Of a stretch of 64,000 bases of DNA, positions 1 through 64,000 are shown piece after piece (positions within the stretch are counted from its first letter, which is position 1; each line of letters starts with the position of its first letter). The position numbers and the translations under genes were made by a program. The stretch is taken from the NCBI GenBank assembly GCA_041389045.1, contig JAWKSQ010000002.1, positions 151,898 through 215,897 on the forward strand, read 5' to 3'. Source of the stretch: Minisyncoccota bacterium (GTDB lineage Bacteria > Patescibacteriota > Minisyncoccia > Phycocordibacterales > UBA918). Below the pieces are notes generated by a model that made no database searches, had not been told where the DNA came from, and saw only the letters and a list, made by a program, of their open reading frames with translations.

Positions 1-421
1 AAACCTCGTCTGGAGTTGAACCACTTCCAACTAACCTAATTTCATCAATACCAAACCGACCATCTATCTTAGATTGTTTGCCATATTGTTCACCACTATC
101 AAAGAAATTATTGTTATTACCATCCCGAAAAACAATATAGTTATTTGGTGTATCTGTATTGAAGTAGAATCCATACACATTTCTAAAACCAGCATCTGTA
201 CGCTCAGCGCTAACAGCTAGTAACTGGATTTCACGGATGGCGAGAGCTAGTACATAAGCCTGGTCACGCAAAAGTGTTGCTCCATTGAAGGCAGATTGCC
301 TAACCATAACTATTCCCATTACTAGAGCAATGATGCCAATACTAACCATCAGCTCAATCAAACCAAAACCTCTATTGGAGTTATTCTGTATACTTTTAGA
401 GAAAATTGTATTAATAACCAT
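1..421 (-). CDS. type IV pilin/pseudopilin-like protein (3' end runs off the window)
   Basis: My own minus-strand translation from the ATG at 421 gives MVINTIFSKSIQNNSNRGFGLIELMVSIGIIALVMGIV... This is a prepilin leader, a G/FxLIE motif and a hydrophobic helix. It is absent from the ORF track because there is no stop inside the window. It is the last gene of the pilus cluster. Confidence 0.6.
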   Translation of the reverse strand, partial: MVINTIFSKSIQNNSNRGFGLIELMVSIGIIALVMGIVMVRQSAFNGATLLRDQAYVLALAIREIQLLAVSAERTDAGFRNVYGFYFNTDTPNNYIVFRDGNNNNFFDSGEQYGKQSKIDGRFGIDEIRLVGSGSTPDEV

Positions 422-1243
422 ACGACAACATACTTATGACACTGAGACCAAAGAGAGCTACCGCTAGGCAACCAAGAATAAGAAAAGGGGCAAACGGTAC
501 GGCACTTTTCATTGTAAGTCTTTGTGGCAAGAAACGTAAGTGTGATTGTCCCCTGCGCTTCAGATGTTCGTAAGCCACTAAACCAAGGCCGATAATAGCC
601 CCAATCCAAAACGACAAGACCAACATGGAGAAAACTCCTTGATAACCAACAACCAATCCGAGAGGTACAGCTAATTTACATCACCAAACCCCACCCATCT
701 GCCATCTGAAATTTTCCAAAGAATAAATAAAAACCCAGAACCTATCAGGGCCACTATAAGGTTTAAACATAAATGTCATTGATTGCTCAGATATAAATAG
801 TTGCTGGCCCTGCAGTATTAGTGATAACACTAAAGTAGCTAATACCAACTCGTCTGGGATAATCATGTGATAAAGGTCATACACCGCAATCACTACTAAA
901 ACAGAGACTAAAGCAAACATAAGTGTGACCATAAAAATGGTATCGAAGTTCATTAAAACCAACACAAACATCAAACCAGTCAGTAGCTCCACTAAAAAAT
1001 ACCTAACCGGTATATGCGAAGAGCAGGTACGACAACGCCCACGCAAAAATAAAAAAGAATAAAGGGTATTAACTCATAAGGTCGCAAAGTCGTCCCACAA
1101 GACAAACAGTGTGATTGTCCTGACAGTGACTTACCAGTATGAAAGCGGTATAAATAAACATTAAGAAAACTCCCGATAATAACGCCGAAAATAAAAGTGA
1201 AGCTGAGTAGCCAAACTGGACTTAAACTGGAGAAAATTTCCAT
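411..1243 (-). pseudogene. pilD: prepilin peptidase (A24 family) split over three reading frames, either a frameshift or an assembly error
   Basis: ORFs 992-1243, 681-1046 and 411-656 read together as one PilD. The N-terminus has CLSCGTTLRPYELIP, followed by RGRCRTCSSHIPVRYFLVELLTG and DLYHMIIPDE, then C-terminal TM helices. The frame switches fall in T/A runs near 1050-1075 and near 660-690. Confidence 0.75.
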
Positions 1244-1293
1244 GCTGTAAGTATAGCACTAGCTAGCAAATTAAATTGATTACCCTATCTGGA

Positions 1294-1725
1294 TTAAGGA
1301 CAGGTAAATTCTACTGGAGAGGATGATAGTTGGGTTGAAGTAGCGTGAGACTTACCTGTACTATCAACACACCAATACTCACTAAAAGGTAGGTCGATCG
1401 AAACTGCAAAAGCATCAGTACTTGAATTACACACAACTGTAGATGAAGCAAACTTCTCAATAGAACTAATAAGCCTTAAAATCTGCGAAGAAGTAGCAAA
1501 ACCATTGGTACCGCAAACTACATCATAAGTGAGTTCCTTAGACTCAATCACTGCCGCAGCTTTACGTAAAGCATCCATCTCTGTAGTTATTTTTGCTTCA
1601 ACACTAAGTTCTCTAGCTCCTCCTAACTGATTAAGGATTACAGAAGCTAAAATACCGATGATAGCGATTACAACGAGGAGTTCGATAAGTGTGAAGCCTT
1701 TATTCATACTTATTATAATATTCAC
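1294..1725 (-). CDS. type IV pilin-like protein
   Basis: The N-terminus [22 protein letters not shown] is a class III signal / N-methylation motif. There are C-terminal Cys residues. Confidence 0.8.
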   Translation of the reverse strand: MNIIISMNKGFTLIELLVVIAIIGILASVILNQLGGARELSVEAKITTEMDALRKAAAVIESKELTYDVVCGTNGFATSSQILRLISSIEKFASSTVVCNSSTDAFAVSIDLPFSEYWCVDSTGKSHATSTQLSSSPVEFTCP

Positions 1726-1740
1726 ACTTTAGACAAAACA

Positions 1741-1763
1741 AAAAATGCCCACTGGGCATTTTT
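1741..1763. terminator. hairpin terminator between the two pilin genes
   Basis: aaaaatgccc-act-gggcattttt is a perfect 10-bp stem with A/T runs on both sides. Confidence 0.6.
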
Positions 1764-1786
1764 TTGTTTTGTCATAAATGATATGA

Positions 1787-2272
1787 CTAGTTAGGACACT
1801 GGAAGTCACCAGCAGCCACAGCTCCAACAGCGGTAGTTGTAGCACGACCAGCTGAGTCAACACAGAACGAACGTGTCGCATTGGCCTGTCCTGAAACTAA
1901 ACTTAACGGGGCAATAGCTACCCATCTTGTGGCATCATTCTTACAAGTTACAGTAGAAGCACTACTTACTGAGTTAGCTGCAGTTTGAATAGAAGTAGCA
2001 GGACTGTTTTGAGTGATTGCATTAAGTAACTGAGTGATCTTTTGATCAGCACAAAGGTTAGTGTAGGTATAAGGGTTTGCAGCATTAGAATTGTAAAACA
2101 GCTCAGCTTGTGAACGAAGTGAAGTCATACTCTGCTTCAATGAAGCATCTTGTCCACCACTACGTGCATCATTTAGAGATGAAAGTACTACAGCTGCCAA
2201 AATACCAATAATAGCGATTACAACGAGGAGTTCGATAAGTGTGAAACCTCGTGTCAATAATGATTTATTCAT
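1787..2272 (-). CDS. type IV pilin (candidate major pilin)
   Basis: The N-terminus [22 protein letters not shown] is a prepilin motif. There is a C-terminal Cys pair. It is the first pilin gene downstream of pilC. Confidence 0.8.
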
Positions 2273-2428
2273 AGGATATATAATTTTATTAATACTCTGA
2301 TTACTGAGTTTATTTCAGATATCAGCTGTGTACCTGAAATCCATTCAGCAATGTCCACGTTGTACGCGGCTACTATTATTATACGTCGTTAGTTTTGCTA
2401 CAGAATTGCTACTGTGGACAACTAGAGC

Positions 2429-3644
2429 TTAAAATGAATTGGTGAGATTATAGATAGGCATCAGCACAGAGGCTAACAGCACGCCTACTCCAAGGCCGAG
2501 CATGACAATCATTGCTGGTTCAATCAGACCAATTAAGGTATCAACGGCATTATTTACCTCACGACGATAGAAGTTAGCCAGGGTATTTAAAATTTCAGCC
2601 AAACTTCCTGTCTCTTCACCTACTCGAACCATTTGTGACAACACCCCAGGAATCTCTGGATATTCAGAGATTGCATCAGCAAAAGACTTTCCCCCACGTA
2701 CTTCAAGTAAGGCTGACTCAACAATCTCTCGATAAACGGTGTTATCTACCACGTCTGCCGTCACCTCAAGTGCTTGTACCATCGAAATACCGCTACTAAG
2801 CATCGTAGATAGGTTGTCACAAATACGGGTTAATAGAAGTTTTTTGTAAATCACCGATATAAGGGACAGAAATAATAAACTCATCAAAGGCTCTTTGTCC
2901 GACATCAGTTTTCTTAAAGCGCCAGAGTGCATATCCGCCGGCCGCGATACCAATCATCAACACACCAGCGTAATTAACCAAAAAATCAGATATAGCAATT
3001 ACTATTTTAGTATAAATTGGTAACTCTTGACCAGAGTCAGTCAAAATTTTAGCAATCTTAGGAATAACTAACGTAAGCATCAGCGCCATTACGCCAATGA
3101 AGATACTTATCACAAAGGCTGGATAAATCAGTGCACTTTTAGCCTTAGAGACAATCTCATACGATCGGTCCAAATAATCTGCCAAATAAGAAAAAGACTT
3201 CTCGAGTGAACCAGACTCTTCACCAGCACGCACGAGGTTTACATAAAAAGATGAAAAGGCGTCCGGATGACTAGCTAGTGCTCTGGAGATAGAGCTACCG
3301 CCCTGCAGATCTTCCACCACTTCATTCATGATTTTTTGTAGGCGTTCATTCTCAAGTTCAGCTGACAGTAATCTAAAAATACGCAGTGGTGAAACTCTGG
3401 CTTGAAACAGAGTAGATATCTGTCTCGATAGAATGACGATGTCTTTATTGGAGATTGAATTAAAAAGTGCAAATTCAATATTTAAAATACCATTAAGACC
3501 ACCTCCTTCTTCGATTGGGTCAATCGAAACCAGGGTGTAGCCACGTTTCTGTACGGCAGTAATAGCCGAGTCTACTGTCACGGCCTCAACAGTCCCTTCT
3601 TTTTGTGCATTCTCTTTGTCTAAAGCAACATATTTAAATAGCAT
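2429..3644 (-). pseudogene. pilC: type IV pilus platform protein PilC/GspF split into two ORFs
   Basis: ORFs 2817-3644 and 2429-2953 are the N- and C-halves of a GspF-family protein. Removing one base from the T6 run at 2840-2845 (A6 on the coding strand) joins ...IGDLQK to LLLTRICDNLSTMLSSGISM. Confidence 0.8.
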
Positions 3645-3654
3645 ATGATAGGAA

Positions 3655-4722
3655 TTAGATGAGACGTTCTAGACCTTTAGGGTTGGTAGAAAAGGTAAAA
3701 GCATTCTCAACGGTAATGTCACCATTTTGAACCAACTTAGCCAAAGAACGATTCATATCAATCATGCCATGTTCAAGACCAGTCTCAATAACCGAAGCAA
3801 TTTCATGAATACGATTTTCACGAATCAAATTACTGACAGCGGTGTTGTTGATTAGCAGTTCATAAGCTGGTACTAGTCCGCCATTGATATGAGGTACCAA
3901 ACGCTGTGAAAATATAGCAATGAGAGAACTAGATAACTGAACTCGAATTTGACTCTGTTGATCACCAGGGAAACTATCGATAATACGACTAATGGTTTGG
4001 GCTGCGTCATTAGTGTGTAAAGTCGAATAAACTAAGTGTCCCGTCTCAGCAGCTGTGACGGCGGTAGCGATAGTCTCCATATTACGCATCTCACCAACCA
4101 AGATTACGTCGACGTCCTGTCTAAAGGCAGCATTAAGTGCTGACTGAAAACTAACAGTATCAAGCCCAACTTCACGCTGGTCGATCAGTGACTTTTCTTC
4201 TTTATAAACGTACTCAATCGGATCTTCAATAGTCACAATATGTTCGGATCTCGTTTGGTTAATCTTATTAACCATCGCCGCTAAAGTAGTAGACTTACCT
4301 TGACCAACTGGCCCTACACACAGAAAGAAACCTTGCGGTCTTTGGGTAAAAGTTTCTAGAATTGGTGGCAGGTTTAATTCTTCAAAAGTTCTAATCACGT
4401 TGGGAATTAATCGAAAAGCAATCGCTTTCTTACCACGCTGAAAAAAGGCGTTACCACGAAAACGTACCTGATCTTCGTTTTCATAAGAGAAGTCTACTTC
4501 CTCTCGCTTCTCCAAGCGCTCGAACTGATCTTTACGCATTACTACCTGAGCAAAGCCGGTGATATCGCCATCAGTCAAAATTGGTTTCTTTAAGAGTGGC
4601 ATCAATTTACCAGAGATTCTAATTAGTGGATGACTACCAACAGAAAAATGAATATCTGACGCCTTTTCAGCAATCAAAATGTCAATTAAAGCTTTTAGTT
4701 CTAATTTATAATTAACAGCCAT
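3655..4722 (-). CDS. pilT: twitching-motility retraction ATPase PilT
   Basis: 355 aa with Walker A GPVGQGKSTT, GEMRNMET and the HLVYSTLHTNDA motif typical of the PilT family. Confidence 0.9.
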   Translation of the reverse strand: MAVNYKLELKALIDILIAEKASDIHFSVGSHPLIRISGKLMPLLKKPILTDGDITGFAQVVMRKDQFERLEKREEVDFSYENEDQVRFRGNAFFQRGKKAIAFRLIPNVIRTFEELNLPPILETFTQRPQGFFLCVGPVGQGKSTTLAAMVNKINQTRSEHIVTIEDPIEYVYKEEKSLIDQREVGLDTVSFQSALNAAFRQDVDVILVGEMRNMETIATAVTAAETGHLVYSTLHTNDAAQTISRIIDSFPGDQQSQIRVQLSSSLIAIFSQRLVPHINGGLVPAYELLINNTAVSNLIRENRIHEIASVIETGLEHGMIDMNRSLAKLVQNGDITVENAFTFSTNPKGLERLI

Positions 4723-4724
4723 AG

Positions 4725-5108
4725 TTAACTTTTCTTAACATAGTCATTAACAATCTTCTCGACATTCTGGACTACTTCACTCGGAATGGAGTGGGCTTTG
4801 ATAATATAACCAATCGCACCAGCCTGTGTTGCTTCTTCAATATCTTCATCTTGACCCTGGTTAGAAAGAAAGATGGAGTATTTCAACTGACTATCGAATC
4901 GGTCTTTGATAATTTTTAGTAACTCCACTCCAGAAGTACCGGGCATCACCATGTCTAAAATAAGTAAATCAAAAGTAGAACCATTTTGAAATTTAGAAAT
5001 AGTTGAGGCACTACTATCTGCCACTTCGACAGTGTGTCCGCAACTAATAAACTTAGACGCGTACATGTCTCGCAAAAAATCGTCGTCATCAACTAAGAGT
5101 ATCTTCAT
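4725..5108 (-). CDS. stand-alone response-regulator receiver (CheY-like)
   Basis: MKILLVDDDDF...LLILDMVMPG...K is a receiver domain with no output domain. It sits between pilB and pilT. Confidence 0.85.
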   Translation of the reverse strand: MKILLVDDDDFLRDMYASKFISCGHTVEVADSSASTISKFQNGSTFDLLILDMVMPGTSGVELLKIIKDRFDSQLKYSIFLSNQGQDEDIEEATQAGAIGYIIKAHSIPSEVVQNVEKIVNDYVKKS

Positions 5109-6918
5109 CAGTTATGATTATATCCTTTTTAGGAACTATATTCTCGGGGTTATCGACAGTATCTGGTTCAGAGAGTTCATTTTCCAAACCTATCTTAGTA
5201 CCAAAAGCGTTCATTTCTTCATAAGGTATCACGTGCTCGAGTGCCTTGATGATGGCATCTTCCTTCATTGGCATAAAACCATTTCGTCTAGCGACTTGGT
5301 AGATCTGATCCTCTGAAGCGTTATGGAGAATAAGATCTTGTATCTCGTCAGTTACTTCAAGTGCCTCCATCACAGCTACGCGACCCTTAAGACCAGTAGC
5401 ACAACCTGGGGTTGGTTCAGGGTTAACCATGGTTTTATTTTTAGGAATTCTGTTATGAAAACGTTCCGGTAGAGTTTTAAAGTTTTCTTCCATCATCATT
5501 TGAGTACTCTTACTCGCCTCATGCACAATACCCGTACCATCATTAATTCTTCTCGCTAGACGCTGGGCAATGGCAAGCTTGAGAGTCGGCGCAATCAAGT
5601 AAGGATCGACCCCCATATCAATTAAACGCGGAATCACACCGATGGAATTATTGGTGTGAATAGTAGACAACACCAAGTGACCAGTCAGAGCCGCCTGAAT
5701 GGCTAGCTGGGCTGTTTCCTTATCGCGGATCTCTCCCACCATAATAATGTCTGGGTCTTGACGAAGAGCAGCTCTAAGACCATGAGCAAACGTGTAACCA
5801 ATCTCTGGTCTAACTTGGGACTGACTTACTCCTTCAATATTATATTCAACTGGGTCTTCCAAAGAGAGTACATTCTTAGTCAATTTGTCGACCTCCGCCA
5901 ACATCGCGTATAGCGTAGTAGACTTTCCTGAACCAGTCGGACCAGAAATGAGAATAATCCCGTAAGGTTCCTTAATCGCCTTCCTGACTACCTGAAGTAA
6001 GTGTGGGGAAATTCCAGCATCCTCAAGCGAACGAACGCCGTGCTCATTATCTAAAATACGCATTACCACCTTCTCCCCATGATTAGTGGGTAAAACTGAC
6101 ACACGGAAATCAATCTTACGCCCATCAAAAATAGCTGAAAAACGTCCATCTTGTGGTTTACGCTTCTCATCTAAACGCATCGAGGAAAGAATCTTAACTC
6201 TCGCCACTACCGCTTGGTGCACATTCTGTGGCAACTCAAGAGAAGTTGCTAGCTCACCATCAACGCGAAAACGCACTACAATCTTGGTCTCACTAGGTTC
6301 AATGTGAATATCAGAAGCCCCACCATCTACCGCATAGCGTAGCGTCGTGGCAACAATCTTTGTCACCGGGGCATCTTCCTCAATATGTTCAATTTCTTTT
6401 TTTTGTAAAGCCTCACTTTCATCTGAACCAGCTGCTATCTCAGCATCGAGTTCGCTCTTTAGACTCACCAATGCTTCAGTAACATCTCCTTTGAGATTTT
6501 CGTAAAAATGCTGGGCTCGCGTGATGTCAGCATCAAGCATAAACACTAGCTTGTAGGTTATGTCTAGTTTACTAGTGATAAAGTTCAACACTTCCCTCAC
6601 CTGTAAATTCTCTGGATCATTGGCTCCCACATAAAGTAGACCGTCTTCAACCTTTAGTGGCACTATCCGATAATGAATAGCTGACTCTTCTTGAATATAC
6701 GACAAAACTTCCTCAGGAATATTAAAACCTTCTGGAATAATAAAAGCCGGCACTTCGTAATATTCGGCAAAAAGGTTACGGACCACTTCGCTAGAGATCC
6801 CCATTTCTATCAAAACAGCCTCTAGCGATTTTCCTGTCTCTTCTATAGTCTCGTTTACTTTCTGCGCAAAATCTTCAGTGACATGACCATTACTTATCAA
6901 CTTATCCAATGGATTCAT
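5089..6918 (-). CDS. pilB: type IV pilus assembly ATPase PilB/GspE
   Basis: 609 aa with Walker A GPTGSGKSTT, GEIRDKETA and HLVLSTIHTN, plus an N-terminal GspE_N-like region. It overlaps the receiver gene by 20 nt. Confidence 0.9.
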   Translation of the reverse strand: MNPLDKLISNGHVTEDFAQKVNETIEETGKSLEAVLIEMGISSEVVRNLFAEYYEVPAFIIPEGFNIPEEVLSYIQEESAIHYRIVPLKVEDGLLYVGANDPENLQVREVLNFITSKLDITYKLVFMLDADITRAQHFYENLKGDVTEALVSLKSELDAEIAAGSDESEALQKKEIEHIEEDAPVTKIVATTLRYAVDGGASDIHIEPSETKIVVRFRVDGELATSLELPQNVHQAVVARVKILSSMRLDEKRKPQDGRFSAIFDGRKIDFRVSVLPTNHGEKVVMRILDNEHGVRSLEDAGISPHLLQVVRKAIKEPYGIILISGPTGSGKSTTLYAMLAEVDKLTKNVLSLEDPVEYNIEGVSQSQVRPEIGYTFAHGLRAALRQDPDIIMVGEIRDKETAQLAIQAALTGHLVLSTIHTNNSIGVIPRLIDMGVDPYLIAPTLKLAIAQRLARRINDGTGIVHEASKSTQMMMEENFKTLPERFHNRIPKNKTMVNPEPTPGCATGLKGRVAVMEALEVTDEIQDLILHNASEDQIYQVARRNGFMPMKEDAIIKALEHVIPYEEMNAFGTKIGLENELSEPDTVDNPENIVPKKDIIITDEDTLS

Positions 6919-6924
6919 AGATAA

Positions 6925-7254
6925 TTAAAACGTATTAGTAGATCGATTGACTTGCGCTGGATTGATTTTATCAAATGGATTCTCTCGTCCAATCGGTTGC
7001 TCAACTATCGGTGTCGTATAGCTGACTAAGCTCCTAAATCGATTATCACTTAAGATACCTAGATCCAGCTTTACCTTATCTAGAACTGTCCGACGTTCAA
7101 CATACTTTTGCACGTTAGTGAACAACTCCTGACTGACATCAGCTCCACTGATTGATAATTCTGTTTGATCTTTTTGAATAAACAGATAATACCCAATGAA
7201 GGCAAAGGTTAGGAGAAGTAATACGATCGCTATGTTTTTGACGGTAGAATCCAT
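6925..7254 (-). CDS. membrane-anchored hypothetical protein of the pilus operon
   Basis: 109 aa with a single N-terminal TM helix. It is tightly packed between the pilO-like gene and pilB. Confidence 0.4.
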   Translation of the reverse strand: MDSTVKNIAIVLLLLTFAFIGYYLFIQKDQTELSISGADVSQELFTNVQKYVERRTVLDKVKLDLGILSDNRFRSLVSYTTPIVEQPIGRENPFDKINPAQVNRSTNTF

Positions 7255-7259
7255 AATGA

Positions 7260-7814
7260 TTATTTTACTGAGTACGTATTAATCTTTAACACCACATCCA
7301 TTTGTCCTGAATCTTCCTGAGCAATGCTTGCTTCGGTAATATCCAATGGATAATTATTCTTTTCTAACAGAGACAAGAATTCCTTGAGTGATTCATAGGG
7401 ACTAGTAAAGCTAAGATCAAAAGAGTGTACTTTCGGCAACGGGACCGTGGCATTTGTCGTATCGGTTTGACCCGAAGACCTGGATCCGGTCTTTGAATAC
7501 TTTAGATTAGTCACCAACAGCCTGGCCTGACCACTAATAATAGACAAGTCTCGTAACACCTTAACCTCATCAAGTTCATCAGGGATATAAGTAGCTAGAG
7601 CCAAACGGTCGGTTTGTGGAATTTCGTTTACACTACTATAAAGCAAGTTGAGGCGTTGATTGACAGCATTTACTTTAGCTAATTCTTCCTTGGTTTGCGT
7701 TATTTCATCTTGACGATTTTTGATTTCAGTAAAAGTAGGTTGGATATAAGTAACAATAATACCAATCGCTAGGCCTGCAATACCAACTTGAGTTAAGAGT
7801 GAATTACCGATCAT
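7260..7814 (-). CDS. PilO-like pilus assembly protein
   Basis: 184 aa with an N-terminal TM helix and a coiled coil. Its position after the pilN-like gene and the 4-nt overlap are typical of pilMNO. Confidence 0.5.
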   Translation of the reverse strand: MIGNSLLTQVGIAGLAIGIIVTYIQPTFTEIKNRQDEITQTKEELAKVNAVNQRLNLLYSSVNEIPQTDRLALATYIPDELDEVKVLRDLSIISGQARLLVTNLKYSKTGSRSSGQTDTTNATVPLPKVHSFDLSFTSPYESLKEFLSLLEKNNYPLDITEASIAQEDSGQMDVVLKINTYSVK

Positions 7815-8563
7815 ATATTATTCTGATTAGCTTCCGGCTCAGTTACTTCTGTAGACGCTTCCTCACTTGCGACTGGCTCACTGTTTACTGGTGCGACCGG
7901 AATTAAAATTTCGTCTGATTCATCTGATTGAGCTGTGGTCAAGGCAGGTACAGAGGTCGGATCCAAATCTACTAACATAGAGAAAGATACTTCTTTCGAT
8001 CCACTACTCCTAACGATAGCGCCTGGTGTACCGCTGGGTTGACTAGCAATACTTATACTCACATCTTCTAACTCGACAGATTTCAGTGTTTCACTTTGTT
8101 CTAATATAGACCTCTGAAATAAAACCGAATCAAAGGAGTCAGTTAGGATTTTTGCCTCTAAGGCCAACTCTAGATCGGATTCTCTAGAGATATCTAAATT
8201 TTCAATTCTCGTGGTAGCGATAGTAGATACCTCAATTGCCTTTAAGATTGAAGCTACTGATATACCATTATAAAATCTATCGCTAGCTTGAGCGAGTTTT
8301 TTGTCCATTGCCAAAACTGTCTGAAGCTTTTCTTCATCTGCCTCAAAGGATTTGGTAGCGTCTCTAAACGAACCTATCTCTACGGCTAACTCCTGACTTA
8401 ATTTTCTTTCATAGAAAAAAACTCCAGCTGTAGCAATCATGACGGAAAAGAAAAGTACCCGGACAAGTATGGTACCGAGAAAGAGTTGTCGAGGTATCTT
8501 ACTCTTTTCAGTTTTACCTGTCGTGTGTTTTGGAATGAACGAAGTATCTCTTGAGCCTGGCAT
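7811..8563 (-). CDS. PilN-like pilus assembly protein with an acidic C-terminal tail
   Basis: 250 aa with a basic N-terminus, one TM helix and a periplasmic domain. It lies directly downstream of pilM. Confidence 0.5.
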   Translation of the reverse strand: MPGSRDTSFIPKHTTGKTEKSKIPRQLFLGTILVRVLFFSVMIATAGVFFYERKLSQELAVEIGSFRDATKSFEADEEKLQTVLAMDKKLAQASDRFYNGISVASILKAIEVSTIATTRIENLDISRESDLELALEAKILTDSFDSVLFQRSILEQSETLKSVELEDVSISIASQPSGTPGAIVRSSGSKEVSFSMLVDLDPTSVPALTTAQSDESDEILIPVAPVNSEPVASEEASTEVTEPEANQNNI

Positions 8564-8617
8564 ACTTTAATTATACGCGCTTTGTCTAGACAAAGCGCGT
8601 ATATACTGTGGAATAAA

Positions 8618-9694
8618 CTATTCAAACGAACGGAGTGCGGCACCAAGAGCAACGTGGAAAGTGGGACCAAGTTCAGACATCATATCTTCCATGAAAGCCG
8701 GGTAGGCTACTTTATTGAAAGGATTCAAAAACCTCACTTCGTAACGAAGTGTATCTGCTAGATACTGCTTGGTAGTCGGAAAGAGTGATGCACTACCAGC
8801 CAAATAAACCGCATCTAATTTTGCGCCCGAAGTTTCTTCATATTCTTTAATGACTTGTCTGAACTCCTGGATTGGCCTTTCGTAACAACTATGATGAGCT
8901 CTTTGTACATCACTAAACTGACCGTCCTCCTTTGTTATAGTTCGTTTCAAAACTTCAGCTTCATCGAATGGTATGTCCAGTGTGCTGGCAATACGCTTGG
9001 TTGCAATAGCGCCCCCTGCCCTGACTCGATGCATTCTTTGTAGCAAACCTTCTTTAGATAAGTAGAGCTTAGCTGACACAGCTCCAATATCTATCACTGC
9101 CACGTGCTTTTCTTCATTATTAAAAGCGCCACGAATCGCACTAAAACACTCAATCTCGGTTGGCGGCTGTTTCAAATTAACAAATTGCATCAAAATTTTA
9201 AAACGATTCAATGCCTCATTTTGAATCGCTGCAATCAAGATATCGCGCTGTTTATTTTTTCTATCCGCTTCAGAACCGATCTCAGCCCAATCTAAAGTCA
9301 CCTCATTAATCGGTACCGGTATATACTTTCGTGCCTCAATTCTCACTCTTGGCGCCAAATCTTCCTTAATCCCTGCCTCTAAGTGAATAGATGTCACAAA
9401 ACTAGAATTAAGTGGCATAGCAAATACTGCCGATGTTGCCTTCACAGCTGATTCACGCAGTATATCGACCAGCGCTTGTTGCTCTTGTTTAGAGTCGAGG
9501 GTAATAGATTGTCCAATCGATTGGTTGCCGTAGGGTCCTAACTGGATCTCTCCATACGTAGTCAAAGTCAAGACTTCATCCTTGCTCTGTAGTTCAACAA
9601 CCTTAATCGAAGAAGAACCTAGGTCAATACCAACCACGCGACCGGTATCACCACCAGCACCGACTGCACTAAAAAGACTAGAAAAATTAAACAT
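8618..9694 (-). CDS. pilM: actin-like pilus assembly ATPase PilM
   Basis: GIDLGSSSIKVVEL is an ASKHA phosphate-1 motif. I prefer the start MFNFSSLF at 9694, because the longer 395-aa ORF would overlap divergent comF. Confidence 0.8.
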   Translation of the reverse strand: MFNFSSLFSAVGAGGDTGRVVGIDLGSSSIKVVELQSKDEVLTLTTYGEIQLGPYGNQSIGQSITLDSKQEQQALVDILRESAVKATSAVFAMPLNSSFVTSIHLEAGIKEDLAPRVRIEARKYIPVPINEVTLDWAEIGSEADRKNKQRDILIAAIQNEALNRFKILMQFVNLKQPPTEIECFSAIRGAFNNEEKHVAVIDIGAVSAKLYLSKEGLLQRMHRVRAGGAIATKRIASTLDIPFDEAEVLKRTITKEDGQFSDVQRAHHSCYERPIQEFRQVIKEYEETSGAKLDAVYLAGSASLFPTTKQYLADTLRYEVRFLNPFNKVAYPAFMEDMMSELGPTFHVALGAALRSFE

Positions 9695-9746
9695 GCTTAT
9701 GTGTAACTCTATTATATTAGCATGTTGATATCGTATACTAGGCGAT

Positions 9747-10355
9747 ATGCTGGATATCTTTTCCAAAGTCGTTGAACTACTAGCACCGACCCAACCGAGT
9801 ATCAAAACAATTAGACATGAAAAGCCCGAACAATTCGTGCGTTTTTTTACACCTCACAAGGTTACCGACACCACAGCTTTGTCTGACTACTCAAACCAGA
9901 TAATCAAATCTGCTATCACTGCCAATAAATTCTACAATTACGAGCAAGCGTCGGTATTACTATCGACACTAATCAAGCATTGGCTTGAGACCATTCCAAC
10001 AAAATCGACAATCTTTGTCCCGGTTCCCCTTTCACCAAAACGTCTACATAGTCGAGGATACAACCAAGTAGCTAGAGTCCTGACTCACATACAAGATCCA
10101 AATATAAAAGTCATACCTCTAATAGCTCGCACTAAAGATACGGTACCGCAAACTGAACTACCGAGAGAACAGCGTTTTTCCAATGTCGCCGACGCTTTTA
10201 CTTACATTCACCATCCTAATATTACAGCTGACGTAAGGATAGTACTTCTAGATGACGTAATCACCACCGGAGCCACGATACATTCTGCTAAACTGGTTCT
10301 ACAAGAAAATTTACCCAAACAAACCGAAATAATTTCTCTAGCGCTGGCTCATTAA
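9747..10355 (+). CDS. comF: ComF-family phosphoribosyltransferase-like protein
   Basis: The C-terminal VLLDDVITTGATIHSA is a PRTase motif. It is divergent from the pilus operon. Confidence 0.75.
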   Translation: MLDIFSKVVELLAPTQPSIKTIRHEKPEQFVRFFTPHKVTDTTALSDYSNQIIKSAITANKFYNYEQASVLLSTLIKHWLETIPTKSTIFVPVPLSPKRLHSRGYNQVARVLTHIQDPNIKVIPLIARTKDTVPQTELPREQRFSNVADAFTYIHHPNITADVRIVLLDDVITTGATIHSAKLVLQENLPKQTEIISLALAH

Positions 10356-10508
10356 ATTTTATTCTATTGCTCGCGAGCATACAAAATGAAGTTAAAACTT
10401 TTTTGATACAAAATTAACCGTTTTGACATAGAAAAAGCCGTCCTCCAGAGGCTTTTCCTGGTTGGACGACTTAGGGCTTCATCTTCCGTGACTCAAGCGG
10501 TCTGGCAT

Positions 10509-10916
10509 TTATTCAAATGCTTTAACCGGGTCTCCATGGCGGTGCTCTTTAGCTAGGTCAAGCATTGCCGCCACGATTGTCAGACTTGCGAGTTTACGAA
10601 GAAGCGTTCGGCCACTCATGAAGTGGTTAGTTACTGTGCCCAGACCAACTTCGGTCAGGGTAGTCCGAGTCGAAGCGCCGTAGCCCCTCTCCTTGCGCTC
10701 GATCGTCGCTTCATCGCCACCACGGCCAAGTGATGCGATTAGACCGAGCTTGTCGTCGCCCCATGCCATGAGTTCTCTCTCAACCTCCGCCTGAAATTGA
10801 CACATGAACCACTGGGCGTTGATCATTTCAGGATTTCTAGATATGGATTGCCACACCTCAAGCACTCCCATCATCTGCCTAACGACGTTGTACAGGTATT
10901 CAAGGTTCTTTCGCAT
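10509..10916 (-). CDS. hypothetical protein in a patch that looks GC-richer
   Basis: An AAGGAGA Shine-Dalgarno lies upstream of ATGATTATG. I recognise no family. It is adjacent to the tRNA-Ser fragment repeats. Confidence 0.5.
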   Translation of the reverse strand: MRKNLEYLYNVVRQMMGVLEVWQSISRNPEMINAQWFMCQFQAEVERELMAWGDDKLGLIASLGRGGDEATIERKERGYGASTRTTLTEVGLGTVTNHFMSGRTLLRKLASLTIVAAMLDLAKEHRHGDPVKAFE

Positions 10917-11040
10917 AATCATTCTCCTTGAGAGGAGTTTCCGCTACCCAAAATGGACAGTACCTATGCGACAAGGTACTTAAGCGAAGCTAATAAATTA
11001 GCTTATATATAGGAGCACATTTTATGCTATCAGTCAATCT

Positions 11041-11059
11041 GCGGAGGATGTGAGATTCG
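11041..11059 (-). repeat. 19-nt copy of the 3' end of the minus-strand tRNA-Ser (att-like)
   Basis: gcggaggatgtgagattcg is identical at 11041-11059 and 11228-11246. A third, inverted copy (cgaatctcacatcc) lies at 11164-11177. Confidence 0.8.
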
Positions 11060-11070
11060 GTCACTCTCAT

Positions 11071-11110
11071 AGATTTTCTTTCTCCGCCAGCTGGCGGAGA
11101 AAGAAAATCT
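11071..11110. repeat. 40-bp perfect palindrome
   Basis: agattttctttctccgccag|ctggcggagaaagaaaatct has no spacer between the arms. Confidence 0.9.
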
Positions 11111-11193
11111 CATTCGCTTCGACCCCCACTCGCGTCGACCCAGAGGGACCCCGACACTCGGTTCGAATCTCACATCCCCGCGCTCGCACAAAC

Positions 11194-11220
11194 AAAAGCA
11201 ACCCTATTCGGGTTGCTTTT
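11194..11220 (-). terminator. rho-independent terminator just 3' of the minus-strand tRNA
   Basis: aaaagcaaccc/gggttgctttt form the stem. On the minus strand it is followed by TTTTGTTTG. Confidence 0.65.
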
Positions 11221-11228
11221 GGTGCTCG

Positions 11229-11315
11229 CGGAGGATGTGAGATTCGAACTCACGGGACCGGTTAGGGTCCGGCGGTTTAGTAAACCGCTGGTTTAAGCCA
11301 CTCACCCAATCCTCC
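11229..11315 (-). tRNA. type II (long variable arm) tRNA, Ser-like, with hand-folded anticodon ACU
   Basis: Acceptor GGAGGAT/ATCCTCC with discriminator G. T-arm GTGAG-TTCGAAT-CTCAC. Variable arm GGACC..GGTCC. Anticodon stem GCGGT/ACCGC with loop TTACTAA. CCA is not encoded. Confidence 0.7.
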
Positions 11316-11427
11316 ATTCTATTTCGTCTTGGTTTCGTTCCACTCCCTTAGTCTTCATTGCTCCGCAATATTGACTATCGTTCGCTTCGCTCCGAACGGA
11401 TGAAAACTAAAGTAGTTTAGTTTTCAT

Positions 11428-11457
11428 ACCCAATCCTCCATTTCATTTCGTCTTGTA
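11428..11457 (-). repeat. partial duplicate of the tRNA 5' end plus its upstream leader
   Basis: acccaatcctccatt...atttcgtcttg at 11428-11457 versus 11304-11333, with a few mismatches. Confidence 0.7.
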
Positions 11458-11710
11458 CTCGTTCCACTACTTCTGTAGCGGTGATTGTAGCTTAAAATCA
11501 CAAATTATGGAACTCTAACTATATTTACAAACAAACTTTCAGATAAAGTTAAAAAATGCTATCGTACTACCACTTAAGGTTACAAGCCTTAGACATGGGG
11601 ACGTGGCCATAGATTCTAAACTGCTTTAGAATCTATCCGGTCGAGCTTTGCTCGATCAACCGTTACGAAGTAGGTTGAAGGGAGTGGAACGAAGCAAGTT
11701 GTAATAAAAT

Positions 11711-11797
11711 GGAGACGTGGCTGAGTGGCCGAAAGCGCCTCACTGCTAACGAGGTAGGGTCTAAAAGCCCTCGGAGGTTCGAATCCTCTCGTCTCCG
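11711..11797 (+). tRNA. tRNA-Ser (GCU)
   Basis: GGAGACG...CGTCTCC acceptor, discriminator G, anticodon loop CTGCTAA, long variable arm, T-loop GGTTCGAATCC. Confidence 0.9.
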
Positions 11798-11930
11798 CAG
11801 TGAATAAAGTGAGTGAAGGAGACAGGAAGGAACAGTCCAGGTGACTGTTCCGAGAGGTTCGAAGCTGTTTTGAGAAAATTTATGAGCGAAGCGAAATAAA
11901 TTGTCCAAAACGGGTACTGAAACTGTAAGT

Positions 11931-11952
11931 TTCGAATCCTCTCGTCTCCGCA
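11931..11952 (+). repeat. 22-nt direct repeat of the tRNA-Ser(GCU) 3' end (att-like scar)
   Basis: ttcgaatcctctcgtctccgca is identical at 11778-11799 and 11931-11952. Confidence 0.85.
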
Positions 11953-12021
11953 AATACAAAAACTGCATGGCTGGGTATAGGTTCTTAATTTTAAGGTCTG
12001 TACAATATTAGTTCGAATTAA

Positions 12022-12660
12022 TTAAGATAAACTTGTACCGTCACTCCCCTTACTCACAAATTTGGCATATAACCTCTTTGCCATTAGAGACAAAAGGTAA
12101 ACAAGTACAAAACCAAGGATTAGACTTGTTACTAGGCGATAAGTAGCAAAGGCTTTACTAATAAACTCACTAAAGAGCACAGCAATACTAGTGATGACTA
12201 GTACATAAATAAAAGCCCCAATAAAATTGTAGATAAAAAAACGGAAGAAGGAGATTGACTGCTGAGCAAGGTAGACAATAATCGCTAAACGAGTACCGAT
12301 GAAAAATTTAAGAAAGAGAATGGAAAGAAATGCTTTATCCCTAATGATATGTAAGTAGGGTGTAATAGTCGGCGGAGGCGTTACCTGGCGGAATGCCCTG
12401 GGGATCAAACGTTGCGGGAAAAATCGACTAATTAAAAACCAGGAGGTGTCTGCACTAATTGTTGCCAGCAGTGAACTCACGAACACAAACTCTAAGCTAA
12501 AAACACCTTGTTGCGCTAGTACCAGTGACACAAAAATAGCTACCTCGCCCAAGAAAAAGACACTGACAAACACCGCTATCAAGGCGTAATCGCTCATGGA
12601 CGCCAGAAGCAGAATCCCCTGCATGTCTAATTGGCTCAAATTATCAATAATTTCATTCAT
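12022..12660 (-). CDS. DedA/VTT-domain-like integral membrane protein
   Basis: 212 aa and polytopic, with a central ...FLKFFIGTRLAIIVYLAQ... region resembling the DedA family. Confidence 0.5.
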   Translation of the reverse strand: MNEIIDNLSQLDMQGILLLASMSDYALIAVFVSVFFLGEVAIFVSLVLAQQGVFSLEFVFVSSLLATISADTSWFLISRFFPQRLIPRAFRQVTPPPTITPYLHIIRDKAFLSILFLKFFIGTRLAIIVYLAQQSISFFRFFIYNFIGAFIYVLVITSIAVLFSEFISKAFATYRLVTSLILGFVLVYLLSLMAKRLYAKFVSKGSDGTSLS

Positions 12661-12703
12661 TAATGATTTATCATCATTACTATTAATAGTAAATTAAAAA
12701 GTC

Positions 12704-13777
12704 TTAGTTTTTAAAGACAACTTCCGGTTCTTTACGGAAGGAACGACGTGGTTCACCTTCTGTTTTACCTACCCGCATTATACACATAATATGTTCATTG
12801 TCTTTCACTGCAAAAATTTCCCGATACTCTTCCGTCACATCACAGACCAAATCGATTTCGTCTGCACCAAACAAACTAGGCGCCACATCTAACACTTGCT
12901 TGATTAGTATCGAAGAAAAAGCTGGCTGTGCTGAGAGTCCAGCCCTAGTCAAAACCAGCCAAAGTCTCTCAAAAAGTTGTCCCGCTTTAACGTAGTCAGA
13001 CGGCTGATGATTCTTGGAAACAATAGCGATATATGCCCCCGCCTGCATATAACGACTCTCTTCTAGCTTAGCGGCTAGGTCTGCTATGCCAAATTTATTT
13101 AAGAAATTCACTATTGGCCAGACACCGAGAATGTATCTAAACAGAAACTGCTTAGCCAGATTTAATTCGAGTGTGATAGCATCTAGACCATCCTTAGTTC
13201 TTATAGCACTACGCTTGTTCCAACGTAACGACCCAAAAAATTCATGATGGAAAGGCTTATTAGAAAAAGTTATCTTTAGTTGGAGCGTAATTAATCTAGC
13301 AATGATTCTTATTTTGGCTTTATTATCAAGCACTATAAGTCTCATGTCATTTTCTAAACTTTGAGACAACTCTGAGATTTCATCTAAAACACTAGAGTCC
13401 AGGGACAATGTCTGGTACGGGCGTCTATCAGTTACCCGTTTTTCAATATATTCAAAAAGTCTAACTCCTTTGTCCTCAGAATTTTCCACCAAACAAATAT
13501 CCGCTATACGCCATGGATCTGATTCATCAGGAAAATAGGTCACATTTGCATCATAACCATAATGATCAGACGCAATGACCATGTTTTCAATTAGAGCGCC
13601 GTAGGTGACATTAGTAGCTTCTGAGAGCCTATCGATTGGACCACTGAGTATTTCTTCCCTATGAAAAATAGAAATGACATTACCAGAAACCTCAAAACGC
13701 CACGGCTGGAGATTGTCTCCGGACGGAGCCTTAGTGCCAGATTTTATGATATTTAAAATATCACTCTTCAAATTCAT
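12704..13777 (-). CDS. nitroreductase-family protein (double-domain size)
   Basis: The N-terminal APSGDNLQPWRF motif is typical of the nitroreductase fold. 357 aa. Confidence 0.75.
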   Translation of the reverse strand: MNLKSDILNIIKSGTKAPSGDNLQPWRFEVSGNVISIFHREEILSGPIDRLSEATNVTYGALIENMVIASDHYGYDANVTYFPDESDPWRIADICLVENSEDKGVRLFEYIEKRVTDRRPYQTLSLDSSVLDEISELSQSLENDMRLIVLDNKAKIRIIARLITLQLKITFSNKPFHHEFFGSLRWNKRSAIRTKDGLDAITLELNLAKQFLFRYILGVWPIVNFLNKFGIADLAAKLEESRYMQAGAYIAIVSKNHQPSDYVKAGQLFERLWLVLTRAGLSAQPAFSSILIKQVLDVAPSLFGADEIDLVCDVTEEYREIFAVKDNEHIMCIMRVGKTEGEPRRSFRKEPEVVFKN

Positions 13778-13948
13778 ACCAACTTAATTATAGCAGATGT
13801 ATTATACCAATTGGTCAAATACAACTCTCTAAAAAGCAAATTGATTAAACCAAGCCTAAACAAGGCAAACTAATTAAAAAAGAAAAGGCGCTTGGGGAAA
13901 TCCCAAAGCGCCATAGTCGTTGATCTGACCGTAGCTTGCGCCCGTCGG

Positions 13949-14146
13949 TCAGTTTTTGGTCCAACGACTATATGGGTCAAAGTGACCCACTCCTATAGTA
14001 ATCATGCAAGCGATTACTGGCACAGAACCAGGTCCCAGACCTCCAATGTACGCACTTTTCACATGTCCAACATGTAATTGATGCGGAAGGTGGACCACCG
14101 GCTCTGGCCTTTTCGGTTCTGCTTTTTTTGTCTCTTCTACTCTCAT
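13949..14146 (-). CDS. small hypothetical protein (65 aa) with a hydrophobic C-terminal segment
   Basis: A purine-rich SD (agaggaaaagg) precedes the ATG. A terminator hairpin with a T-run lies downstream (13888-13915 on minus). TTGACT-17-TATAAA lies upstream at 14277-14305. Confidence 0.45.
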   Translation of the reverse strand: MRVEETKKAEPKRPEPVVHLPHQLHVGHVKSAYIGGLGPGSVPVIACMITIGVGHFDPYSRWTKN

Positions 14147-14184
14147 CCTTTTCCTCTTTTGGATTTTGTGTTTTTACCAGTCCC

Positions 14185-14247
14185 GGCGGGACCAGCCAAA
14201 TACCATCATTAAGCCTTGGCTTATCATTGCATTTGGCTGGTCCCGCC
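14185..14247 (-). promoter_or_regulatory. long hairpin in the 5' leader of the 65-aa gene
   Basis: ggcgggaccagccaaat / atttggctggtcccgcc is a 17-bp perfect stem with a 29-nt partly paired loop. It lies between the predicted promoter and the SD. Confidence 0.5.
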
Positions 14248-14405
14248 TCATGGAGAAACTTCTACAGAGAGCGATATTTATACCCTAGCCTAAGAACTTA
14301 GTCAATCTCTACTGTTTATTACAATCTGCACAAAAGAATATTTCATGTTACGATTTTAATTGGGATTTGTACAACGCCTTTAAACCTGACGAAAGGAGGT
14401 GAACC

Positions 14406-14633
14406 GTGCCTGATTTAGTAAACACAAACGAGGTTGCTAAGCCAGATGCAGCTTTACCTGTACTTGAAAAATACGGGTTAGGCTTTAAATCAGATGAGGA
14501 AATAACCCCCAAAGGCATTTTTCTCAGAATGGAAATTGCCAGAACCAAGGGTCAAGAACACGCGAAGCAAGTGTTGATCCACTTACTTATTGCTTTAGAC
14601 AAGGAGGTCCTTTGTTTTCACCCCAAACAATAA
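14406..14633 (+). CDS. hypothetical protein (75 aa)
   Basis: GTG start 6 nt after AAAGGAGGTG. The hairpin ccgcgca..tgcgcgg plus a T-rich tract follows at about 14659-14690. Confidence 0.45.
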   Translation: MPDLVNTNEVAKPDAALPVLEKYGLGFKSDEEITPKGIFLRMEIARTKGQEHAKQVLIHLLIALDKEVLCFHPKQ

Positions 14634-14753
14634 TACTCATCCGGTTGCACACATACTCCGCGCACTCACCATGCGCGGTTCGTTTTATACACAAAGCAAA
14701 TCCCGGCACTGCAAGCGCAATGCCGGGTATTTTTGAAGTGATGCAGTCTCGAA

Positions 14754-14918
14754 CTACATCAAGCTTGTTGTCGAAACTGGCGCCGATTGAGGAAAATCAT
14801 CTCCGTACAAGTCTTCATCGTACAGAGTACGCAAGTACAGACGCCAAGCGCGCCGTTCTGCACAGGCCGCTGAACGTGAGCGACGTTGGCGACGAACTTC
14901 TTGTTTTGATGCATTCAT
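14754..14918 (-). CDS. small basic hypothetical protein (54 aa, below the ORF-track cutoff)
   Basis: My own translation is MNASKQEVRRQRRSRSAACAERRAWRLYLRTLYDEDLYGDDFPQSAPVSTTSLM. It is followed on the minus strand by the hairpin cccggca..tgccggg and a T-rich tract. Confidence 0.35.
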   Translation of the reverse strand: MNASKQEVRRQRRSRSAACAERRAWRLYLRTLYDEDLYGDDFPQSAPVSTTSLM

Positions 14919-15054
14919 GACAACACTCCAGTTGGTTGATGAACCTGGACTTTCCTGTCCAATTTAAAATATAACAAAGATGTCAAAATAAATAAACCGG
15001 AATAAAAGAAAAACGAGACCCGGGGAAGGTCTCGTCCTCAACTTAAGGGACAAC

Positions 15055-15309
15055 TCAATCATCCAGAGGATCATAGTCGTCGACCCAACCGGCACGAGTG
15101 ACCCTGGCATGATCTTCAGCATCAACTTGAAGTTGCCTTTCCCACTCCTGCGTTTTAAATCTGAAAACCAGCGAATTCTCATTAGCTACTTTAGCGCCAA
15201 GTTTGCCACAACGACTGAGCTTATCGTGATTGTCGCACAAACCTGCTCTGGTCTCATCAACTAACGCTTGAATATGTCCTGGACGAACCCTTTCCTTTAC
15301 GTTGGTCAT
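15055..15309 (-). CDS. hypothetical protein (84 aa)
   Basis: Strong SD (TTAGGAGGTGACATTATG). The terminator acgagacc..ggtctcgt plus a T-run lies at about 15012-15045 on minus. Confidence 0.5.
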   Translation of the reverse strand: MTNVKERVRPGHIQALVDETRAGLCDNHDKLSRCGKLGAKVANENSLVFRFKTQEWERQLQVDAEDHARVTRAGWVDDYDPLDD

Positions 15310-15378
15310 AATGTCACCTCCTAACTTTTATTATACCATATTTAATGGTGAATGTACAGCACTACCAACGATTGTGCA

Positions 15379-16236
15379 TTACACCGCTAAAGAATTTTTT
15401 CGAGCCGCTTTAAGTTGCTGGTATAGCAAGACTGAGAGGAAGATACTTCCCTGTACGAAGACGATCGTGCCACCCGTAGAGACATTAAAATAGTAGCTAG
15501 CATAAGCTCCTGTCAGAGAACTTAGTACACTTAATCCCACTGCAATCTGTAGCATGCTAGAAAACTTTTTCGTAAGAAGAAAAGCCGTAGAGCCAGGAGT
15601 AATAAGCATCGCAATCACGAGAATAATACCAACGGTCTGTAGTGACCCCGTAATAGTAATGGCGAGAAGCACCAAGAAAGCATAGTGTATAAACTTAACT
15701 GGCATACCAACCGCCTGGGCGTAAAGTTGGTCAAAACAAAACACCATAAAAGTGCGACGAAAAGTTAAGACTATTGCCGTCACCAATGCCAAAGTCCCGA
15801 CTGTGTACCAAGCAGAATAATCAGAAATACCAAGCACTTCTCCAAACAATACGTGGGTCAGATCCACCGAACTAATCGTCCGAGAAATCAAGATAAGACC
15901 GAGAGCAAAAAAGGTGGTGAAAACAATACCCATAATGGCATCTTCCTTTATTTTGGTATTAGTCTTGATAAAGCCAATGAGAAACACTGCCAGCATCGCA
16001 AAGATAAATGCCCCGACCCCAAACGGAATCCCAACAATGTACGCCAAAACGACACCTGGCAAGACAGCGTGTGAGATAGCGTCACCTAAAAGTGACCACC
16101 CCTTGAGAATTAGGAAGCATGACAAAACCGCGCAGGTAATACCAACCACCACCGACACCACCACAGCCTTAGCCATGAAAGCGTACTGTAGAGGTTCGAT
16201 TAAAAACTGAATTATTTCCATATTATTAATTATCAA
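15379..16236 (-). CDS. Mn/Zn-type ABC importer permease (ABC-3 family)
   Basis: 285 aa and polytopic. It is the last gene of the SBP-ATPase-permease operon and overlaps the ATPase gene by 11 nt. Confidence 0.9.
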   Translation of the reverse strand: MIINNMEIIQFLIEPLQYAFMAKAVVVSVVVGITCAVLSCFLILKGWSLLGDAISHAVLPGVVLAYIVGIPFGVGAFIFAMLAVFLIGFIKTNTKIKEDAIMGIVFTTFFALGLILISRTISSVDLTHVLFGEVLGISDYSAWYTVGTLALVTAIVLTFRRTFMVFCFDQLYAQAVGMPVKFIHYAFLVLLAITITGSLQTVGIILVIAMLITPGSTAFLLTKKFSSMLQIAVGLSVLSSLTGAYASYYFNVSTGGTIVFVQGSIFLSVLLYQQLKAARKNSLAV

Positions 16237-16969
16237 ATTTAATGTGATGCATCACCCCATCAAAGGTTTTTGTCACCAACTCTTTAGTAAAGACTTCTTT
16301 AGTTGGACCATAGGCAATAACGGTACCTTTCACTAACGCAACATGATCGCAAGTATCAGACAGTGAAGTGAGTTCATGCGTCGCCAAGATAATGGTCTTA
16401 CCTTCGTTACGAAGTGTTACCAAGAGCGCAGTCAAAGAACGTTCACTGAGAGCATCAAGTCCGGCAAAAGGTTCATCCAGCAGTAGGATGTCTGCTCCTT
16501 GCGCTAGCGCGCGCGCTACGAAAACGCGCTTTTTTTGCCCACCCGACAACTCACCGATCTGTCTATCGGTATAGTCTGTCATACTTACCTTTGCCAAAGC
16601 ATCTTCTACCATTCTTTTATCTTCAGTCGTGGGAGTCTTCAGAAAATTCTGCCGACCAATGCGACCCATCATCACCACTTCATAAACCGAGACCGGAAAA
16701 TCCCAGTCCACCAGTTCGCTTTGTGGGACATAAGCGACATGTCCGTGCTTTTGAGCCACACTAGTTTCGTCACCACAGACAAAGACCTCACCACATCGAG
16801 TGGGGATAAGACCCATAATGACTTTAAATAGCGTTGATTTACCAGCGCCATTCATACCGATTACGCCAGTGAAGGTTTTATAGGGTATTTTTATCGAAGC
16901 ATCTTTAAGGGCTGACTTGCCGTTATATTCGACATTCACGCCATTCATTTCGATTGCAAACTCATTCAT
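16226..16969 (-). CDS. metal ABC importer ATP-binding protein
   Basis: Walker A GMNGAGKST, signature LSGGQKKR, Walker B LLLDEP. Confidence 0.9.
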   Translation of the reverse strand: MNEFAIEMNGVNVEYNGKSALKDASIKIPYKTFTGVIGMNGAGKSTLFKVIMGLIPTRCGEVFVCGDETSVAQKHGHVAYVPQSELVDWDFPVSVYEVVMMGRIGRQNFLKTPTTEDKRMVEDALAKVSMTDYTDRQIGELSGGQKKRVFVARALAQGADILLLDEPFAGLDALSERSLTALLVTLRNEGKTIILATHELTSLSDTCDHVALVKGTVIAYGPTKEVFTKELVTKTFDGVMHHIKFDN

Positions 16970-16976
16970 AAATAAT

Positions 16977-17894
16977 CTAATTTCCTAAAAGACCATCAGT
17001 AATAGTCTTCGCTGTATATTCTAATAATGCCAGGTAAGTTGGAGCCGGACCATTAGTAGCCGAAAGTGAATCGACATAAAGCACACCGCCAAGCTTAGCG
17101 TTTGTGGCCGCTACCACTTCTTGCTGAATCTTAGGCGCAACGGTACTCTCACAGAAAACGGCCGGAATTTTTTCTTTAACTACGTTAATAACCTTAGCAA
17201 CCTGTTGTGGTGAACCTTGAGCATCAGAGTTGATTGCCCAGAGATAGACTTCAGAGAGTCCGTAGTCTTTAGTCAGATAAGTAAAGGCTCCTTCACAAGT
17301 TACTAGATAGCGATTGTCTTCTGGTAACTTGGACAAAGCCTCACTGAGTTCAACATCGACTGCCTGAATCTTAGCTGAATATTCCTTGGCATTCTCAGCA
17401 AAATACTCAGCATTCTCTGGATCCAAATCAGACAAAGCCTGGCGAATATTTTCCACATACACCAATCCTTGCTTTGGTGACATCCAAGCGTGTGGGTTCG
17501 GTTTTCCAGCATAAGCATCTTCAGAAATAGACACCACTTCCACCCCCTCACTGACGATAACTGATGGCATGTCAGGTAGACCAGCTCTTAGTTTTTCGGT
17601 CCAAATCTCTAAGTTCATACCATTTTCAAATAAAACATCAGCCTTTGAAGCTTGGACTAAATCGTCTGGAGTTGGTTGATAGCCGTGGATTTCCGCTCCT
17701 GGTTTTGTAAGCGAGATTGATTCGATTCGGTCACCTCCGACCGCGCTTACCATGTCAGCGATAATAGTAAAGGTACTCAAGGCGACCAACTTATCATCAC
17801 CACTATTTACATCCTCTGCTTCTGGAGCATTGGCGTAGTCAACAATCAGGAGCACAATCACTAAAGTTAGAGCAATTATTAATACTTTTTTCAT
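16977..17894 (-). CDS. metal (Mn/Zn) ABC substrate-binding protein, cluster A-I
   Basis: 305 aa with an N-terminal signal/anchor and TroA/PsaA-like content (HGYQPTP, PHAWMSP). Confidence 0.9.
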   Translation of the reverse strand: MKKVLIIALTLVIVLLIVDYANAPEAEDVNSGDDKLVALSTFTIIADMVSAVGGDRIESISLTKPGAEIHGYQPTPDDLVQASKADVLFENGMNLEIWTEKLRAGLPDMPSVIVSEGVEVVSISEDAYAGKPNPHAWMSPKQGLVYVENIRQALSDLDPENAEYFAENAKEYSAKIQAVDVELSEALSKLPEDNRYLVTCEGAFTYLTKDYGLSEVYLWAINSDAQGSPQQVAKVINVVKEKIPAVFCESTVAPKIQQEVVAATNAKLGGVLYVDSLSATNGPAPTYLALLEYTAKTITDGLLGN

Positions 17895-17924
17895 ATCTTA
17901 TTTTATTTCTAATTAATTTTTAAA

Positions 17925-18365
17925 TTATTTCCAATTTTTAACTTTTGGTAAGGCGGAACCATGTGGATCATTTTTAGGATATTTCAAAAACTCAGCCAGG
18001 CGCTGTGTCACCTCATCACTAAAAGCGTGTTCTAGTTTTTCTGCTTCAGCATGAACCAACTCCTTAGGTATCGCTAAGGTTTGATTTAAAAATACTTCAA
18101 TCAAACGATGCTTGTAGGTCATCTTTTCGCCCACCTCCCCACCTTTCTTGGTGAGCTCCACCTCCGCGTAGGGTAAGGCGATAACTAAACCATCCTTTTC
18201 AAGTTCCTTAACTCTTTCAGAGACAGTGGACTTACTCAGACCAAGCTTGTCAGCTATTTGCGTCACTCCAGTACCAGCACCATTTTCACGTAAGATGTAG
18301 ATGGCTCTAACGTAATCTTCTTTCGTGGCAGACATGGCACCTTGATCAGGAGAATTTGTTCGCAT
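17925..18365 (-). CDS. DtxR/MntR-family metal-dependent repressor
   Basis: EDYVRAIY...VTQIADKLGLSKSTVSERVKELEKDGLV is a winged HTH. It heads the metal importer operon. The true start may be the second Met at 18335. Confidence 0.85.
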   Translation of the reverse strand: MRTNSPDQGAMSATKEDYVRAIYILRENGAGTGVTQIADKLGLSKSTVSERVKELEKDGLVIALPYAEVELTKKGGEVGEKMTYKHRLIEVFLNQTLAIPKELVHAEAEKLEHAFSDEVTQRLAEFLKYPKNDPHGSALPKVKNWK

Positions 18366-18410
18366 ACCCGAACAATACTGTACTCACCGGTTTTTTGCAA
18401 GTGAAATAAT

Positions 18411-18450
18411 AAACCGGCGCAAATTCTCAGCCGAGAATTTGCGCCGGTTT
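18411..18450. terminator. bidirectional hairpin terminator
   Basis: aaaccggcgcaaattctc-agcc-gagaatttgcgccggttt is a perfect 18-bp stem. Confidence 0.75.
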
Positions 18451-18465
18451 ATGTCCCCCCTTTTT

Positions 18466-19698
18466 TTACTTCACTACCCCAGCCACCGCTTTCACTAAGC
18501 CTGGTGTCATCACCGGCGGAATCACCATTTCAGCCGTCGGCTTTTTTACTAGACTAGCAATTTTCTTCGCCGCCGCCAGCTTCATATCATCAGTAATATC
18601 TCTTACCCCTTTATCGAGCGCCCCGCGGAAGAGTCCGGGAAAGGCTAGTGAGTTATTTACTTGATTAGCAAAGTCTGACCGTCCAGTTGCAATCACGTAC
18701 GCTCCGGCCATCTTGGCGTCTTCCGGCATAATCTCTGGTATTGGGTTGGCGAGCGCAAACACAATCGCATCTTTCGCCATCGCTTCAACGTGCGCCTTAG
18801 CGATCGTTCCTGGTCCCGATACTCCAATCACAACATCAGCCCCAGTCACAGCCGACAAAACATCACCTTGAATTTTTTCCAAGTTAGTTACTTCAGCCAG
18901 TTGTCGTTTATAACCTTCCAGACCAGTTCGGCCTTTGTAAATAACTCCCTTACTATCCGTGACAATGACATTCTTTACTCCCGCCTTAAGTAACAGTAGA
19001 GTCACCGCTCGTCCCGCTGCCCCAGCTCCGACCACCACCACCTTCAGATCTTCAAATTTTTTCTTCACCACCTTACTAGCATTTATCAGTCCAGCCAAAA
19101 CCACAATCGCTGTACCATGTTGGTCATCATGCATCACGGGGATTGGCAGCTCAGCCTTCAATCGTTCCTCGATTTCAAAACACTGTGGGGCCGCGATATC
19201 TTCAAGATTAATTGCCCCAAAAGTCGGCGCAATTGCTTTCACGGCCGAAATAATTTCTTCCACACTATGCACATCAAGCACAATCGGGATACCATCAATA
19301 TCCGCCATCTCCTTAAGAATCGCACACTTACCCTCCATGACTGGCATAGCGGCAATGGGACCAATATTTCCAAGACCCAGTACTGCCGAACCATCACTAA
19401 TCACCGCCACCGTATTTCGCTTCATAGTGTAAAGACGAGCGTCTTCCGAGTGTTTAGCCAAATGACTAGAGACTGCTCCTACTCCTGGTGTATACATCGT
19501 ACTCCACTCATCTCTGGTTTCGAGCTTCCCTTTAGAAACCATTTCGAGCTTTCCCTTTAATTTTTTATGAAGCACCATCGCCATCTTGGCGTAGTCCTTT
19601 TTTGGTACGGCTTTTATAGTGACTTTTTTTACCTCTGGTTTTGAAACTTTCTTCACGACTTTACTTACAACTTTTTTGACGGTTTTTTTCTGTGGCAT
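18466..19698 (-). CDS. NAD(P)-dependent malic enzyme with a Lys-rich N-terminal extension
   Basis: YTPGVG, the GAGAAG Rossmann motif and the malic-enzyme N- and NAD-domains. The first roughly 35 aa are KKxV repeats. Confidence 0.9.
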   Translation of the reverse strand: MPQKKTVKKVVSKVVKKVSKPEVKKVTIKAVPKKDYAKMAMVLHKKLKGKLEMVSKGKLETRDEWSTMYTPGVGAVSSHLAKHSEDARLYTMKRNTVAVISDGSAVLGLGNIGPIAAMPVMEGKCAILKEMADIDGIPIVLDVHSVEEIISAVKAIAPTFGAINLEDIAAPQCFEIEERLKAELPIPVMHDDQHGTAIVVLAGLINASKVVKKKFEDLKVVVVGAGAAGRAVTLLLLKAGVKNVIVTDSKGVIYKGRTGLEGYKRQLAEVTNLEKIQGDVLSAVTGADVVIGVSGPGTIAKAHVEAMAKDAIVFALANPIPEIMPEDAKMAGAYVIATGRSDFANQVNNSLAFPGLFRGALDKGVRDITDDMKLAAAKKIASLVKKPTAEMVIPPVMTPGLVKAVAGVVK

Positions 19699-19760
19699 GT
19701 TTTATAAAAATAATTTCTTAGTGCTACTAGCATACGCCACTCTAGAAATTTTAAAAGGCC

Positions 19761-19782
19761 GTCGGGGAATAAATTCCCCGAC
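19761..19782 (-). terminator. terminator of the GC-rich two-gene unit
   Basis: gtcggggaa-taaa-ttccccgac forms the stem. On the minus strand it is followed by a T-run. Confidence 0.55.
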
Positions 19783-19795
19783 AGCCCTTGAAGGA

Positions 19796-20224
19796 TCAGT
19801 ACCTTGGCTTGTGCTTCGATGTCTTCGACACACCAAAATGGCTTTGCCGCTTGAAGGTCAAGAGATTGACCCAAAAAATCATCGCTCTTGCGGATAATTT
19901 GTTGGGAGGCACCCCTGTTTTCAAAGCAGAAAGCGAAACAAAGAATGGCTTTAAGCCATCACATGTTAGTCCACTAACCTGTGATGACATCAAGACGAAT
20001 TGCAAATCTCCAAACAAACCGCAACGTTGAACCTCGACCATTATCTGACCTTGTCCAACATTGAAGATGTATCGATCTCCGGCTACCACATGCTCCAAAG
20101 GCGGTAGTCGATTACTGCAACAAGGTTGCAGATGATGAAAATCTGGCTCAGAAGTAGAAATTTCCCGAGCAGCCTTATCGCAATGTTGATGCATTGCAAC
20201 CAATTCATCGTGTGAAAAACTCAT
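19796..20224 (-). CDS. hypothetical protein (142 aa), Cys/His-rich N-terminus
   Basis: An AGGAG SD lies 5 nt before the ATG at 20224. I recognise no family. It is the second gene of the GC-rich unit. Confidence 0.5.
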   Translation of the reverse strand: MSFSHDELVAMHQHCDKAAREISTSEPDFHHLQPCCSNRLPPLEHVVAGDRYIFNVGQGQIMVEVQRCGLFGDLQFVLMSSQVSGLTCDGLKPFFVSLSALKTGVPPNKLSARAMIFWVNLLTFKRQSHFGVSKTSKHKPRY

Positions 20225-20382
20225 CTCCTAATTCCCCTTATTTTAGATTGACGAACCAACTGACCAATCTAGTTATACAACATAATATTTGAATCTGTCA
20301 AATATTAAAAGCCCGGGTCTTAGCGTAAACGCCAGTGTTCCCGGACCTATTGTTCGACCAATAAGGTCGAATGTGCGTTGGC

Positions 20383-21399
20383 TTACTGCTTCCGCATCAC
20401 TTCCGTGACCGGCTCAATCTTGCCGGACGTAAGCTTGAACACAGCGAAGCGTCCTTCATCGCCCGCCTTGGGACACATTGCCAGCGTGCCACCGTTAAGG
20501 CCTTGATCACGAAGGGTACGGATACCGTCCATGCTACCAGCCATAACCACAGGTTGCACCTTTCCAGCAACCTTGATCAACTTCACGGAGAGATCATCGT
20601 TGCCCTTGTTGATCTTGTTGACGAGTGTCAGGTTCTCCTTGAAGACCCGACTGGGATGCGCCTGTTTCGGATTGCCACCCCCTTTCTTGACGACAATAAA
20701 GCATTCCTGAACCTCGCCCACTTCGCCGGTTTCGTCGTCGTAGGACGAGACCGAAACACAGTAGGTGCCATCCATGAGACACATCCATTCATCCCCGACA
20801 ACTGGCACGCCGTTTCGGGACTCACCATTCTTGGTGAAGACGTACTGCCTCGACCGTTTGAGGATCTTGGCTTGCCTGGCTTCGCGAGCAACACGAGCAG
20901 ACAGCTTTTTCGCCTTGCTGGTGTCAGAGGTATTCGACTTGGCCTTGGCCGGAGTAGTCACCAACTTCTGCTCCTCCCTGATCTGACTGACCCTCTGACA
21001 TTGAAGGTCAGACCAAATCGGTTGCAGACCATGTTCTTTGGCCAATTCCAACTTGAGCTGAATGATGTCGTCGAGCTCACGGCCGCCAAGGAACACACCC
21101 CCAATCTTAACCATCTTGGGAAGATCACGTACCGGGATCACATCGTACAACTCATGCCAGCAGCAGAGGCCGATGACGTACTCACCCTTATGCTCGAAGA
21201 GCTGGGCGAGCCCACGGAACCCCTTGTGGTCACGGGTGTAGCTCCAGAGCAGTTTACCGTCCTGATGAACGGAGGCCGGCAAATGCGGGTCATGATCCGG
21301 TCGCTGAAGCGACCGGATCATGTGAAGGACAAAACCCTCCCAGTCGCAAATCTCCACGTCAAATCCACGCTCCACTTTCTGTTCGATCAAATTCAGCAT
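20383..21399 (-). CDS. hypothetical two-domain protein (338 aa) with a Lys/Ala/Ser-rich linker
   Basis: An AGGAG SD precedes the ATG at 21399. A near-consensus promoter lies upstream. G/C-ending codons predominate in this frame. The mirror + ORF has neither an SD nor a promoter. Confidence 0.65.
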   Translation of the reverse strand: MLNLIEQKVERGFDVEICDWEGFVLHMIRSLQRPDHDPHLPASVHQDGKLLWSYTRDHKGFRGLAQLFEHKGEYVIGLCCWHELYDVIPVRDLPKMVKIGGVFLGGRELDDIIQLKLELAKEHGLQPIWSDLQCQRVSQIREEQKLVTTPAKAKSNTSDTSKAKKLSARVAREARQAKILKRSRQYVFTKNGESRNGVPVVGDEWMCLMDGTYCVSVSSYDDETGEVGEVQECFIVVKKGGGNPKQAHPSRVFKENLTLVNKINKGNDDLSVKLIKVAGKVQPVVMAGSMDGIRTLRDQGLNGGTLAMCPKAGDEGRFAVFKLTSGKIEPVTEVMRKQ

Positions 21400-21472
21400 T
21401 TGTTTCTCCTACTTAATTCCCCACAGAATTAAGGTACATTGTAAAGAAGGGTGTATGGGCACCACTTTTACT

Positions 21473-21501
21473 ATTATAGCATAATTTGGTGTAAAAGTCA
21501 A
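21473..21501 (-). promoter_or_regulatory. near-consensus sigma70-type promoter for the 338-aa gene
   Basis: The minus strand reads TTGACT (21496-21501), a 17-nt spacer, then TGcTATAAT (-10 at 21473-21478). Confidence 0.55.
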
Positions 21502-21557
21502 TGTATTTTACGCTTATTTATGGGCTTATTTTTCTCATTATTTGCTATGATTAGCTT

Positions 21558-23888
21558 ATGTCCCCTTCTGACTTACTAACTATTCACTTCCGCTTAGATG
21601 AACCTCATAAAAAGGCGCTAAAACGACTTAGTATCTTTACCGTTGAGGATTTACTACTCCACTTACCACAACGCTACGAGGACATTTCATCCATCCAATC
21701 AGTTGGTTCACTAACGAAAGACCAAGACGCAGTGGTGTTTGGTAAGCTAGGTGGTCTCAATACCCGCAAGAGCTGGAAGAGTCGCGTCCCTATTTCTGAA
21801 GGTTGGGTGGAAGACGGTACCGCCCGTATTAAAATCATGTGGTTCAACCAACCATACATAGCCAAAATGCTGACTGACGGCATGTACGTTAAAGTCGCTG
21901 GTAAAGTTACTGGTAGCGAGGACAAGCTTTACCTGGCGAACCCTGAAGTCGAAAAAGCTCGACAGCCTGCCGATTGACCGCCACGATTCCATCTTTAAAA
22001 ACACCGAACAATTAGATGAAACGATTTACCCCGTCTATCGAGAAACCAAGGGTGTCACCTCTAAGTGGTTCTTTCATAATGTGCAAAAATGCTTCTCGGC
22101 CGGGATTTTGGATAAACTTAAAGACCCAATACCGGAGGAAATTCTAAATCGCTACAACCTACCGACTCTAAAGACCGCCTTGCAGTGGATTCATACCCCG
22201 AAGAAAGCTGAGCACGCCGAAAGTGCGCGTAAGCGTTTTGCCTTTGAAGAAGTTTTTTATATCCAGACCACCAAAGCTAAAGAGCGAGCGCAAGTGAGTG
22301 TCGCTACTAGTTATCAATTCAATACCGATAAAGAACACATCAAGGCTTTCACGGAAAGGTTTCCTTTTGCCATGACCGGAGCGCAAACTAAGGCTCTCAC
22401 TGACATTCTCAAAGACTTCGGTGGTAAGCATCCGATGTCACGCTTACTTGAAGGTGACGTTGGTAGTGGTAAGACAGCAGTAGCGGCGTCCGCCGCCTAC
22501 GCGGTTGCTACTTCTCGTCCGCCAGAGGGGACTAAAGGGTCTACAAAAGACTTATTACAAAAAATAAATCCGCCAGTTTTGTGGACAGTTCGAGGCGCGG
22601 CCAAAATGACGGAGGAAATGTAGAAGACTACTTTGACGACGACACTTTTGAGTCGCAACAAAGAAATGTCCCAAAACTGGCGGATTTAGAGTTCGGAAAC
22701 TTGCAGGTAGCCTACATGGCCCCCACCGAAATTCTCGCCAAGCAACACTTCGAATCCTTCATCGAATATTTCAAACACCTCCCCATTCAAATTGGCCTGA
22801 TTACTGGTAGTGGTTGCATGAAATTCCCTTCTAAGACCAATCCCGAGAAACCGACTCCGATCTCACGCACTCAGCTACTAAAGTGGGTAAAGAATGGTGA
22901 GATACCAATTCTGATTGGTACCCACGCCCTCATCTATAAATCGGTTGAGTTTAAACATTTGGCTTTGGTGATTATTGATGAACAACATCGCTTCGGAACC
23001 GGACAAAGACGAGCCATCGCTAAGAAAGACACCAGAATGCCACACCTACTTTCGATGACTGCCACTCCTATCCCTCGCACCTTAGCCCTTACTGTCTATG
23101 GTGACTTGGACATTTCCCTGCTAGATGAGATGCCTAAAGGTCGCAAGCCTATCATTACTAAAGTAGTCGCCCCAAGTGGTATAGAAAAAGTCTACGACCA
23201 TTTGACAGAAGAACTAAAAGCTGGTCGCCAGGCTTTTGTCATCTGTCCACGGATCGATGAACCAGATCCGAGTAAAGAAAACGCTCTCCAACTAAAGTCA
23301 GTCAAGCAAGAAGCCGAGCGACTCAAGGCTAAAGTTTTTCAGTCAGCGCGCATTGATATTTTGCATAGCAAAATGAAGCCTGCCGAAAAAGAGCAAGTGA
23401 TGAAAAGATTTCTGGATCACGAGATAGATATTTTAGTTGCTACCTCGGTGGTAGAGGTTGGAGTCAATGTTCCCAACGCCACTAACATCATTATCGAAGG
23501 CGCGGAGAGATTTGGTCTGGCCCAACTACACCAACTACGGGGTCGGGTCATCCGTGGCACTCATCAAGCCTACTGCTTTGCCGTCACTTCCAAAGACACC
23601 ACCGGCAAAAGTGGTAAGACTTTAGAGAGACTCAAGGCCCTCACTACCGCCAAGAACGGTTTCGAACTAGCTGAATACGACCTAACTATCCGTGGCAGTG
23701 GCGAACTTTATGGTATGAAGCAGTGGGGTCTAACTGACCTCGGTATGGAAGCGATTAAGAATATCAAAATGGTCGAAGCTGCGCGCAAAGAAGCGAAAGA
23801 ATTAATCGCGCAAGACTTTGAATTAAAGCAATATCCGCTCATCGCGGGTAAAATAGCTCTCTTGAGCAAAGAACTTCATATGGAGTAA
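21558..23888 (+). pseudogene. recG: ATP-dependent DNA helicase RecG in three frames, with an extra segment after Walker A
   Basis: ORFs 21558-21977 (wedge domain), 22081-22623 (GDVGSGKT) and 22581-23888 (MAPTEILAKQH, IIDEQHRFG, helicase C) make up one gene. The first shift is at the A5 run 21952-21956. The second is inside the inserted segment at 22510-22690. Confidence 0.85.
22566..22687. repeat. 122-bp segment inside recG bounded by 15-bp perfect inverted repeats
   Basis: aaatccgccagtttt (22566-22580) and aaaactggcggattt (22673-22687). The recG stop and frame change lie between them. Confidence 0.7.
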
Positions 23889-23928
23889 TACGCAAATTAT
23901 AGCGGTTTCTTTACACACCCTATCTTAC

Positions 23929-23956
23929 TTGACGTATGTGTCTCTGGTGCTAATAT
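23929..23956 (+). promoter_or_regulatory. sigma70-like promoter
   Basis: TTGACG (23929-23934), a 16-nt spacer, then TGcTAATAT (-10 at 23951-23956). Confidence 0.5.
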
Positions 23957-23962
23957 CATACA

Positions 23963-24150
23963 TGACTGGTGCCGGTGGTCTGCCAAAGCCACATCACAAC
24001 CGTTGCCCAATGGACAGCGCTCCACCTGGCCCAGTCAAACTTTCACAAAGTGTGAAAAGTTCTTTACCGCTACAGTTTAATTACAGTAGCCCCTCGCGCC
24101 GGTGACGCGTCACCATTTTTGAAAGCCTCGACATTTGTCTGGGCTTTTTT
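23963..24150 (+). ncRNA. candidate small RNA of unknown class (about 190 nt)
   Basis: Runs from the promoter above to two tandem terminators (ggtgacgcgtcacc+T5 at 24101-24120 and agcctcgac..gtctgggct+T6 at 24124-24150). It has internal hairpins and no ORF. Confidence 0.3.
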
Positions 24151-24269
24151 GCATTAATTTTCCAACTCTAGTTGCATTAAAATTAACTTTAGGTACGATA
24201 AAAAAGTGACGTCCCGGCTTAAAAGACTTTTGACCGGATTGCTCTTTTCACCACATTGGAGATGGACAA

Positions 24270-24731
24270 ATGTTTGATCAATCAAAACTAACCCCTGGCC
24301 TCGAAGAGTGCTTGATGTTGGCCTACATTGAGGCAAAGCTTGAGCGAAGGAAGGAATTATCGACTGAGCAAGTTTTACTCATGCTACTTGAAAACACACA
24401 AGTAGTAACGATATTGAACAAATTCAACATCAACATCAGGACCTTGCGAGCTGGTCTGACAAACCACATCAATGCAAACGAACCCATACTGGATGGTGAC
24501 AATGAAGTCAATCCTGAGGCTTCCACTAGTATGACGAGGATCTGTCGACACACTCTTACGTTAAGGTTTTTCAAAAGTGCAGAGAAAGAACCAATTTCTG
24601 AGTCAGACTTTATCTTGTCACTCGTAACAGACGACACGACAGTCGCGTCACAATTACTTGCAACTCAAGGAATGGACCTAGACAAGCTACTTTATGAACT
24701 AGTTTTAGGATCAGACAACAAACGTTTCTAA
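24270..24731 (+). CDS. stand-alone Clp N-terminal (Clp_R) repeat-domain protein
   Basis: LEECLMLAYIEAKLERRKELSTEQVLLMLLEN and a second repeat ...ESDFILSLVTDDTTVASQLL resemble the ClpA/B/C N-domain. GGAGA SD. Confidence 0.6.
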   Translation: MFDQSKLTPGLEECLMLAYIEAKLERRKELSTEQVLLMLLENTQVVTILNKFNINIRTLRAGLTNHINANEPILDGDNEVNPEASTSMTRICRHTLTLRFFKSAEKEPISESDFILSLVTDDTTVASQLLATQGMDLDKLLYELVLGSDNKRF

Positions 24732-24807
24732 ATATGGCTCCCAGCCCCGATTTGGCTCCGCCAAATCGGGGCTAAATCATGCCAAATTTGACCACATCCA
24801 AAAACGC

Positions 24808-24836
24808 TTGACAATAGTTAGGTACTGTGCTATTGT
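24808..24836 (+). promoter_or_regulatory. near-consensus promoter
   Basis: TTGACA (24808-24813), a 17-nt spacer, then TGcTATTGT (-10 at 24831-24836). Confidence 0.55.
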
Positions 24837-24844
24837 AATTATCT

Positions 24845-25304
24845 TGCACTGCTGAAGCATCCGTTTCAGATCACAGATTGGCAAGTGTGTCCCAACTAGG
24901 AGTTGCCCAAATGACAGATCCCCCCAAGCACGGATTCAAGGAGTTCAAATTTTCGTTTTCGGCCATGCGCATTTCCGTTTCCTCGCTGGGCGCCGGCGGC
25001 CACTGACCGGTGCTGGTGGCTGGTCTAGGCTCTCGCGGGCTCGAGTTCAAGTTTTTGCCCGCGCCGCCCTGCCGGACCAGCCGTTCTTTGCCACACTATG
25101 TGTGGCGTAACCGAGCCGGGTTGGCACCGCCGCCAACCCGCTCAGAATCAAGGAGAACGTCCATGACTTGGCGAAGTTAAAAGTTCATCTTGCGGAGAGT
25201 ACGACACGGCGCAGTCGTACGAGGTTAGCCCCGAAAAGCCCCACTGCAGCTAACCAAACTGACCATCACAAACCTTCGGGTAAGTGATGGTCTTTTTCTT
25301 TTTG
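24845..25304 (+). ncRNA. candidate approx. 460-nt highly structured GC-rich RNA of unknown class
   Basis: Bounded by the promoter above and a strong terminator (gaccatcac..ttcg..gtgatggtc plus T-run, 25261-25304). It has many GC helices, for example gagccgggttggc/gccaacccgctc, gtacgac/gtcgtac and ccacac/gtgtgg. The only ORFs are tiny SD-led ones (24911-25006 of 31 codons, 25163-25180 of 5 codons). Confidence 0.35.
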
Positions 25305-25447
25305 TAAATTTAAGTTTCGATAGAGTTTTTATATTTAATTTTTGAGTTTAGTGTAGACAGAGTGTCAATGGCTGGAAAACGCCTCAGCGTTTTCCAGTCA
25401 TTTGTTTTCAATCCTGGAGTACGTTATAGTTTCCTAGCTATTGATAC

Positions 25448-25523
25448 CCGTCCGTAGCTCAGTTGGTAGAGCCGTCGTCTTATACACGACTGGTCCCAGG
25501 TTCGAATCCTGGCGGACGGACCA
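25448..25523 (+). tRNA. tRNA-Ile (UAU), CCA encoded
   Basis: Cloverleaf: CCGTCCG/CGGACGG acceptor, GCTC..GAGC D-arm, anticodon stem GTCGT/ACGAC with loop CTTATAC, T-arm CCAGG-TTCGAAT-CCTGG, then A-CCA. Confidence 0.9.
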
Positions 25524-25573
25524 TTGTGATAATAGTAAACTATTTTTACTACGATAAGGCAAAAGACTTCAAA

Positions 25574-26227
25574 TTAAATATCTTTAGCTAACACTTTAAG
25601 TGTGGTCAAAACCTTATCAGTAAAATCCCTGTCTCCGACTATGACGTTACAGGTACCATGACCAAAACCTTTCCTGGACAACACTTTTTGTTTAGTTTTT
25701 TTGATTTGTGGCTTATTAAATTGATTTATTGGTATGCCTAACTGACTGTGCCAAAAATTTATTTCTTTTTTTATATCCATATCATGGTACAAATGCAAAC
25801 GAATTTTCACCTTATCAGCTTTTACCCCTAATAGAACTAACCACTTCAGATAGAATCGAATCATCGCCACATCAGTATTTACCAGTGTTGTGGTATAAGG
25901 ATTTGTCTTACCACCTTCACCCCAATACAGAAAGAGACCACCAATGAAGACATCTCTTTTACTTAAAGTACCGAGTTCTTTTTTTATCTTAACCTCAAGT
26001 CTGGCTAAACGCTCCGTTCTTTTTGCTAACATTGTGCTCCTAAATTTTTCGATCCTCCGTGGTGAGTTCGCTCTTAAATCATTTATTTGTTCGATTGTTA
26101 ATGGCATATCTCTCAACCATAAACTAAGTGTGCTTTTACTAACACCCAGCTTAGACCTTATAGTACTGTAAGGTAACCCTTTAGCTCTTAATTTTAAGGC
26201 TTTGATCTTTAATTTATGTAAAGACAT
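25574..26227 (-). CDS. HTH protein with a possible LAGLIDADG-like endonuclease core
   Basis: The N-terminal KGLPYSTIRSKLGVSKSTLSLWLRD is an HTH. The central FIGGLFLYWGEGGK resembles a LAGLIDADG-type motif. It is free-standing beside a tRNA gene. Confidence 0.35.
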   Translation of the reverse strand: MSLHKLKIKALKLRAKGLPYSTIRSKLGVSKSTLSLWLRDMPLTIEQINDLRANSPRRIEKFRSTMLAKRTERLARLEVKIKKELGTLSKRDVFIGGLFLYWGEGGKTNPYTTTLVNTDVAMIRFYLKWLVLLGVKADKVKIRLHLYHDMDIKKEINFWHSQLGIPINQFNKPQIKKTKQKVLSRKGFGHGTCNVIVGDRDFTDKVLTTLKVLAKDI

Positions 26228-26280
26228 GGTTCACTTATTATATCGTATTCCTTGGTTCGCACTACAAGAGTATTAGAAAA

Positions 26281-26456
26281 TTAAGAAGCGGAGCGACTAT
26301 AATTCACTTATGCGGAGTATACAAAAACAAGGAGTGTAGCAACATGTTTTTAATGCGATAGTTTCCGAATATATAGTCGCTTCGCTTCTTAAAAACTAGG
26401 TCCACCACAAGAGTATTTCCGTTTTTATAGTCGCTTCGCTTCTTAAAAACTAGGTC
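26281..26456. repeat. inverted plus tandem repeat set upstream of the efflux operon
   Basis: ttaagaagcggagcgactata (26281-26301) is the inverted partner, with 1 mismatch, of tatagtcgcttcgcttcttaaaaactaggtc. That 31-nt sequence occurs twice (26372-26402 and 26426-26456). An SD-led 5-codon ORF (26344-26361, MFLMR) lies between them. Confidence 0.8.
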
Positions 26457-26548
26457 ACTCCAAGTTGGCGGACACAGGAATTTTCTATCAACGCCCTCCT
26501 TAAAAAAGGTCTTCTCAAGCTGGTATACTATTAGTATATAGATATCAT

Positions 26549-28054
26549 ATGAATGTTCTGTTTTCGAAAAACTTTTGGTTATACTTATTATTGATTGCTG
26601 TAAGTGTCACTAGCTTTGTTGGTTACCGTATTTACTTACAAAACCAAGTGGAACCAACTGAAACTACTCAAGTAACAAACAATACCGTTGAACAAACTGT
26701 TACGGTGTCTGGTAAGATAGAGGCCAAAAAAATCGCCAGACTAGGTTTTGCCTTTTCTGGCACTATTCAAAACATCTACAAAAGTGCTGGTGAAAATGTA
26801 AAAGAGGGAGAAGTCATTGCCTCCCTTACTAGTAGTGCCCTGGTGGCTGAGTACTCAGCTGCCTTGTCACGAGTAAAAGCCCTTGATCAATCCAGGCAAC
26901 AACTAGTGCGTGGAGCTACTGAAGAAGAAAAGAAAGTCGCTAGAACCAATGTCCAAATTGCTACCACTAAACTAGCCAACGCAGAAAAAGATTTTGCTCA
27001 GATAGTCAATAACGCAAGACAGTCACTACTCTCAACCGGCCTACAAGCCTACCCAACAAACATTAATAACAATGACGTCCCGCCCACTATTACCGGCAGT
27101 TATACTTGTAAGGACGAAGGATCTTACACACTATCGCTCTTTCCATCAAATGCCGGTTCCGGGCTGTCTTATTACTTAAATGGTCTGAGTTCAGGTACAT
27201 ACACAGCCAACTTCGACACTCCAACTCCACTTGGTGACTGTGGTCTCTTTATCCAATTTGCGCTTGGTGAAAATTACCGCACTGATGACTGGGTGGTCAG
27301 TATCCCTAATAAACGAAGTAGTAGCTACGTAACCTTAAAAAATAACTACGACCTAGCGGTCGCTGAGGCTGAGTCAGGTATTAAAGCGGCTAAAGAAGCT
27401 TTGGAATTAGCAAAGGACAACGAAGAAGTAATACTATCCCCAGTCACTACCGAACTTCTTTCTGAAGCCGATGCCCGCGTCCGAGAAGCTGAGGCGCAAC
27501 TAATCGCTCAAGATGCTCGGGTGTCTGACTACACTATCCGTGCACCCTTTGATGGAATCATTACTGATGTCAGTATGAAAGTGGGCGAACCAACTGGCCC
27601 CAACCATTCCATCACTATAGTTTATGAAGGTGAATACGAATTAAAAGCGCGCATTCCTGAAATCGACATTACTAAAGTAAAAGTTGGTAATAACGTAAAG
27701 GTAAAATTCGATGCTGACCCAAATGAAGAATTCACTGCTAACATCGCTTTTATTTCCCCTATTTCATCAGACATTGGTGGTGTTGCTTACTATGACGCCT
27801 ACATCAATTTAGATAAAGATCCTACTTGGTTGCGGGAAGGACTAAATGCTGACGTAATTATCGAAAGTCAAAAGAAAGTTGGCGTACCAACCCTCCCGAA
27901 AAGATTTTTAATTTTTAATCCCGACGGTACTTTCGTACTACAAAGATCCGGTGACTTAATTGTTAAAACACAAATCGCAACCGGTCTTGTAGGCACAGAT
28001 GGCTTTGCCGAAATAATCGACCTACCTGTTGGCTCAGAAGTACTACTACCATAA
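26549..28054 (+). CDS. HlyD/MacA-type periplasmic adaptor
   Basis: 501 aa with an N-terminal TM helix, a coiled-coil hairpin and a beta-barrel region (YTIRAPFDGIITDV). It is the first gene of the adaptor-permease-ATPase operon. Confidence 0.8.
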   Translation: MNVLFSKNFWLYLLLIAVSVTSFVGYRIYLQNQVEPTETTQVTNNTVEQTVTVSGKIEAKKIARLGFAFSGTIQNIYKSAGENVKEGEVIASLTSSALVAEYSAALSRVKALDQSRQQLVRGATEEEKKVARTNVQIATTKLANAEKDFAQIVNNARQSLLSTGLQAYPTNINNNDVPPTITGSYTCKDEGSYTLSLFPSNAGSGLSYYLNGLSSGTYTANFDTPTPLGDCGLFIQFALGENYRTDDWVVSIPNKRSSSYVTLKNNYDLAVAEAESGIKAAKEALELAKDNEEVILSPVTTELLSEADARVREAEAQLIAQDARVSDYTIRAPFDGIITDVSMKVGEPTGPNHSITIVYEGEYELKARIPEIDITKVKVGNNVKVKFDADPNEEFTANIAFISPISSDIGGVAYYDAYINLDKDPTWLREGLNADVIIESQKKVGVPTLPKRFLIFNPDGTFVLQRSGDLIVKTQIATGLVGTDGFAEIIDLPVGSEVLLP

Positions 28055-28057
28055 ACT

Positions 28058-29305
28058 ATGCGTGATTTACGAATTGGTTTATTCCTAGGTCTACGACAAA
28101 TCCAACGAGCCAATCTTTGGACGACTTTACTTATTATTGTTGTAATTTTATTTACCTTTCTAAACTTAGTGGCTTTAAGTGGAATTTTGATCGGGATTGT
28201 TGACGGGGCTATGAAAGGTGTCCGTAGTGAAGCGATCGGTGACTTAACCATCAACCCACTCGATGGCGAAACTAGAATTAAAGAAACCGAACGTTTTATT
28301 GAGGAACTCAAAACTTATCCGGAAGTTTACTCCTTTACCCAAAGATATACCGGACTAGCCACTATCGAAGCCAACTACAAAGAAAGACGTAACCTCAGTG
28401 CTGAACCAGATGTGATTGCAGTAGCTATCACAGGGATTGACGTGCTCGCTGAAGAAGCAACCACCAACTTGAGTAAATTAGTCAAGGAAGGTAGTTATCT
28501 TGACCCTAATGAGAGCGGTTATATTTTGATTGGTAAATATAACATTGATCGATACGCCGCTGAGTTTGGTGATGTTTTTGACTCACTAAAAAACGTCTAC
28601 CCGGGTGACAGCGTCATGGTCACTGTTGGCGACCAAAGTCGTGAATTTATCGTTAAAGGTATCGTTGAATCCAAAGTAGACTTAGTCTCAGTCAGTGTAT
28701 TTATCCCCGAACTTGAGTTCAAGCGCATGTTTGATAGAGCTGACTACAACGCCAACCAAATCGCCGTCAAATTAAAAGCCGGTTACGATGAAAAAGTAGT
28801 TCGCGACCAATTACAAAAGAGTGACTTAGTAAAACTAGCCGAAATACATTCCTTCACAGAAGATGTACCTAAGTTTATTATCGATGTCCGAAAAACTTTC
28901 GACATCCTAGGAGTCTTCACTGGAGCAATTGGTCTTATAGTAGCCTCTATCACTATTTTTATCGTAATCTTCATTAATGCCTTATCGAGAAGACGCCAGA
29001 TCGGTATTCTTAAGGCGGTGGGCATAACCAGACGAACCATCGAATATGCCTATATTACCCAAGCAGCCTTTTATGCCATCATTGGCTCTATCTTAGGTAT
29101 ATTAATTACCTACTATGTTCTGATACCATATTTCAACCAAAACCCGATAGACTTTCCTTTCTCTAACGCCTCACTCAGTATTAGTCTAGAAGGAATGTAC
29201 ATAAGAGCTGGAGCACTTTTAGTCGTAACTTTGATTGCTGGGTTCGTACCGGCTTGGATGATTACTAGACAAAATACCTTAAACTCTATCTTAGGTAGAA
29301 AATAA
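28058..29305 (+). CDS. FtsX/MacB-type ABC permease
   Basis: 415 aa with TM1, a large periplasmic domain and 3 C-terminal TM helices. FtsX-like RRRQIGILKAVG motif. Confidence 0.85.
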   Translation: MRDLRIGLFLGLRQIQRANLWTTLLIIVVILFTFLNLVALSGILIGIVDGAMKGVRSEAIGDLTINPLDGETRIKETERFIEELKTYPEVYSFTQRYTGLATIEANYKERRNLSAEPDVIAVAITGIDVLAEEATTNLSKLVKEGSYLDPNESGYILIGKYNIDRYAAEFGDVFDSLKNVYPGDSVMVTVGDQSREFIVKGIVESKVDLVSVSVFIPELEFKRMFDRADYNANQIAVKLKAGYDEKVVRDQLQKSDLVKLAEIHSFTEDVPKFIIDVRKTFDILGVFTGAIGLIVASITIFIVIFINALSRRRQIGILKAVGITRRTIEYAYITQAAFYAIIGSILGILITYYVLIPYFNQNPIDFPFSNASLSISLEGMYIRAGALLVVTLIAGFVPAWMITRQNTLNSILGRK

Positions 29306-29316
29306 TTAGTTAGCAT

Positions 29317-30069
29317 ATGCAAATTATCTCTGGTAAAAACATCACTAAATCTTTTGGTTCAGACCGACTGTTGACACAAGTCCTAAAAGGAATTGATATT
29401 GAAATTTTCTCTGGTGAATTTGTGGCGATTATGGGAAAGTCTGGTGCTGGCAAGTCTACCCTCCTCTACCAGCTCTCAGCCTTAGACAAACCAACCTCTG
29501 GAGAAATTTACATAGACAACCAAAATATTCTAGATTTTAATGAGACTGAATTGGTAAATTTTAGACTCTATACACTTGGTTATATTTTTCAAGATTACGC
29601 TCTGATTCCCGACCTAACAGCTGAAGAAAATGTTGTCGTACCACTCTTGATGCGAGGCGAAGACTGGTACACCGCTAAACAAACTGCTCTTAAGGCACTC
29701 GATGATGTTGATCTGCCTGGTAAATATCACCATTTGCCCTCAGAACTCTCTGGTGGAGAACAACAGCGCGTAGCCGTAGCCAGAGCCATTGCTGGTAAAC
29801 CAAAAATAGTCTTTGCCGACGAGCCAACCGCCAACTTGGATAGTACTTCTGGCCGGGCCATTATCGACCTCTTAGCCACTCTGCACAAGACTGGTCAAAC
29901 TATAGTTATGGTTACCCACGAAGCCGAATACACAAATCATTGTGACCGAATAATCAATCTGAAAGATGGTCGAATAATTGGCGAAAGTACTACTCAGAAC
30001 ACTACCGAGACCACTCCACTTAATCCTTCCTCTGTTACTGATGAATTTAATAGTAATTTAAGCCAATAA
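29317..30069 (+). CDS. ABC transporter ATP-binding protein (MacB/LolD-like)
   Basis: Walker A GKSGAGKST, signature LSGGEQQR, Walker B VFADEP. Confidence 0.9.
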   Translation: MQIISGKNITKSFGSDRLLTQVLKGIDIEIFSGEFVAIMGKSGAGKSTLLYQLSALDKPTSGEIYIDNQNILDFNETELVNFRLYTLGYIFQDYALIPDLTAEENVVVPLLMRGEDWYTAKQTALKALDDVDLPGKYHHLPSELSGGEQQRVAVARAIAGKPKIVFADEPTANLDSTSGRAIIDLLATLHKTGQTIVMVTHEAEYTNHCDRIINLKDGRIIGESTTQNTTETTPLNPSSVTDEFNSNLSQ

Positions 30070-30093
30070 CCAATCCTACACCCAAACATTCTT

Positions 30094-30897
30094 ATGCCAT
30101 CTTTAGCACAAATAAATCAGTTCCTTATAAATTTTGAAGAATGGCTCTTTTTACTGACTTTGCGTGAAATCGTGATTTATATATCTTACGCTGTTATTTT
30201 TTATTTTGTTTTCCACGCCTTACGTATGTTGATAATTTTGATAATCAACAAACAACTAGCCTATAAAAGTAAAAGGTGGATTTCTGACAATGTAGGTAGC
30301 CAGAGAAACATCTTAGTCTTAGGAGACAGTACCGCGGTCGGTACTGGCGCCAGTAGAGCCGAGGACAGTATTGCTGGTCGGCTGGCGCATGATTTTCCTA
30401 ATGTCGAAATTGTAAACTTAGGTAAGAATGGCGGACTATTTAGTGACGTGAGAAAGCAAATTGACTTAGTAAAGAAGGAAAAGTTTGACCTCATTATCAT
30501 TAGCGTCGGTGGCAATGACGTCTGGAGTTTGACCAGTCGAAGCTCCATTGGCAATCATTTAGTCTATATTCTAAGAAACGCTTACCGCATGAGTAATGGG
30601 AATGTCTTTTTCTTGCTTTACAATAATATTGGTGACGCACCAATATTCCCTAAGTTTTTAAGAGTCGTACTAAAGTGGCGTTGTAACCGTATTCACAGTA
30701 TCGTCAAACAGATTGCCTTTCACATGAAAATTCCCGTTATTTCATTGTTTGCGGAAGAAGCTAACAACCCTTTCACCCGATCACCGAAGGAACTGTTTGC
30801 TAAAGATGGCGTACACCCTAGTTCTAAAGGTTATGCCTTATGGTACAAGCGTATGTGGAGAGAGATGGTTCTCCGTGGCTTCCATTTTGATAGATAA
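30094..30897 (+). CDS. membrane-anchored SGNH/GDSL hydrolase
   Basis: Block I VLGDSTAVG, block III GGNDV, block V DGVHPS. Confidence 0.8.
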   Translation: MPSLAQINQFLINFEEWLFLLTLREIVIYISYAVIFYFVFHALRMLIILIINKQLAYKSKRWISDNVGSQRNILVLGDSTAVGTGASRAEDSIAGRLAHDFPNVEIVNLGKNGGLFSDVRKQIDLVKKEKFDLIIISVGGNDVWSLTSRSSIGNHLVYILRNAYRMSNGNVFFLLYNNIGDAPIFPKFLRVVLKWRCNRIHSIVKQIAFHMKIPVISLFAEEANNPFTRSPKELFAKDGVHPSSKGYALWYKRMWREMVLRGFHFDR

Positions 30898-30903
30898 GAC
30901 AAC

Positions 30904-31770
30904 CTAGTCTTTTACTAGAAGTTGTGGAAAATGTTTAGCCAGTAATAGCTTCAATCTTTGGATCGGATGAGCATTACCAAACCATAGCCGCTTTGCTATG
31001 TACCTCTCCTGCATCACATCAAACTGGTGATAGTAAGGAACGGCTTTAACCGTACCTTTATTCAAAAGTATTTTGAGAGCGTAGAGCACCACTACCCCAG
31101 AACAAAGCTGAACAGCACCAATTGATGACGGGCCACGTCTTTCGGAAATATCTGCGTCTTTAAGATAAGGTCTCTGTAAAAGTGACGGGACTAAACCAAC
31201 CAAAAAACGCATTATCTTTTCATCTTCAGTGTGAGTATCTTTTATTTGAAAATAATCATCAAAATTAGGGCCACCGGGCTTAAAAATAAGGAACGCCGTA
31301 CCAAACCCAATCGGACCAGCTGTAATAACCGGTATTTTCTTTTGCAAAGATCGATTAAAGTACAGCCGGCGCGCATCGACCGCAAACGCATCTAGGGCAT
31401 CCACCGACAAATCCACTCCAGCTAGAAAATCATTTATATTTTTATCATTAATGCCCTCTGAGAAAACTTCTATAGTGCAGTTAGGATTTATCTTCAACGC
31501 CTCCCCTTTCATAATCTCACCTTTTTTTTGACCAATCGTATCTACCCGAGCACCATACTGTCGATTAAAATTATTGAGAGCATACGCATCAAAATCAGCA
31601 ATTTTAAATTTTTGAAATCCTTGTCTTACTAAAGCAATTAAATGAGCCCCACCTACTCCACCCATACCAGGAATAGCTATTGTAAAATCCTTGATTTGAT
31701 CCTGTTCTTCCCTAGTCAGGAGACCGAGATTACGTGAGAAAGCTTCATCATAAGAAAACGTATTATCCAT
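30904..31770 (-). CDS. ThiF/MoeB/HesA-family E1-like adenylyltransferase
   Basis: IAIPGMGGVGGAHLIALVRQG is a nucleotide-binding loop. 288 aa with no rhodanese domain. Confidence 0.8.
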   Translation of the reverse strand: MDNTFSYDEAFSRNLGLLTREEQDQIKDFTIAIPGMGGVGGAHLIALVRQGFQKFKIADFDAYALNNFNRQYGARVDTIGQKKGEIMKGEALKINPNCTIEVFSEGINDKNINDFLAGVDLSVDALDAFAVDARRLYFNRSLQKKIPVITAGPIGFGTAFLIFKPGGPNFDDYFQIKDTHTEDEKIMRFLVGLVPSLLQRPYLKDADISERRGPSSIGAVQLCSGVVVLYALKILLNKGTVKAVPYYHQFDVMQERYIAKRLWFGNAHPIQRLKLLLAKHFPQLLVKD

Positions 31771-31816
31771 TCCTTAGATAGTAACTTATTATGTTTGTTT
31801 TTTAAAGTTAAAAATA

Positions 31817-31853
31817 GGTAAAAGACCGGCGACAAAGTCGCCGGTCTTTTACC
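31817..31853. terminator. bidirectional terminator after ftsH
   Basis: ggtaaaagaccggcgac-aaa-gtcgccggtcttttacc is a perfect 17-bp stem. Confidence 0.8.
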
Positions 31854-31867
31854 TATCACCCTACTTA

Positions 31868-33973
31868 CTACTCGATCGAATGTTTTATACTCTCAAAAAC
31901 TTTAGTAGGATCAGCTACCTTTTCATCTTCTTCTCGTTGCTTCTTGTAGACGTCTTGTATTTCTACCCCTTCACGCTTGAGTAAGGCTTCGTATTCTTCT
32001 CGTTCCAGCGTCTCGACTTCTACTAAGCGCTTGGAGATAGAGTCCAAGGCCGAACGATACTTAGAAAGAATCTCTCTAGCTTTGTTCTTTCCATCTTCAA
32101 TGATTTTCGCCACTTCATCATCAATTGCCTTAGCAACTTGTGGTGAATAGCCTCTGTCCTCACTCATTCCACCACCAATCATGCGACCACCAGTACCCTC
32201 AAGAGCAATCGGTCCAAGCGAACTCATACCATACTTAGTCACCATATCACGAGCCAGGTTTGCCACTACTTGGAGATCGTTACTTGGACCAGTCGTCAGG
32301 TCACCAAAGACCATTTCCTCAGTCACATACCCACCGAGTGTCATCGCAATATCATCAAGGAACTCTTTACGAGTATGCATCTTTCGATCTTCATCTGGGA
32401 GCTTGAGCGTGTATCCCGCCGCTCGACCACGAGAGATGATAGATATCTTCTGGACCGGGTCAGCATAAGGTAAGACTGAAGCCACGAGTGCATGTCCCAC
32501 TTCATGATAAGCGGTCACCAATTTTTCACGATTAGACAATACGTGACTTTTTCGTTCTGGTCCAAGCATCACCTTTTCAATCGAACGAATCAGATCGAAC
32601 TGCCCCACTTTCTTTCTGAGTTCCCGCGCAGCCAAAATCGCTCCTTCATTCATCAAAGAATACAGATCGGCACCAGAGAAACCTGGAGTGCGCTGAGCAA
32701 TTATTTCTAAGTTCACATCTTCTTGCAGTGGCTTTTTACGAGCATGAACTTTCAGAATCTCTTCACGATCTTTTCGATCAGGTAGGTCAATCGTCACTCG
32801 ACGATCAAAACGACCAGGACGTAGTAAAGCCGGATCAAGCACGTCAGGACGGTTGGTGGCCGCCATCACAATAACCTTGGCGTTTGGTTCAAAGCCATCC
32901 ATCTCTACCAAAATTTGATTTAGAGTCTGCTCCCGTTCATCATTACCACCGCCAATGCCAGTACCACGCACACGACCAACCGCATCAATTTCATCGACGA
33001 AGATAATAGCCGGCGCAGTTTTCTTAGCCATCTGGAAAAGATCCCGTACTCGACTAGCTCCGACTCCCACAAACATCTCCACGAATTCTGAACCAGAGAT
33101 AGAAAAGAATGGCACTCCAGCTTCCCCTGCTACTGCTCGTGCCAGTAGAGTCTTACCGGTACCTGGCGCACCCATCATCATTACTCCCTTAGGAATCTCT
33201 GCACCGATGTCGAGAAACTTCTTAGGGTTCTTAAGAAAGTCCACAATTTCTTCTAGTTCTTGCTTAGCCTCTTTAGCACCAGCCACATCTTTGAAAGTTA
33301 CCTTTTGACTAGAGTCATTAGGATCAATCATTCTTGCCTTACTAGAACCAAAGTTCAAGGCTTGCATCCCAGCCCCCTTCACCGAACGAGTGAAAAACCA
33401 AATTATCAAACCAAGAAAAATCAGCGGGAAAATAAACGGCGCAAACTGTCCGAGCCAGTAAGCAAAACCAGTTTCCCTTTGGACATCTATCTTAATTTCA
33501 TTAAGTTGCTCAGAAGTAACTCCGAAATTAATGAGCGACTCAGACACAGAAGAGTCGGTCTCTCTTTTAGCCTCACCCATGATGCGGGTTTCGTCAGTGT
33601 ATTTTATTTCGAGCTTACTTCCTCTGACGATGATTTCACTAACTTCACCGGCCTGAACTTGTTTAACTACTTCAGAAATCGACAGTTCTTCTGGAGTGAC
33701 TTTATTTTCAGTTAAATAACTAAAAACCAAAGTGACAAAAACCAACAACATCACGGTCGACAACATATTGTTCCAAAAATTTCCTGGACCAATTGGCACA
33801 TGCTGACGTACTTCTTTTAATTTGGAAAAATTATTACCAACTTTCTTTTTTGGCTCAGCCTTTTCTTCAAGCTTATTTTCAGTTTCCTTAGCCGAACTTT
33901 GGTTTTCGGTGTCTTTCGTTACTTCAATTTCTGGATTCTTATCGTTTTCTGGTTTTGACATAATACCGTGCAT
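31868..33973 (-). CDS. ftsH: ATP-dependent zinc metalloprotease FtsH
   Basis: [23 protein letters not shown], the SRH region and the HEVGHAL zinc site. 701 aa. Confidence 0.95.
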
Positions 33974-34086
33974 TATACAAAAAAACGGCTAAATTACGAG
34001 CTTTTTCTTTTTAAGTAGTTTTAGTTAGCGTTTTCATTATATTGCCCTACCTCCCTTTACCCTCTATAGTATGATGGTGTTTACGT

Positions 34087-34533
34087 ATGAGTGACTATAT
34101 CAGCAACAAAAAAGCCTATTTCGATTACGAAATCCTCGAAGAATTCGAGGCTGGTGTCGTACTGTCTGGTGCTGAGGTGAAGTCGGTTCGAGCAGGCAAG
34201 GCCACCTTAAATGGAGCCTATGTGATTATTCGGGGTGAAGAAGCCTACTTAGTTAACGCCAGCATTAGTCCTTACCAAGTCGCTAACACACCGAAGAACT
34301 ATGAGCCAGACCGAGCCAGGAAACTACTTCTTAGTCGCAAAGAACTAGAAAAACTAGAACGTGGGAGCGAAAGTAATGGCTTGACAATAGTGGCAATTAA
34401 ATGGTATAATAAAAAGAGGTACCTTAAGCTACTCATTGGTCTAGCGCGCGGAAAGAAAAAGGCCGACAAGCGCGAAAGTCTGAAGAAGCGAGACACTAAA
34501 CGTGACATCGACCGTATTTTGAAAAGTCAGTAG
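34087..34533 (+). CDS. smpB: SsrA-binding protein SmpB
   Basis: NKKAYFDYEILEEFEAGVVLSGAEVKS..., a basic C-terminal tail, and tmRNA immediately downstream. Confidence 0.95.
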   Translation: MSDYISNKKAYFDYEILEEFEAGVVLSGAEVKSVRAGKATLNGAYVIIRGEEAYLVNASISPYQVANTPKNYEPDRARKLLLSRKELEKLERGSESNGLTIVAIKWYNKKRYLKLLIGLARGKKKADKRESLKKRDTKRDIDRILKSQ

Positions 34534-34713
34534 CGATGTTAGTAAGGAAAGTTTGTCTCCTTCGTCATCACCATTACACGTAGTTCCCAGAAAGTGCCGG
34601 GATATTCTATACTCCGACTGTCCAAAGCTAAGTAATTGGCTTGAGTATAGAACTTTCGAGATTTGGTTGAGTAAGCATTTCACTCAACCAGAAAAAGCCC
34701 CCGGCTTTTTCTG

Positions 34714-35105
34714 GGGATGCTAGGCATCGACGGTTAGCCTACCCATTATGTGCAGTGTCGAAGTTGGAATCAATTCGTTAAAAGGTTCCATTTGTATTTG
34801 CAAACAAAGCAATACCAAGTCCATACGCTAACGCGTTTGGATTCGCTCCCGCTCTAGCTTAAATTTAAGCAGACCCGGATCGATGCGAGTAGCGTAAACG
34901 TCTCATACGCGTTACTGGTAAAATAGCTACGAGACTGTGACTACCTCTGCCGTTGTCTAAGGTAATCAAGATTGTAACAACTCGAGTCTATGTTGTTTTG
35001 TTTCTTCTCAAGACATAGATTTTAAATCAAAGAAGTAACTACACACTGTAGAGTCATGATGTGGTACCTGATTCGGGACGGATTCATTTCACCATCTTCC
35101 ACTAA
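34714..35105 (+). ncRNA. ssrA: tmRNA (3' boundary uncertain)
   Basis: The 5' end GGGGATGCTAGGCATCGACGG is a tRNA-like start. The tag ORF GCAAACAAAGCA...GCTCTAGCTTAA encodes ANKAIPSPYANAFGFAPALA*. The 3' CATCTTCC pairs with GGGGATG, giving G3-U70. A terminator follows at 35111-35140. I could not fold a canonical T-arm. Confidence 0.8.
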
Positions 35106-35138
35106 TACAAACTCCACCCGCCAGGGTGGTTTTTTGTT

Positions 35139-35316
35139 AGTGGAGATGGTGAGCAAGCAAACTGCTTTGCTTGCGTGAAATGGAATCAAGCGGAAGCATG
35201 TTGCCTTAGCAACTGCTGAGCTCGGGGAGAAAGTTCTTAGTAGAATCAGAGCATAGCGAATGATTATACTTAGAAACGACCTCTCAATTCTCGTCATCTC
35301 CACAGAATATAGAAAC
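35139..35316 (-). repeat. inverted partial copy of the tmRNA termini (tRNA-like ends)
   Basis: The minus strand reads GGAGATGACGAGAATTGAGAGGTCG ... GATTCCATTTCAC[hairpin]TCACCATCTCCACTAA. The ends pair (GGAGATG/CATCTCC). The 3' part mirrors the tmRNA 3' end GGATTCATTTCACCATCTTCCACTAA. Confidence 0.5.
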
Positions 35317-35362
35317 ATATAGAACAATTGAAAAAACCACCTCAAGGGCGGTTTTTTAATTT

Positions 35363-35792
35363 TTACTCCTGTGGAAATTTTGATATATCCATAAAGGCTT
35401 GGCTCAAGAATATAACCTTCAGTATCTTCTACTTCAAATGTATACATGAAGTCTCCCGCCATCTCTTGATTAAACTTGTTTTCATATACTCTCCCTCCAG
35501 CACTTTTGGCTTTTGCACAAAAATCATCTACAGCTTCCTTGGAACCCAAACTTAAAGCGTAGTACGCACTAACTGACTTTTTTTGATTAGGGACTGTTTT
35601 TCCATCACTGAAGTTGTGTGCAAATTCTTCAGTTAGGAGCATAAACACAATCTCTTCACTCCACATCATTGCGCTAGCAACATCGTTACTAAACATTGGA
35701 TTTTTGGTACAGCCGATTGCTTCGTAAAAAGCAGTTGCTTTATCCAAATCTCTAACAATCAAATTTATGTACACTGATTTTTTTGTTTGCAT
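35363..35792 (-). pseudogene. VOC/glyoxalase-family protein with a 3'-terminal frameshift
   Basis: The N-terminal INLIVRDLDKATAFYEAIG is a VOC fold. In the adjacent frame the C-terminus reads ...AFMDISKFPQE* and stops at 35363, just before a terminator hairpin. The 256-aa track ORF reads through that terminator and into tmRNA. Confidence 0.7.
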
Positions 35793-35800
35793 AATATCTC

Positions 35801-36239
35801 TTATTTTTCTGATAATATTTTTAAAAATTCAAGCGCTTGTGGCCACATTTCTTCAAAAGAATCTTTATGTTCATTGTTAATGTCCATATCTACAGACACC
35901 TCAGTACAACCGTCTTTAGTGGTGAAAGTATAATTTTCAAAAGATGGTGCCCATTTCTTCACTTCGTCACTGGTTGTATCAACTACACCATCCATGATGA
36001 GTCCTACATGCTCAATGGATATATATTCGTTTGAGACGATTCTCTTTAATACGACTGTACATACCCATATTTGCATCCTCACCAAGAAACCTGGCTTCAA
36101 AACCCTCCTCCCAGTTCCTTCAAAGTGAGATCCCGGACTGAATGGTACAGTCCACTGACGATAAGTATTATCTCCCAGCATGGTATCCCATACTTTCTCA
36201 CCGTGCATCTATTTGAATTGAAAAATGTATTTTTTGCAT
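35801..36239 (-). pseudogene. SRPBCC (AHSA1/YndB-like) protein, frameshifted near the 5' end
   Basis: MQKIHFSIQIDAR* (start at 36239) continues in another frame as GEKVWDTMLGDNTYRQWT...EMWPQALEFLK, which is the SRPBCC pattern. Confidence 0.65.
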
Positions 36240-36428
36240 ATAATTAAATTTACCACAAATCCACAACCTTCAAAAAATTAGGGCACTCCATTTCAATTAA
36301 AGAGGTTCTAACTTGGTACAAAGTCTTCCACTTTTATAATATTAGCGCCATTAGGCGCTTTTCTTTGTGTCCATGCGAATATTTATTCTTTAATACAGGT
36401 AACCATCAAAAATGACATCTTTTTTCAC

Positions 36429-36984
36429 TTACCCTCCCTGCACTTCCTGTAAGCCATACTCAGTAAATTCATCTATGACAGCATTCTCATCATAAAAATA
36501 TATCTTTGCACCACCATGTTGCTCGAAACGATTATGCCCGATTTGAGTTCCCTTTCCGTAATTTGGGGCTGTTGTAGAAACTGCCACAAATACCATCGCA
36601 CCTCCTGGGCTAACTGACCGTAACAATCAGCAATAAGCTTTTTTCTTTCCTGTGTATCAAGCAGATGTATAACTGCATAACAAAACACACCATCACACCT
36701 CATTATCAAACGGCATATCAGTCACAGAACCTTGATAAATGATTGTCGACACCCATTTCCTCTTTAGCAATTTTAACTGCTGTTTCAGAGATCTCTATCC
36801 CCGTTATTTGCATACCAGCTTCAATGAACGGCACAGCGTTGCGTCCATATCCAATCCCAGGAATAAGCACTTTACGTATCTCTCTTTTCTGAAAATAATC
36901 GGAAGCGATAACAGCCGCCGGAGCAGCCTCTTCACCCCACATTTTTTGTTTATTTTTAAAATTCTCTTCCCAAAATTCTGTCAT
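36429..36984 (-). pseudogene. class I SAM-dependent methyltransferase in three frames
   Basis: Motif I VLIPGIGYGRNA lies in 36718-36984. [12 protein letters not shown] and SPGGAMVF lie in the two downstream fragments. Confidence 0.75.
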
Positions 36985-37316
36985 GCTCAGATACTATCAC
37001 AGATCACCCCTTCCCCCTTCAGGGGACTAACACATTACATTTTAATTATAAAATTTTACTCTACTCAAAGCATTGATGTTTTGATAGTCATTGTGCCACT
37101 TTAGAAACAAAGTCAACTTGATGCAAAATGATTTACATCACTCCTTTGTTAAAAGAACGCTTAAGTGGGCTCATTTGTAAGATACCTATTTCGAAGACTT
37201 ATCAAAATAAATATTGACTTTTTGATAATCTAATGTATTATATTAATTGGTAAGTCCCGTTTAACTTTACATAAATTGTGAAGTTAGTTTTATCAACTAC
37301 AAACAAAGGATCCCCT

Positions 37317-37835
37317 ATGCGAGGATTTAAAACCTCATGCGGCGGGACTATTGTTATACCCCGCAAGACGGAAAACCACTTGATTGCTCATCCCGAAGAG
37401 TGCAAACTTCTACCTGAAGCAATTGGGCACGTGGTATTACCGAAGGATGGCGCATTCCTCTCAGCAGAAGTTGATATGGGTCGCGTCGTCGGTCGGTCAA
37501 AATGTTTGCAGACATCTCCGATCAGTCTCCATGACCGCACATTGTTTGCGCACCGGGCAGGTCGTGAATACCCATCGCGGGTTATAACTGACATTGGTCA
37601 GGAGACGATGAAAGTCGTCGTACTTGCATTCGCTTCACGAGAAGCAGATACTACATACGTACTTGTAACCTCCTGGTTGGGCTCTTTGGTTCCTAAAGAG
37701 CCCTGGGATAGGAGTATCTGTAGCTACTCAGAACACCAGAAGTGCCTGCACTTCTGGTGTTCCCATGCCCTCACATGGGAGCCAACGATAATGTCGGAGC
37801 CATTTGAGAGCAGTTGGAATGACATTCTGGATTAA
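37317..37835 (+). CDS. hypothetical protein in a patch that looks GC-richer
   Basis: An AAAGGA SD precedes MRGFKTSCGG. The terminator ccctgc..gcaggg plus a T-run lies at 37853-37893. I recognise no family. Confidence 0.5.
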   Translation: MRGFKTSCGGTIVIPRKTENHLIAHPEECKLLPEAIGHVVLPKDGAFLSAEVDMGRVVGRSKCLQTSPISLHDRTLFAHRAGREYPSRVITDIGQETMKVVVLAFASREADTTYVLVTSWLGSLVPKEPWDRSICSYSEHQKCLHFWCSHALTWEPTIMSEPFESSWNDILD

Positions 37836-37949
37836 CCAGTAAGCCCGACGAGGAAGTCCCTGCAACTTCACACTCGCAGGGCTTTTTTCTTTTTATACTA
37901 CTAAACATCTTACTTAGAAGCTTGACCCTACAATTTCCATCGCAAAATT

Positions 37950-37987
37950 AAATACCACAATTAATTATGTAATTAATTGTGGTATTT
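37950..37987. repeat. palindromic element, copy 1
   Basis: aaataccacaattaatta-tg-taattaattgtggtattt is an 18-bp perfect stem followed by a T-run. Confidence 0.85.
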
Positions 37988-38075
37988 ATTTTTTAGTTTA
38001 TGTTCCCAAACCATAGAAATCTCCTGCAGAATAAGTTATTCTTAACAGTGAACTTTATTAATTTACATAACTAGT

Positions 38076-38195
38076 ATGGAAATCTTACCTTACATTCTTC
38101 ATTGGGGTACGCCAATTGGTATCGGATTATTTTTCTTCCTATCAGCTAGTGGCGCCGGTATTTTATTCTGGGGTATCTCTAAAATGAAGAAATAG
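38076..38195 (+). CDS. small membrane peptide (39 aa, below the track cutoff)
   Basis: MEILPYILHWGTPIGIGLFFFLSASGAGILFWGISKMKK. A terminator follows directly at 38219-38240. Confidence 0.35.
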   Translation: MEILPYILHWGTPIGIGLFFFLSASGAGILFWGISKMKK

Positions 38196-38218
38196 ACTTA
38201 GGTCTGCCGGAGGATATT

Positions 38219-38240
38219 AAAACCGCCCTAGGGCGGTTTT
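38219..38240. terminator. bidirectional terminator
   Basis: aaaaccgccc-ta-gggcggtttt lies between convergent genes. Confidence 0.75.
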
Positions 38241-38244
38241 ATCT

Positions 38245-38868
38245 TTATGACAAGTTATCCTTCCCTCCCTTTAAGAGCAACCAAACAGCAAAAGCCATTT
38301 CGCCAAATATACTTGGTATGGCGACTAGGGCTAGAAATATTCCAGCGTAGGCATCGTAGTTTTCTAGTAAGAAATGTGCGCCCGTGTCAATCATGTACAT
38401 GGCACCTGCTACACAAATAAGATACGGTATGAATTTAATCTGCTTCACAATCCGACCAAGAAACAAGAGGTGGACGCCAAAGAAGAACAGCCCAATCAGC
38501 CAGATGTTATTAAAGATTGCTACCTGACCAAGTATCGTTTCCTTGCTACCAGCCGTAAAAACATTGAGTAGAGCAAATACCGCTATTGCCATAATGATCG
38601 CGTGAACGATGCGGAAGTAGGTGCTCGGTAATGAAAAAGGATGAGACCTATATAGCTCGTAAAGTGCCCAAGCGACAATCACATCAAATACTGCTGTGGC
38701 CAGAAAGGCCATGATACCAAAACGCACCAAAGTGAATGGTCCGCTACAGCTTCTAGTGGTGTCTGACGTAATAAATCCAGGACAAAGAAATTGGCAAAAT
38801 CGCCGAGAAAAAATCACTAAATAACTACCTCCAGCTATTAAAGCCAATTGTCTGCGGGTGATACTCAT
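38245..38868 (-). CDS. polytopic membrane protein (DUF4386-like guess)
   Basis: 207 aa with multiple TM helices. The N-terminal third looks scrambled, so internal frameshifts are possible. Confidence 0.4.
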   Translation of the reverse strand: MSITRRQLALIAGGSYLVIFSRRFCQFLCPGFITSDTTRSCSGPFTLVRFGIMAFLATAVFDVIVAWALYELYRSHPFSLPSTYFRIVHAIIMAIAVFALLNVFTAGSKETILGQVAIFNNIWLIGLFFFGVHLLFLGRIVKQIKFIPYLICVAGAMYMIDTGAHFLLENYDAYAGIFLALVAIPSIFGEMAFAVWLLLKGGKDNLS

Positions 38869-38981
38869 ATAAATAAACTATACACCAAATTAAAGTTCAT
38901 ACTGATAATAAATCCACCCCTAAAACACACTCCTTTCCCATCAACTGTGTAGGTTGTCTATGTCTTGATATAATTTTATTC

Positions 38982-39146
38982 ATGAAAAAAGAATATTTTT
39001 ATATTGATATAAACCTGAAGACAAAACAGATTATTGGTCACGGAAAAACTCCGCACGCGAATTTGACCGGTGACACAGGGAACAAAGGCGTCCATCACTT
39101 ACCTTACAAAGGACAATTTAATAAGTTGGTAGCAAAGTTAAATTAA
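38982..39146 (+). CDS. small hypothetical protein (54 aa, below the track cutoff)
   Basis: MKKEYFYIDINLKTKQIIGHGKTPHANLTGDTGNKGVHHLPYKGQFNKLVAKLN. I see no clear SD. Confidence 0.25.
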   Translation: MKKEYFYIDINLKTKQIIGHGKTPHANLTGDTGNKGVHHLPYKGQFNKLVAKLN

Positions 39147-39449
39147 ATGCTCGTATAAATGTGACGGCTGACAAGCTTACCTGTACAGTTACCAAACACT
39201 TGCTACACTACTCATATGAAAAAGCGACTAGAGAAAGCTTCACCCAGCAAAACCAAAATGAAACTGGTGTAACCACACCGGCTCAGCAAATTTGCGTGAC
39301 CGACTAAATAAACTTAAAGCCGGCGGGCACGGAGTAAGTGGCGCTAGTACTCGTAGCAACTTCACCACCAATGTACATAACCGCTTTAAAAATACCCCAC
39401 CAGAAACATCTCCCAAAATCCCGAAAAGGTCTCCGCCCCGGATAAAAAT

Positions 39450-39487
39450 AAATACCACAATTGATTTCGAAATTAATTGTGGTATTT
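39450..39487. repeat. palindromic element, copy 2
   Basis: aaataccacaattgatttc|gaaattaattgtggtattt has the same outer arms as copy 1. Its left end is exactly 1500 nt from the left end of copy 1. Confidence 0.85.
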
Positions 39488-40095
39488 ATTTTATCCGGAA
39501 CAACTCAGCATAGACAAATTAATATTAATATTGTATTGTTCCTGAAACAGTATCACTCCTATTTACGAGGTGCAACCTGCAATAGAACGCATGGAGATTC
39601 TTACCACCTCGTTGGAAGGTGTTTTGCTCTTGGAGTTCATTCAAAAAGACGCTTGGCCTTTGTTCGAGCTCATAAAAGCAATAACCGTAACCACTTAGTC
39701 ATCATGGTGATGAGACTGCTTCCAAGTATCCTGACTTCACGTCAGTTTTACGTAGCATCACTCACCCTGTAGACCCCGACAAACTTCGGTTTGGCATTTG
39801 GTCAGACAGTGTACTTGCAGGAACTATCAACATCACTCCAACCGAAGACCTTTCACAAAGGAAATTGGCTGGCCAAGTTGGTGCGGAATTCTGTGGCCGA
39901 GTCTCGCAACAATTGCCACACAACGAATCATAAATTTCGGTCGCAACAAAACGCAGCAATTAATCAAATGGTTGCGAACGCAAATATCGAAAACCCGCTA
40001 GCCAAAGGGTTCTCTAAAAGCTGGTATGTCACAAACCCGACGTAACGACACAATAGTGTGGTTCGCTGTCGATACGTAACATGAGGAGTAACCTA

Positions 40096-40569
40096 ATGTC
40101 CAACGGAAAAGTAATCGCTCTCTACATTGCCCACCACGCTGGAGAACCCATGCAATCATTGCCATCGGTTATTGCTGGCGCTGGACAAGAAAGGTCTATT
40201 CGGAGACCGCTATTTCAATGGCGGTGGTAGCTGGAATCGTCATCCGGGCAACCAGGTACACTCATTAACAGCATCTTCTTCCCCGGCAGTGGCTTTGCCT
40301 TCGAAGACAGTCGTCGCAATCTCATCGTGGAAGATGTCGAATTGATGGCGCTTATCGGTAAGGAGTTTCAGGTCGGTCAGGCCGTATTCCGCGGACAAAA
40401 GTACTGCGACCCTTGTCAGCGTCAAGTAAACTGGCAGGAAAAAGCACAGCTTTCAAGACGCCTTCACGATCGAGGAGGTCTCGTCGCCGAAATTATCCAA
40501 AGCGGCCCAATATTCGTGAGCGACGCTTTGTTCCACCCAAAGGAACTACTGACATCCAGTCCGCCATGA
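40096..40569 (+). pseudogene. MOSC-domain protein in three frames
   Basis: SD GAGGAG, then MSNGKVIALYIAHHAGEPM. The next frame reads GLFGDRYFNGGGSWNRHPGNQV. The next reads NLIVEDVELMALIGKEFQVGQAVFRGQKYCDPC. Confidence 0.75.
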
Positions 40570-40642
40570 TGACACTACTTCTGCTTGAGGCGAAAGGTAG
40601 TTTTCTTATTTGCTATAGGGACAATTTATGACGAGCTACCCT

Positions 40643-41201
40643 TCAAGGCATTCCCCACCAAGTAAGCTGATCCAAAGTTCCTTTCAAAGCCTGATCGTAA
40701 GGGACTAAAGCATCATTCTTTAGTTGACCGGTGTCATCCAACATAAACCAAGGGGCTTGGATATGCACAGCGCTACGAATCGGTGCCATTTTGTAATTCT
40801 ACTGCCACCTGACGTAACTGCTCCACCACCCGACCACCACCAACACTTCCGTAAGATATAAAACCAACTGCTTTATTGTTCCATTCTGCGTAAACAGAGT
40901 CGAGAACATTTTTCAGTACGGCTGGATAGCCGTGATTATACTCTGGAGAGATAATTATAAAGGCATCAACTTCTGCAATTTTAGTAGCAAACTTCGTCGC
41001 TGTTTCATTTGGATACTGTCCATCTTTAACATAAGCAGGACTCATAGCATAATCAAAAAATGGCATTGCCCAGTCACGAAGATCTAGTATTTCATAAGCC
41101 ACATCTTTGACCTTATCGAGTTCTACAGTTAGCCACGGCAGAACTTTCTCACTAAAGCGCCCTTCTCGGGTACTCCCAACGATTACTTTTATATTCAACA
41201 T
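40643..41201 (-). pseudogene. NADPH-dependent FMN reductase with one frameshift
   Basis: MLNIKVIVGSTREGRFSEKV...ISPEYNHGYP. After the run at 40789-40792 the adjacent frame continues MAPIRSAVHIQAPWFML...DQLTWWGMP*. Confidence 0.8.
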
Positions 41202-41238
41202 ATCAAAATTTAATTTTTAAGTCTGTTCACTCTATGAC

Positions 41239-41300
41239 ATTTACTTTACAAAGTAAAGTAAATACATTACCATGATACATATACTTTACATTGTAAAGTA
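41239..41300. promoter_or_regulatory. two palindromic operator-like sites in the divergent intergenic region
   Basis: atttactttac-aaa-gtaaagtaaat (41239-41263) and tactttaca-t-tgtaaagta (41282-41300) share the half-site TACTTTAC. Confidence 0.5.
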
Positions 41301-41325
41301 CTGATGGATTTGCTATATTTAATCT

Positions 41326-41603
41326 ATGTCAAAACAAGACTGCCTATCTCAAGGTCGCTACCCTACTGTCTGATACCTGGACAATGCTCATTATGCGTTC
41401 ACTCACCGAAGGACCGAAACGCTTCTGAAATAGAGGTGTGGCTGGATGGTATTTCTACCCGCACCCTCACTCAGAAACTACAAAACTAGCTGAGAAGAGG
41501 CGATGAAAAAGCGTAAGACGGCTACTATCAAGTAACCAAAAAAGGCGACGGTCTCAAAATTATCGAACGAGCCATGATTAAATACAGCGAACTGTATCTT
41601 TAA
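41326..41603 (+). pseudogene. HxlR-family transcriptional regulator, multiply frameshifted
   Basis: The fragments read ...LSDTWTMLIMRSLTEGPKRF.., ..LDGISTRTLTQKLQ.. and ..YQVTKKGDGLKIIERAMIKYSELYL*, which is the HxlR winged-helix pattern. It is divergent from the FMN reductase. Confidence 0.7.
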
Positions 41604-41702
41604 TCATCTTTAGTTAGATCCAGTTCAAATTTGCCAAAAATTTTATATAAATGTAGTCTTACTTTTGGGATTGAACATCAACAACAACTGGAGGAATTGG
41701 TT

Positions 41703-41831
41703 ATGAAATACTCAGACGATCTGTTTATTCCCTGCAAAGGTCAAATCTTGACCCAGGGTCGTTGGTATATCTCACTTGGTCAAATCGGCAAATCAAACCA
41801 TGGAATCTGGCAACTTATCAATTTCAGCTAG
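41703..41831 (+). CDS. small hypothetical protein (42 aa)
   Basis: A GGAGG SD lies 7 nt before the internal ATG of track ORF 41631-41831. Confidence 0.35.
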   Translation: MKYSDDLFIPCKGQILTQGRWYISLGQIGKSNHGIWQLINFS

Positions 41832-42295
41832 CTTAGCCTGGTACGCTCTTGGCGACGGATTGCCAGTATCACGCAAGCTAACCCGAATCACGTTGAGATC
41901 AATCTTAGCGATAAGACCTATCATCGAGACAGGCAAGGTAGGTTGATGATTTACTTACAACACTCAAAGAGATCATCGTACTTTACCCCACAGGCCGTAG
42001 TGAGTAAGTCGAACTGCAATTGAAGGGTTGCCCTAAATGCAGTACCATACAAATAAGACCATGTACCCACAACTCGTGGGCTTTTCTTGCTATACTTTAT
42101 CCATGTCGAATCTGCAAATCAAACACTTAACCTGGGGCTGCTTGAGTTGATCCGATACAAATGGTGGTGGGTTTTGTATAAACTCGATTATTAATTAGAG
42201 TTTGAATTTTATTTACAAGTTATTCTAGTATTAACTTATTACTAGAATCATGGTTAAATTGAATGTTAGTTCCTTAACCTCAAAAGGAGTATCAC

Positions 42296-42436
42296 ATGAA
42301 CCTAGACTATCACGTACGTCATGGAATTACTGGGGCAGCAGCCGGATCAGTGATATTTGGCTCCTGGACCGGATTCCTGCTCGTGGCACTTTTGAGCATC
42401 GTTTGTGGTATCGCAGAAGTGAGACGCAACCGCTAA
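42296..42436 (+). CDS. small membrane peptide (46 aa, below the track cutoff)
   Basis: An AAAGGAG SD, then MNLDYHVRHGITGAAAGSVIFGSWTGFLLVALLSIVCGIAEVRRNR. The terminator cccctg..cagggg plus a T-run follows. Confidence 0.4.
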   Translation: MNLDYHVRHGITGAAAGSVIFGSWTGFLLVALLSIVCGIAEVRRNR

Positions 42437-42590
42437 CCGCAAGAGCACACGAGAAGACTACATCCCCCCCCTGCTAGCACCAGGGGCTTTTCTTTTATTA
42501 CGTTATTACGTATTATTGACAACATAAGTTAAACAGCGTATTAAATGGATTGTGTTTGTCAGTCCGACAAACACCAACCGAGGAAACATC

Positions 42591-43049
42591 ATGCGAAATA
42601 GTCAGTCTGCAAATGCGGTAGATTTGGACAGTCAAATCGAAGGAATCGCTAGCCTAGTTGGCAACATCACTACTTATCTGGCCGAGAAAGAACGCCTACA
42701 AGCTGTGATGGAAGGCGTGGAGCAAAAAATTGATGCGGACCTGCCACATTTGAAACAACTCATCGAAGAAGCCGGTGTAAAGAACATTTGTGTCGCAAGC
42801 GATAATCAGACCCTTGAACAGGCACGGACTGAATACTTCAGACTTTACGTCAGGTTTGCTCTATCCACCCTCAAGCAAGTTAGTAGAAATCGGGATTACT
42901 ACATGACCCAAGCTCCTTCAGTACTTAGTGAACTAATTCACAGCTCACTAAGATGGTCAGGTCTTTCACTTGGTCAAATTGAACCCGGACTAACTGAAGC
43001 GGCACTAAACTCCTTAGTAGGACCACCCCGTAATACCAAAAAGTCCTGA
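42591..43049 (+). CDS. hypothetical, probably helical/coiled-coil protein (152 aa)
   Basis: TTGACA-17-TATTAA lies upstream at about 42515-42543, with a GAGGA SD. A terminator lies at about 43075-43105. Confidence 0.5.
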   Translation: MRNSQSANAVDLDSQIEGIASLVGNITTYLAEKERLQAVMEGVEQKIDADLPHLKQLIEEAGVKNICVASDNQTLEQARTEYFRLYVRFALSTLKQVSRNRDYYMTQAPSVLSELIHSSLRWSGLSLGQIEPGLTEAALNSLVGPPRNTKKS

Positions 43050-43117
43050 TCCGTTCTTTTCCCACACCCCCGAAGAAAAGCCCCTGTTGGCAACTCGGGG
43101 GCTTTTTATGATTCATT

Positions 43118-44074
43118 TCAAATAATTCCAGAAACGACCGGGGCGTTTTTTACTCTTCTCGCCAACCAAATTAAAAATATCACAGCTACTACACCGGCCA
43201 AGATTCTTTCTCCTAAAGTATCTGGTAGTGTAAAAGCCAACACTGAAGCAATGATGGCATTTTGTAAATAATTACCAATTCCAAATAAAATAAAACCTCT
43301 GGTCGACAGCCAACCATTTCGCCTGAGGATAAAGTAATAGCCCAAAATTATGGTTGTAAAAACACCGAAAAATAGTGCTAGTGGTAGCTTGGTGCCTGCG
43401 ATAATAATCAAGAGGAGAAAATAAGTGGGAAACAAACTTATGCCTAACCAAAGTGGTTTATAGTTTAATACACTAACGTTAGCAAAATCCGTTGTCTCCT
43501 TAAAACGTTTGGCCAATAAAAAGAAGCCGAGCATTAAGACTAGTAACACAAGCAGTTGTGGCCAGGCACCTGCTACCGGCTCCGCGCCGAAGTAAGCACC
43601 GACACCCAGTAAAAAAACTACCCCGGCAGTAATGACAGTAGTTTTTTTACTTAGCCAAGGCTGTGCTTTAAAGGTCGGGAAGAAATAGTAGGCCAGAAGA
43701 ATCGGAATAGTAACCGAAGCGAGGGCGTGCCAAAAACTAATAGTAACCGCGAACGGGAAACTGATACCTAAAAAATAGCCATAATAATCATATTGAACCA
43801 TCGGCAACTCACTGACCTTAATGAGAGTCTTGGCGATGAAGCCCTCGTTAAAAAGACCATAGGCAATACCTAAAATAAAAATCCCAATTACGGACAAATC
43901 GTAGCGGACAGCCACTTCCCTGATAAGTAAAACGGCTAGACCATAACCAAAAAATAAAATTATTAAACGTGGTATATCCAAAAAAGCGGAAAGTGAGGTG
44001 CTACCAGTTAGTAATTCCGGCAAGAGCATCGTAACTAATATGAGGAAAATAATCGGCCTTATATTTGTTTTCAT
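43118..44074 (-). CDS. polytopic integral membrane protein of unknown function
   Basis: 318 aa with about 9-10 hydrophobic helices. Confidence 0.6.
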   Translation of the reverse strand: MKTNIRPIIFLILVTMLLPELLTGSTSLSAFLDIPRLIILFFGYGLAVLLIREVAVRYDLSVIGIFILGIAYGLFNEGFIAKTLIKVSELPMVQYDYYGYFLGISFPFAVTISFWHALASVTIPILLAYYFFPTFKAQPWLSKKTTVITAGVVFLLGVGAYFGAEPVAGAWPQLLVLLVLMLGFFLLAKRFKETTDFANVSVLNYKPLWLGISLFPTYFLLLIIIAGTKLPLALFFGVFTTIILGYYFILRRNGWLSTRGFILFGIGNYLQNAIIASVLAFTLPDTLGERILAGVVAVIFLIWLARRVKNAPVVSGII

Positions 44075-44112
44075 ATATTAATATTTTACCATCTTTACCC
44101 TATAATAAAGCG

Positions 44113-44424
44113 ATGGATTCTTTTAGTCAGCGAGTCTATGAACTAGCCCTAGATATTCCCGCAGGGTTTGTGGTGACTTATGGTGACCTGGCCAAAGCAG
44201 CTGGTGGTGGAGCCATGGCTTCGCGCAGTATCTCCAGTATTTTAAGTAAAGCTCCCAATCCAAAAGCCATTCCTTGGCACCGTATAGTCTACGCTGGCGG
44301 TAAGGTTTGGTTTTCGCCCGAACACGAAGCCAAACGACGCAAACTATATAAACGAGAAGGTATCATCGTAAACGAAAAAGGTCAGATTGAGGATTTTGAA
44401 GAAATTAGGTACCGGTTCGAATAA
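44113..44424 (+). CDS. alkyltransferase-like (ATL) protein / MGMT-family DNA-binding domain
   Basis: VVTYGDLAKAAG...IPWHRIV has the canonical PCHR active-site Cys replaced by Trp, as in ATL proteins. Confidence 0.8.
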   Translation: MDSFSQRVYELALDIPAGFVVTYGDLAKAAGGGAMASRSISSILSKAPNPKAIPWHRIVYAGGKVWFSPEHEAKRRKLYKREGIIVNEKGQIEDFEEIRYRFE

Positions 44425-44463
44425 AACTAAAACCCCGCGCCAGAGGCGCGGGGTTTTAGTTTT
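44423..44463. terminator. bidirectional terminator
   Basis: aaaactaaaaccccgcgcc-aga-ggcgcggggttttagtttt is a perfect 19-bp stem. Confidence 0.8.
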
Positions 44464-45637
44464 ATTCAACCACTGTTTGACTAGCGTGAAGTATTTCTTT
44501 GGCTTCATCTACCTTAATAACCACCACCTTAACTTTTGCAGAAATGTCACTAATGACACCATCCCGACTAATAGTGAGTTCGTTTTTATCTTTATCAAGT
44601 AGGATACCTAAGCTACTCAACTCAGCTGTAATAAGTGCGCGCAAGACTGAACTTCTTTCGCCAGCGGTGGCTGTAAAAACTAAAGTATCTAATCCGTTCA
44701 AAACAGCAAAGTAAGCGCCAATGGCTTTTTTTATTTGATAAACAAAGCTAGCTATTGCTTGCGTAGCCAACTTATCACCCTTAGCTCGTCTATCTAAAAT
44801 GAAACGTAGGTCTGACTCCCCTGACAAACCTTTAAGTCCGCCGATGGTTTGTAGGTACATTTGTGCGTCTTTAGGCTTTAAGTTGCGAGACTGCATTAAA
44901 GTAAGTAGTGCCCCAGCGTCCAAATCTCCCGCTCGGCTACCCATAACGAGACCACTACCTGGCGCAAACCCCATGGTAGTGTCAATACTTTGACCATCCT
45001 TAGTCGCCGTCACACTAACACCACTACCCAAATGACAGACAATCACTCTTTTAGGATCATGCCCAGTTACAGCATGTAAACGCCCGAGCACTGCTCCTAC
45101 CGATAAGCCATGGTAACCAAACCGAAACAAATCCAACTCAGTCGCTACTTCTGATGGCAAACTATAGTTACGAGCCGACTCTGGCAAAGAAGCATGGAAA
45201 GCACTATCCGAGACAGCTACAAACTTTGCGTGCGGGATGATTTGCCTCAAAGCAGAGATTTCCTTTTGCATATGTGGCACATGTAAAGGGGCCAAATCGA
45301 CACACTTAGAAAGCTCTTTCATAAATCTGTCATCAATAAGCTGATGCTTTTGAAAAAAAGTACCTGGCGCTACTATACGAACAGCAACTACTTTTATTTC
45401 GGTCGTTGACGTGACTACTTGTTCAGTCAGTGCCAGATCAAAAAAGTTCCGCAGACTTGTTTGGTAGTCTTGTCTGGGTAACAACTCACATTTTTGCTGA
45501 GTACCACGCACGGCCGTACACATTTCAAAACCATCTTCACTTCTTTCTATATAAGCACTAATAAGCAAGTCCGAATCTTGGTAGATAGCGTACTTCTTAG
45601 AAGATGATCCTGGATTAACTACAAGCGTGATTGCCAT
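44462..45637 (-). CDS. ackA: acetate kinase
   Basis: LVVNPGSSSKKYAIY, GYHGLS and the HLGSGVS motifs. 391 aa. Confidence 0.95.
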   Translation of the reverse strand: MAITLVVNPGSSSKKYAIYQDSDLLISAYIERSEDGFEMCTAVRGTQQKCELLPRQDYQTSLRNFFDLALTEQVVTSTTEIKVVAVRIVAPGTFFQKHQLIDDRFMKELSKCVDLAPLHVPHMQKEISALRQIIPHAKFVAVSDSAFHASLPESARNYSLPSEVATELDLFRFGYHGLSVGAVLGRLHAVTGHDPKRVIVCHLGSGVSVTATKDGQSIDTTMGFAPGSGLVMGSRAGDLDAGALLTLMQSRNLKPKDAQMYLQTIGGLKGLSGESDLRFILDRRAKGDKLATQAIASFVYQIKKAIGAYFAVLNGLDTLVFTATAGERSSVLRALITAELSSLGILLDKDKNELTISRDGVISDISAKVKVVVIKVDEAKEILHASQTVVE

Positions 45638-56134: not shown

Positions 56135-56643
56135 TTAAAGTATGTATTCCTCCAATCTCTTAGCGACTGACTTAGGCGTATCAACCACATCACGTGACCG
56201 AGCTAAGCTACGCTCCAAAACTTCATCATCACTGACCTCAAGATTAAATACCACATAAGACGGTCGATCATTTTCATTGGCAAATCTCATGAAAGAGTTC
56301 AGCTTCATTTGATTTTAGCCACCGCTTCAAACACCACTCTTTCATTCAAACTGACTTACCAAGTGCAGTGTGTCATCCAGTAGGAAGATTCAATCCATAC
56401 TCTGGCATTAAATAACTCGCCTTCATACATATGTTTCATCTTTTTTCACAAACACAGTCTTTGGTAACTGAAATAGCCGTCTTTCCATCGTAACCTCTTA
56501 TTGGACGCATCATTCTGTAGTACAAGAAAGGTGCCACCGTATGAATGACTCAGGCATAGCATTTGCTTGCGTTCCCTTACCAGAGCAATCTTTCCCATCA
56601 GCACAATACTATTACATGGTCCAGTTAAGTCTTTATAGTCCAT
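56135..56643 (-). pseudogene. degraded second adenylate-kinase-like gene
   Basis: The fragments read IVLMGK..SGKGTQ (shifted frame in 56560-56620) and a C-terminal MRFANENDRPSYVVFNLEVSDDEVLERSLARSRDVVDTPKSVAKRLEEYIL* (56135-56290). It has multiple frame breaks. Confidence 0.55.
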
Positions 56644-56703
56644 AATTTCAAGAGGTTAACAGTTTTTTAAAGGCTCTGCAATAGCTTGTGGTATGCTAGG
56701 ACC

Positions 56704-57336
56704 ATGAGTAAAAGACACATTATAACCATCTCCGGCAAACCAGGTAGTGGAAAATCATCGACTGCAGATAAAGTGGCTGAAATGCTTAGTTATACCAGAC
56801 ACTCTTCTGGTGATATGGTGCGCAATATTCTGCAACGAGAGCATATGACTCTCAAAGAATACAATGAACGCGCTCTAGAAGAACACAACCTGGATTCCAG
56901 AATAGACGAGTATTTACGTAACTTACGCAACAAAAATGATATCGTCATCGACTCCAGACTAGGCTTCTACTGGATACCAGAATCATTCAAGGTGTACTTG
57001 GATCTGGATATTCAAGTAGCTACTGTTCGTATCTACAAGGACGCTGTTAGTAACAACATGCGCCTTAAGAGTGGTGAAACAGTCGACTCACTAGACCTGG
57101 TAGCCAAACAAGTAAAAGCCCGTATGGAGACTGAACAAACCAGATTTAAAGACCTCTACAACGTTGACCCTTACAACAAGGTCCACTTCGACTTAGTGAT
57201 TGATACTTCTAGACACAGTCCAGAAACAGTGGCTTTAACTGTTTTTGATACTTACCGCAAATGGCTGAAGACCGACACCTGGAAACAGGTAGTGAGCACC
57301 ATTCCACTCGGTTACTCATTCAAAAACGACTACTAA
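56704..57336 (+). CDS. cytidylate-kinase-like P-loop NMP kinase
   Basis: MSKRHIITISGKPGSGKSSTADKVA. 211 aa. Confidence 0.7.
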   Translation: MSKRHIITISGKPGSGKSSTADKVAEMLSYTRHSSGDMVRNILQREHMTLKEYNERALEEHNLDSRIDEYLRNLRNKNDIVIDSRLGFYWIPESFKVYLDLDIQVATVRIYKDAVSNNMRLKSGETVDSLDLVAKQVKARMETEQTRFKDLYNVDPYNKVHFDLVIDTSRHSPETVALTVFDTYRKWLKTDTWKQVVSTIPLGYSFKNDY

Positions 57337-57344
57337 ACAACAGA

Positions 57345-57373
57345 AAAAGCCCCCTGCAGGGGGCTTTTTCTGT
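57345..57373. terminator. bidirectional terminator
   Basis: aaaaagccccctgcagggggcttttt. Confidence 0.75.
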
Positions 57374-57511
57374 GGTTTAGTAACTTTAAAGTGTGATTTA
57401 GTTTCTTAAGCTACGAGGCGTGACTGAGTAAATTATTGAGCGGTACTTAGATGTACCGTGAAATCATTTACGATGGAAGCAACAAAGTAGATTAAGAAAC
57501 TAAACACACGA

Positions 57512-58784
57512 CTAGGAGTTGCGAAGCGATAGTTGCGCATCAACCCGCCTAATCAAATCCAGTACTACTGACACTACGATCAGTACTGCTGTTCCACCAA
57601 TCGCCAGAGCGGCAATACCGGTTGCTACTTGCATACCAATCGGCAGTACTGCGACCAGTCCAAGGAAGCCAGCGCCCACTAACGTCAGTCTGGTGATAAG
57701 GTTACCTAAATACTCTGAGGTGTGTCCACCTGGGCGAATACCTGGAATAAAGGCACCATTTCTCTGTAAATTCTTAGCAATCGCATCTGGGTCAAAAGTA
57801 ACCGCGGTATAGAAGAAGGTGAACAAGAATACTAGAACGAAGTAAACTCCACCGTAAAGTAGCTGATTAGCCATTAGTTCATTTACCTTCTCAGTTGCAC
57901 CCGCCACCCACGGCAAGTCAAAGGCCGTCAGGATATTGAGGACCATTTGTGGGAAGAGTAAAATAGACAGAGCGAAGATGATTGGAATAACCCCAGCTTG
58001 GTTAAGGCGCAGTGGTAAATATGATGAGCTACCACCATAATTAACCCCTCCTCGACTTTGTTTGGCGTAAGTAATCGGTACTGGTCTTTCTGCTTCAGTC
58101 ATTACTACTACCGCGTAAATAATCGCTAGAGCCACGAAAGCAAAACCGATGTACAGCGGAAGTTGTGTTTGGTCGAAAGAAAACAAGAGCTGACTGAGAG
58201 TTGACGGTAGAGTAGCTACGATACCAGCAAAGATGATAATAGACACACCATTACCAATACCGTATTCAGTCACTAATTCTCCAATCCACATCAAGAGAAT
58301 CGAACCAGCAACAATCAAGACCACGTTGACCATGAAGTCAAAGGTGGTTAATCCAGAGATGACTCCCTGACTCTTGAGTAGAGACAAGAAACCAAAACCT
58401 TGCAGGATAGCTAAAGGTAAAGTAAGGATACGTACCATACTGGGTAAACTTAGCCCGTCCCGCCTCACCTTCTTCGGTGTACATACTTTTGAGCTTTGGT
58501 GACATTACTGTCATCAACTGCATAATGATCGACGCCGTAATAAACGGACCAACTCCCAACATCACGAGTGATAGGTTTGATAAACCACCACCAGAAAAGA
58601 TATTGAGCAAACCAATGAATTGGTTATCGAGTAGAAATTGTTCTAGAACACTTGCATTTACTCCAGGAATTGGAATAGCTGCTAGTAGACGGAAAATAAC
58701 GAGGGCACCTAAAACAAACAGAACACGATTACGAATGGCTGGTTCAGTGAAGATAAGAGTTATTTTATGGAAGAATGTTTGCAT
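57512..58784 (-). pseudogene. secY: preprotein translocase SecY split in two frames, most likely a consensus error
   Basis: 58338-58784 gives the N-terminus (..EGEAGRAKFTQYG). 57512-58468 gives the rest (VRILTLPLAILQGFG...). Deleting one base near 58436-58437 joins them as KFTQYVRILTLPLA. Confidence 0.9.
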
Positions 58785-58800
58785 ATGTACTTATAGTACC

Positions 58801-59253
58801 TTATTTAGCAACTGTCCCACCAGCTTTTTCAATCTTTTCTTTAGCGGTGGCAGACACCTGACAACCCTCAATGGTCAATTTTTTAGTAATTTCACCGGTA
58901 GCTAGTATCTTCACTAGTGGAGCCTTCTTTCGTACTGTGGTCACTACACCCTTAAGCACCAAGGTCTTTGGTGACACTGTGTCGCCAGCAGTAAACGCAA
59001 CTTCGAGCTTTGAGAGATTTACTGGTACAGCTAATACTCTCTCGTTGTTAACGGTTCGAGAACGGTTCTTACCGTGACCACGAAGCTTCGGTAACTTCTT
59101 GATAAAGTCACGCATTTCCGGGCGAGTACTATTACCTGTTCTGGCAGTCTGACCTTTACCTCCACGTCCTGATGTCTTTCCTCTTTTACCTCCACGACCA
59201 ATTCTTTTTGCGGTCTTTTTTGGTGCGGTCGGTTTTAGTTCATGTAACTGCAT
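58801..59253 (-). CDS. rplO: 50S ribosomal protein L15
   Basis: MQLHELKPTAPKKTAKRIGRGGKRGKTSGRGGKGQ. Confidence 0.95.
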   Translation of the reverse strand: MQLHELKPTAPKKTAKRIGRGGKRGKTSGRGGKGQTARTGNSTRPEMRDFIKKLPKLRGHGKNRSRTVNNERVLAVPVNLSKLEVAFTAGDTVSPKTLVLKGVVTTVRKKAPLVKILATGEITKKLTIEGCQVSATAKEKIEKAGGTVAK

Positions 59254-59254
59254 A

Positions 59255-59911
59255 CTAGTTTTTCTTAATTTGCTTTAAGGCTTCAATAGCGGCCCGAGCA
59301 TTGTTAAGTTTGTTCTTACTGCGTGAGAAAATCTTAGCAGTCACGTCTTTCACACCAGCGTGCTCAAGCACAGTACGAACTGAAGATCCAGCCACGATTC
59401 CTCGGCCCGGAGCTGGCATAATCATCACTTCACTAGAAGCATACTTAATGTGTGCATCGTGAAGAATATGACCCTCTTTATTCATTGGTACCACAATCAT
59501 GTTCCGCTTAGCGTCACGAACAGCTTTTTCAATAGCTAATTGTGTGTCACCAGCCTTACCGATACCAACTCCAACCTTACCTCGCTTGTCTCCAATCACG
59601 ATAGCAACCGAGAAACTGAAACGGCGACCTCCAGCCATCACACGAGTAACTCTACGGATACTGATGATTTTCTGATCGAATTCTGGGCGAACGCGCTCTG
59701 GGCGACCACCACGACGTGGACGTCTTTGATTACGTTTATCGGCACTACCTGATCCACGTCGTCCGCGTCCAGTCGGTGCATCATTCGATGCAGTTTCTAC
59801 TGGAGTGTCGGTCGCTGGAACAGCTGGTGCATCGGTAGAAACTGGTGTTGCCACCGCTTCTGTTTCTGACGTTACGTCAGTTGTAGCTTCCTGCTGTTTT
59901 GTTTCTGACAT
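59255..59911 (-). CDS. rpsE: 30S ribosomal protein S5 with a roughly 55-aa T/A/P/E-rich N-terminal extension
   Basis: IISIRRVTRVMAGGRRFSFSVAIVIGD... is the core. The stop is 1 nt before the rplO start, with no L30 gene between. Confidence 0.95.
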   Translation of the reverse strand: MSETKQQEATTDVTSETEAVATPVSTDAPAVPATDTPVETASNDAPTGRGRRGSGSADKRNQRRPRRGGRPERVRPEFDQKIISIRRVTRVMAGGRRFSFSVAIVIGDKRGKVGVGIGKAGDTQLAIEKAVRDAKRNMIVVPMNKEGHILHDAHIKYASSEVMIMPAPGRGIVAGSSVRTVLEHAGVKDVTAKIFSRSKNKLNNARAAIEALKQIKKN

Positions 59912-59985
59912 TGTTATTTGGTTAATTTATTAATTATATTTCTTGGTTGAACTTTCTCCTTCGGAGAAAGTTCAACCAAAGTTCA

Positions 59986-60336
59986 TTAGAACTTAAGTCC
60001 TCCACTTCGAGCGCCTTCAGCTAAAGCTAAGACAGCACCCTGGTAACGGAATCCACCTCGGTCAAATACTACGGCGCTGACGCCGGCTTCTTTGGCTTTA
60101 GTAGCCATATCTACTCCAACGTTTGTCGCTTTCTCAGTAAGAGTTGTACCCTTTTGCTTTCGTGAGTCGCTAGCAGCCAGAGTCTTACCAGCCACATCGT
60201 CGATCAGTTGCGCATACATGTAGCGGTTACTGCGAAAGACACAGAGTCGTGGACGCTCCGCTGTACCAGATACCTTGGCACGAATGCGGTTGTGACGAGA
60301 AACTCTATTGTTTGTTTTATTCTGTGATTTTTCCAT
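59986..60336 (-). CDS. rplR: 50S ribosomal protein L18
   Basis: [34 protein letters not shown]. Confidence 0.95.
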
Positions 60337-60348
60337 AGTTCAAGCGGC

Positions 60349-60879
60349 TTACGCGGCCTTCTTACCCTGCTTGCGAATAATGTACTCACCTTGGTACCTG
60401 ATACCCTTTCCTTTGTATGGCTCTGGTTCACGCACTTTTCGCACGTTAGCCGCAAACTGCCCTAGAGCATCCTTATTGGCTGCCACCAAAGTAATCACAC
60501 TCTTCTCAACGGTAGCAGTGATACCTGCTGGAATGTCGAGTGGTACTGGGTGTGAAAATCCTACGTTTAGCACTATTTGATTTCCTTTTACTTCAGCGCG
60601 ATAACCAACTCCTTCGATTTCAAGAATCTTAGTAAAGCCAGTCGTTACTCCTTCAATCATGTTACGAACATGTGAAGCGTAAGTCCCCCACAAAGCTCGC
60701 GCTGATTGGGTCTTACCCGGAGTTAAAGTGATCACACTACCATCAATGGTAATAGTTACATCCTTCTTGATTTCTCTCGTTAAAGTTCCTTTTGGTCCTG
60801 TCACAGTCAAAACACCGGCTTCACACGTTACCGTGACGCCACTTGGGATGTTTACTGGTTGTTTTCCTAGTCTACTCAT
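60349..60879 (-). CDS. rplF: 50S ribosomal protein L6
   Basis: MSRLGKQPVNIPSGVTV... starts at the internal Met of the track ORF. Confidence 0.95.
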   Translation of the reverse strand: MSRLGKQPVNIPSGVTVTCEAGVLTVTGPKGTLTREIKKDVTITIDGSVITLTPGKTQSARALWGTYASHVRNMIEGVTTGFTKILEIEGVGYRAEVKGNQIVLNVGFSHPVPLDIPAGITATVEKSVITLVAANKDALGQFAANVRKVREPEPYKGKGIRYQGEYIIRKQGKKAA

Positions 60880-60880
60880 A

Positions 60881-61273
60881 TTACCAAATGATAAAAAGCT
60901 GCTCACCACCTACATTCTTTGCCTTAGCCTCATCATTTGTGAGGATACCGGCTGGTGTAGAAAGGATAAGATGCCCTTGACCAAACTTTACTGGGTGGAT
61001 AGATGCGACCTTTGTGTACATACGGCGTCCTGGCTTTGAAACTCGCTTCACACCAGAAATGCGGTGTCGTCCGTTTTCATATTTTAGACCAACCACCAAC
61101 TCCTTTTGTACTTTTTTACCTTCTTGTTTTGCGCTCTCAATGTACCCAGCTGCTACTAGCTTGTCAGCTACAGCATGCTTGAGCTTTGAGTATGGTAAAG
61201 AAATTTCCTTCTTACCAACTGCGCCAGCATTCTTGAGGCGGATAATGAAATCGCCAATTGTGTCTCCTACCAT
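60881..61273 (-). CDS. rpsH: 30S ribosomal protein S8
   Basis: [13 protein letters not shown]...GGEQLFIIW. Confidence 0.95.
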
Positions 61274-61452
61274 GATGATTTCGTTATACCTGGTATATGT
61301 CCCTCATGCGCCAATTCGCGGAAACAAATACGACAGACATCGAAGTCTCTCATATAGCCTCGCTTTCTAGCACATAGCTTGCAACGTCTAACGACGCGGC
61401 TAGCAAACTTTGGTTCGCGCGTTGCGCGAATGATCACTGATTTTCGTGCCAT
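61267..61452 (-). CDS. rpsZ: 30S ribosomal protein S14, type Z (zinc-ribbon form)
   Basis: [61 protein letters not shown], 61 aa with a CxxC...CxxC motif. Confidence 0.9.
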
Positions 61453-61714
61453 AAATGAAATAACGAGCGTAGCGACTATATTGAATTTACGTCCCAATTT
61501 CTTCATTCCTAGAAGAAATTGCTGGACGAACAGCCAAATAGCAGCTACACCAATTCATATCTGCTTTTATTTTTTTGGAACAGTATTATGGAGAATCCAT
61601 AACTTGCTCCCTAATAATCGCTTAACCTAGATTAAGCAGCTGAAATATAGACATTTTTGAGTTCATCTATATCTCCGCCTTGCCCGCTACAGTACCAAAA
61701 TGTGGCTTAAAGTC

Positions 61715-61745
61715 AATAGAAAAGACCACCAACTTGCGTTGGTGG
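61715..61745 (-). terminator. terminator of the 200-aa membrane-protein gene
   Basis: The minus strand reads gaccaccaac-gcaa-gttggtggtc followed by TTTT. Confidence 0.6.
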
Positions 61746-61803
61746 TCACACCCGATCATTTGCGCCATGAACCTATCTAATGAACTAACCATCAAGAACA
61801 ATG

Positions 61804-62406
61804 TCACAAAACACGAGCCGGACTGAAATATGAGGCTGTCGCTTCTAAATTGGCACATTTCTGAATAATCTGTGTCCGGCTAAGCCCTGGTATATTTCCA
61901 TCCACATCCTGAGAGTCTGACAACAACCTTTTCATATTCTCATTCGCCCGACGGCGACATTCTGCGGCCAATAACTGTCCTAGAGCAGTGTAGTCATACA
62001 AAGATGCATGGAGCGTTTCCCATTCTTTATTACCAGGTTTATTTGCTAACAAAATTTTCAATATATTATCGACGATCGCCTGCTGAATTGTTCCATCAAT
62101 TTCAGACGTAACCGCTTTTTCATAAGCTACACAATAGGTCCTAAACACATGTATTTGTGTTTTCAAAACACTATTTTCGTGCCACAGTCCAGCAATCAAA
62201 CCACGCGGGTCGTATAGAGACAATCCGCACACAGTTATCACAGCACTGACCCAGATTGCTACTTGCAGGTAATGAAACCAACCTTCTATGTAATCCGGCA
62301 GCCCTGACGGATGGATGTAAGGAGTGAAAAACACAGCAATAGATAGAATTGCCAACCACCAAAAAGCTTTCTTCCATTTACCAAAGATTTCAACGTTGTC
62401 GTACAT
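61804..62406 (-). CDS. hypothetical protein with two N-terminal TM helices and a helical cytoplasmic domain
   Basis: A GGAGA SD and its own terminator. I recognise no family. Confidence 0.55.
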   Translation of the reverse strand: MYDNVEIFGKWKKAFWWLAILSIAVFFTPYIHPSGLPDYIEGWFHYLQVAIWVSAVITVCGLSLYDPRGLIAGLWHENSVLKTQIHVFRTYCVAYEKAVTSEIDGTIQQAIVDNILKILLANKPGNKEWETLHASLYDYTALGQLLAAECRRRANENMKRLLSDSQDVDGNIPGLSRTQIIQKCANLEATASYFSPARVL

Positions 62407-62550
62407 GGTTTTTCTCCAGTTGTGAAGGAACTATGTCCCTTCGAGGTTGTAGGAACATTTTCTTATACCATGAAAAATGGTTCTTTGCAGTAGTCAATAG
62501 AAACGACGCCTAACACAAGGTGTTAGGCGTCGGATTCGATTGAGTTCACC

Positions 62551-63075
62551 TCAAGGAACTGAGGTTGCACTAGCTTTCGTTACCGGCTCCCCAAGAAGAA
62601 CGTTGCGAAAAAAAAGCAATCTTTGCTTCTGTGGTATAGTGCCGTGTTCGGACATGACCGACAGCATAATCGGTAGCGTCACCTGATGTTCTACAAATAA
62701 CGATTGGAGGACCAGTTTAGTTGCGGGGGAAAGTGTTTCAGAAATTCTTTTTTGGTTTCCCCATCGACTAATCACCGCCTTGTCCTTTCCTAGTAAACAG
62801 CCAAATTGTTCAGCTGATAAACCTAGCTTACTATTGACAGTCATAATCGGTACATCAACTATTGAAATGATATGCCAATTTTTAATTGATTCGTCAGCCA
62901 GTAAGCTGAGGGCAATCCTCCACAAATACGGCATTCGCCCAGTGGCAAAATATCTCTGACGTAAACGGTACAAAGATGATGGGACACAATGCAAAATGCT
63001 AGCCAAATCATCGATTACAAAAGTCCCAATTCCAGCAAAAGTAGTGGTTACACTAGTCTGATTGTTTTTGCTCAT
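62551..63075 (-). CDS. putative HTH (XRE-like) DNA-binding protein
   Basis: A GGAGGG SD. The central LGLSAEQFGCLLGKDKAVISRWGNQKR resembles a Cro/CI-type HTH. Confidence 0.5.
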   Translation of the reverse strand: MSKNNQTSVTTTFAGIGTFVIDDLASILHCVPSSLYRLRQRYFATGRMPYLWRIALSLLADESIKNWHIISIVDVPIMTVNSKLGLSAEQFGCLLGKDKAVISRWGNQKRISETLSPATKLVLQSLFVEHQVTLPIMLSVMSEHGTIPQKQRLLFFRNVLLGEPVTKASATSVP

Positions 63076-63141
63076 TTTCCCTCCAGTTTATTTTGGAACA
63101 AAGACCAAACGGTATAAAAACATTTATATAAAGATGAGTCA

Positions 63142-63180
63142 ACATAAAGACCCGCGAGCGACGCTCGCGGGTCTTTATGT
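63142..63180. terminator. 19-bp perfect palindromic hairpin
   Basis: acataaagacccgcgagcg-a-cgctcgcgggtctttatgt followed by TTTT. Confidence 0.6.
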
Positions 63181-63669
63181 TTTGAGTTTAAGTATTTTTA
63201 CTTACCCTTCTCTTCCTCCTTCTTTAAAGGTAGTGTCAAGTTTCTAATTCGCTTACGCTCATAAGAACTTCCTACCCGGACTCAACCGTTTTGGCTTAAT
63301 GGAAAGTCAAAACATGTCTCCGTCTCTTACCGCTGCCGAAAGAAAAACTGTTTCCTTTCTAAAAAGCTTATTCAGCTTTTTTCAGCGGTAAGCCAATATG
63401 ACGCAAAAGCGCTTCAGACTCTTTTCGGTCATTAGTAGTAGTAACGATGGTTACAGCTAGTGAAAAGACGTCTTTGATTTCTTCTTCGTTACACTCAAAA
63501 AGAATTACTACCTCTCACTCTGCTGACCAGATAAGCTCTTCAACTAGATTTATTCCGTGCCCTAGGTCCTTCCTAGGTAAGTTATATCAAGATCCAGATA
63601 TGATAAAACCCCGGACAGTCTTTAACTGTACGACGGGGTCTTGACTCCGCATTGCGCGAAGTCTGTGGT

Positions 63670-63987
63670 CTAGGCTTTGCCGGCGCGGAAGCTGGCAAGG
63701 TAGCCTGCTACGTCAGCGGCTGTCACCTTCGGCTTCTCGGCAAGCTTGCGCTCCAGGTCTGCGATGGTTGCAGCGCTCTCTACACAGCGAGTACGCAGCG
63801 TCGAAACATCTTCCATCTCGGCACGCAGCGTATTGATCTCTTCGATCAAGCCGGCGATCTGCACCATAAGCGCAGGATCGGGCTCGTCGTTGGCCGTACC
63901 ACTGGATACCAAGGACTGGACCTCAGCAGAAGAAGCTGTCTCCAGCTCAGTTACGCGCTCTTTCGCGAGACGAAGGTTGTTCACCAT
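63670..63987 (-). CDS. hypothetical coiled-coil protein that looks GC-richer (105 aa)
   Basis: A GGGAG SD just upstream and G/C-ending codons. The upstream context is cut by the window edge. Confidence 0.45.
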   Translation of the reverse strand: MVNNLRLAKERVTELETASSAEVQSLVSSGTANDEPDPALMVQIAGLIEEINTLRAEMEDVSTLRTRCVESAATIADLERKLAEKPKVTAADVAGYLASFRAGKA

Positions 63988-64000
63988 CGTCTCCCATTTC

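What the first reader, a model, noticed from the sequence alone, without database searches (positions are those of the whole stretch)
22510..22694. Extra segment inside recG carrying 15-bp perfect terminal inverted repeats, whose removal restores the frame
Seen in the sequence: between Walker A (GDVGSGKT) and motif Ia (MAPTEILAKQH) this RecG has roughly 60 extra codons compared with the roughly 20-residue spacing I remember for E. coli RecG. Within the extra part, aaatccgccagtttt (22566-22580) and aaaactggcggattt (22673-22687) are perfect inverted repeats. The stop and frame change that split the gene lie between them. Deleting exactly 22566-22687 (122 nt) joins ...KDLLQKI to EFGNLQVAYMAPTE in frame. 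This has a 1-in-3 chance by luck. The core tccgccag recurs at 22518-22525 and in the 40-bp palindrome at 11071-11110. Inference: this is a miniature inverted-repeat element, or nested elements, inserted in recG. Alternatively it is a lineage-specific insertion peptide that happens to encode a hairpin. I could not identify a target-site duplication.
Basis: partly seen in the sequence, partly recalled or inferred. Interest (0 to 1): 0.55.

Follow-up and report, generated by a model that had tools for sequence, protein, structure and literature searches.

The report
Translated hairpin repeat inside recG
The extra piece in this Saccharibacteria recG gene is a copy of a small mobile hairpin repeat that sits in frame and is translated as a loop of the helicase, it belongs to an uncatalogued repeat family found in many bacterial phyla, and the frameshift beside it looks like an assembly error.

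Summary
The inverted repeat is real and is 17 nt long and perfect (22565-22581 / 22672-22688). The whole 124-nt segment folds into one long hairpin (z = -7.7).

It is a mobile-element copy, but it does not break the gene. Close Saccharibacteria RecG orthologs split into "empty" alleles (728 aa) and "filled" alleles (about 776 aa). The filled alleles carry the same segment in frame, and the two kinds are interleaved across the tree. In eight orthologs the outer helix is 96% paired, and 17 of its 25 pairs show compensatory double changes.

The 81-nt core (AGTTCRAGGCGYG...CAACRMAGAAAT) recurs in at least 119 loci. These come from Patescibacteria, Desulfobacterota, Clostridia, Bacillales, Bdellovibrionota and Bacteroidales. 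Most copies are intergenic, some genomes hold many, and copies are flanked by target-site duplications. No Rfam family matches. A second copy lies in the window at 57391-57509, and another sits in frame inside prmC of a Kaiserbacterium.

The recG frame breaks come from two 1-nt indels, an extra G at 21957 and one base missing at 22564/5. secY and pilC in the window are split in the same way, so these are probably assembly errors. That a 122-nt deletion restores the frame is coincidence.

Closest analogue: Rickettsia palindromic elements. The core's function and the transposase are unknown.

The parts
21558..21977 (+). recG piece 1 (wedge domain), ended early by a frameshift
   Evidence: Pfam RecG_wedge, E = 2.6e-18. 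96% amino-acid identity to residues 1-133 of L001 RecG.
21957..21957 (+). Frameshift 1: an extra G after the A5 run
   Evidence: Window reads GAAAAAGCTCGAC. L001, L002 and L003 read GAAAAACTCGAC. Removing one base gives PEVEKLDSLPID.
21952..22623 (+). recG piece 2 (linker and Walker A GDVGSGKT), running into the element and stopping at TAG 22621-22623
   Evidence: tblastn of L001 RecG residues 132-324 in frame 1, 95% identity. ORF list.
22564..22565 (+). Frameshift 2: one base missing between the A run and the left arm
   Evidence: Window reads CAAAAAA-TAAATCC. L002 reads CAAAAAGATAAATCA. L127-L130 also carry one more base. Adding one base gives a 776-aa RecG.
22530..22685 (+). Segment that replaces 13 nt of the empty allele (net +143 nt; +144 in intact orthologs)
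   Evidence: blastn of L001 against the window: L001 7652-8640 matches 21540-22529, and L001 8654-10797 matches 22686-24849. Alignment. Orthologs are 728 aa or 776 aa.
22565..22581 (+). Left arm of the outer helix (TAAATCCGCCAGTTTTG)
   Evidence: 17/17 complementary to 22672-22688. Covaries with the right arm in 8 orthologs.
22583..22586 (+). P2 helix, 5' side (GGAC), pairing with 22668-22671 (GTCC)
   Evidence: Family-wide covariation at alignment columns 27/124 and 28/123: four pair types, 2 of 90 unpaired.
22587..22667 (+). Conserved 81-nt core, AGTTCGAGGCGCGG ... CAACAAAGAAAT
   Evidence: The pattern hits at least 119 genome loci. nhmmer E = 9.9e-13. No Rfam family matches.
22620..22631 (+). 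Apical hairpin GUAG-AAGA-CUAC; it holds the TAG that ends piece 2 in the shifted frame
   Evidence: Folds. The apical helix is 93.7% paired and all 6 of its pairs covary in 90 copies.
22672..22688 (+). Right arm of the outer helix (CAAAACTGGCGGATTTA)
22581..23888 (+). recG piece 3 (motif Ia to the C terminus); its first 36 codons are element sequence
   Evidence: Pfam DEAD, Helicase_C and RecG_dom3_C. 95% amino-acid identity to L001 residues 327-728.
57391..57509 (+). Second, diverged copy of the same element. It is intergenic, right after a terminator hairpin and 3 nt from the 3' end of secY.
   Evidence: nhmmer E = 6.3e-4. Same architecture, with GCUAC...GUAG replacing AGUUC...GAAAU. Fold -50.7 kcal/mol, z = -5.3. 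18-nt inverted repeat I24.

Best explanation
The segment is a copy of a non-autonomous, hairpin-shaped mobile repeat of about 125 nt. It consists of an outer helix, a short P2 helix, a sequence-conserved asymmetric internal loop, an inner helix and an apical hairpin.

It was inserted into the surface loop of Saccharibacteria RecG between the Walker A helix and motif Ia. One forward frame of the element has no stop codon, so it was tolerated and is translated as about 48 extra, mostly charged residues. This is the same kind of event as Rickettsia palindromic elements in protein genes.

The element's own nucleotide and structure constraints have kept the hairpin intact inside the ORF through compensatory changes. 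Protein function has not done this.

The two frame breaks in this window's recG are single-base indels unrelated to the element. They are most likely sequencing or assembly errors.

Shown:
- The insert is present in some alleles and absent from others.
- It is carried in frame in orthologs.
- The helices covary.
- A dispersed family exists, with target-site duplications.
- Other essential genes in the window carry indels.

Inferred:
- Transposition is carried out in trans by a DDE-type transposase that was not found.
- The peptide is neutral for RecG.
- The conserved internal loop is a binding site for the transposase or a host factor, on the + strand as RNA or single-stranded DNA.
For: Alleles and frame
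- L001, the closest relative (83% nt, 95-96% aa identity, syntenic), lacks the segment. L002 and six other orthologs carry it in frame.
- Of 120 close RecG proteins, 73 have a 6-aa linker and 36 carry an insert of 46 aa or more (one of them doubled), always in the frame ...SSRRG...QQRNVPKL....
- Filled and empty alleles are interleaved on the RecG tree. Linkers of 14-20 aa look like internal deletions of the element.

Structure
- In eight orthologous copies, each 129 nt anchor to anchor, helix 1 is 96% paired and 17 of 25 pairs changed on both sides. 0 of 500 shuffles reach this, and slid controls give 28-41% pairing.
- In 90 non-redundant copies, P2, the pair 40/110 and the apical helix covary.
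- G-U cells outnumber A-C cells 82 to 9 in the robust helices. This points to the + strand, which is the recG sense strand.

Dispersal
The hits include complete genomes and isolates: Wukongibacter, Pseudalkalibacillus, Brevibacillus and Aneurinibacillus.
- Most copies are intergenic.
- The window holds a second copy.
- L099 has a copy in the infC-rpmI spacer; no copy is detected at that place in the window, though the spacer is too diverged to align.
- The element sits in frame inside prmC in L010, read in a different frame.

Mobility
- 14 of 14 Thermodesulfobacteriota-type copies are flanked by 5-7-bp direct repeats.
- 4 of 4 'TAGGAC'-type copies are flanked by 5-bp repeats. Mismatched-flank controls reach 5 bp in 7% (thermo-type set) and 0% (TAGGAC-type set) of trials.
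- Clostridia-type copies duplicate a 19-25-nt terminator hairpin.

Nucleotide-level conservation
- The invariant residues of the peptide (RR, V, Y) are coded by the core motifs GAGGCGYG, GUA and UAC. These motifs are equally conserved in non-coding copies.

Indels
- secY is split (Pfam SecY positions 1-50 and 43-305 on two ORFs) and so is pilC/T2SSF, while 13 syntenic genes are intact.
- All three recG pieces keep 95-96% amino-acid identity to L001 at 83% nt identity.
Against: - No target-site duplication can be read at the recG copy.
- No autonomous element or transposase with matching ends was found. No protein family recurs near the copies.
- In classic MITEs the termini are conserved and the interior is free. 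Here it is the reverse: the core is conserved across phyla and the arms differ, even among Saccharibacteria copies. This suggests a function beyond being a transposase substrate.
- The many filled/empty switches at one codon position need one of three things: a strong insertion hotspot, recurrent clean loss, or recombination between lineages. None was demonstrated. A plain excision between 5-bp duplications (129 nt) does not give the 144-nt length difference.
- The error explanation for the indels is indirect, because no reads were available. Two indels in one gene is more than the window average.
Confidence: 0.78

Rival explanations
1. One reading: the element is a recent disruptive insertion that inactivates recG, and precise excision of the 122-nt IR-to-IR unit would restore the gene.
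For: Deleting 22566-22687 gives an open 736-aa frame. The stop that ends piece 2 lies inside the element.
Against: Intact orthologs read straight through the same element in frame. The window differs from them by one missing base outside the arms. A second frameshift, at 21957, is 600 nt away from the element. The difference from the empty allele is 143/144 nt, not 122.
Confidence: 0.03
2. recG is a genuine, very recent pseudogene in this genome. Both indels are real, and the element is an older in-frame passenger.
For: There are two independent indels in one non-essential gene. 13 neighbouring genes are intact.
Against: The essential secY and pilC carry the same kind of 1-nt indel. All recG pieces keep 95-96% amino-acid identity to L001 at 83% nt identity, so there is no sign of relaxed constraint.
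Confidence: 0.12
3. The segment is a host-selected RecG loop: a lineage-specific peptide with a function in the helicase. The hairpin is a by-product.
For: The insert is kept in frame in 36 of 120 orthologs. A few residues are invariant (RR, V, Y).
Against: The closest relatives do without it. The invariant residues map onto nucleotide motifs that are conserved in intergenic copies, and in a copy read in another frame in prmC. Arm codons change amino acid while keeping base pairing: A/A, L/S and V/T pairs.
Confidence: 0.04
4. The conserved core is a functional structured RNA that rides on a mobile hairpin: an sRNA gene or a cis-acting RNA module. Copies, including the one in recG mRNA, persist because the RNA does something for the host or for the element. 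This does not exclude the best explanation. It is a different answer to why the core is conserved.
For: - The core sequence is conserved across phyla, with covarying helices and conserved asymmetric loops.
- G-U outnumbers A-C 82 to 9.
- Clostridia-type copies have a TTGACA-containing 5' extension and end at an intrinsic terminator in the same orientation.
- Saccharibacteria copies each have different arms that still pair.
Against: - There are no expression data.
- The promoter scan did not call a promoter in the 5' extension.
- Most intergenic copies are antisense to both neighbouring genes: 31 against 11 in a crude ORF-based count. They would therefore need their own promoter.
- No Rfam family matches.
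Confidence: 0.3
5. The arm complementarity in recG orthologs is kept by a mutational mechanism rather than by selection. Candidates are template switching within quasi-palindromes, or repeated re-insertion or gene conversion from other copies.
For: - The arms are perfect or near-perfect despite 15-25% flanking divergence.
- Filled and empty alleles are interleaved, and two sequence subtypes are interleaved as well.
- L004 carries tandem partial copies at the same site.
Against: Template switching would also erase the asymmetric internal loops, and these are the best-conserved part. The arms of the orthologous copies resemble one another (AAAKC...TTT) more than they resemble other Saccharibacteria copies.
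Confidence: 0.2

Closest known systems
Rickettsia palindromic elements (RPE; Ogata et al. 2000, cited from my own knowledge)
   Same: Palindromic repeats of 100-150 nt, dispersed in the genome. They are able to sit in frame inside conserved protein genes, where they are translated as an extra surface segment. Orthologs differ in whether they carry the element.
   Different: The organisms differ (CPR and many other phyla rather than Rickettsiales). Sequence similarity to RPEs was not tested. Here a core is conserved across phyla with asymmetric loops, target-site duplications are seen, and most copies are intergenic.
Bacterial MITEs (Correia/NEMIS, RUP, ERIC, bcr1, Nezha; review PMC2229807, seen and not read)
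   Same: Small size, terminal inverted repeats, target-site duplications, many copies per genome, no coding capacity, and frequent placement next to terminators or gene ends.
   Different: In MITEs the termini are the conserved part and match a parent IS. Here the interior is conserved from Patescibacteria to Bacillales while the arms vary. No parent IS was found. The duplication length differs by subfamily: 5 bp, about 6 bp and 19-25 nt.
IS1202-family insertion sequences (bioRxiv 10.1101/2022.12.17.520857)
   Same: One family with three classes of direct-repeat length, 5-6, 16-17 and 27-28 bp. This is reminiscent of the 5, 6 and 19-25 nt seen here.
   Different: IS1202-family ends start with TGT. 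The ends here read TAGGAC, (T)GAYGG or (T)CAGATTG. No IS1202-type transposase was seen near any copy. This is a lead, not a test.
Structured non-coding RNA families in Rfam 15
   Same: Covarying helices, conserved internal loops and a G-U bias on one strand.
   Different: None of the 4227 families matches the window copy at E up to 10, 18 loci at gathering score or 8 loci at E up to 5.

Membership tests
MITE (miniature inverted-repeat transposable element) | Short (under about 300 bp) and without a transposase gene | tested here: met
   124 nt IR to IR in recG. Other subfamilies are 124-125, 151 and 152 nt. Only short ORFs lie across copies.
MITE (miniature inverted-repeat transposable element) | Terminal inverted repeats | tested here: met
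   17/17 in recG. Thermodesulfobacteriota type: GAYGGYYTCGTAAAAAGTC at both ends.
MITE (miniature inverted-repeat transposable element) | Target-site duplication flanking each copy | tested here: inconclusive
   Met in related subfamilies: 14/14 with 5-7 bp, 4/4 with 5 bp, against 7% and 0% of mismatched-flank controls reaching 5 bp. Not readable at the recG copy or at 57391-57509.
MITE (miniature inverted-repeat transposable element) | Several copies in one genome, and empty sites in relatives | tested here: met
   Two copies in this 64-kb window. At least 12 loci from one Thermodesulfobacteriota MAG and at least 5 in Wukongibacter sp. M2B1. Empty recG allele in L001. L099 has a copy in the infC-rpmI spacer and none is detected there in the window.
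MITE (miniature inverted-repeat transposable element) | A parent autonomous IS with the same ends | tested here: not met
   No recurrent neighbouring protein among 912 ORFs within 2.5 kb of the copies. Only 8-kb windows around the copies were examined, so a parent elsewhere in these genomes is not excluded.
Rickettsia palindromic elements | Palindromic repeat inserted in frame in conserved ORFs and translated | tested here: met
   RecG and PrmC. Translation is inferred from intact ORFs, not observed.
Rickettsia palindromic elements | Sequence homology to the RPE-1 to RPE-8 consensus sequences | not tested
   No RPE sequences were at hand. The taxa differ, so I claim 'works like', not membership.
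Self-splicing intron or intein | Ribozyme core (group I or II), or intein splice-junction residues and blocks | tested here: not met
   No intron family in Rfam at E up to 10. The insert starts ...QK(N)KSASF and ends ...KLADLE/FGN, with no Cys/Ser/Thr ... His-Asn junctions. Orthologs keep it open in frame.
Intragenic invertible segment (inverton) | Inversion between the inverted repeats gives an alternative open frame | tested here: not met
   Inversion keeps the length, so it cannot join frame 0 to frame 2. Orthologs all carry the same orientation.
IS1202-family derivative | 5'-TGT termini and direct repeats of 5-6, 16-17 or 27-28 bp | tested here: not met
   The repeat lengths are roughly compatible, but the termini are not TGT.

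The most novel reading that the evidence does not exclude
The family is a so far undescribed mobile structured nucleic-acid element shared by distant bacterial phyla. Its conserved asymmetric core is a G-UUCRAGG-C T-loop-like stretch facing CAACRMAGAAAU. Under this reading the core is a functional RNA, or a folded single strand, that is recognised by a universally conserved host factor or that takes part in the element's own mobility. It would be, for example, a mobile sRNA gene that borrows host terminators by duplicating them, rather than a passive MITE. The recG and prmC copies would then be structured RNA modules embedded in mRNAs.
Probability: 0.3. Interest if true: 0.8.

Novelty: new variant of a known kind. 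Interest (0 to 1): 0.62.

Why it matters
- It extends the 'selfish DNA inside protein genes' phenomenon, known from Rickettsia, to the ultra-small Saccharibacteria and other CPR bacteria. In these reduced genomes every insertion is notable.
- It gives a natural series of empty, filled, partly deleted and doubled recG alleles. This series can be used to study how palindromic elements enter and leave essential-gene loops.
- It exposes a repeat family whose interior is conserved, with covariation, from Patescibacteria to Bacillales and Desulfobacterota, and which is absent from Rfam 15, 2.9 million viral contigs, plasmids and phage records. That pattern is not what passive MITEs show, and it may mark a new mobile RNA or ssDNA module.
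- In practice, annotation pipelines will call such recG genes 'frameshifted' or 'interrupted'. Here the interruption is an artefact beside a real, translated insertion.

Tried and rejected
- Rfam scans found nothing at the element. I scanned the whole window at gathering score, the recG region at E up to 10, 18 loci at gathering score and 8 loci at E up to 5.
- Other copies of the 15-mer arm or of the 181-nt segment in the window, by pattern search, blastn and tblastn: none. Only a profile (nhmmer) found the second copy.
- A profile of the insert peptide against 1.84 billion representative proteins gave only 6 weak hits to short ORFs. This led to the non-recG copies.
- blastn against plasmids and phages found nothing. 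A pattern scan of viral contigs found nothing.
- Full-text searches for the core sequence returned only PCNA primers. Keyword searches for IS1182, for MITEs at terminators and for CPR MITEs found no description of this element.
- Looking for a transposase or any recurrent neighbouring gene found none.
- Aligning the L099 filled site to the window's infC-rpmI spacer to read the insertion boundaries failed, because the spacer is too diverged.
- Other long-loop hairpins in the window (26281-26446, 54502-54596, 51686-51774) have no core motifs.
- Rejected ideas: an inversion switch, an intron or intein, ribosomal bypass, and transcriptional slippage. Orthologs keep the ORF open through the element, and the A runs are only 5-6 nt long.
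Full report
**What is in the window**

recG runs on the + strand from 21558 to 23888 and is in three pieces. These are the wedge domain (21558-21977), the linker with Walker A (about 21952-22623), and motif Ia to the C terminus (22581-23888). The outer pieces share one frame and the middle piece uses another.

The reported inverted repeat exists and is longer than stated. TAAATCCGCCAGTTTTG (22565-22581) pairs 17/17 with CAAAACTGGCGGATTTA (22672-22688), with 90 nt between them. By my own arithmetic, about 6e-4 such repeats are expected by chance in 64 kb. The 124 nt fold as one long imperfect hairpin at -60.3 kcal/mol, with z = -7.7 against shuffles. Deleting 22566-22687 does give an open 736-aa frame.

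**Organism**

A 4.3-kb contig of an uncultured Candidatus Saccharibacteria MAG (L099) is syntenic with window 46.1-51.3 kb at 69-74% nucleotide identity. Two further loci, one of them Saccharibacteria and one labelled only 'bacterium', match other parts of the window. The window is therefore from a Saccharibacteria (TM7, Patescibacteria) genome.

**The insert is polymorphic and in frame in relatives**

I searched with a repaired RecG and took the best 120 relatives (73-89% identity).
- 73 have a 6-residue linker at this point (...SRPPEG-LASKLQ-FGNLQVAYMAPTE), mostly in 728-aa proteins.
- 36 carry an insert of 46 aa or more, one of them doubled. It is always read in the frame ...K-KS-x-SF-x-DSSRRG......V.-Y-D....QQRNVPKL-x-DLE, giving proteins of 768-780 aa or a little more.
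- A few have linkers of 14-23 aa that look like internal deletions. P0102 keeps SSRKG. P0061, P0090 and P0117 keep only the right arm, K-L/V-S/A-D/A-LE.

The closest relative, L001, is syntenic over 20 kb, 83% identical in recG DNA and 95-96% identical in protein. It has the empty site. Window 22530-22685 replaces 13 nt of L001, a net +143 nt. L002 carries the insert in frame (+144 nt).

On a neighbour-joining tree of RecG with the insert columns removed, filled and empty alleles are interleaved, with roughly a dozen filled/empty sister pairs. Two sequence subtypes of the insert are interleaved too.

Against the T. maritima RecG structure 1GM5, the insert falls between chain residues 409 and 416. 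This is the loop after the Walker A helix and before motif Ia.

**The frame breaks are separate single-base indels**

At 21957 the window has GAAAAAGCTCGAC, where L001, L002 and L003 have GAAAAACTCGAC. At 22564/5 it has CAAAAAA-TAAATCC, where L002 has CAAAAAGATAAATCA, and L127-L130 also have one more base. Repairing both gives a 776-aa RecG.

The second indel lies just outside the left arm. The TAG that stops the shifted frame (22621-22623) is the GUAG of the apical stem.

Elsewhere in the window, secY is split into two overlapping ORFs (57512-58468 and 58338-58784; Pfam SecY positions 43-305 and 1-50). The pilC-type T2SSF gene is split as well (2429-2953 and 2817-3644), each by a 1-nt shift. 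The 13 other genes shared with L001 are intact. An essential gene cannot be a pseudogene, and all recG pieces are still 95-96% identical in protein to L001. I therefore read these indels as assembly errors, and the 122-nt frame restoration as coincidence (1 in 3).

**The hairpin is maintained inside the ORF**

I fetched recG DNA for seven in-frame filled orthologs that carry a single copy (L002, L003, L005, L127-L130). With the window copy, all eight elements are exactly 129 nt between anchors and fold alike. The arms differ between orthologs: AAATCCGCCAGTTTT, AAATCACTCAATTTT, AGCGCCGCAAATTTT, AAAGCTGCTAGTTTA, AAATCTGCCAAATTG and others. They stay complementary.

Helix 1 is 96% paired, and 17 of its 25 pairs changed on both sides. 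No shuffle out of 500 reaches the observed covariation. Sliding the partner by 1-3 columns gives 28-41% pairing against 90.7% for the whole structure.

At the protein level this appears as coupled residues in the two arms: A with A, L with S, V with T. The invariant residues of the peptide (RR, V, Y) are coded by nucleotide motifs that are just as conserved in non-coding copies. The constraint is therefore on the nucleic acid and not on RecG.

**It belongs to a large dispersed family**

A profile of the insert peptide against 1.84 billion representative proteins gave only six weak hits. All were short ORFs lying across non-recG copies. From these copies and the recG copies I derived the pattern AGTTCNMGGCGYG-N46-66-CAACRMAGAAAT.

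The hits come from:
- Patescibacteria: Kaiser-, Taylor-, Yanofsky-, Zambryski- and Uhrbacteria, Paceibacterota and many Saccharibacteria.
- Thermodesulfobacteriota and Desulfobacterales, with at least 12 loci from one MAG.
- Clostridia, including complete Wukongibacter chromosomes with several copies.
- Bacillales isolates: Brevibacillus, Aneurinibacillus ATCC 12856, Fictibacillus, Scopulibacillus and Pseudalkalibacillus.
- Bdellovibrionales and Bacteriovoracaceae, Bacteroidales, Elusimicrobium and Gammaproteobacteria.

There were no matches in 2.9 million viral contigs, in PLSDB plasmids or in phage records. No Rfam 15 family matches, even at relaxed thresholds.

Most copies are intergenic. 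In a crude ORF-based count they often abut the stop codon of a gene on the opposite strand. An nhmmer profile finds a second, diverged copy in the window at 57391-57509, between a terminator and the 3' end of secY. In that copy GCUAC...GUAG replaces AGUUC...GAAAU, which is a compensatory change in an otherwise invariant helix. L099 has a copy in the infC-rpmI spacer, and no copy is detected at that place in the window; the spacer is too diverged to align the boundaries. In a Kaiserbacteria MAG (L010) the element sits in frame inside prmC, in a different reading frame, and splits the PrmC profile match in two.

**Architecture and strand**

In 90 non-redundant copies (alignment A2) the layout runs as follows:
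1. An outer helix of 15-30 bp, specific to each subfamily. The register shifts between subfamilies, so ungapped pairing is only 50-60%.
2. P2, with four pair types at two columns and only 2 of 90 cells unpaired.
3. A sequence-invariant asymmetric loop, A-G-U-U-C-N-M-G-G-C-G-Y facing R-C-A-A-C-N-N-A-G-A-A-A-U. The pair Y40/R110 covaries (C-G in 65 copies, U-A in 21).
4. A variable inner helix.
5. An apical hairpin that is 93.7% paired, with all six pairs covarying.

In the well-aligned helices, G-U-type cells outnumber A-C-type cells 82 to 9. The folded strand is therefore the one given, which in recG is the sense strand. Two columns contribute most of this bias, so it is suggestive rather than decisive.

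**Evidence of transposition**

- Thermodesulfobacteriota subfamily (151 nt): 14 of 14 copies are flanked by 5-7-bp A/T-rich direct repeats, against 7% of mismatched-flank controls reaching 5 bp. The ends are inverted repeats, GAYGGYYTCGTAAAAAGTC. The left side holds an extra inner copy of the arm.
- 'TAGGAC...GTCCTA' subfamily of Parcubacteria and Bdellovibrionota (124-125 nt): 4 of 4 copies have 5-bp duplications.
- Clostridia subfamily (152 nt): the whole target hairpin, 19-25 nt long, is duplicated. It is an intrinsic terminator, and the downstream copy plus its T run lies in the orientation of the element's + strand.

No transposase or other recurrent gene lies within 2.5 kb of the copies. 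The IS1202 family is a precedent for one family with direct repeats of 5-6, 16-17 and 27-28 bp. Its TGT termini do not match these ends.

**Interpretation**

The finding is a real mobile-element copy, but it works like a Rickettsia palindromic element and not like a gene-killing insertion. It landed in a tolerant surface loop in the one forward frame without stops and is carried as about 48 extra residues.

Three things remain unexplained:
1. Why the interior is conserved across phyla while the arms drift, which is the reverse of ordinary MITEs.
2. What keeps the hairpin intact in orthologous copies. The candidates are selection on an RNA or ssDNA function, template-switch correction, and re-insertion or conversion.
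3. How filled and empty alleles became so interleaved at one codon position. The 144-nt difference is not explained by a simple 124 + 5-nt unit. A short conserved YTTGMAAAAA stretch just 5' of the left arm may be part of the element, as in the subfamilies that have a 5' extension.

**Comparison and novelty**

By function and behaviour the closest known things are RPEs and bacterial MITEs. I file this under neither by membership. Homology to RPEs was not tested. The MITE criterion of a parent IS with matching ends was not met in the sequence I examined.

I found no description of the family in Rfam 15 or in the searchable literature. It may still exist under a name I could not search for.

I rate it a new variant of a known kind, with interest 0.62. 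If the core proves to be a functional mobile RNA, the interest would be higher.

Noticed in passing
window 57512-58784 (- strand): secY is split into two overlapping ORFs by a 1-nt shift near 58400 (...QYG|TYPYF against ...VRILTLPLAILQGFGF). An essential gene is broken, so this is most likely an assembly indel.
   Followed up: partly
window 2429-3644 (- strand): The pilC/gspF-type gene, with two T2SSF domains, is split into two overlapping ORFs by a frameshift near 2850-2880, next to an A6 run.
   Followed up: partly
window 20371-21432: About 1.1 kb between the 142-aa gene and recG is absent from the syntenic locus L001. It has long ORFs open on both strands (353 aa on + and 338 aa on -), higher G+C (0.49) and no Pfam hit. 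It may be an inserted gene of unknown kind.
   Followed up: partly
RecG orthologs P0008, P0018, P0071, P0091, P0099 (after query residue 493, between motif II DEQH and motif III): Some Saccharibacteria RecG proteins carry a 118-153-aa PD-(D/E)XK 'GxxExxY' domain (PF13366) inserted in frame. This is independent of whether the hairpin insert is present. It is a second, different insertion in the same gene.
   Followed up: partly
L004 1004-1420 (P0017, 821 aa): One ortholog has two truncated left halves plus one complete copy of the element in tandem at the recG site, still in frame. The right arm of the complete copy pairs best with the left arm of the second partial copy.
   Followed up: partly
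L010 2137-2273 (Kaiserbacteria MAG JANPCG01): The same element lies in frame inside prmC (release-factor glutamine methyltransferase), just before the NPPY motif, and is read in a different frame from the one used in RecG.
   Followed up: yes
L099 3596-3694 against window 50689-50770: A Saccharibacteria relative has a copy of the element directly upstream of rpmI, in the infC-rpmI spacer. No copy is detected in the window's spacer, which is too diverged to align.
   Followed up: partly
L028, L034, L054, L065, L084, L088, L112, L121, L123 (Clostridia subfamily): Each copy is flanked by a direct duplication of a whole 19-25-nt intrinsic-terminator hairpin. This is an unusually long, structure-defined target duplication. 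In L036 the flanks are inverted rather than direct copies.
   Followed up: partly
window 11071-11110: A perfect 40-nt palindrome (AGATTTTCTTTCTCCGCCAG/CTGGCGGAGAAAGAAAATCT) lies near the tRNA-Ser genes. It shares TCCGCCAG with the recG arm by chance. Nearby, 11161-11177 pairs with 11233-11249, a tRNA T-arm-like GTTCGAATC sequence that suggests a tRNA fragment.
   Followed up: no
window 26281-26446, 54502-54596, 51686-51774: Three other intergenic hairpins have 22-30-nt arms and loops of 29-122 nt. The first holds a 30-nt direct repeat (TATAGTCGCTTCGCTTCTTAAAAACTAGGTC). None has the core motifs of the recG element.
   Followed up: partly
window 37944-37993 and 39445-39492: Two near-identical 24-nt-arm palindromes (AAAATWAATACCACAATTRATT...) lie 1.5 kb apart. 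They are a separate small repeat family.
   Followed up: no

Follow-up and report, generated by a model that had tools for sequence, protein, structure and literature searches.

The question raised by this locus is what a GC-rich stretch of about 460 nt, enclosed by a predicted promoter and terminator and free of long ORFs, might specify. CPR/Patescibacteria have small genomes, and next to nothing is known of their regulatory RNAs or their small proteins. A preliminary description of the sequence had offered three options, namely, a novel large structured noncoding RNA, a dual-function RNA encoding a micropeptide, or a leader/attenuator, and had guessed correctly that the DNA came from the CPR (a neighboring protein is annotated Candidatus Paceibacterota). 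We analyzed the element (positions 24808 to 25303, plus strand) within the window, by which we mean the whole 64-kb stretch of DNA, and in homologous loci of related genomes. The literature on CPR small proteins and on Shine-Dalgarno (SD)-less translation in Parcubacteria yielded nothing specific.

A predicted transcription unit with conserved boundaries

Every feature previously listed for the element was recovered in the sequence, displaced by at most 2 nt. The promoter, TTGACA-17-TATTGT with a preceding TG, comprises a −35 hexamer TTGACA (24808 to 24813) and an extended −10 element TGcTATTGT (24828 to 24836), and it was the top promoter-like site between positions 24000 and 26600 in a promoter scan (10 of 12 matches), with transcription predicted to start at about 24843. 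Together with a conserved block upstream of it (24776 to 24836, plus strand), it is unique within the window and showed 97% identity across about 95 nt with a close relative, locus L001; the promoters of relatives take the same TTGACA-N-TGCTATnnT form. The predicted transcript would begin with a leader stem-loop (24843 to 24885, plus strand), present in both the minimum-free-energy and the centroid folds, and homologues have a hairpin of differing sequence in the same position.

At the other end, the UUCG-capped terminator with its T-run was confirmed at 25261 to 25303 (plus strand). It has a 9-bp stem and an inner CC-UUCG-GG cap (GACCAUCAC..CC-UUCG-GG..GUGAUGGUC) followed by UUUUUCUUUUU, and owing to internal loops in the stem, it escaped a simple terminator scan. 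Its tail, GGTCTTTTTCTTTTT, is identical in L001, and a hairpin followed by a U-run closes each homologous unit. On its 5′ side, the unit is bounded by a hairpin at 24743 to 24773 (plus strand), a perfect 14-bp palindrome (AGCCCCGATTTGGC-TCC-GCCAAATCGGGGCT) that probably terminates the Clp_N-like gene upstream. This hairpin is identical in L001, and the promoter and terminator are kept there as well, although the flanking Clp_N protein is 65% identical; in L002, a 57% relative, the hairpin and the entire unit are both missing. The unit was present or absent as one block among the relatives. Having its own promoter and its own terminator, at positions conserved in silico across 12 homologues, it appears to form an independent transcript.

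Between these boundaries, there is indeed no ORF of 60 codons or more, the longest encoding 59 amino acids on the minus strand and 56 amino acids, from a GTG start, on the plus strand. The GC content over positions 24900 to 25250 is 0.60 to 0.67 versus 0.43 for the whole window. Two SD-led ORFs were confirmed within the element, one of 31 codons (sORF1, 24911 to 25006) and one of 5 codons (mini-ORF2, 25163 to 25180). Strong SD-plus-ATG sites are scarce, with about nine distinct ones on the plus strand of the 64 kb, 2 of which fall within the element; this scarcity and the recurrence of the whole architecture in relatives set the element beyond chance. A reading as a repeat or mobile element was rejected, since no second copy was found within the window.

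The scan against Rfam suggested earlier, run at gathering thresholds over the whole window, matched only a tmRNA and two tRNAs and gave no family for the element, whether RNase P, SRP, 6S, tmRNA, riboswitches, or large noncoding RNAs such as OLE, GOLLD, HEARO, and ROOL. With the threshold relaxed to an E value of ≤10, positions 24650 to 25450 yielded only spurious matches well below gathering scores, mostly outside the element or at its edge, and in 10 homologous loci, Rfam matched tRNA only.

A narrow family between recG and tRNA-Ile(UAU)

Searching with the element by blastn and nhmmer, as had been proposed, was partly successful: L001 was found, and otherwise only a promoter fragment in L056 and L061. 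Because these searches reached no further, family members were identified by architecture, in homologous loci located with RecG as the protein anchor; the Clp_N neighbor, used as an anchor, had just three homologues in 5.8 billion proteins. We identified 12 distinct homologous units, all lying between recG and tRNA-Ile(UAU) and on the tRNA strand, in relatives whose RecG proteins are 84 to 95% identical. All share one order: promoter, 5′ hairpin, SD, ORF of 31 to 63 codons, UGA, GC-rich hairpins, one or two SD-led mini-ORFs, and terminator. These results indicate that the element belongs to an undescribed, narrow family limited to a few uncultured Paceibacterota.

What follows the unit varies by genome: the tRNA with its own promoter, genes on the opposite strand, or separately promoted genes. 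In the window, tRNA-Ile(UAU) lies downstream, as had been described (25448 to 25523); this tRNA has its own conserved −10 element, and the alternative neighbors are an opposite-strand gene of 328 to 341 amino acids and separately promoted small genes. The leader/attenuator option was therefore not supported, because a strong terminator ends the unit and the downstream genes differ between genomes.

The neighbors in the window are RecG, the Clp_N-domain protein, an HTH protein, and HlyD, FtsX, and ABC proteins without a peptidase domain. The unit is part of a variable accessory island, where signal peptide proteins, small membrane peptides, and a RelB-like gene also occur. A HlyD-like/FtsX-MacB/ABC exporter operon is always nearby and is syntenic with or without the unit. 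We also observed a second SD-led 5-codon ORF in the same window, in an apparent attenuator before the HlyD/MacB operon.

sORF1 has the signature of a fast-evolving small protein gene

sORF1 (24911 to 25006, plus strand) comprises 31 codons and a UGA stop and encodes MTDPPKHGFKEFKFSFSAMRISVSSLGAGGH; its SD, AGGAG (24898 to 24902, plus strand), lies 8 nt upstream of the ATG. In all 12 homologues, an SD stands 6 to 8 nt before the ATG of this ORF, whereas most genes of the window have none. The stop is UGA in 12/12 units. The GC content by codon position is 0.48, 0.48, and 0.74 in the window, and the third position is the highest in all 12 units (0.72 to 0.95 versus 0.44 to 0.76 at positions 1 and 2). 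A Pro-Pro pair falls at residues 3 to 8 in 8 of the 12 (P value = 1.5 × 10−9), and an N-terminal MxDPPxH is common to the window sORF1 and L147. Furthermore, SAMRI-SVSSLG of the window aligns with TAIKIASVSAVG of L001 through a 3-nt in-frame indel and conservative replacements, including an R-to-K change made via three base changes. The fixed SD and ATG, the periodicity, and the in-frame indel point to a translated small ORF, and gene callers annotated the ORFs of several family members.

Pairwise blastp found no significant similarity among the sORF1 peptides of family members, and their kinship is drawn from synteny, common flanks, and short motifs. Neither NCBIfam nor Pfam matched these peptides at an E value of ≤1, and a peptide profile searched against a 5.8-billion-sequence protein database and 1.84 billion protein representatives retrieved known family members only. 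The peptides have a Gly/Ala/Ser/Thr-rich tail that is predicted to be disordered, and AlphaFold2 gave no fold and no secondary structure for the window peptide (mean pLDDT, 66; pTM, 0.14). Taken together, the in silico evidence indicates that sORF1 represents a coding, very fast-evolving, lineage-restricted small protein family.

By chance, ORFs of 30 to 60 codons are expected in GC-rich sequence, where all six frames tend to be open, and gene callers sometimes assign spurious long antisense ORFs to the GC-rich units. A real gene on the minus strand was rejected: its open frames were in inconsistent phases, lacked periodicity, and were not conserved. A longer GC-rich gene with similar flanks occupies positions 48237 to 48632, and homology of the sORF peptides to its 131-amino-acid product was rejected as not significant by blastp.

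The third-position GC of the family (0.72 to 0.95) is set against about 0.3 to 0.45 in the genes of the window; it is foreign to the host genomes, and the sORF1 codons are rare for the host. This composition resembles that of a genome with 65 to 70% GC (third-position GC reaches 0.95, and noncoding GC is 0.55 to 0.65), and a variable island beside a tRNA, the sharing of one frame by sORF1, its UGA, and mini-ORF2 in the window, and the longer GC-rich gene at 48237 would all suit a foreign high-GC remnant, that is, a decayed or truncated gene in a tRNA-side recombination hot spot with no present function. We consider such a remnant very improbable: lineages with a RecG divergence of up to 16% have all retained the promoter, SDs, ORF, mini-ORF, and terminator, protein, phage, and plasmid searches turned up no homologue in other organisms (the element DNA matched none of the phages and plasmids), no trace of codon periodicity is left in the 3′ region, and the core frames differ between the window and L001. 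The possibility that the segment is a fragment of a longer protein gene, raised at the outset as what would refute an RNA reading, was likewise not borne out, with no frame similar to a longer protein in profile and Pfam searches (the other frames of the element also had no Pfam match) and an aperiodic 3′ region. Read-through of the UGA, or its decoding as selenocysteine, was rejected, given that the L001 core is read in another frame with extra stops and that the 3′ regions lack periodicity.

Could the peptide itself be the point of the unit? A secreted or antagonistic peptide (bacteriocin-like, RiPP precursor-like, or acting in host interaction) under diversifying selection, with RNA structure serving only mRNA stability, would fit its small size, its Gly/Ala/Ser/Thr-rich and hypervariable sequence with a more conserved N terminus, the variable island, the ever-present exporter operon, and the strong promoter. 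We regard this explanation as unlikely: the 12 sORF1 peptides lack a signal peptide and a double-glycine leader and contain hardly any cysteine, the unit has neither a modifying enzyme nor a transporter with a peptidase domain beside it in the window or in relatives, and the exporter synteny is independent of the unit. Moreover, no precursor family of NCBIfam or Pfam was matched, and the conserved mini-ORF would be left unexplained.

A type I toxin-antitoxin system, in which the mRNA of a small toxic peptide is under the control of an antisense RNA, is brought to mind by a highly structured, self-contained mRNA for a peptide of <65 amino acids and by the RelB-like gene adjoining it in some loci. 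Type I toxin mRNAs (hok, tisB, ibs, and ldr) likewise are long, strongly folded messages for a very small protein that lie in an accessory region. The sORF1 peptides, however, are polar or of low complexity and not hydrophobic, with no membrane-spanning stretch (maximum 15-residue Kyte-Doolittle mean of 0.98 in the window and ≤1.5 in all 12; GRAVY mostly negative), the minus strand between 24000 and 26600 has no promoter-like site from which an antisense RNA could start, and no antisense ORF or RNA is conserved. We judge a toxin-antitoxin system to be extremely improbable.

A conserved mini-ORF in the 3′ region

The second SD-led ORF, mini-ORF2 (25163 to 25180, plus strand), reads AUG ACU UGG CGA AGU UAA and encodes MTWRS, with its SD, AAGGAG (25150 to 25155, plus strand), 7 nt upstream of the ATG. 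An SD-led mini-ORF occurred in 9 of 11 homologous 3′ regions versus 0.13 expected from shuffles (P value ≈ 7 × 10−18), the units carrying one or two of them, each of 4 to 9 codons; in L001, the SD of the second ORF is only weak, and L057 has none. The mini-ORF of L147 begins AUG ACA UGG CGA (MTWRRRYG), and that of L154 is AUG ACC UGG CAU UAG (MTWH), so MTW is maintained across ACU, ACA, and ACC codons for Thr. L064 has MHWK and L062 has MDWP; MIFR.. or M(SP)FRL(S) occurs in further members, Leu being encoded by CUG or CUC. The conserved motif is M-x-[W/F]-[R/K/H], and six mini-ORFs contain [W/F]-CGA. These results indicate that the predicted mini-ORF is a conserved feature of the family.

Minigenes are known from microcin C (mccA, 7 codons), the lambda bar minigenes, and the 23S rRNA E-peptide. 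Like mini-ORF2, they are SD-led bacterial ORFs of 2 to 8 codons that are functional, some with a stabilizing or terminating hairpin directly after them; in contrast, the unit has no MccB-like partner and no C-terminal Asn, and its conserved motif is M-x-[W/F]-[R/K/H].

A structured 3′ core conserved in two genomes

For the plus strand of the element, the predicted folding energy was −172.2 kcal/mol (z = −3.5 relative to dinucleotide-shuffled sequences; z = −2.6 for the minus strand), and the five G/C helices that had been named earlier all occurred in the minimum-free-energy fold. Hairpin P1 (24990 to 25013, plus strand; GCGCCGG/CCGGUGC) holds the sORF1 stop (25004 to 25006) in its loop, and most homologues have their stop within a GC hairpin or next to one. 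The L001 counterpart of P1 is CCAGCAG/CUGCUGG around the same GCCACUGA loop, with two compensatory pairs. P1 is followed by a structured core (25015 to 25143, plus strand) that is 85% identical to L001 and comprises four plus-strand helices: P2 (25015 to 25025 with 25075 to 25085), P3, which has a 16-nt U-rich loop (25034 to 25040 with 25057 to 25063), P4 (25090 to 25096 with 25100 to 25106), and P5 (25113 to 25125 with 25132 to 25143). Among the 40 predicted pairs of P1 to P5, none was broken between the window and L001; 7 had changed on both sides (4 of them in P5) and 7 on one side. Since the core is read in one frame in the window and in another in L001, it would be conserved as RNA, and the predicted helices thus show RNA-level conservation in these two genomes.

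Across 759 kb of related loci, no copy of the core was detected outside the window and L001, and 10 of the 12 family members lack it; support from covariation is thin because only two genomes share it. Farther downstream, the minimum-free-energy and centroid folds predict P6 (25199 to 25205 with 25214 to 25220) and P7 (25223 to 25229 with 25249 to 25255) on the plus strand (25199 to 25255), in a region that cannot be aligned with L001, which has other hairpins there. The 3′ regions have no codon position periodicity in GC. Within the window, sequences complementary to the conserved P3 loop were matches at chance level only, a loop-anchored exact core pattern searched in species-representative genome contigs gave three chance hits, all in Proteobacteria, and three exact core patterns gave only chance hits in viral contigs.

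The fold of the element (z = −3.5), the compensatory changes in the core helices, and a core more conserved than sORF1 might suggest a noncoding structured RNA, with the ORFs as by-products of GC content and the SD-like motifs as RNA-RNA or RNA-ribosome contacts; all frames are open in such GC-rich sequence, and neighboring loci hold other promoter-to-terminator RNAs without ORFs. This explanation seems very unlikely. Third-position GC is frame specific in 12/12 units and the SD and ATG keep a fixed spacing in 12/12, the indel is in frame, synonymous variation occurs inside the conserved MTW, FRL, and PP, the core is missing from 10/12 members, and Rfam gave no match. The option of a novel large structured noncoding RNA therefore did not hold up: what is best conserved is the translation signals and frames, and the helical core occurs in one close relative only.

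A probable micro-operon or dual-function RNA

Among the three original options, which were partly supported overall, the dual-function RNA encoding a micropeptide came nearest, since sORF1 appears coding in 12 homologues, a 5-codon ORF is conserved, and part of the 3′ region is kept as RNA structure. Under our best explanation, which we consider probable, a strong promoter and a terminator delimit an autonomous transcript of about 460 nt that is foremost an mRNA and that would act as a two-cistron micro-operon or a dual-function RNA. We infer that the unit is transcribed and translated and that it has a biological role. The 5′ stem-loop, the 3′ hairpins, and the terminator would make the transcript long-lived, and in a genome where most genes lack an SD, it would offer ribosomes two of the few strong ones. 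The sORF1 UGA lies in the loop of P1, about 10 nt upstream of the 5′ arm of P2; a ribosome terminating there would unfold P1 and a portion of P2, and translation of mini-ORF2 would open its surroundings. Translation may thereby be coupled to how the 3′ domain folds or how stable it is, a coupling suggested purely by the geometry, and the sORF1 peptide would be an accessory product in rapid diversification.

Known dual-function RNAs include Staphylococcus RNAIII/hld (514 nt), Streptococcus Pel/sagA (about 459 nt), SgrS/SgrT, and SR1/SR1P. Like the unit, they are self-contained from promoter to terminator, a few hundred nucleotides long, and densely folded, with an SD-led ORF of 26 to 53 amino acids in the 5′ half and a multihairpin 3′ domain, and SagA, like the sORF1 peptide, is Gly/Ser/Thr rich. 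The unit differs from them in having no sequence or covariance model similarity to them, an extra conserved mini-ORF, a 3′ domain that is not family-wide, and a composition foreign to its host.

An alternative is a translation-sensing riboregulator or attenuator, in which the ORFs are sensors rather than products and the position of the ribosome sets the 3′ fold. D-P-P would tie sORF1 translation to EF-P, Mg2+, or proline supply, as in mgtL/mgtP, the aromatic codon and following CGA of the mini-ORF would report ribosome or tRNA status, with the outcome that either the terminator would be read through or an RNA domain acting in trans would be active. Leader peptide attenuators (trpL, pheL, ermCL/ermDL, and mgtL/mgtP) resemble the unit in their few-codon SD-led ORFs, hairpins, and intrinsic terminator, so that 4- to 9-codon mini-ORFs followed by hairpins and a terminator have the classic anatomy, and the acidic/proline N terminus of sORF1, MxDPP, recalls MEPDPTP of MgtL. 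The [W/F]-CGA of six mini-ORFs, the N-terminal PP of 8/12 units, the sORF1 stop in a hairpin loop adjoining a long-range helix, the host-rare sORF1 codons, and the apparent attenuator before the HlyD/MacB operon fit as well. Sensors of this kind are nonetheless improbable here: the unit has no constant, co-oriented, regulated downstream gene, its mini-ORF comes after a longer coding ORF, and the minimum-free-energy and centroid folds show no antiterminator pairing. In addition, third-position periodicity and conservative replacements indicate selection on the encoded amino acids, which would be superfluous for a pure sensor.

More speculatively, and with a rather small chance of being correct, the family could be a new translation-gated class of riboregulator specific to SD-poor CPR. 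A stable RNA would capture ribosomes at two strong SDs. Its two ORFs, the DPP-containing sORF with its UGA in a hairpin loop and the mini-ORF of the form M-x-[W/F]-R(CGA), would jointly translate the state of ribosomes or tRNAs into a fold of the 3′ domain, and hence into how active or long-lived that domain is. In a bolder variant, the foreign codon usage and strong SDs could mark a message for translation in a high-GC partner cell.

Returning to the micro-operon or dual-function RNA that we favor, the unit would use SD initiation in a genome otherwise largely without it and would pair a fast-evolving small protein with a conserved mini-gene of 4 to 9 codons, in a codon composition alien to the host. 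If its translation signals are real, it offers a handle on how SD-dependent and SD-independent initiation coexist in CPR and on the role of short translated ORFs within structured RNAs. For this clade, the interval between recG and tRNA-Ile(UAU) appears to be a nursery of small genes and small RNAs.

Promoter-to-terminator organization of the element

In silico, the element proved to be a self-contained, strongly promoted unit carrying a coding short ORF (sORF1) and a conserved, translated-looking mini-ORF. The signals listed in the preliminary description were recovered: a near-consensus promoter (24808-24836, plus strand; TTGACA-17-TG-c-TATTGT), which ranked first among promoter-like sites of the scanned 2.6-kb region; a terminator (25261-25303, plus strand) whose 9-bp stem has CC-UUCG-GG as its inner cap and is followed by a UUUUUCUUUUU tail; and tRNA-Ile(UAU) downstream at 25448-25523. 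Both proposed Shine-Dalgarno (SD)-led ORFs were present on the plus strand, sORF1 with AGGAG 8 nt 5' of its ATG (24911) and 31 codons ending in UGA (25004-25006), and mini-ORF2 (25163-25180) with AAGGAG 7 nt 5' of its ATG, encoding MTWRS before a UAA stop. As had been stated, no ORF of the element reaches 60 codons. Between promoter and terminator, GC content rises to 0.60-0.67 (0.43 for the whole window). The minimum-free-energy fold of the plus strand (-172.2 kcal/mol, z = -3.5; minus strand, z = -2.6) is closed by the terminator, contains every helix originally listed, and has GC-rich hairpins at both ends of the element. The proposed Rfam search gave no match to the element at the gathering score or at an E value of ≤10.

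The element's neighbors are recG, a Clp_N-domain gene, an opposite-strand HTH gene, and a HlyD-like/FtsX-MacB/ABC operon; the Clp_N-domain protein (153 aa), encoded 5' of the element, is 100% identical to a Candidatus Paceibacterota MAG protein. The majority of window genes lack an SD, and many have a TATAAT-like box 6 to 12 nt 5' of the ATG, which suggests leaderless mRNAs. Strong SD+ATG combinations are scarce, with about 9 distinct plus-strand sites in the 64 kb, 2 of which fall in the element.

Homologous units between recG and tRNA-Ile(UAU)

Searches with the element as the query returned almost nothing besides L001, and the Clp_N gene had only two other relatives among 5.8 billion proteins. 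The first (L001, 65% Clp_N identity) is syntenic and carries the element; the second (L002, 57%) lacks it, the Clp_N stop being followed by a terminator and then the tRNA, which is cut by the contig end (anticodon loop, CUUAUA). RecG is better conserved, with hundreds of relatives at 75 to 95% identity, one of them named Kaiserbacteria. Using RecG as the anchor (exact-protein look-ups plus one metagenome scan returning 80 loci), we found the same architecture between recG and tRNA-Ile(UAU) in L056, L057/58, L060 (=L140-145), L061 (=L146), L062, L064, L067, L147, L148-153 (read in L150), and L154/155 (read in L154). Element-bearing relatives had RecG identities of at least 84%, except L061 (78% in the metagenome scan). 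The element is missing from some equally close relatives: in L066, the tRNA comes directly after recG, and in L059, L063, L065, L156, and L158 other small units occupy the interval.

The 12 family members share a layout: a bounding hairpin, a TTGACA...TGCTATnnT promoter, and a stem-loop in the 5' leader; a CCAAGGAGA-type SD 6 to 8 nt 5' of the ATG; a GC-rich ORF of 31 to 63 codons with a UGA stop (12/12) in or beside a GC hairpin; and then 2 to 6 hairpins rich in GC, a mini-ORF or two (SD-led, 4 to 9 codons), further hairpins, and the terminator. Conservation along the element was very uneven when the window was aligned with L001: the bounding hairpin and promoter block (~95 nt) are 97% identical, sORF1 is barely alignable, the core of ~105 nt 3' of the sORF1 stop is 85% identical, and the sequences then diverge up to the terminator tail, which is identical.

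sORF1 is a rapidly diverging small-protein gene

ORF length by itself is no proof of coding here, since GC-rich DNA is apt to be open in all six frames; other signals proved informative. The annotated third position had the highest GC in 12/12 sORF1 homologues (0.72-0.95; codon positions in the window, 0.48/0.48/0.74), which is extreme relative to the host (third-position GC of ~0.3-0.45 in most window genes), and the same composition test revealed no codon phase preference in the 3' regions. A properly spaced SD+ATG is present in every family member, in genomes that seldom use SDs. Pro-Pro occurs at residues 3 to 8 in 8 of the 12 peptides (P = 1.5e-9 given their own proline content), encoded by varying CCC/CCG pairs. 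SAMRI-SVSSLG of the window aligns with TAIKIASVSAVG of L001 through a 3-nt indel, with a synonymous ATT/ATC change and an R-to-K replacement requiring three base changes. Because of the third-position GC, the SD+ATG, the Pro-Pro pair, and this in-frame alignment, we conclude, from sequence, that sORF1 should be regarded as a real, rapidly diverging small-protein gene. Related N termini are found in the window (MTDPPKH) and L147 (MHDPPQH), and AGAR[C/H/N]..TT lies near the C terminus in L056, L150, L060, and L154. Such frame-specific signals contradict a pure, noncoding structured RNA, one of the options in the preliminary description. A minus-strand gene was also rejected, its open frames, which gene callers sometimes annotate in these units, having flat composition, inconsistent phase, and no conservation.

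Counting against a coding sORF1, pairwise blastp among the peptides gave nothing significant, profile searches found no further relatives, the peptides matched no Pfam or NCBIfam family, and AlphaFold2 predicted no structure for the sORF1 peptide. Nor did the element match an Rfam, Pfam, or NCBIfam family. The peptides are rich in Ala/Gly/Ser/Thr. That composition, their variability, and the island context would fit a bacteriocin- or RiPP-like product, but the peptides showed neither a leader motif nor a match to a precursor family (NCBIfam, Pfam), no enzyme was found, and synteny of the exporter close by does not depend on the element. A type I toxin locus is a further alternative, against which stand the nonhydrophobic sORF1 peptide, the lack of any membrane-spanning stretch in the family's peptides, and the lack of an antisense promoter in the scanned region. 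The element's composition would also suit a remnant of a foreign gene; however, its signals are kept across lineages, and protein, phage, and plasmid searches found no donor homologue.

The 3' region combines an RNA core with a mini-ORF

RNAalifold predicted 40 pairs across helices P1 to P5 in the window and L001, none of them broken. Both sides had changed in seven pairs (two in P1, the stop-codon hairpin; one in P4; four in P5) and one side in seven others, to or from G-U, two sequences being too few for a statistical claim of covariation. Since 1-nt indels put the conserved 25015-25110 stretch into different frames in the window and L001, its conservation is evidently at the RNA level. The other ten family members lack this core and have other hairpin sets.

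Mini-ORFs (a 5-nt SD core, 3 to 9 nt, and an ATG opening an ORF of 2 to 10 codons) occurred in 9 of 11 3' regions, against 0.13 expected from dinucleotide shuffles (P ~7e-18). Their peptides were of a W type (MTWRS in the window, MTWRRRYG in L147, MTWH in L154, MHWK in L064, MDWP in L062), an MIFR type (MIFRYRT in L067, MIFRIQMS in L150), and an FRL type (MSPFRL in L150, MFRLS in L154). Because Thr (ACU/ACA/ACC) and Leu (CUG/CUC) codons vary and exactly one codon always separates AUG from UGG, the pattern argues for translation rather than for a motif acting as RNA. Around their mini-ORFs, the window and L147 could not otherwise be aligned. Six mini-ORFs contain an aromatic codon followed by CGA. 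L150 and L154 each have two modules; a GGUG-GAAG-CACC hairpin lies 3' of both in L150, where the copies differ by one compensatory pair, and of the first in L154.

The anatomy fits an attenuator or leader, as had also been proposed, but no constant gene was found downstream across loci. The suggested dual-function RNA fared better, its coding sORF and conserved mini-ORF being upheld in silico and its core conserved as RNA in two genomes. In the proposed working of the element, 5' and 3' structures would stabilize the message. A ribosome covers ~12 to 15 nt past the A site; on terminating at UGA 25004-25006, it would thus unwind P1 (25007-25013) together with the beginning of the 5' arm of P2 (25015-25025). 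Mini-ORF translation would open 25150-25190, and through these two events translation would probably remodel the 3' domain. Coding regulatory RNAs (for example, RNAIII/hld and Pel/sagA) come closest in function, and leader-peptide devices show a partial resemblance; the element belongs to none of these families. To our knowledge, no described system unites SD-led translation in a genome poor in SDs, third-position GC foreign to the host, a small protein that is hypervariable, a mini-gene that is conserved, and confinement to a single small clade.

Other small units and genes

In all relatives recG is one gene of 728 aa; in the window it consists of three ORFs (21558-21977, 22081-22623, and 22581-23888), indicating a pseudogene or else frameshifts in the assembly. 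Right after recG lies a second small promoter-to-terminator unit (23929-24150; promoter TTGACG-17-TAATAT). In relatives (L056 7190-7390, L059 1754-2040, L154 3582-3800), its promoter abuts the recG stop and its C-rich RNA of ~200 nt has no SD or ORF. A small RNA unit in the recG-tRNA interval of L063 (~1850-1990) and L156 (~5770-5900) contains (G)AGGAGGUGAUCC, a perfect 12- to 13-nt complement of the canonical 16S rRNA 3' end with no start codon after it, and could be an anti-SD-binding RNA.

Three relatives have, 3' of the element, an SD-led gene with its own promoter that encodes a small protein whose N terminus is hydrophobic (L140 2911-3120, L147 4681-4836, L062 ~4690-4900; 51 to 69 aa in L147 and L140, limits not set for L062). 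This possible partner gene is absent from the window. The hairpin GGCTGGAAAACGC...GCGTTTTCCAGTC 3' of the element (25367-25402) has a close counterpart, GGCTGGAAAAGC...GCTTTTCCAGCC, 5' of the element in L056 (7413-7449); many units in these genomes are bounded by perfect palindromic hairpins without clear U-tails.

The leader of the HlyD-like operon (26274-26548; promoter TAGAAA-18-TATAAT) has an AAGGAG-led 5-codon ORF (26344-26361; ATG TTT TTA ATG CGA TAG, MFLMR), a 41-nt direct repeat 3' of it (26362-26402/26416-26456), and an inverted repeat (26281-26302/26425-26446), and looks like a ribosome-dependent attenuator.

The few SD-led window genes tend to be GC-rich ones (10509-10922, 48237-48632, and the element). 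The gene at 48237-48632 (GC, 0.62; third-position GC, 0.75) encodes a 131-aa protein that has a signal-like N terminus and a Gly/Ala-rich C terminus and gave no Pfam match. It lies between two similar hairpins (region 48042-48790), its UGA stop is in a GCCUGA context with an SD-like site and AUG just 3', and it may represent a longer relative within the element's cassette class.
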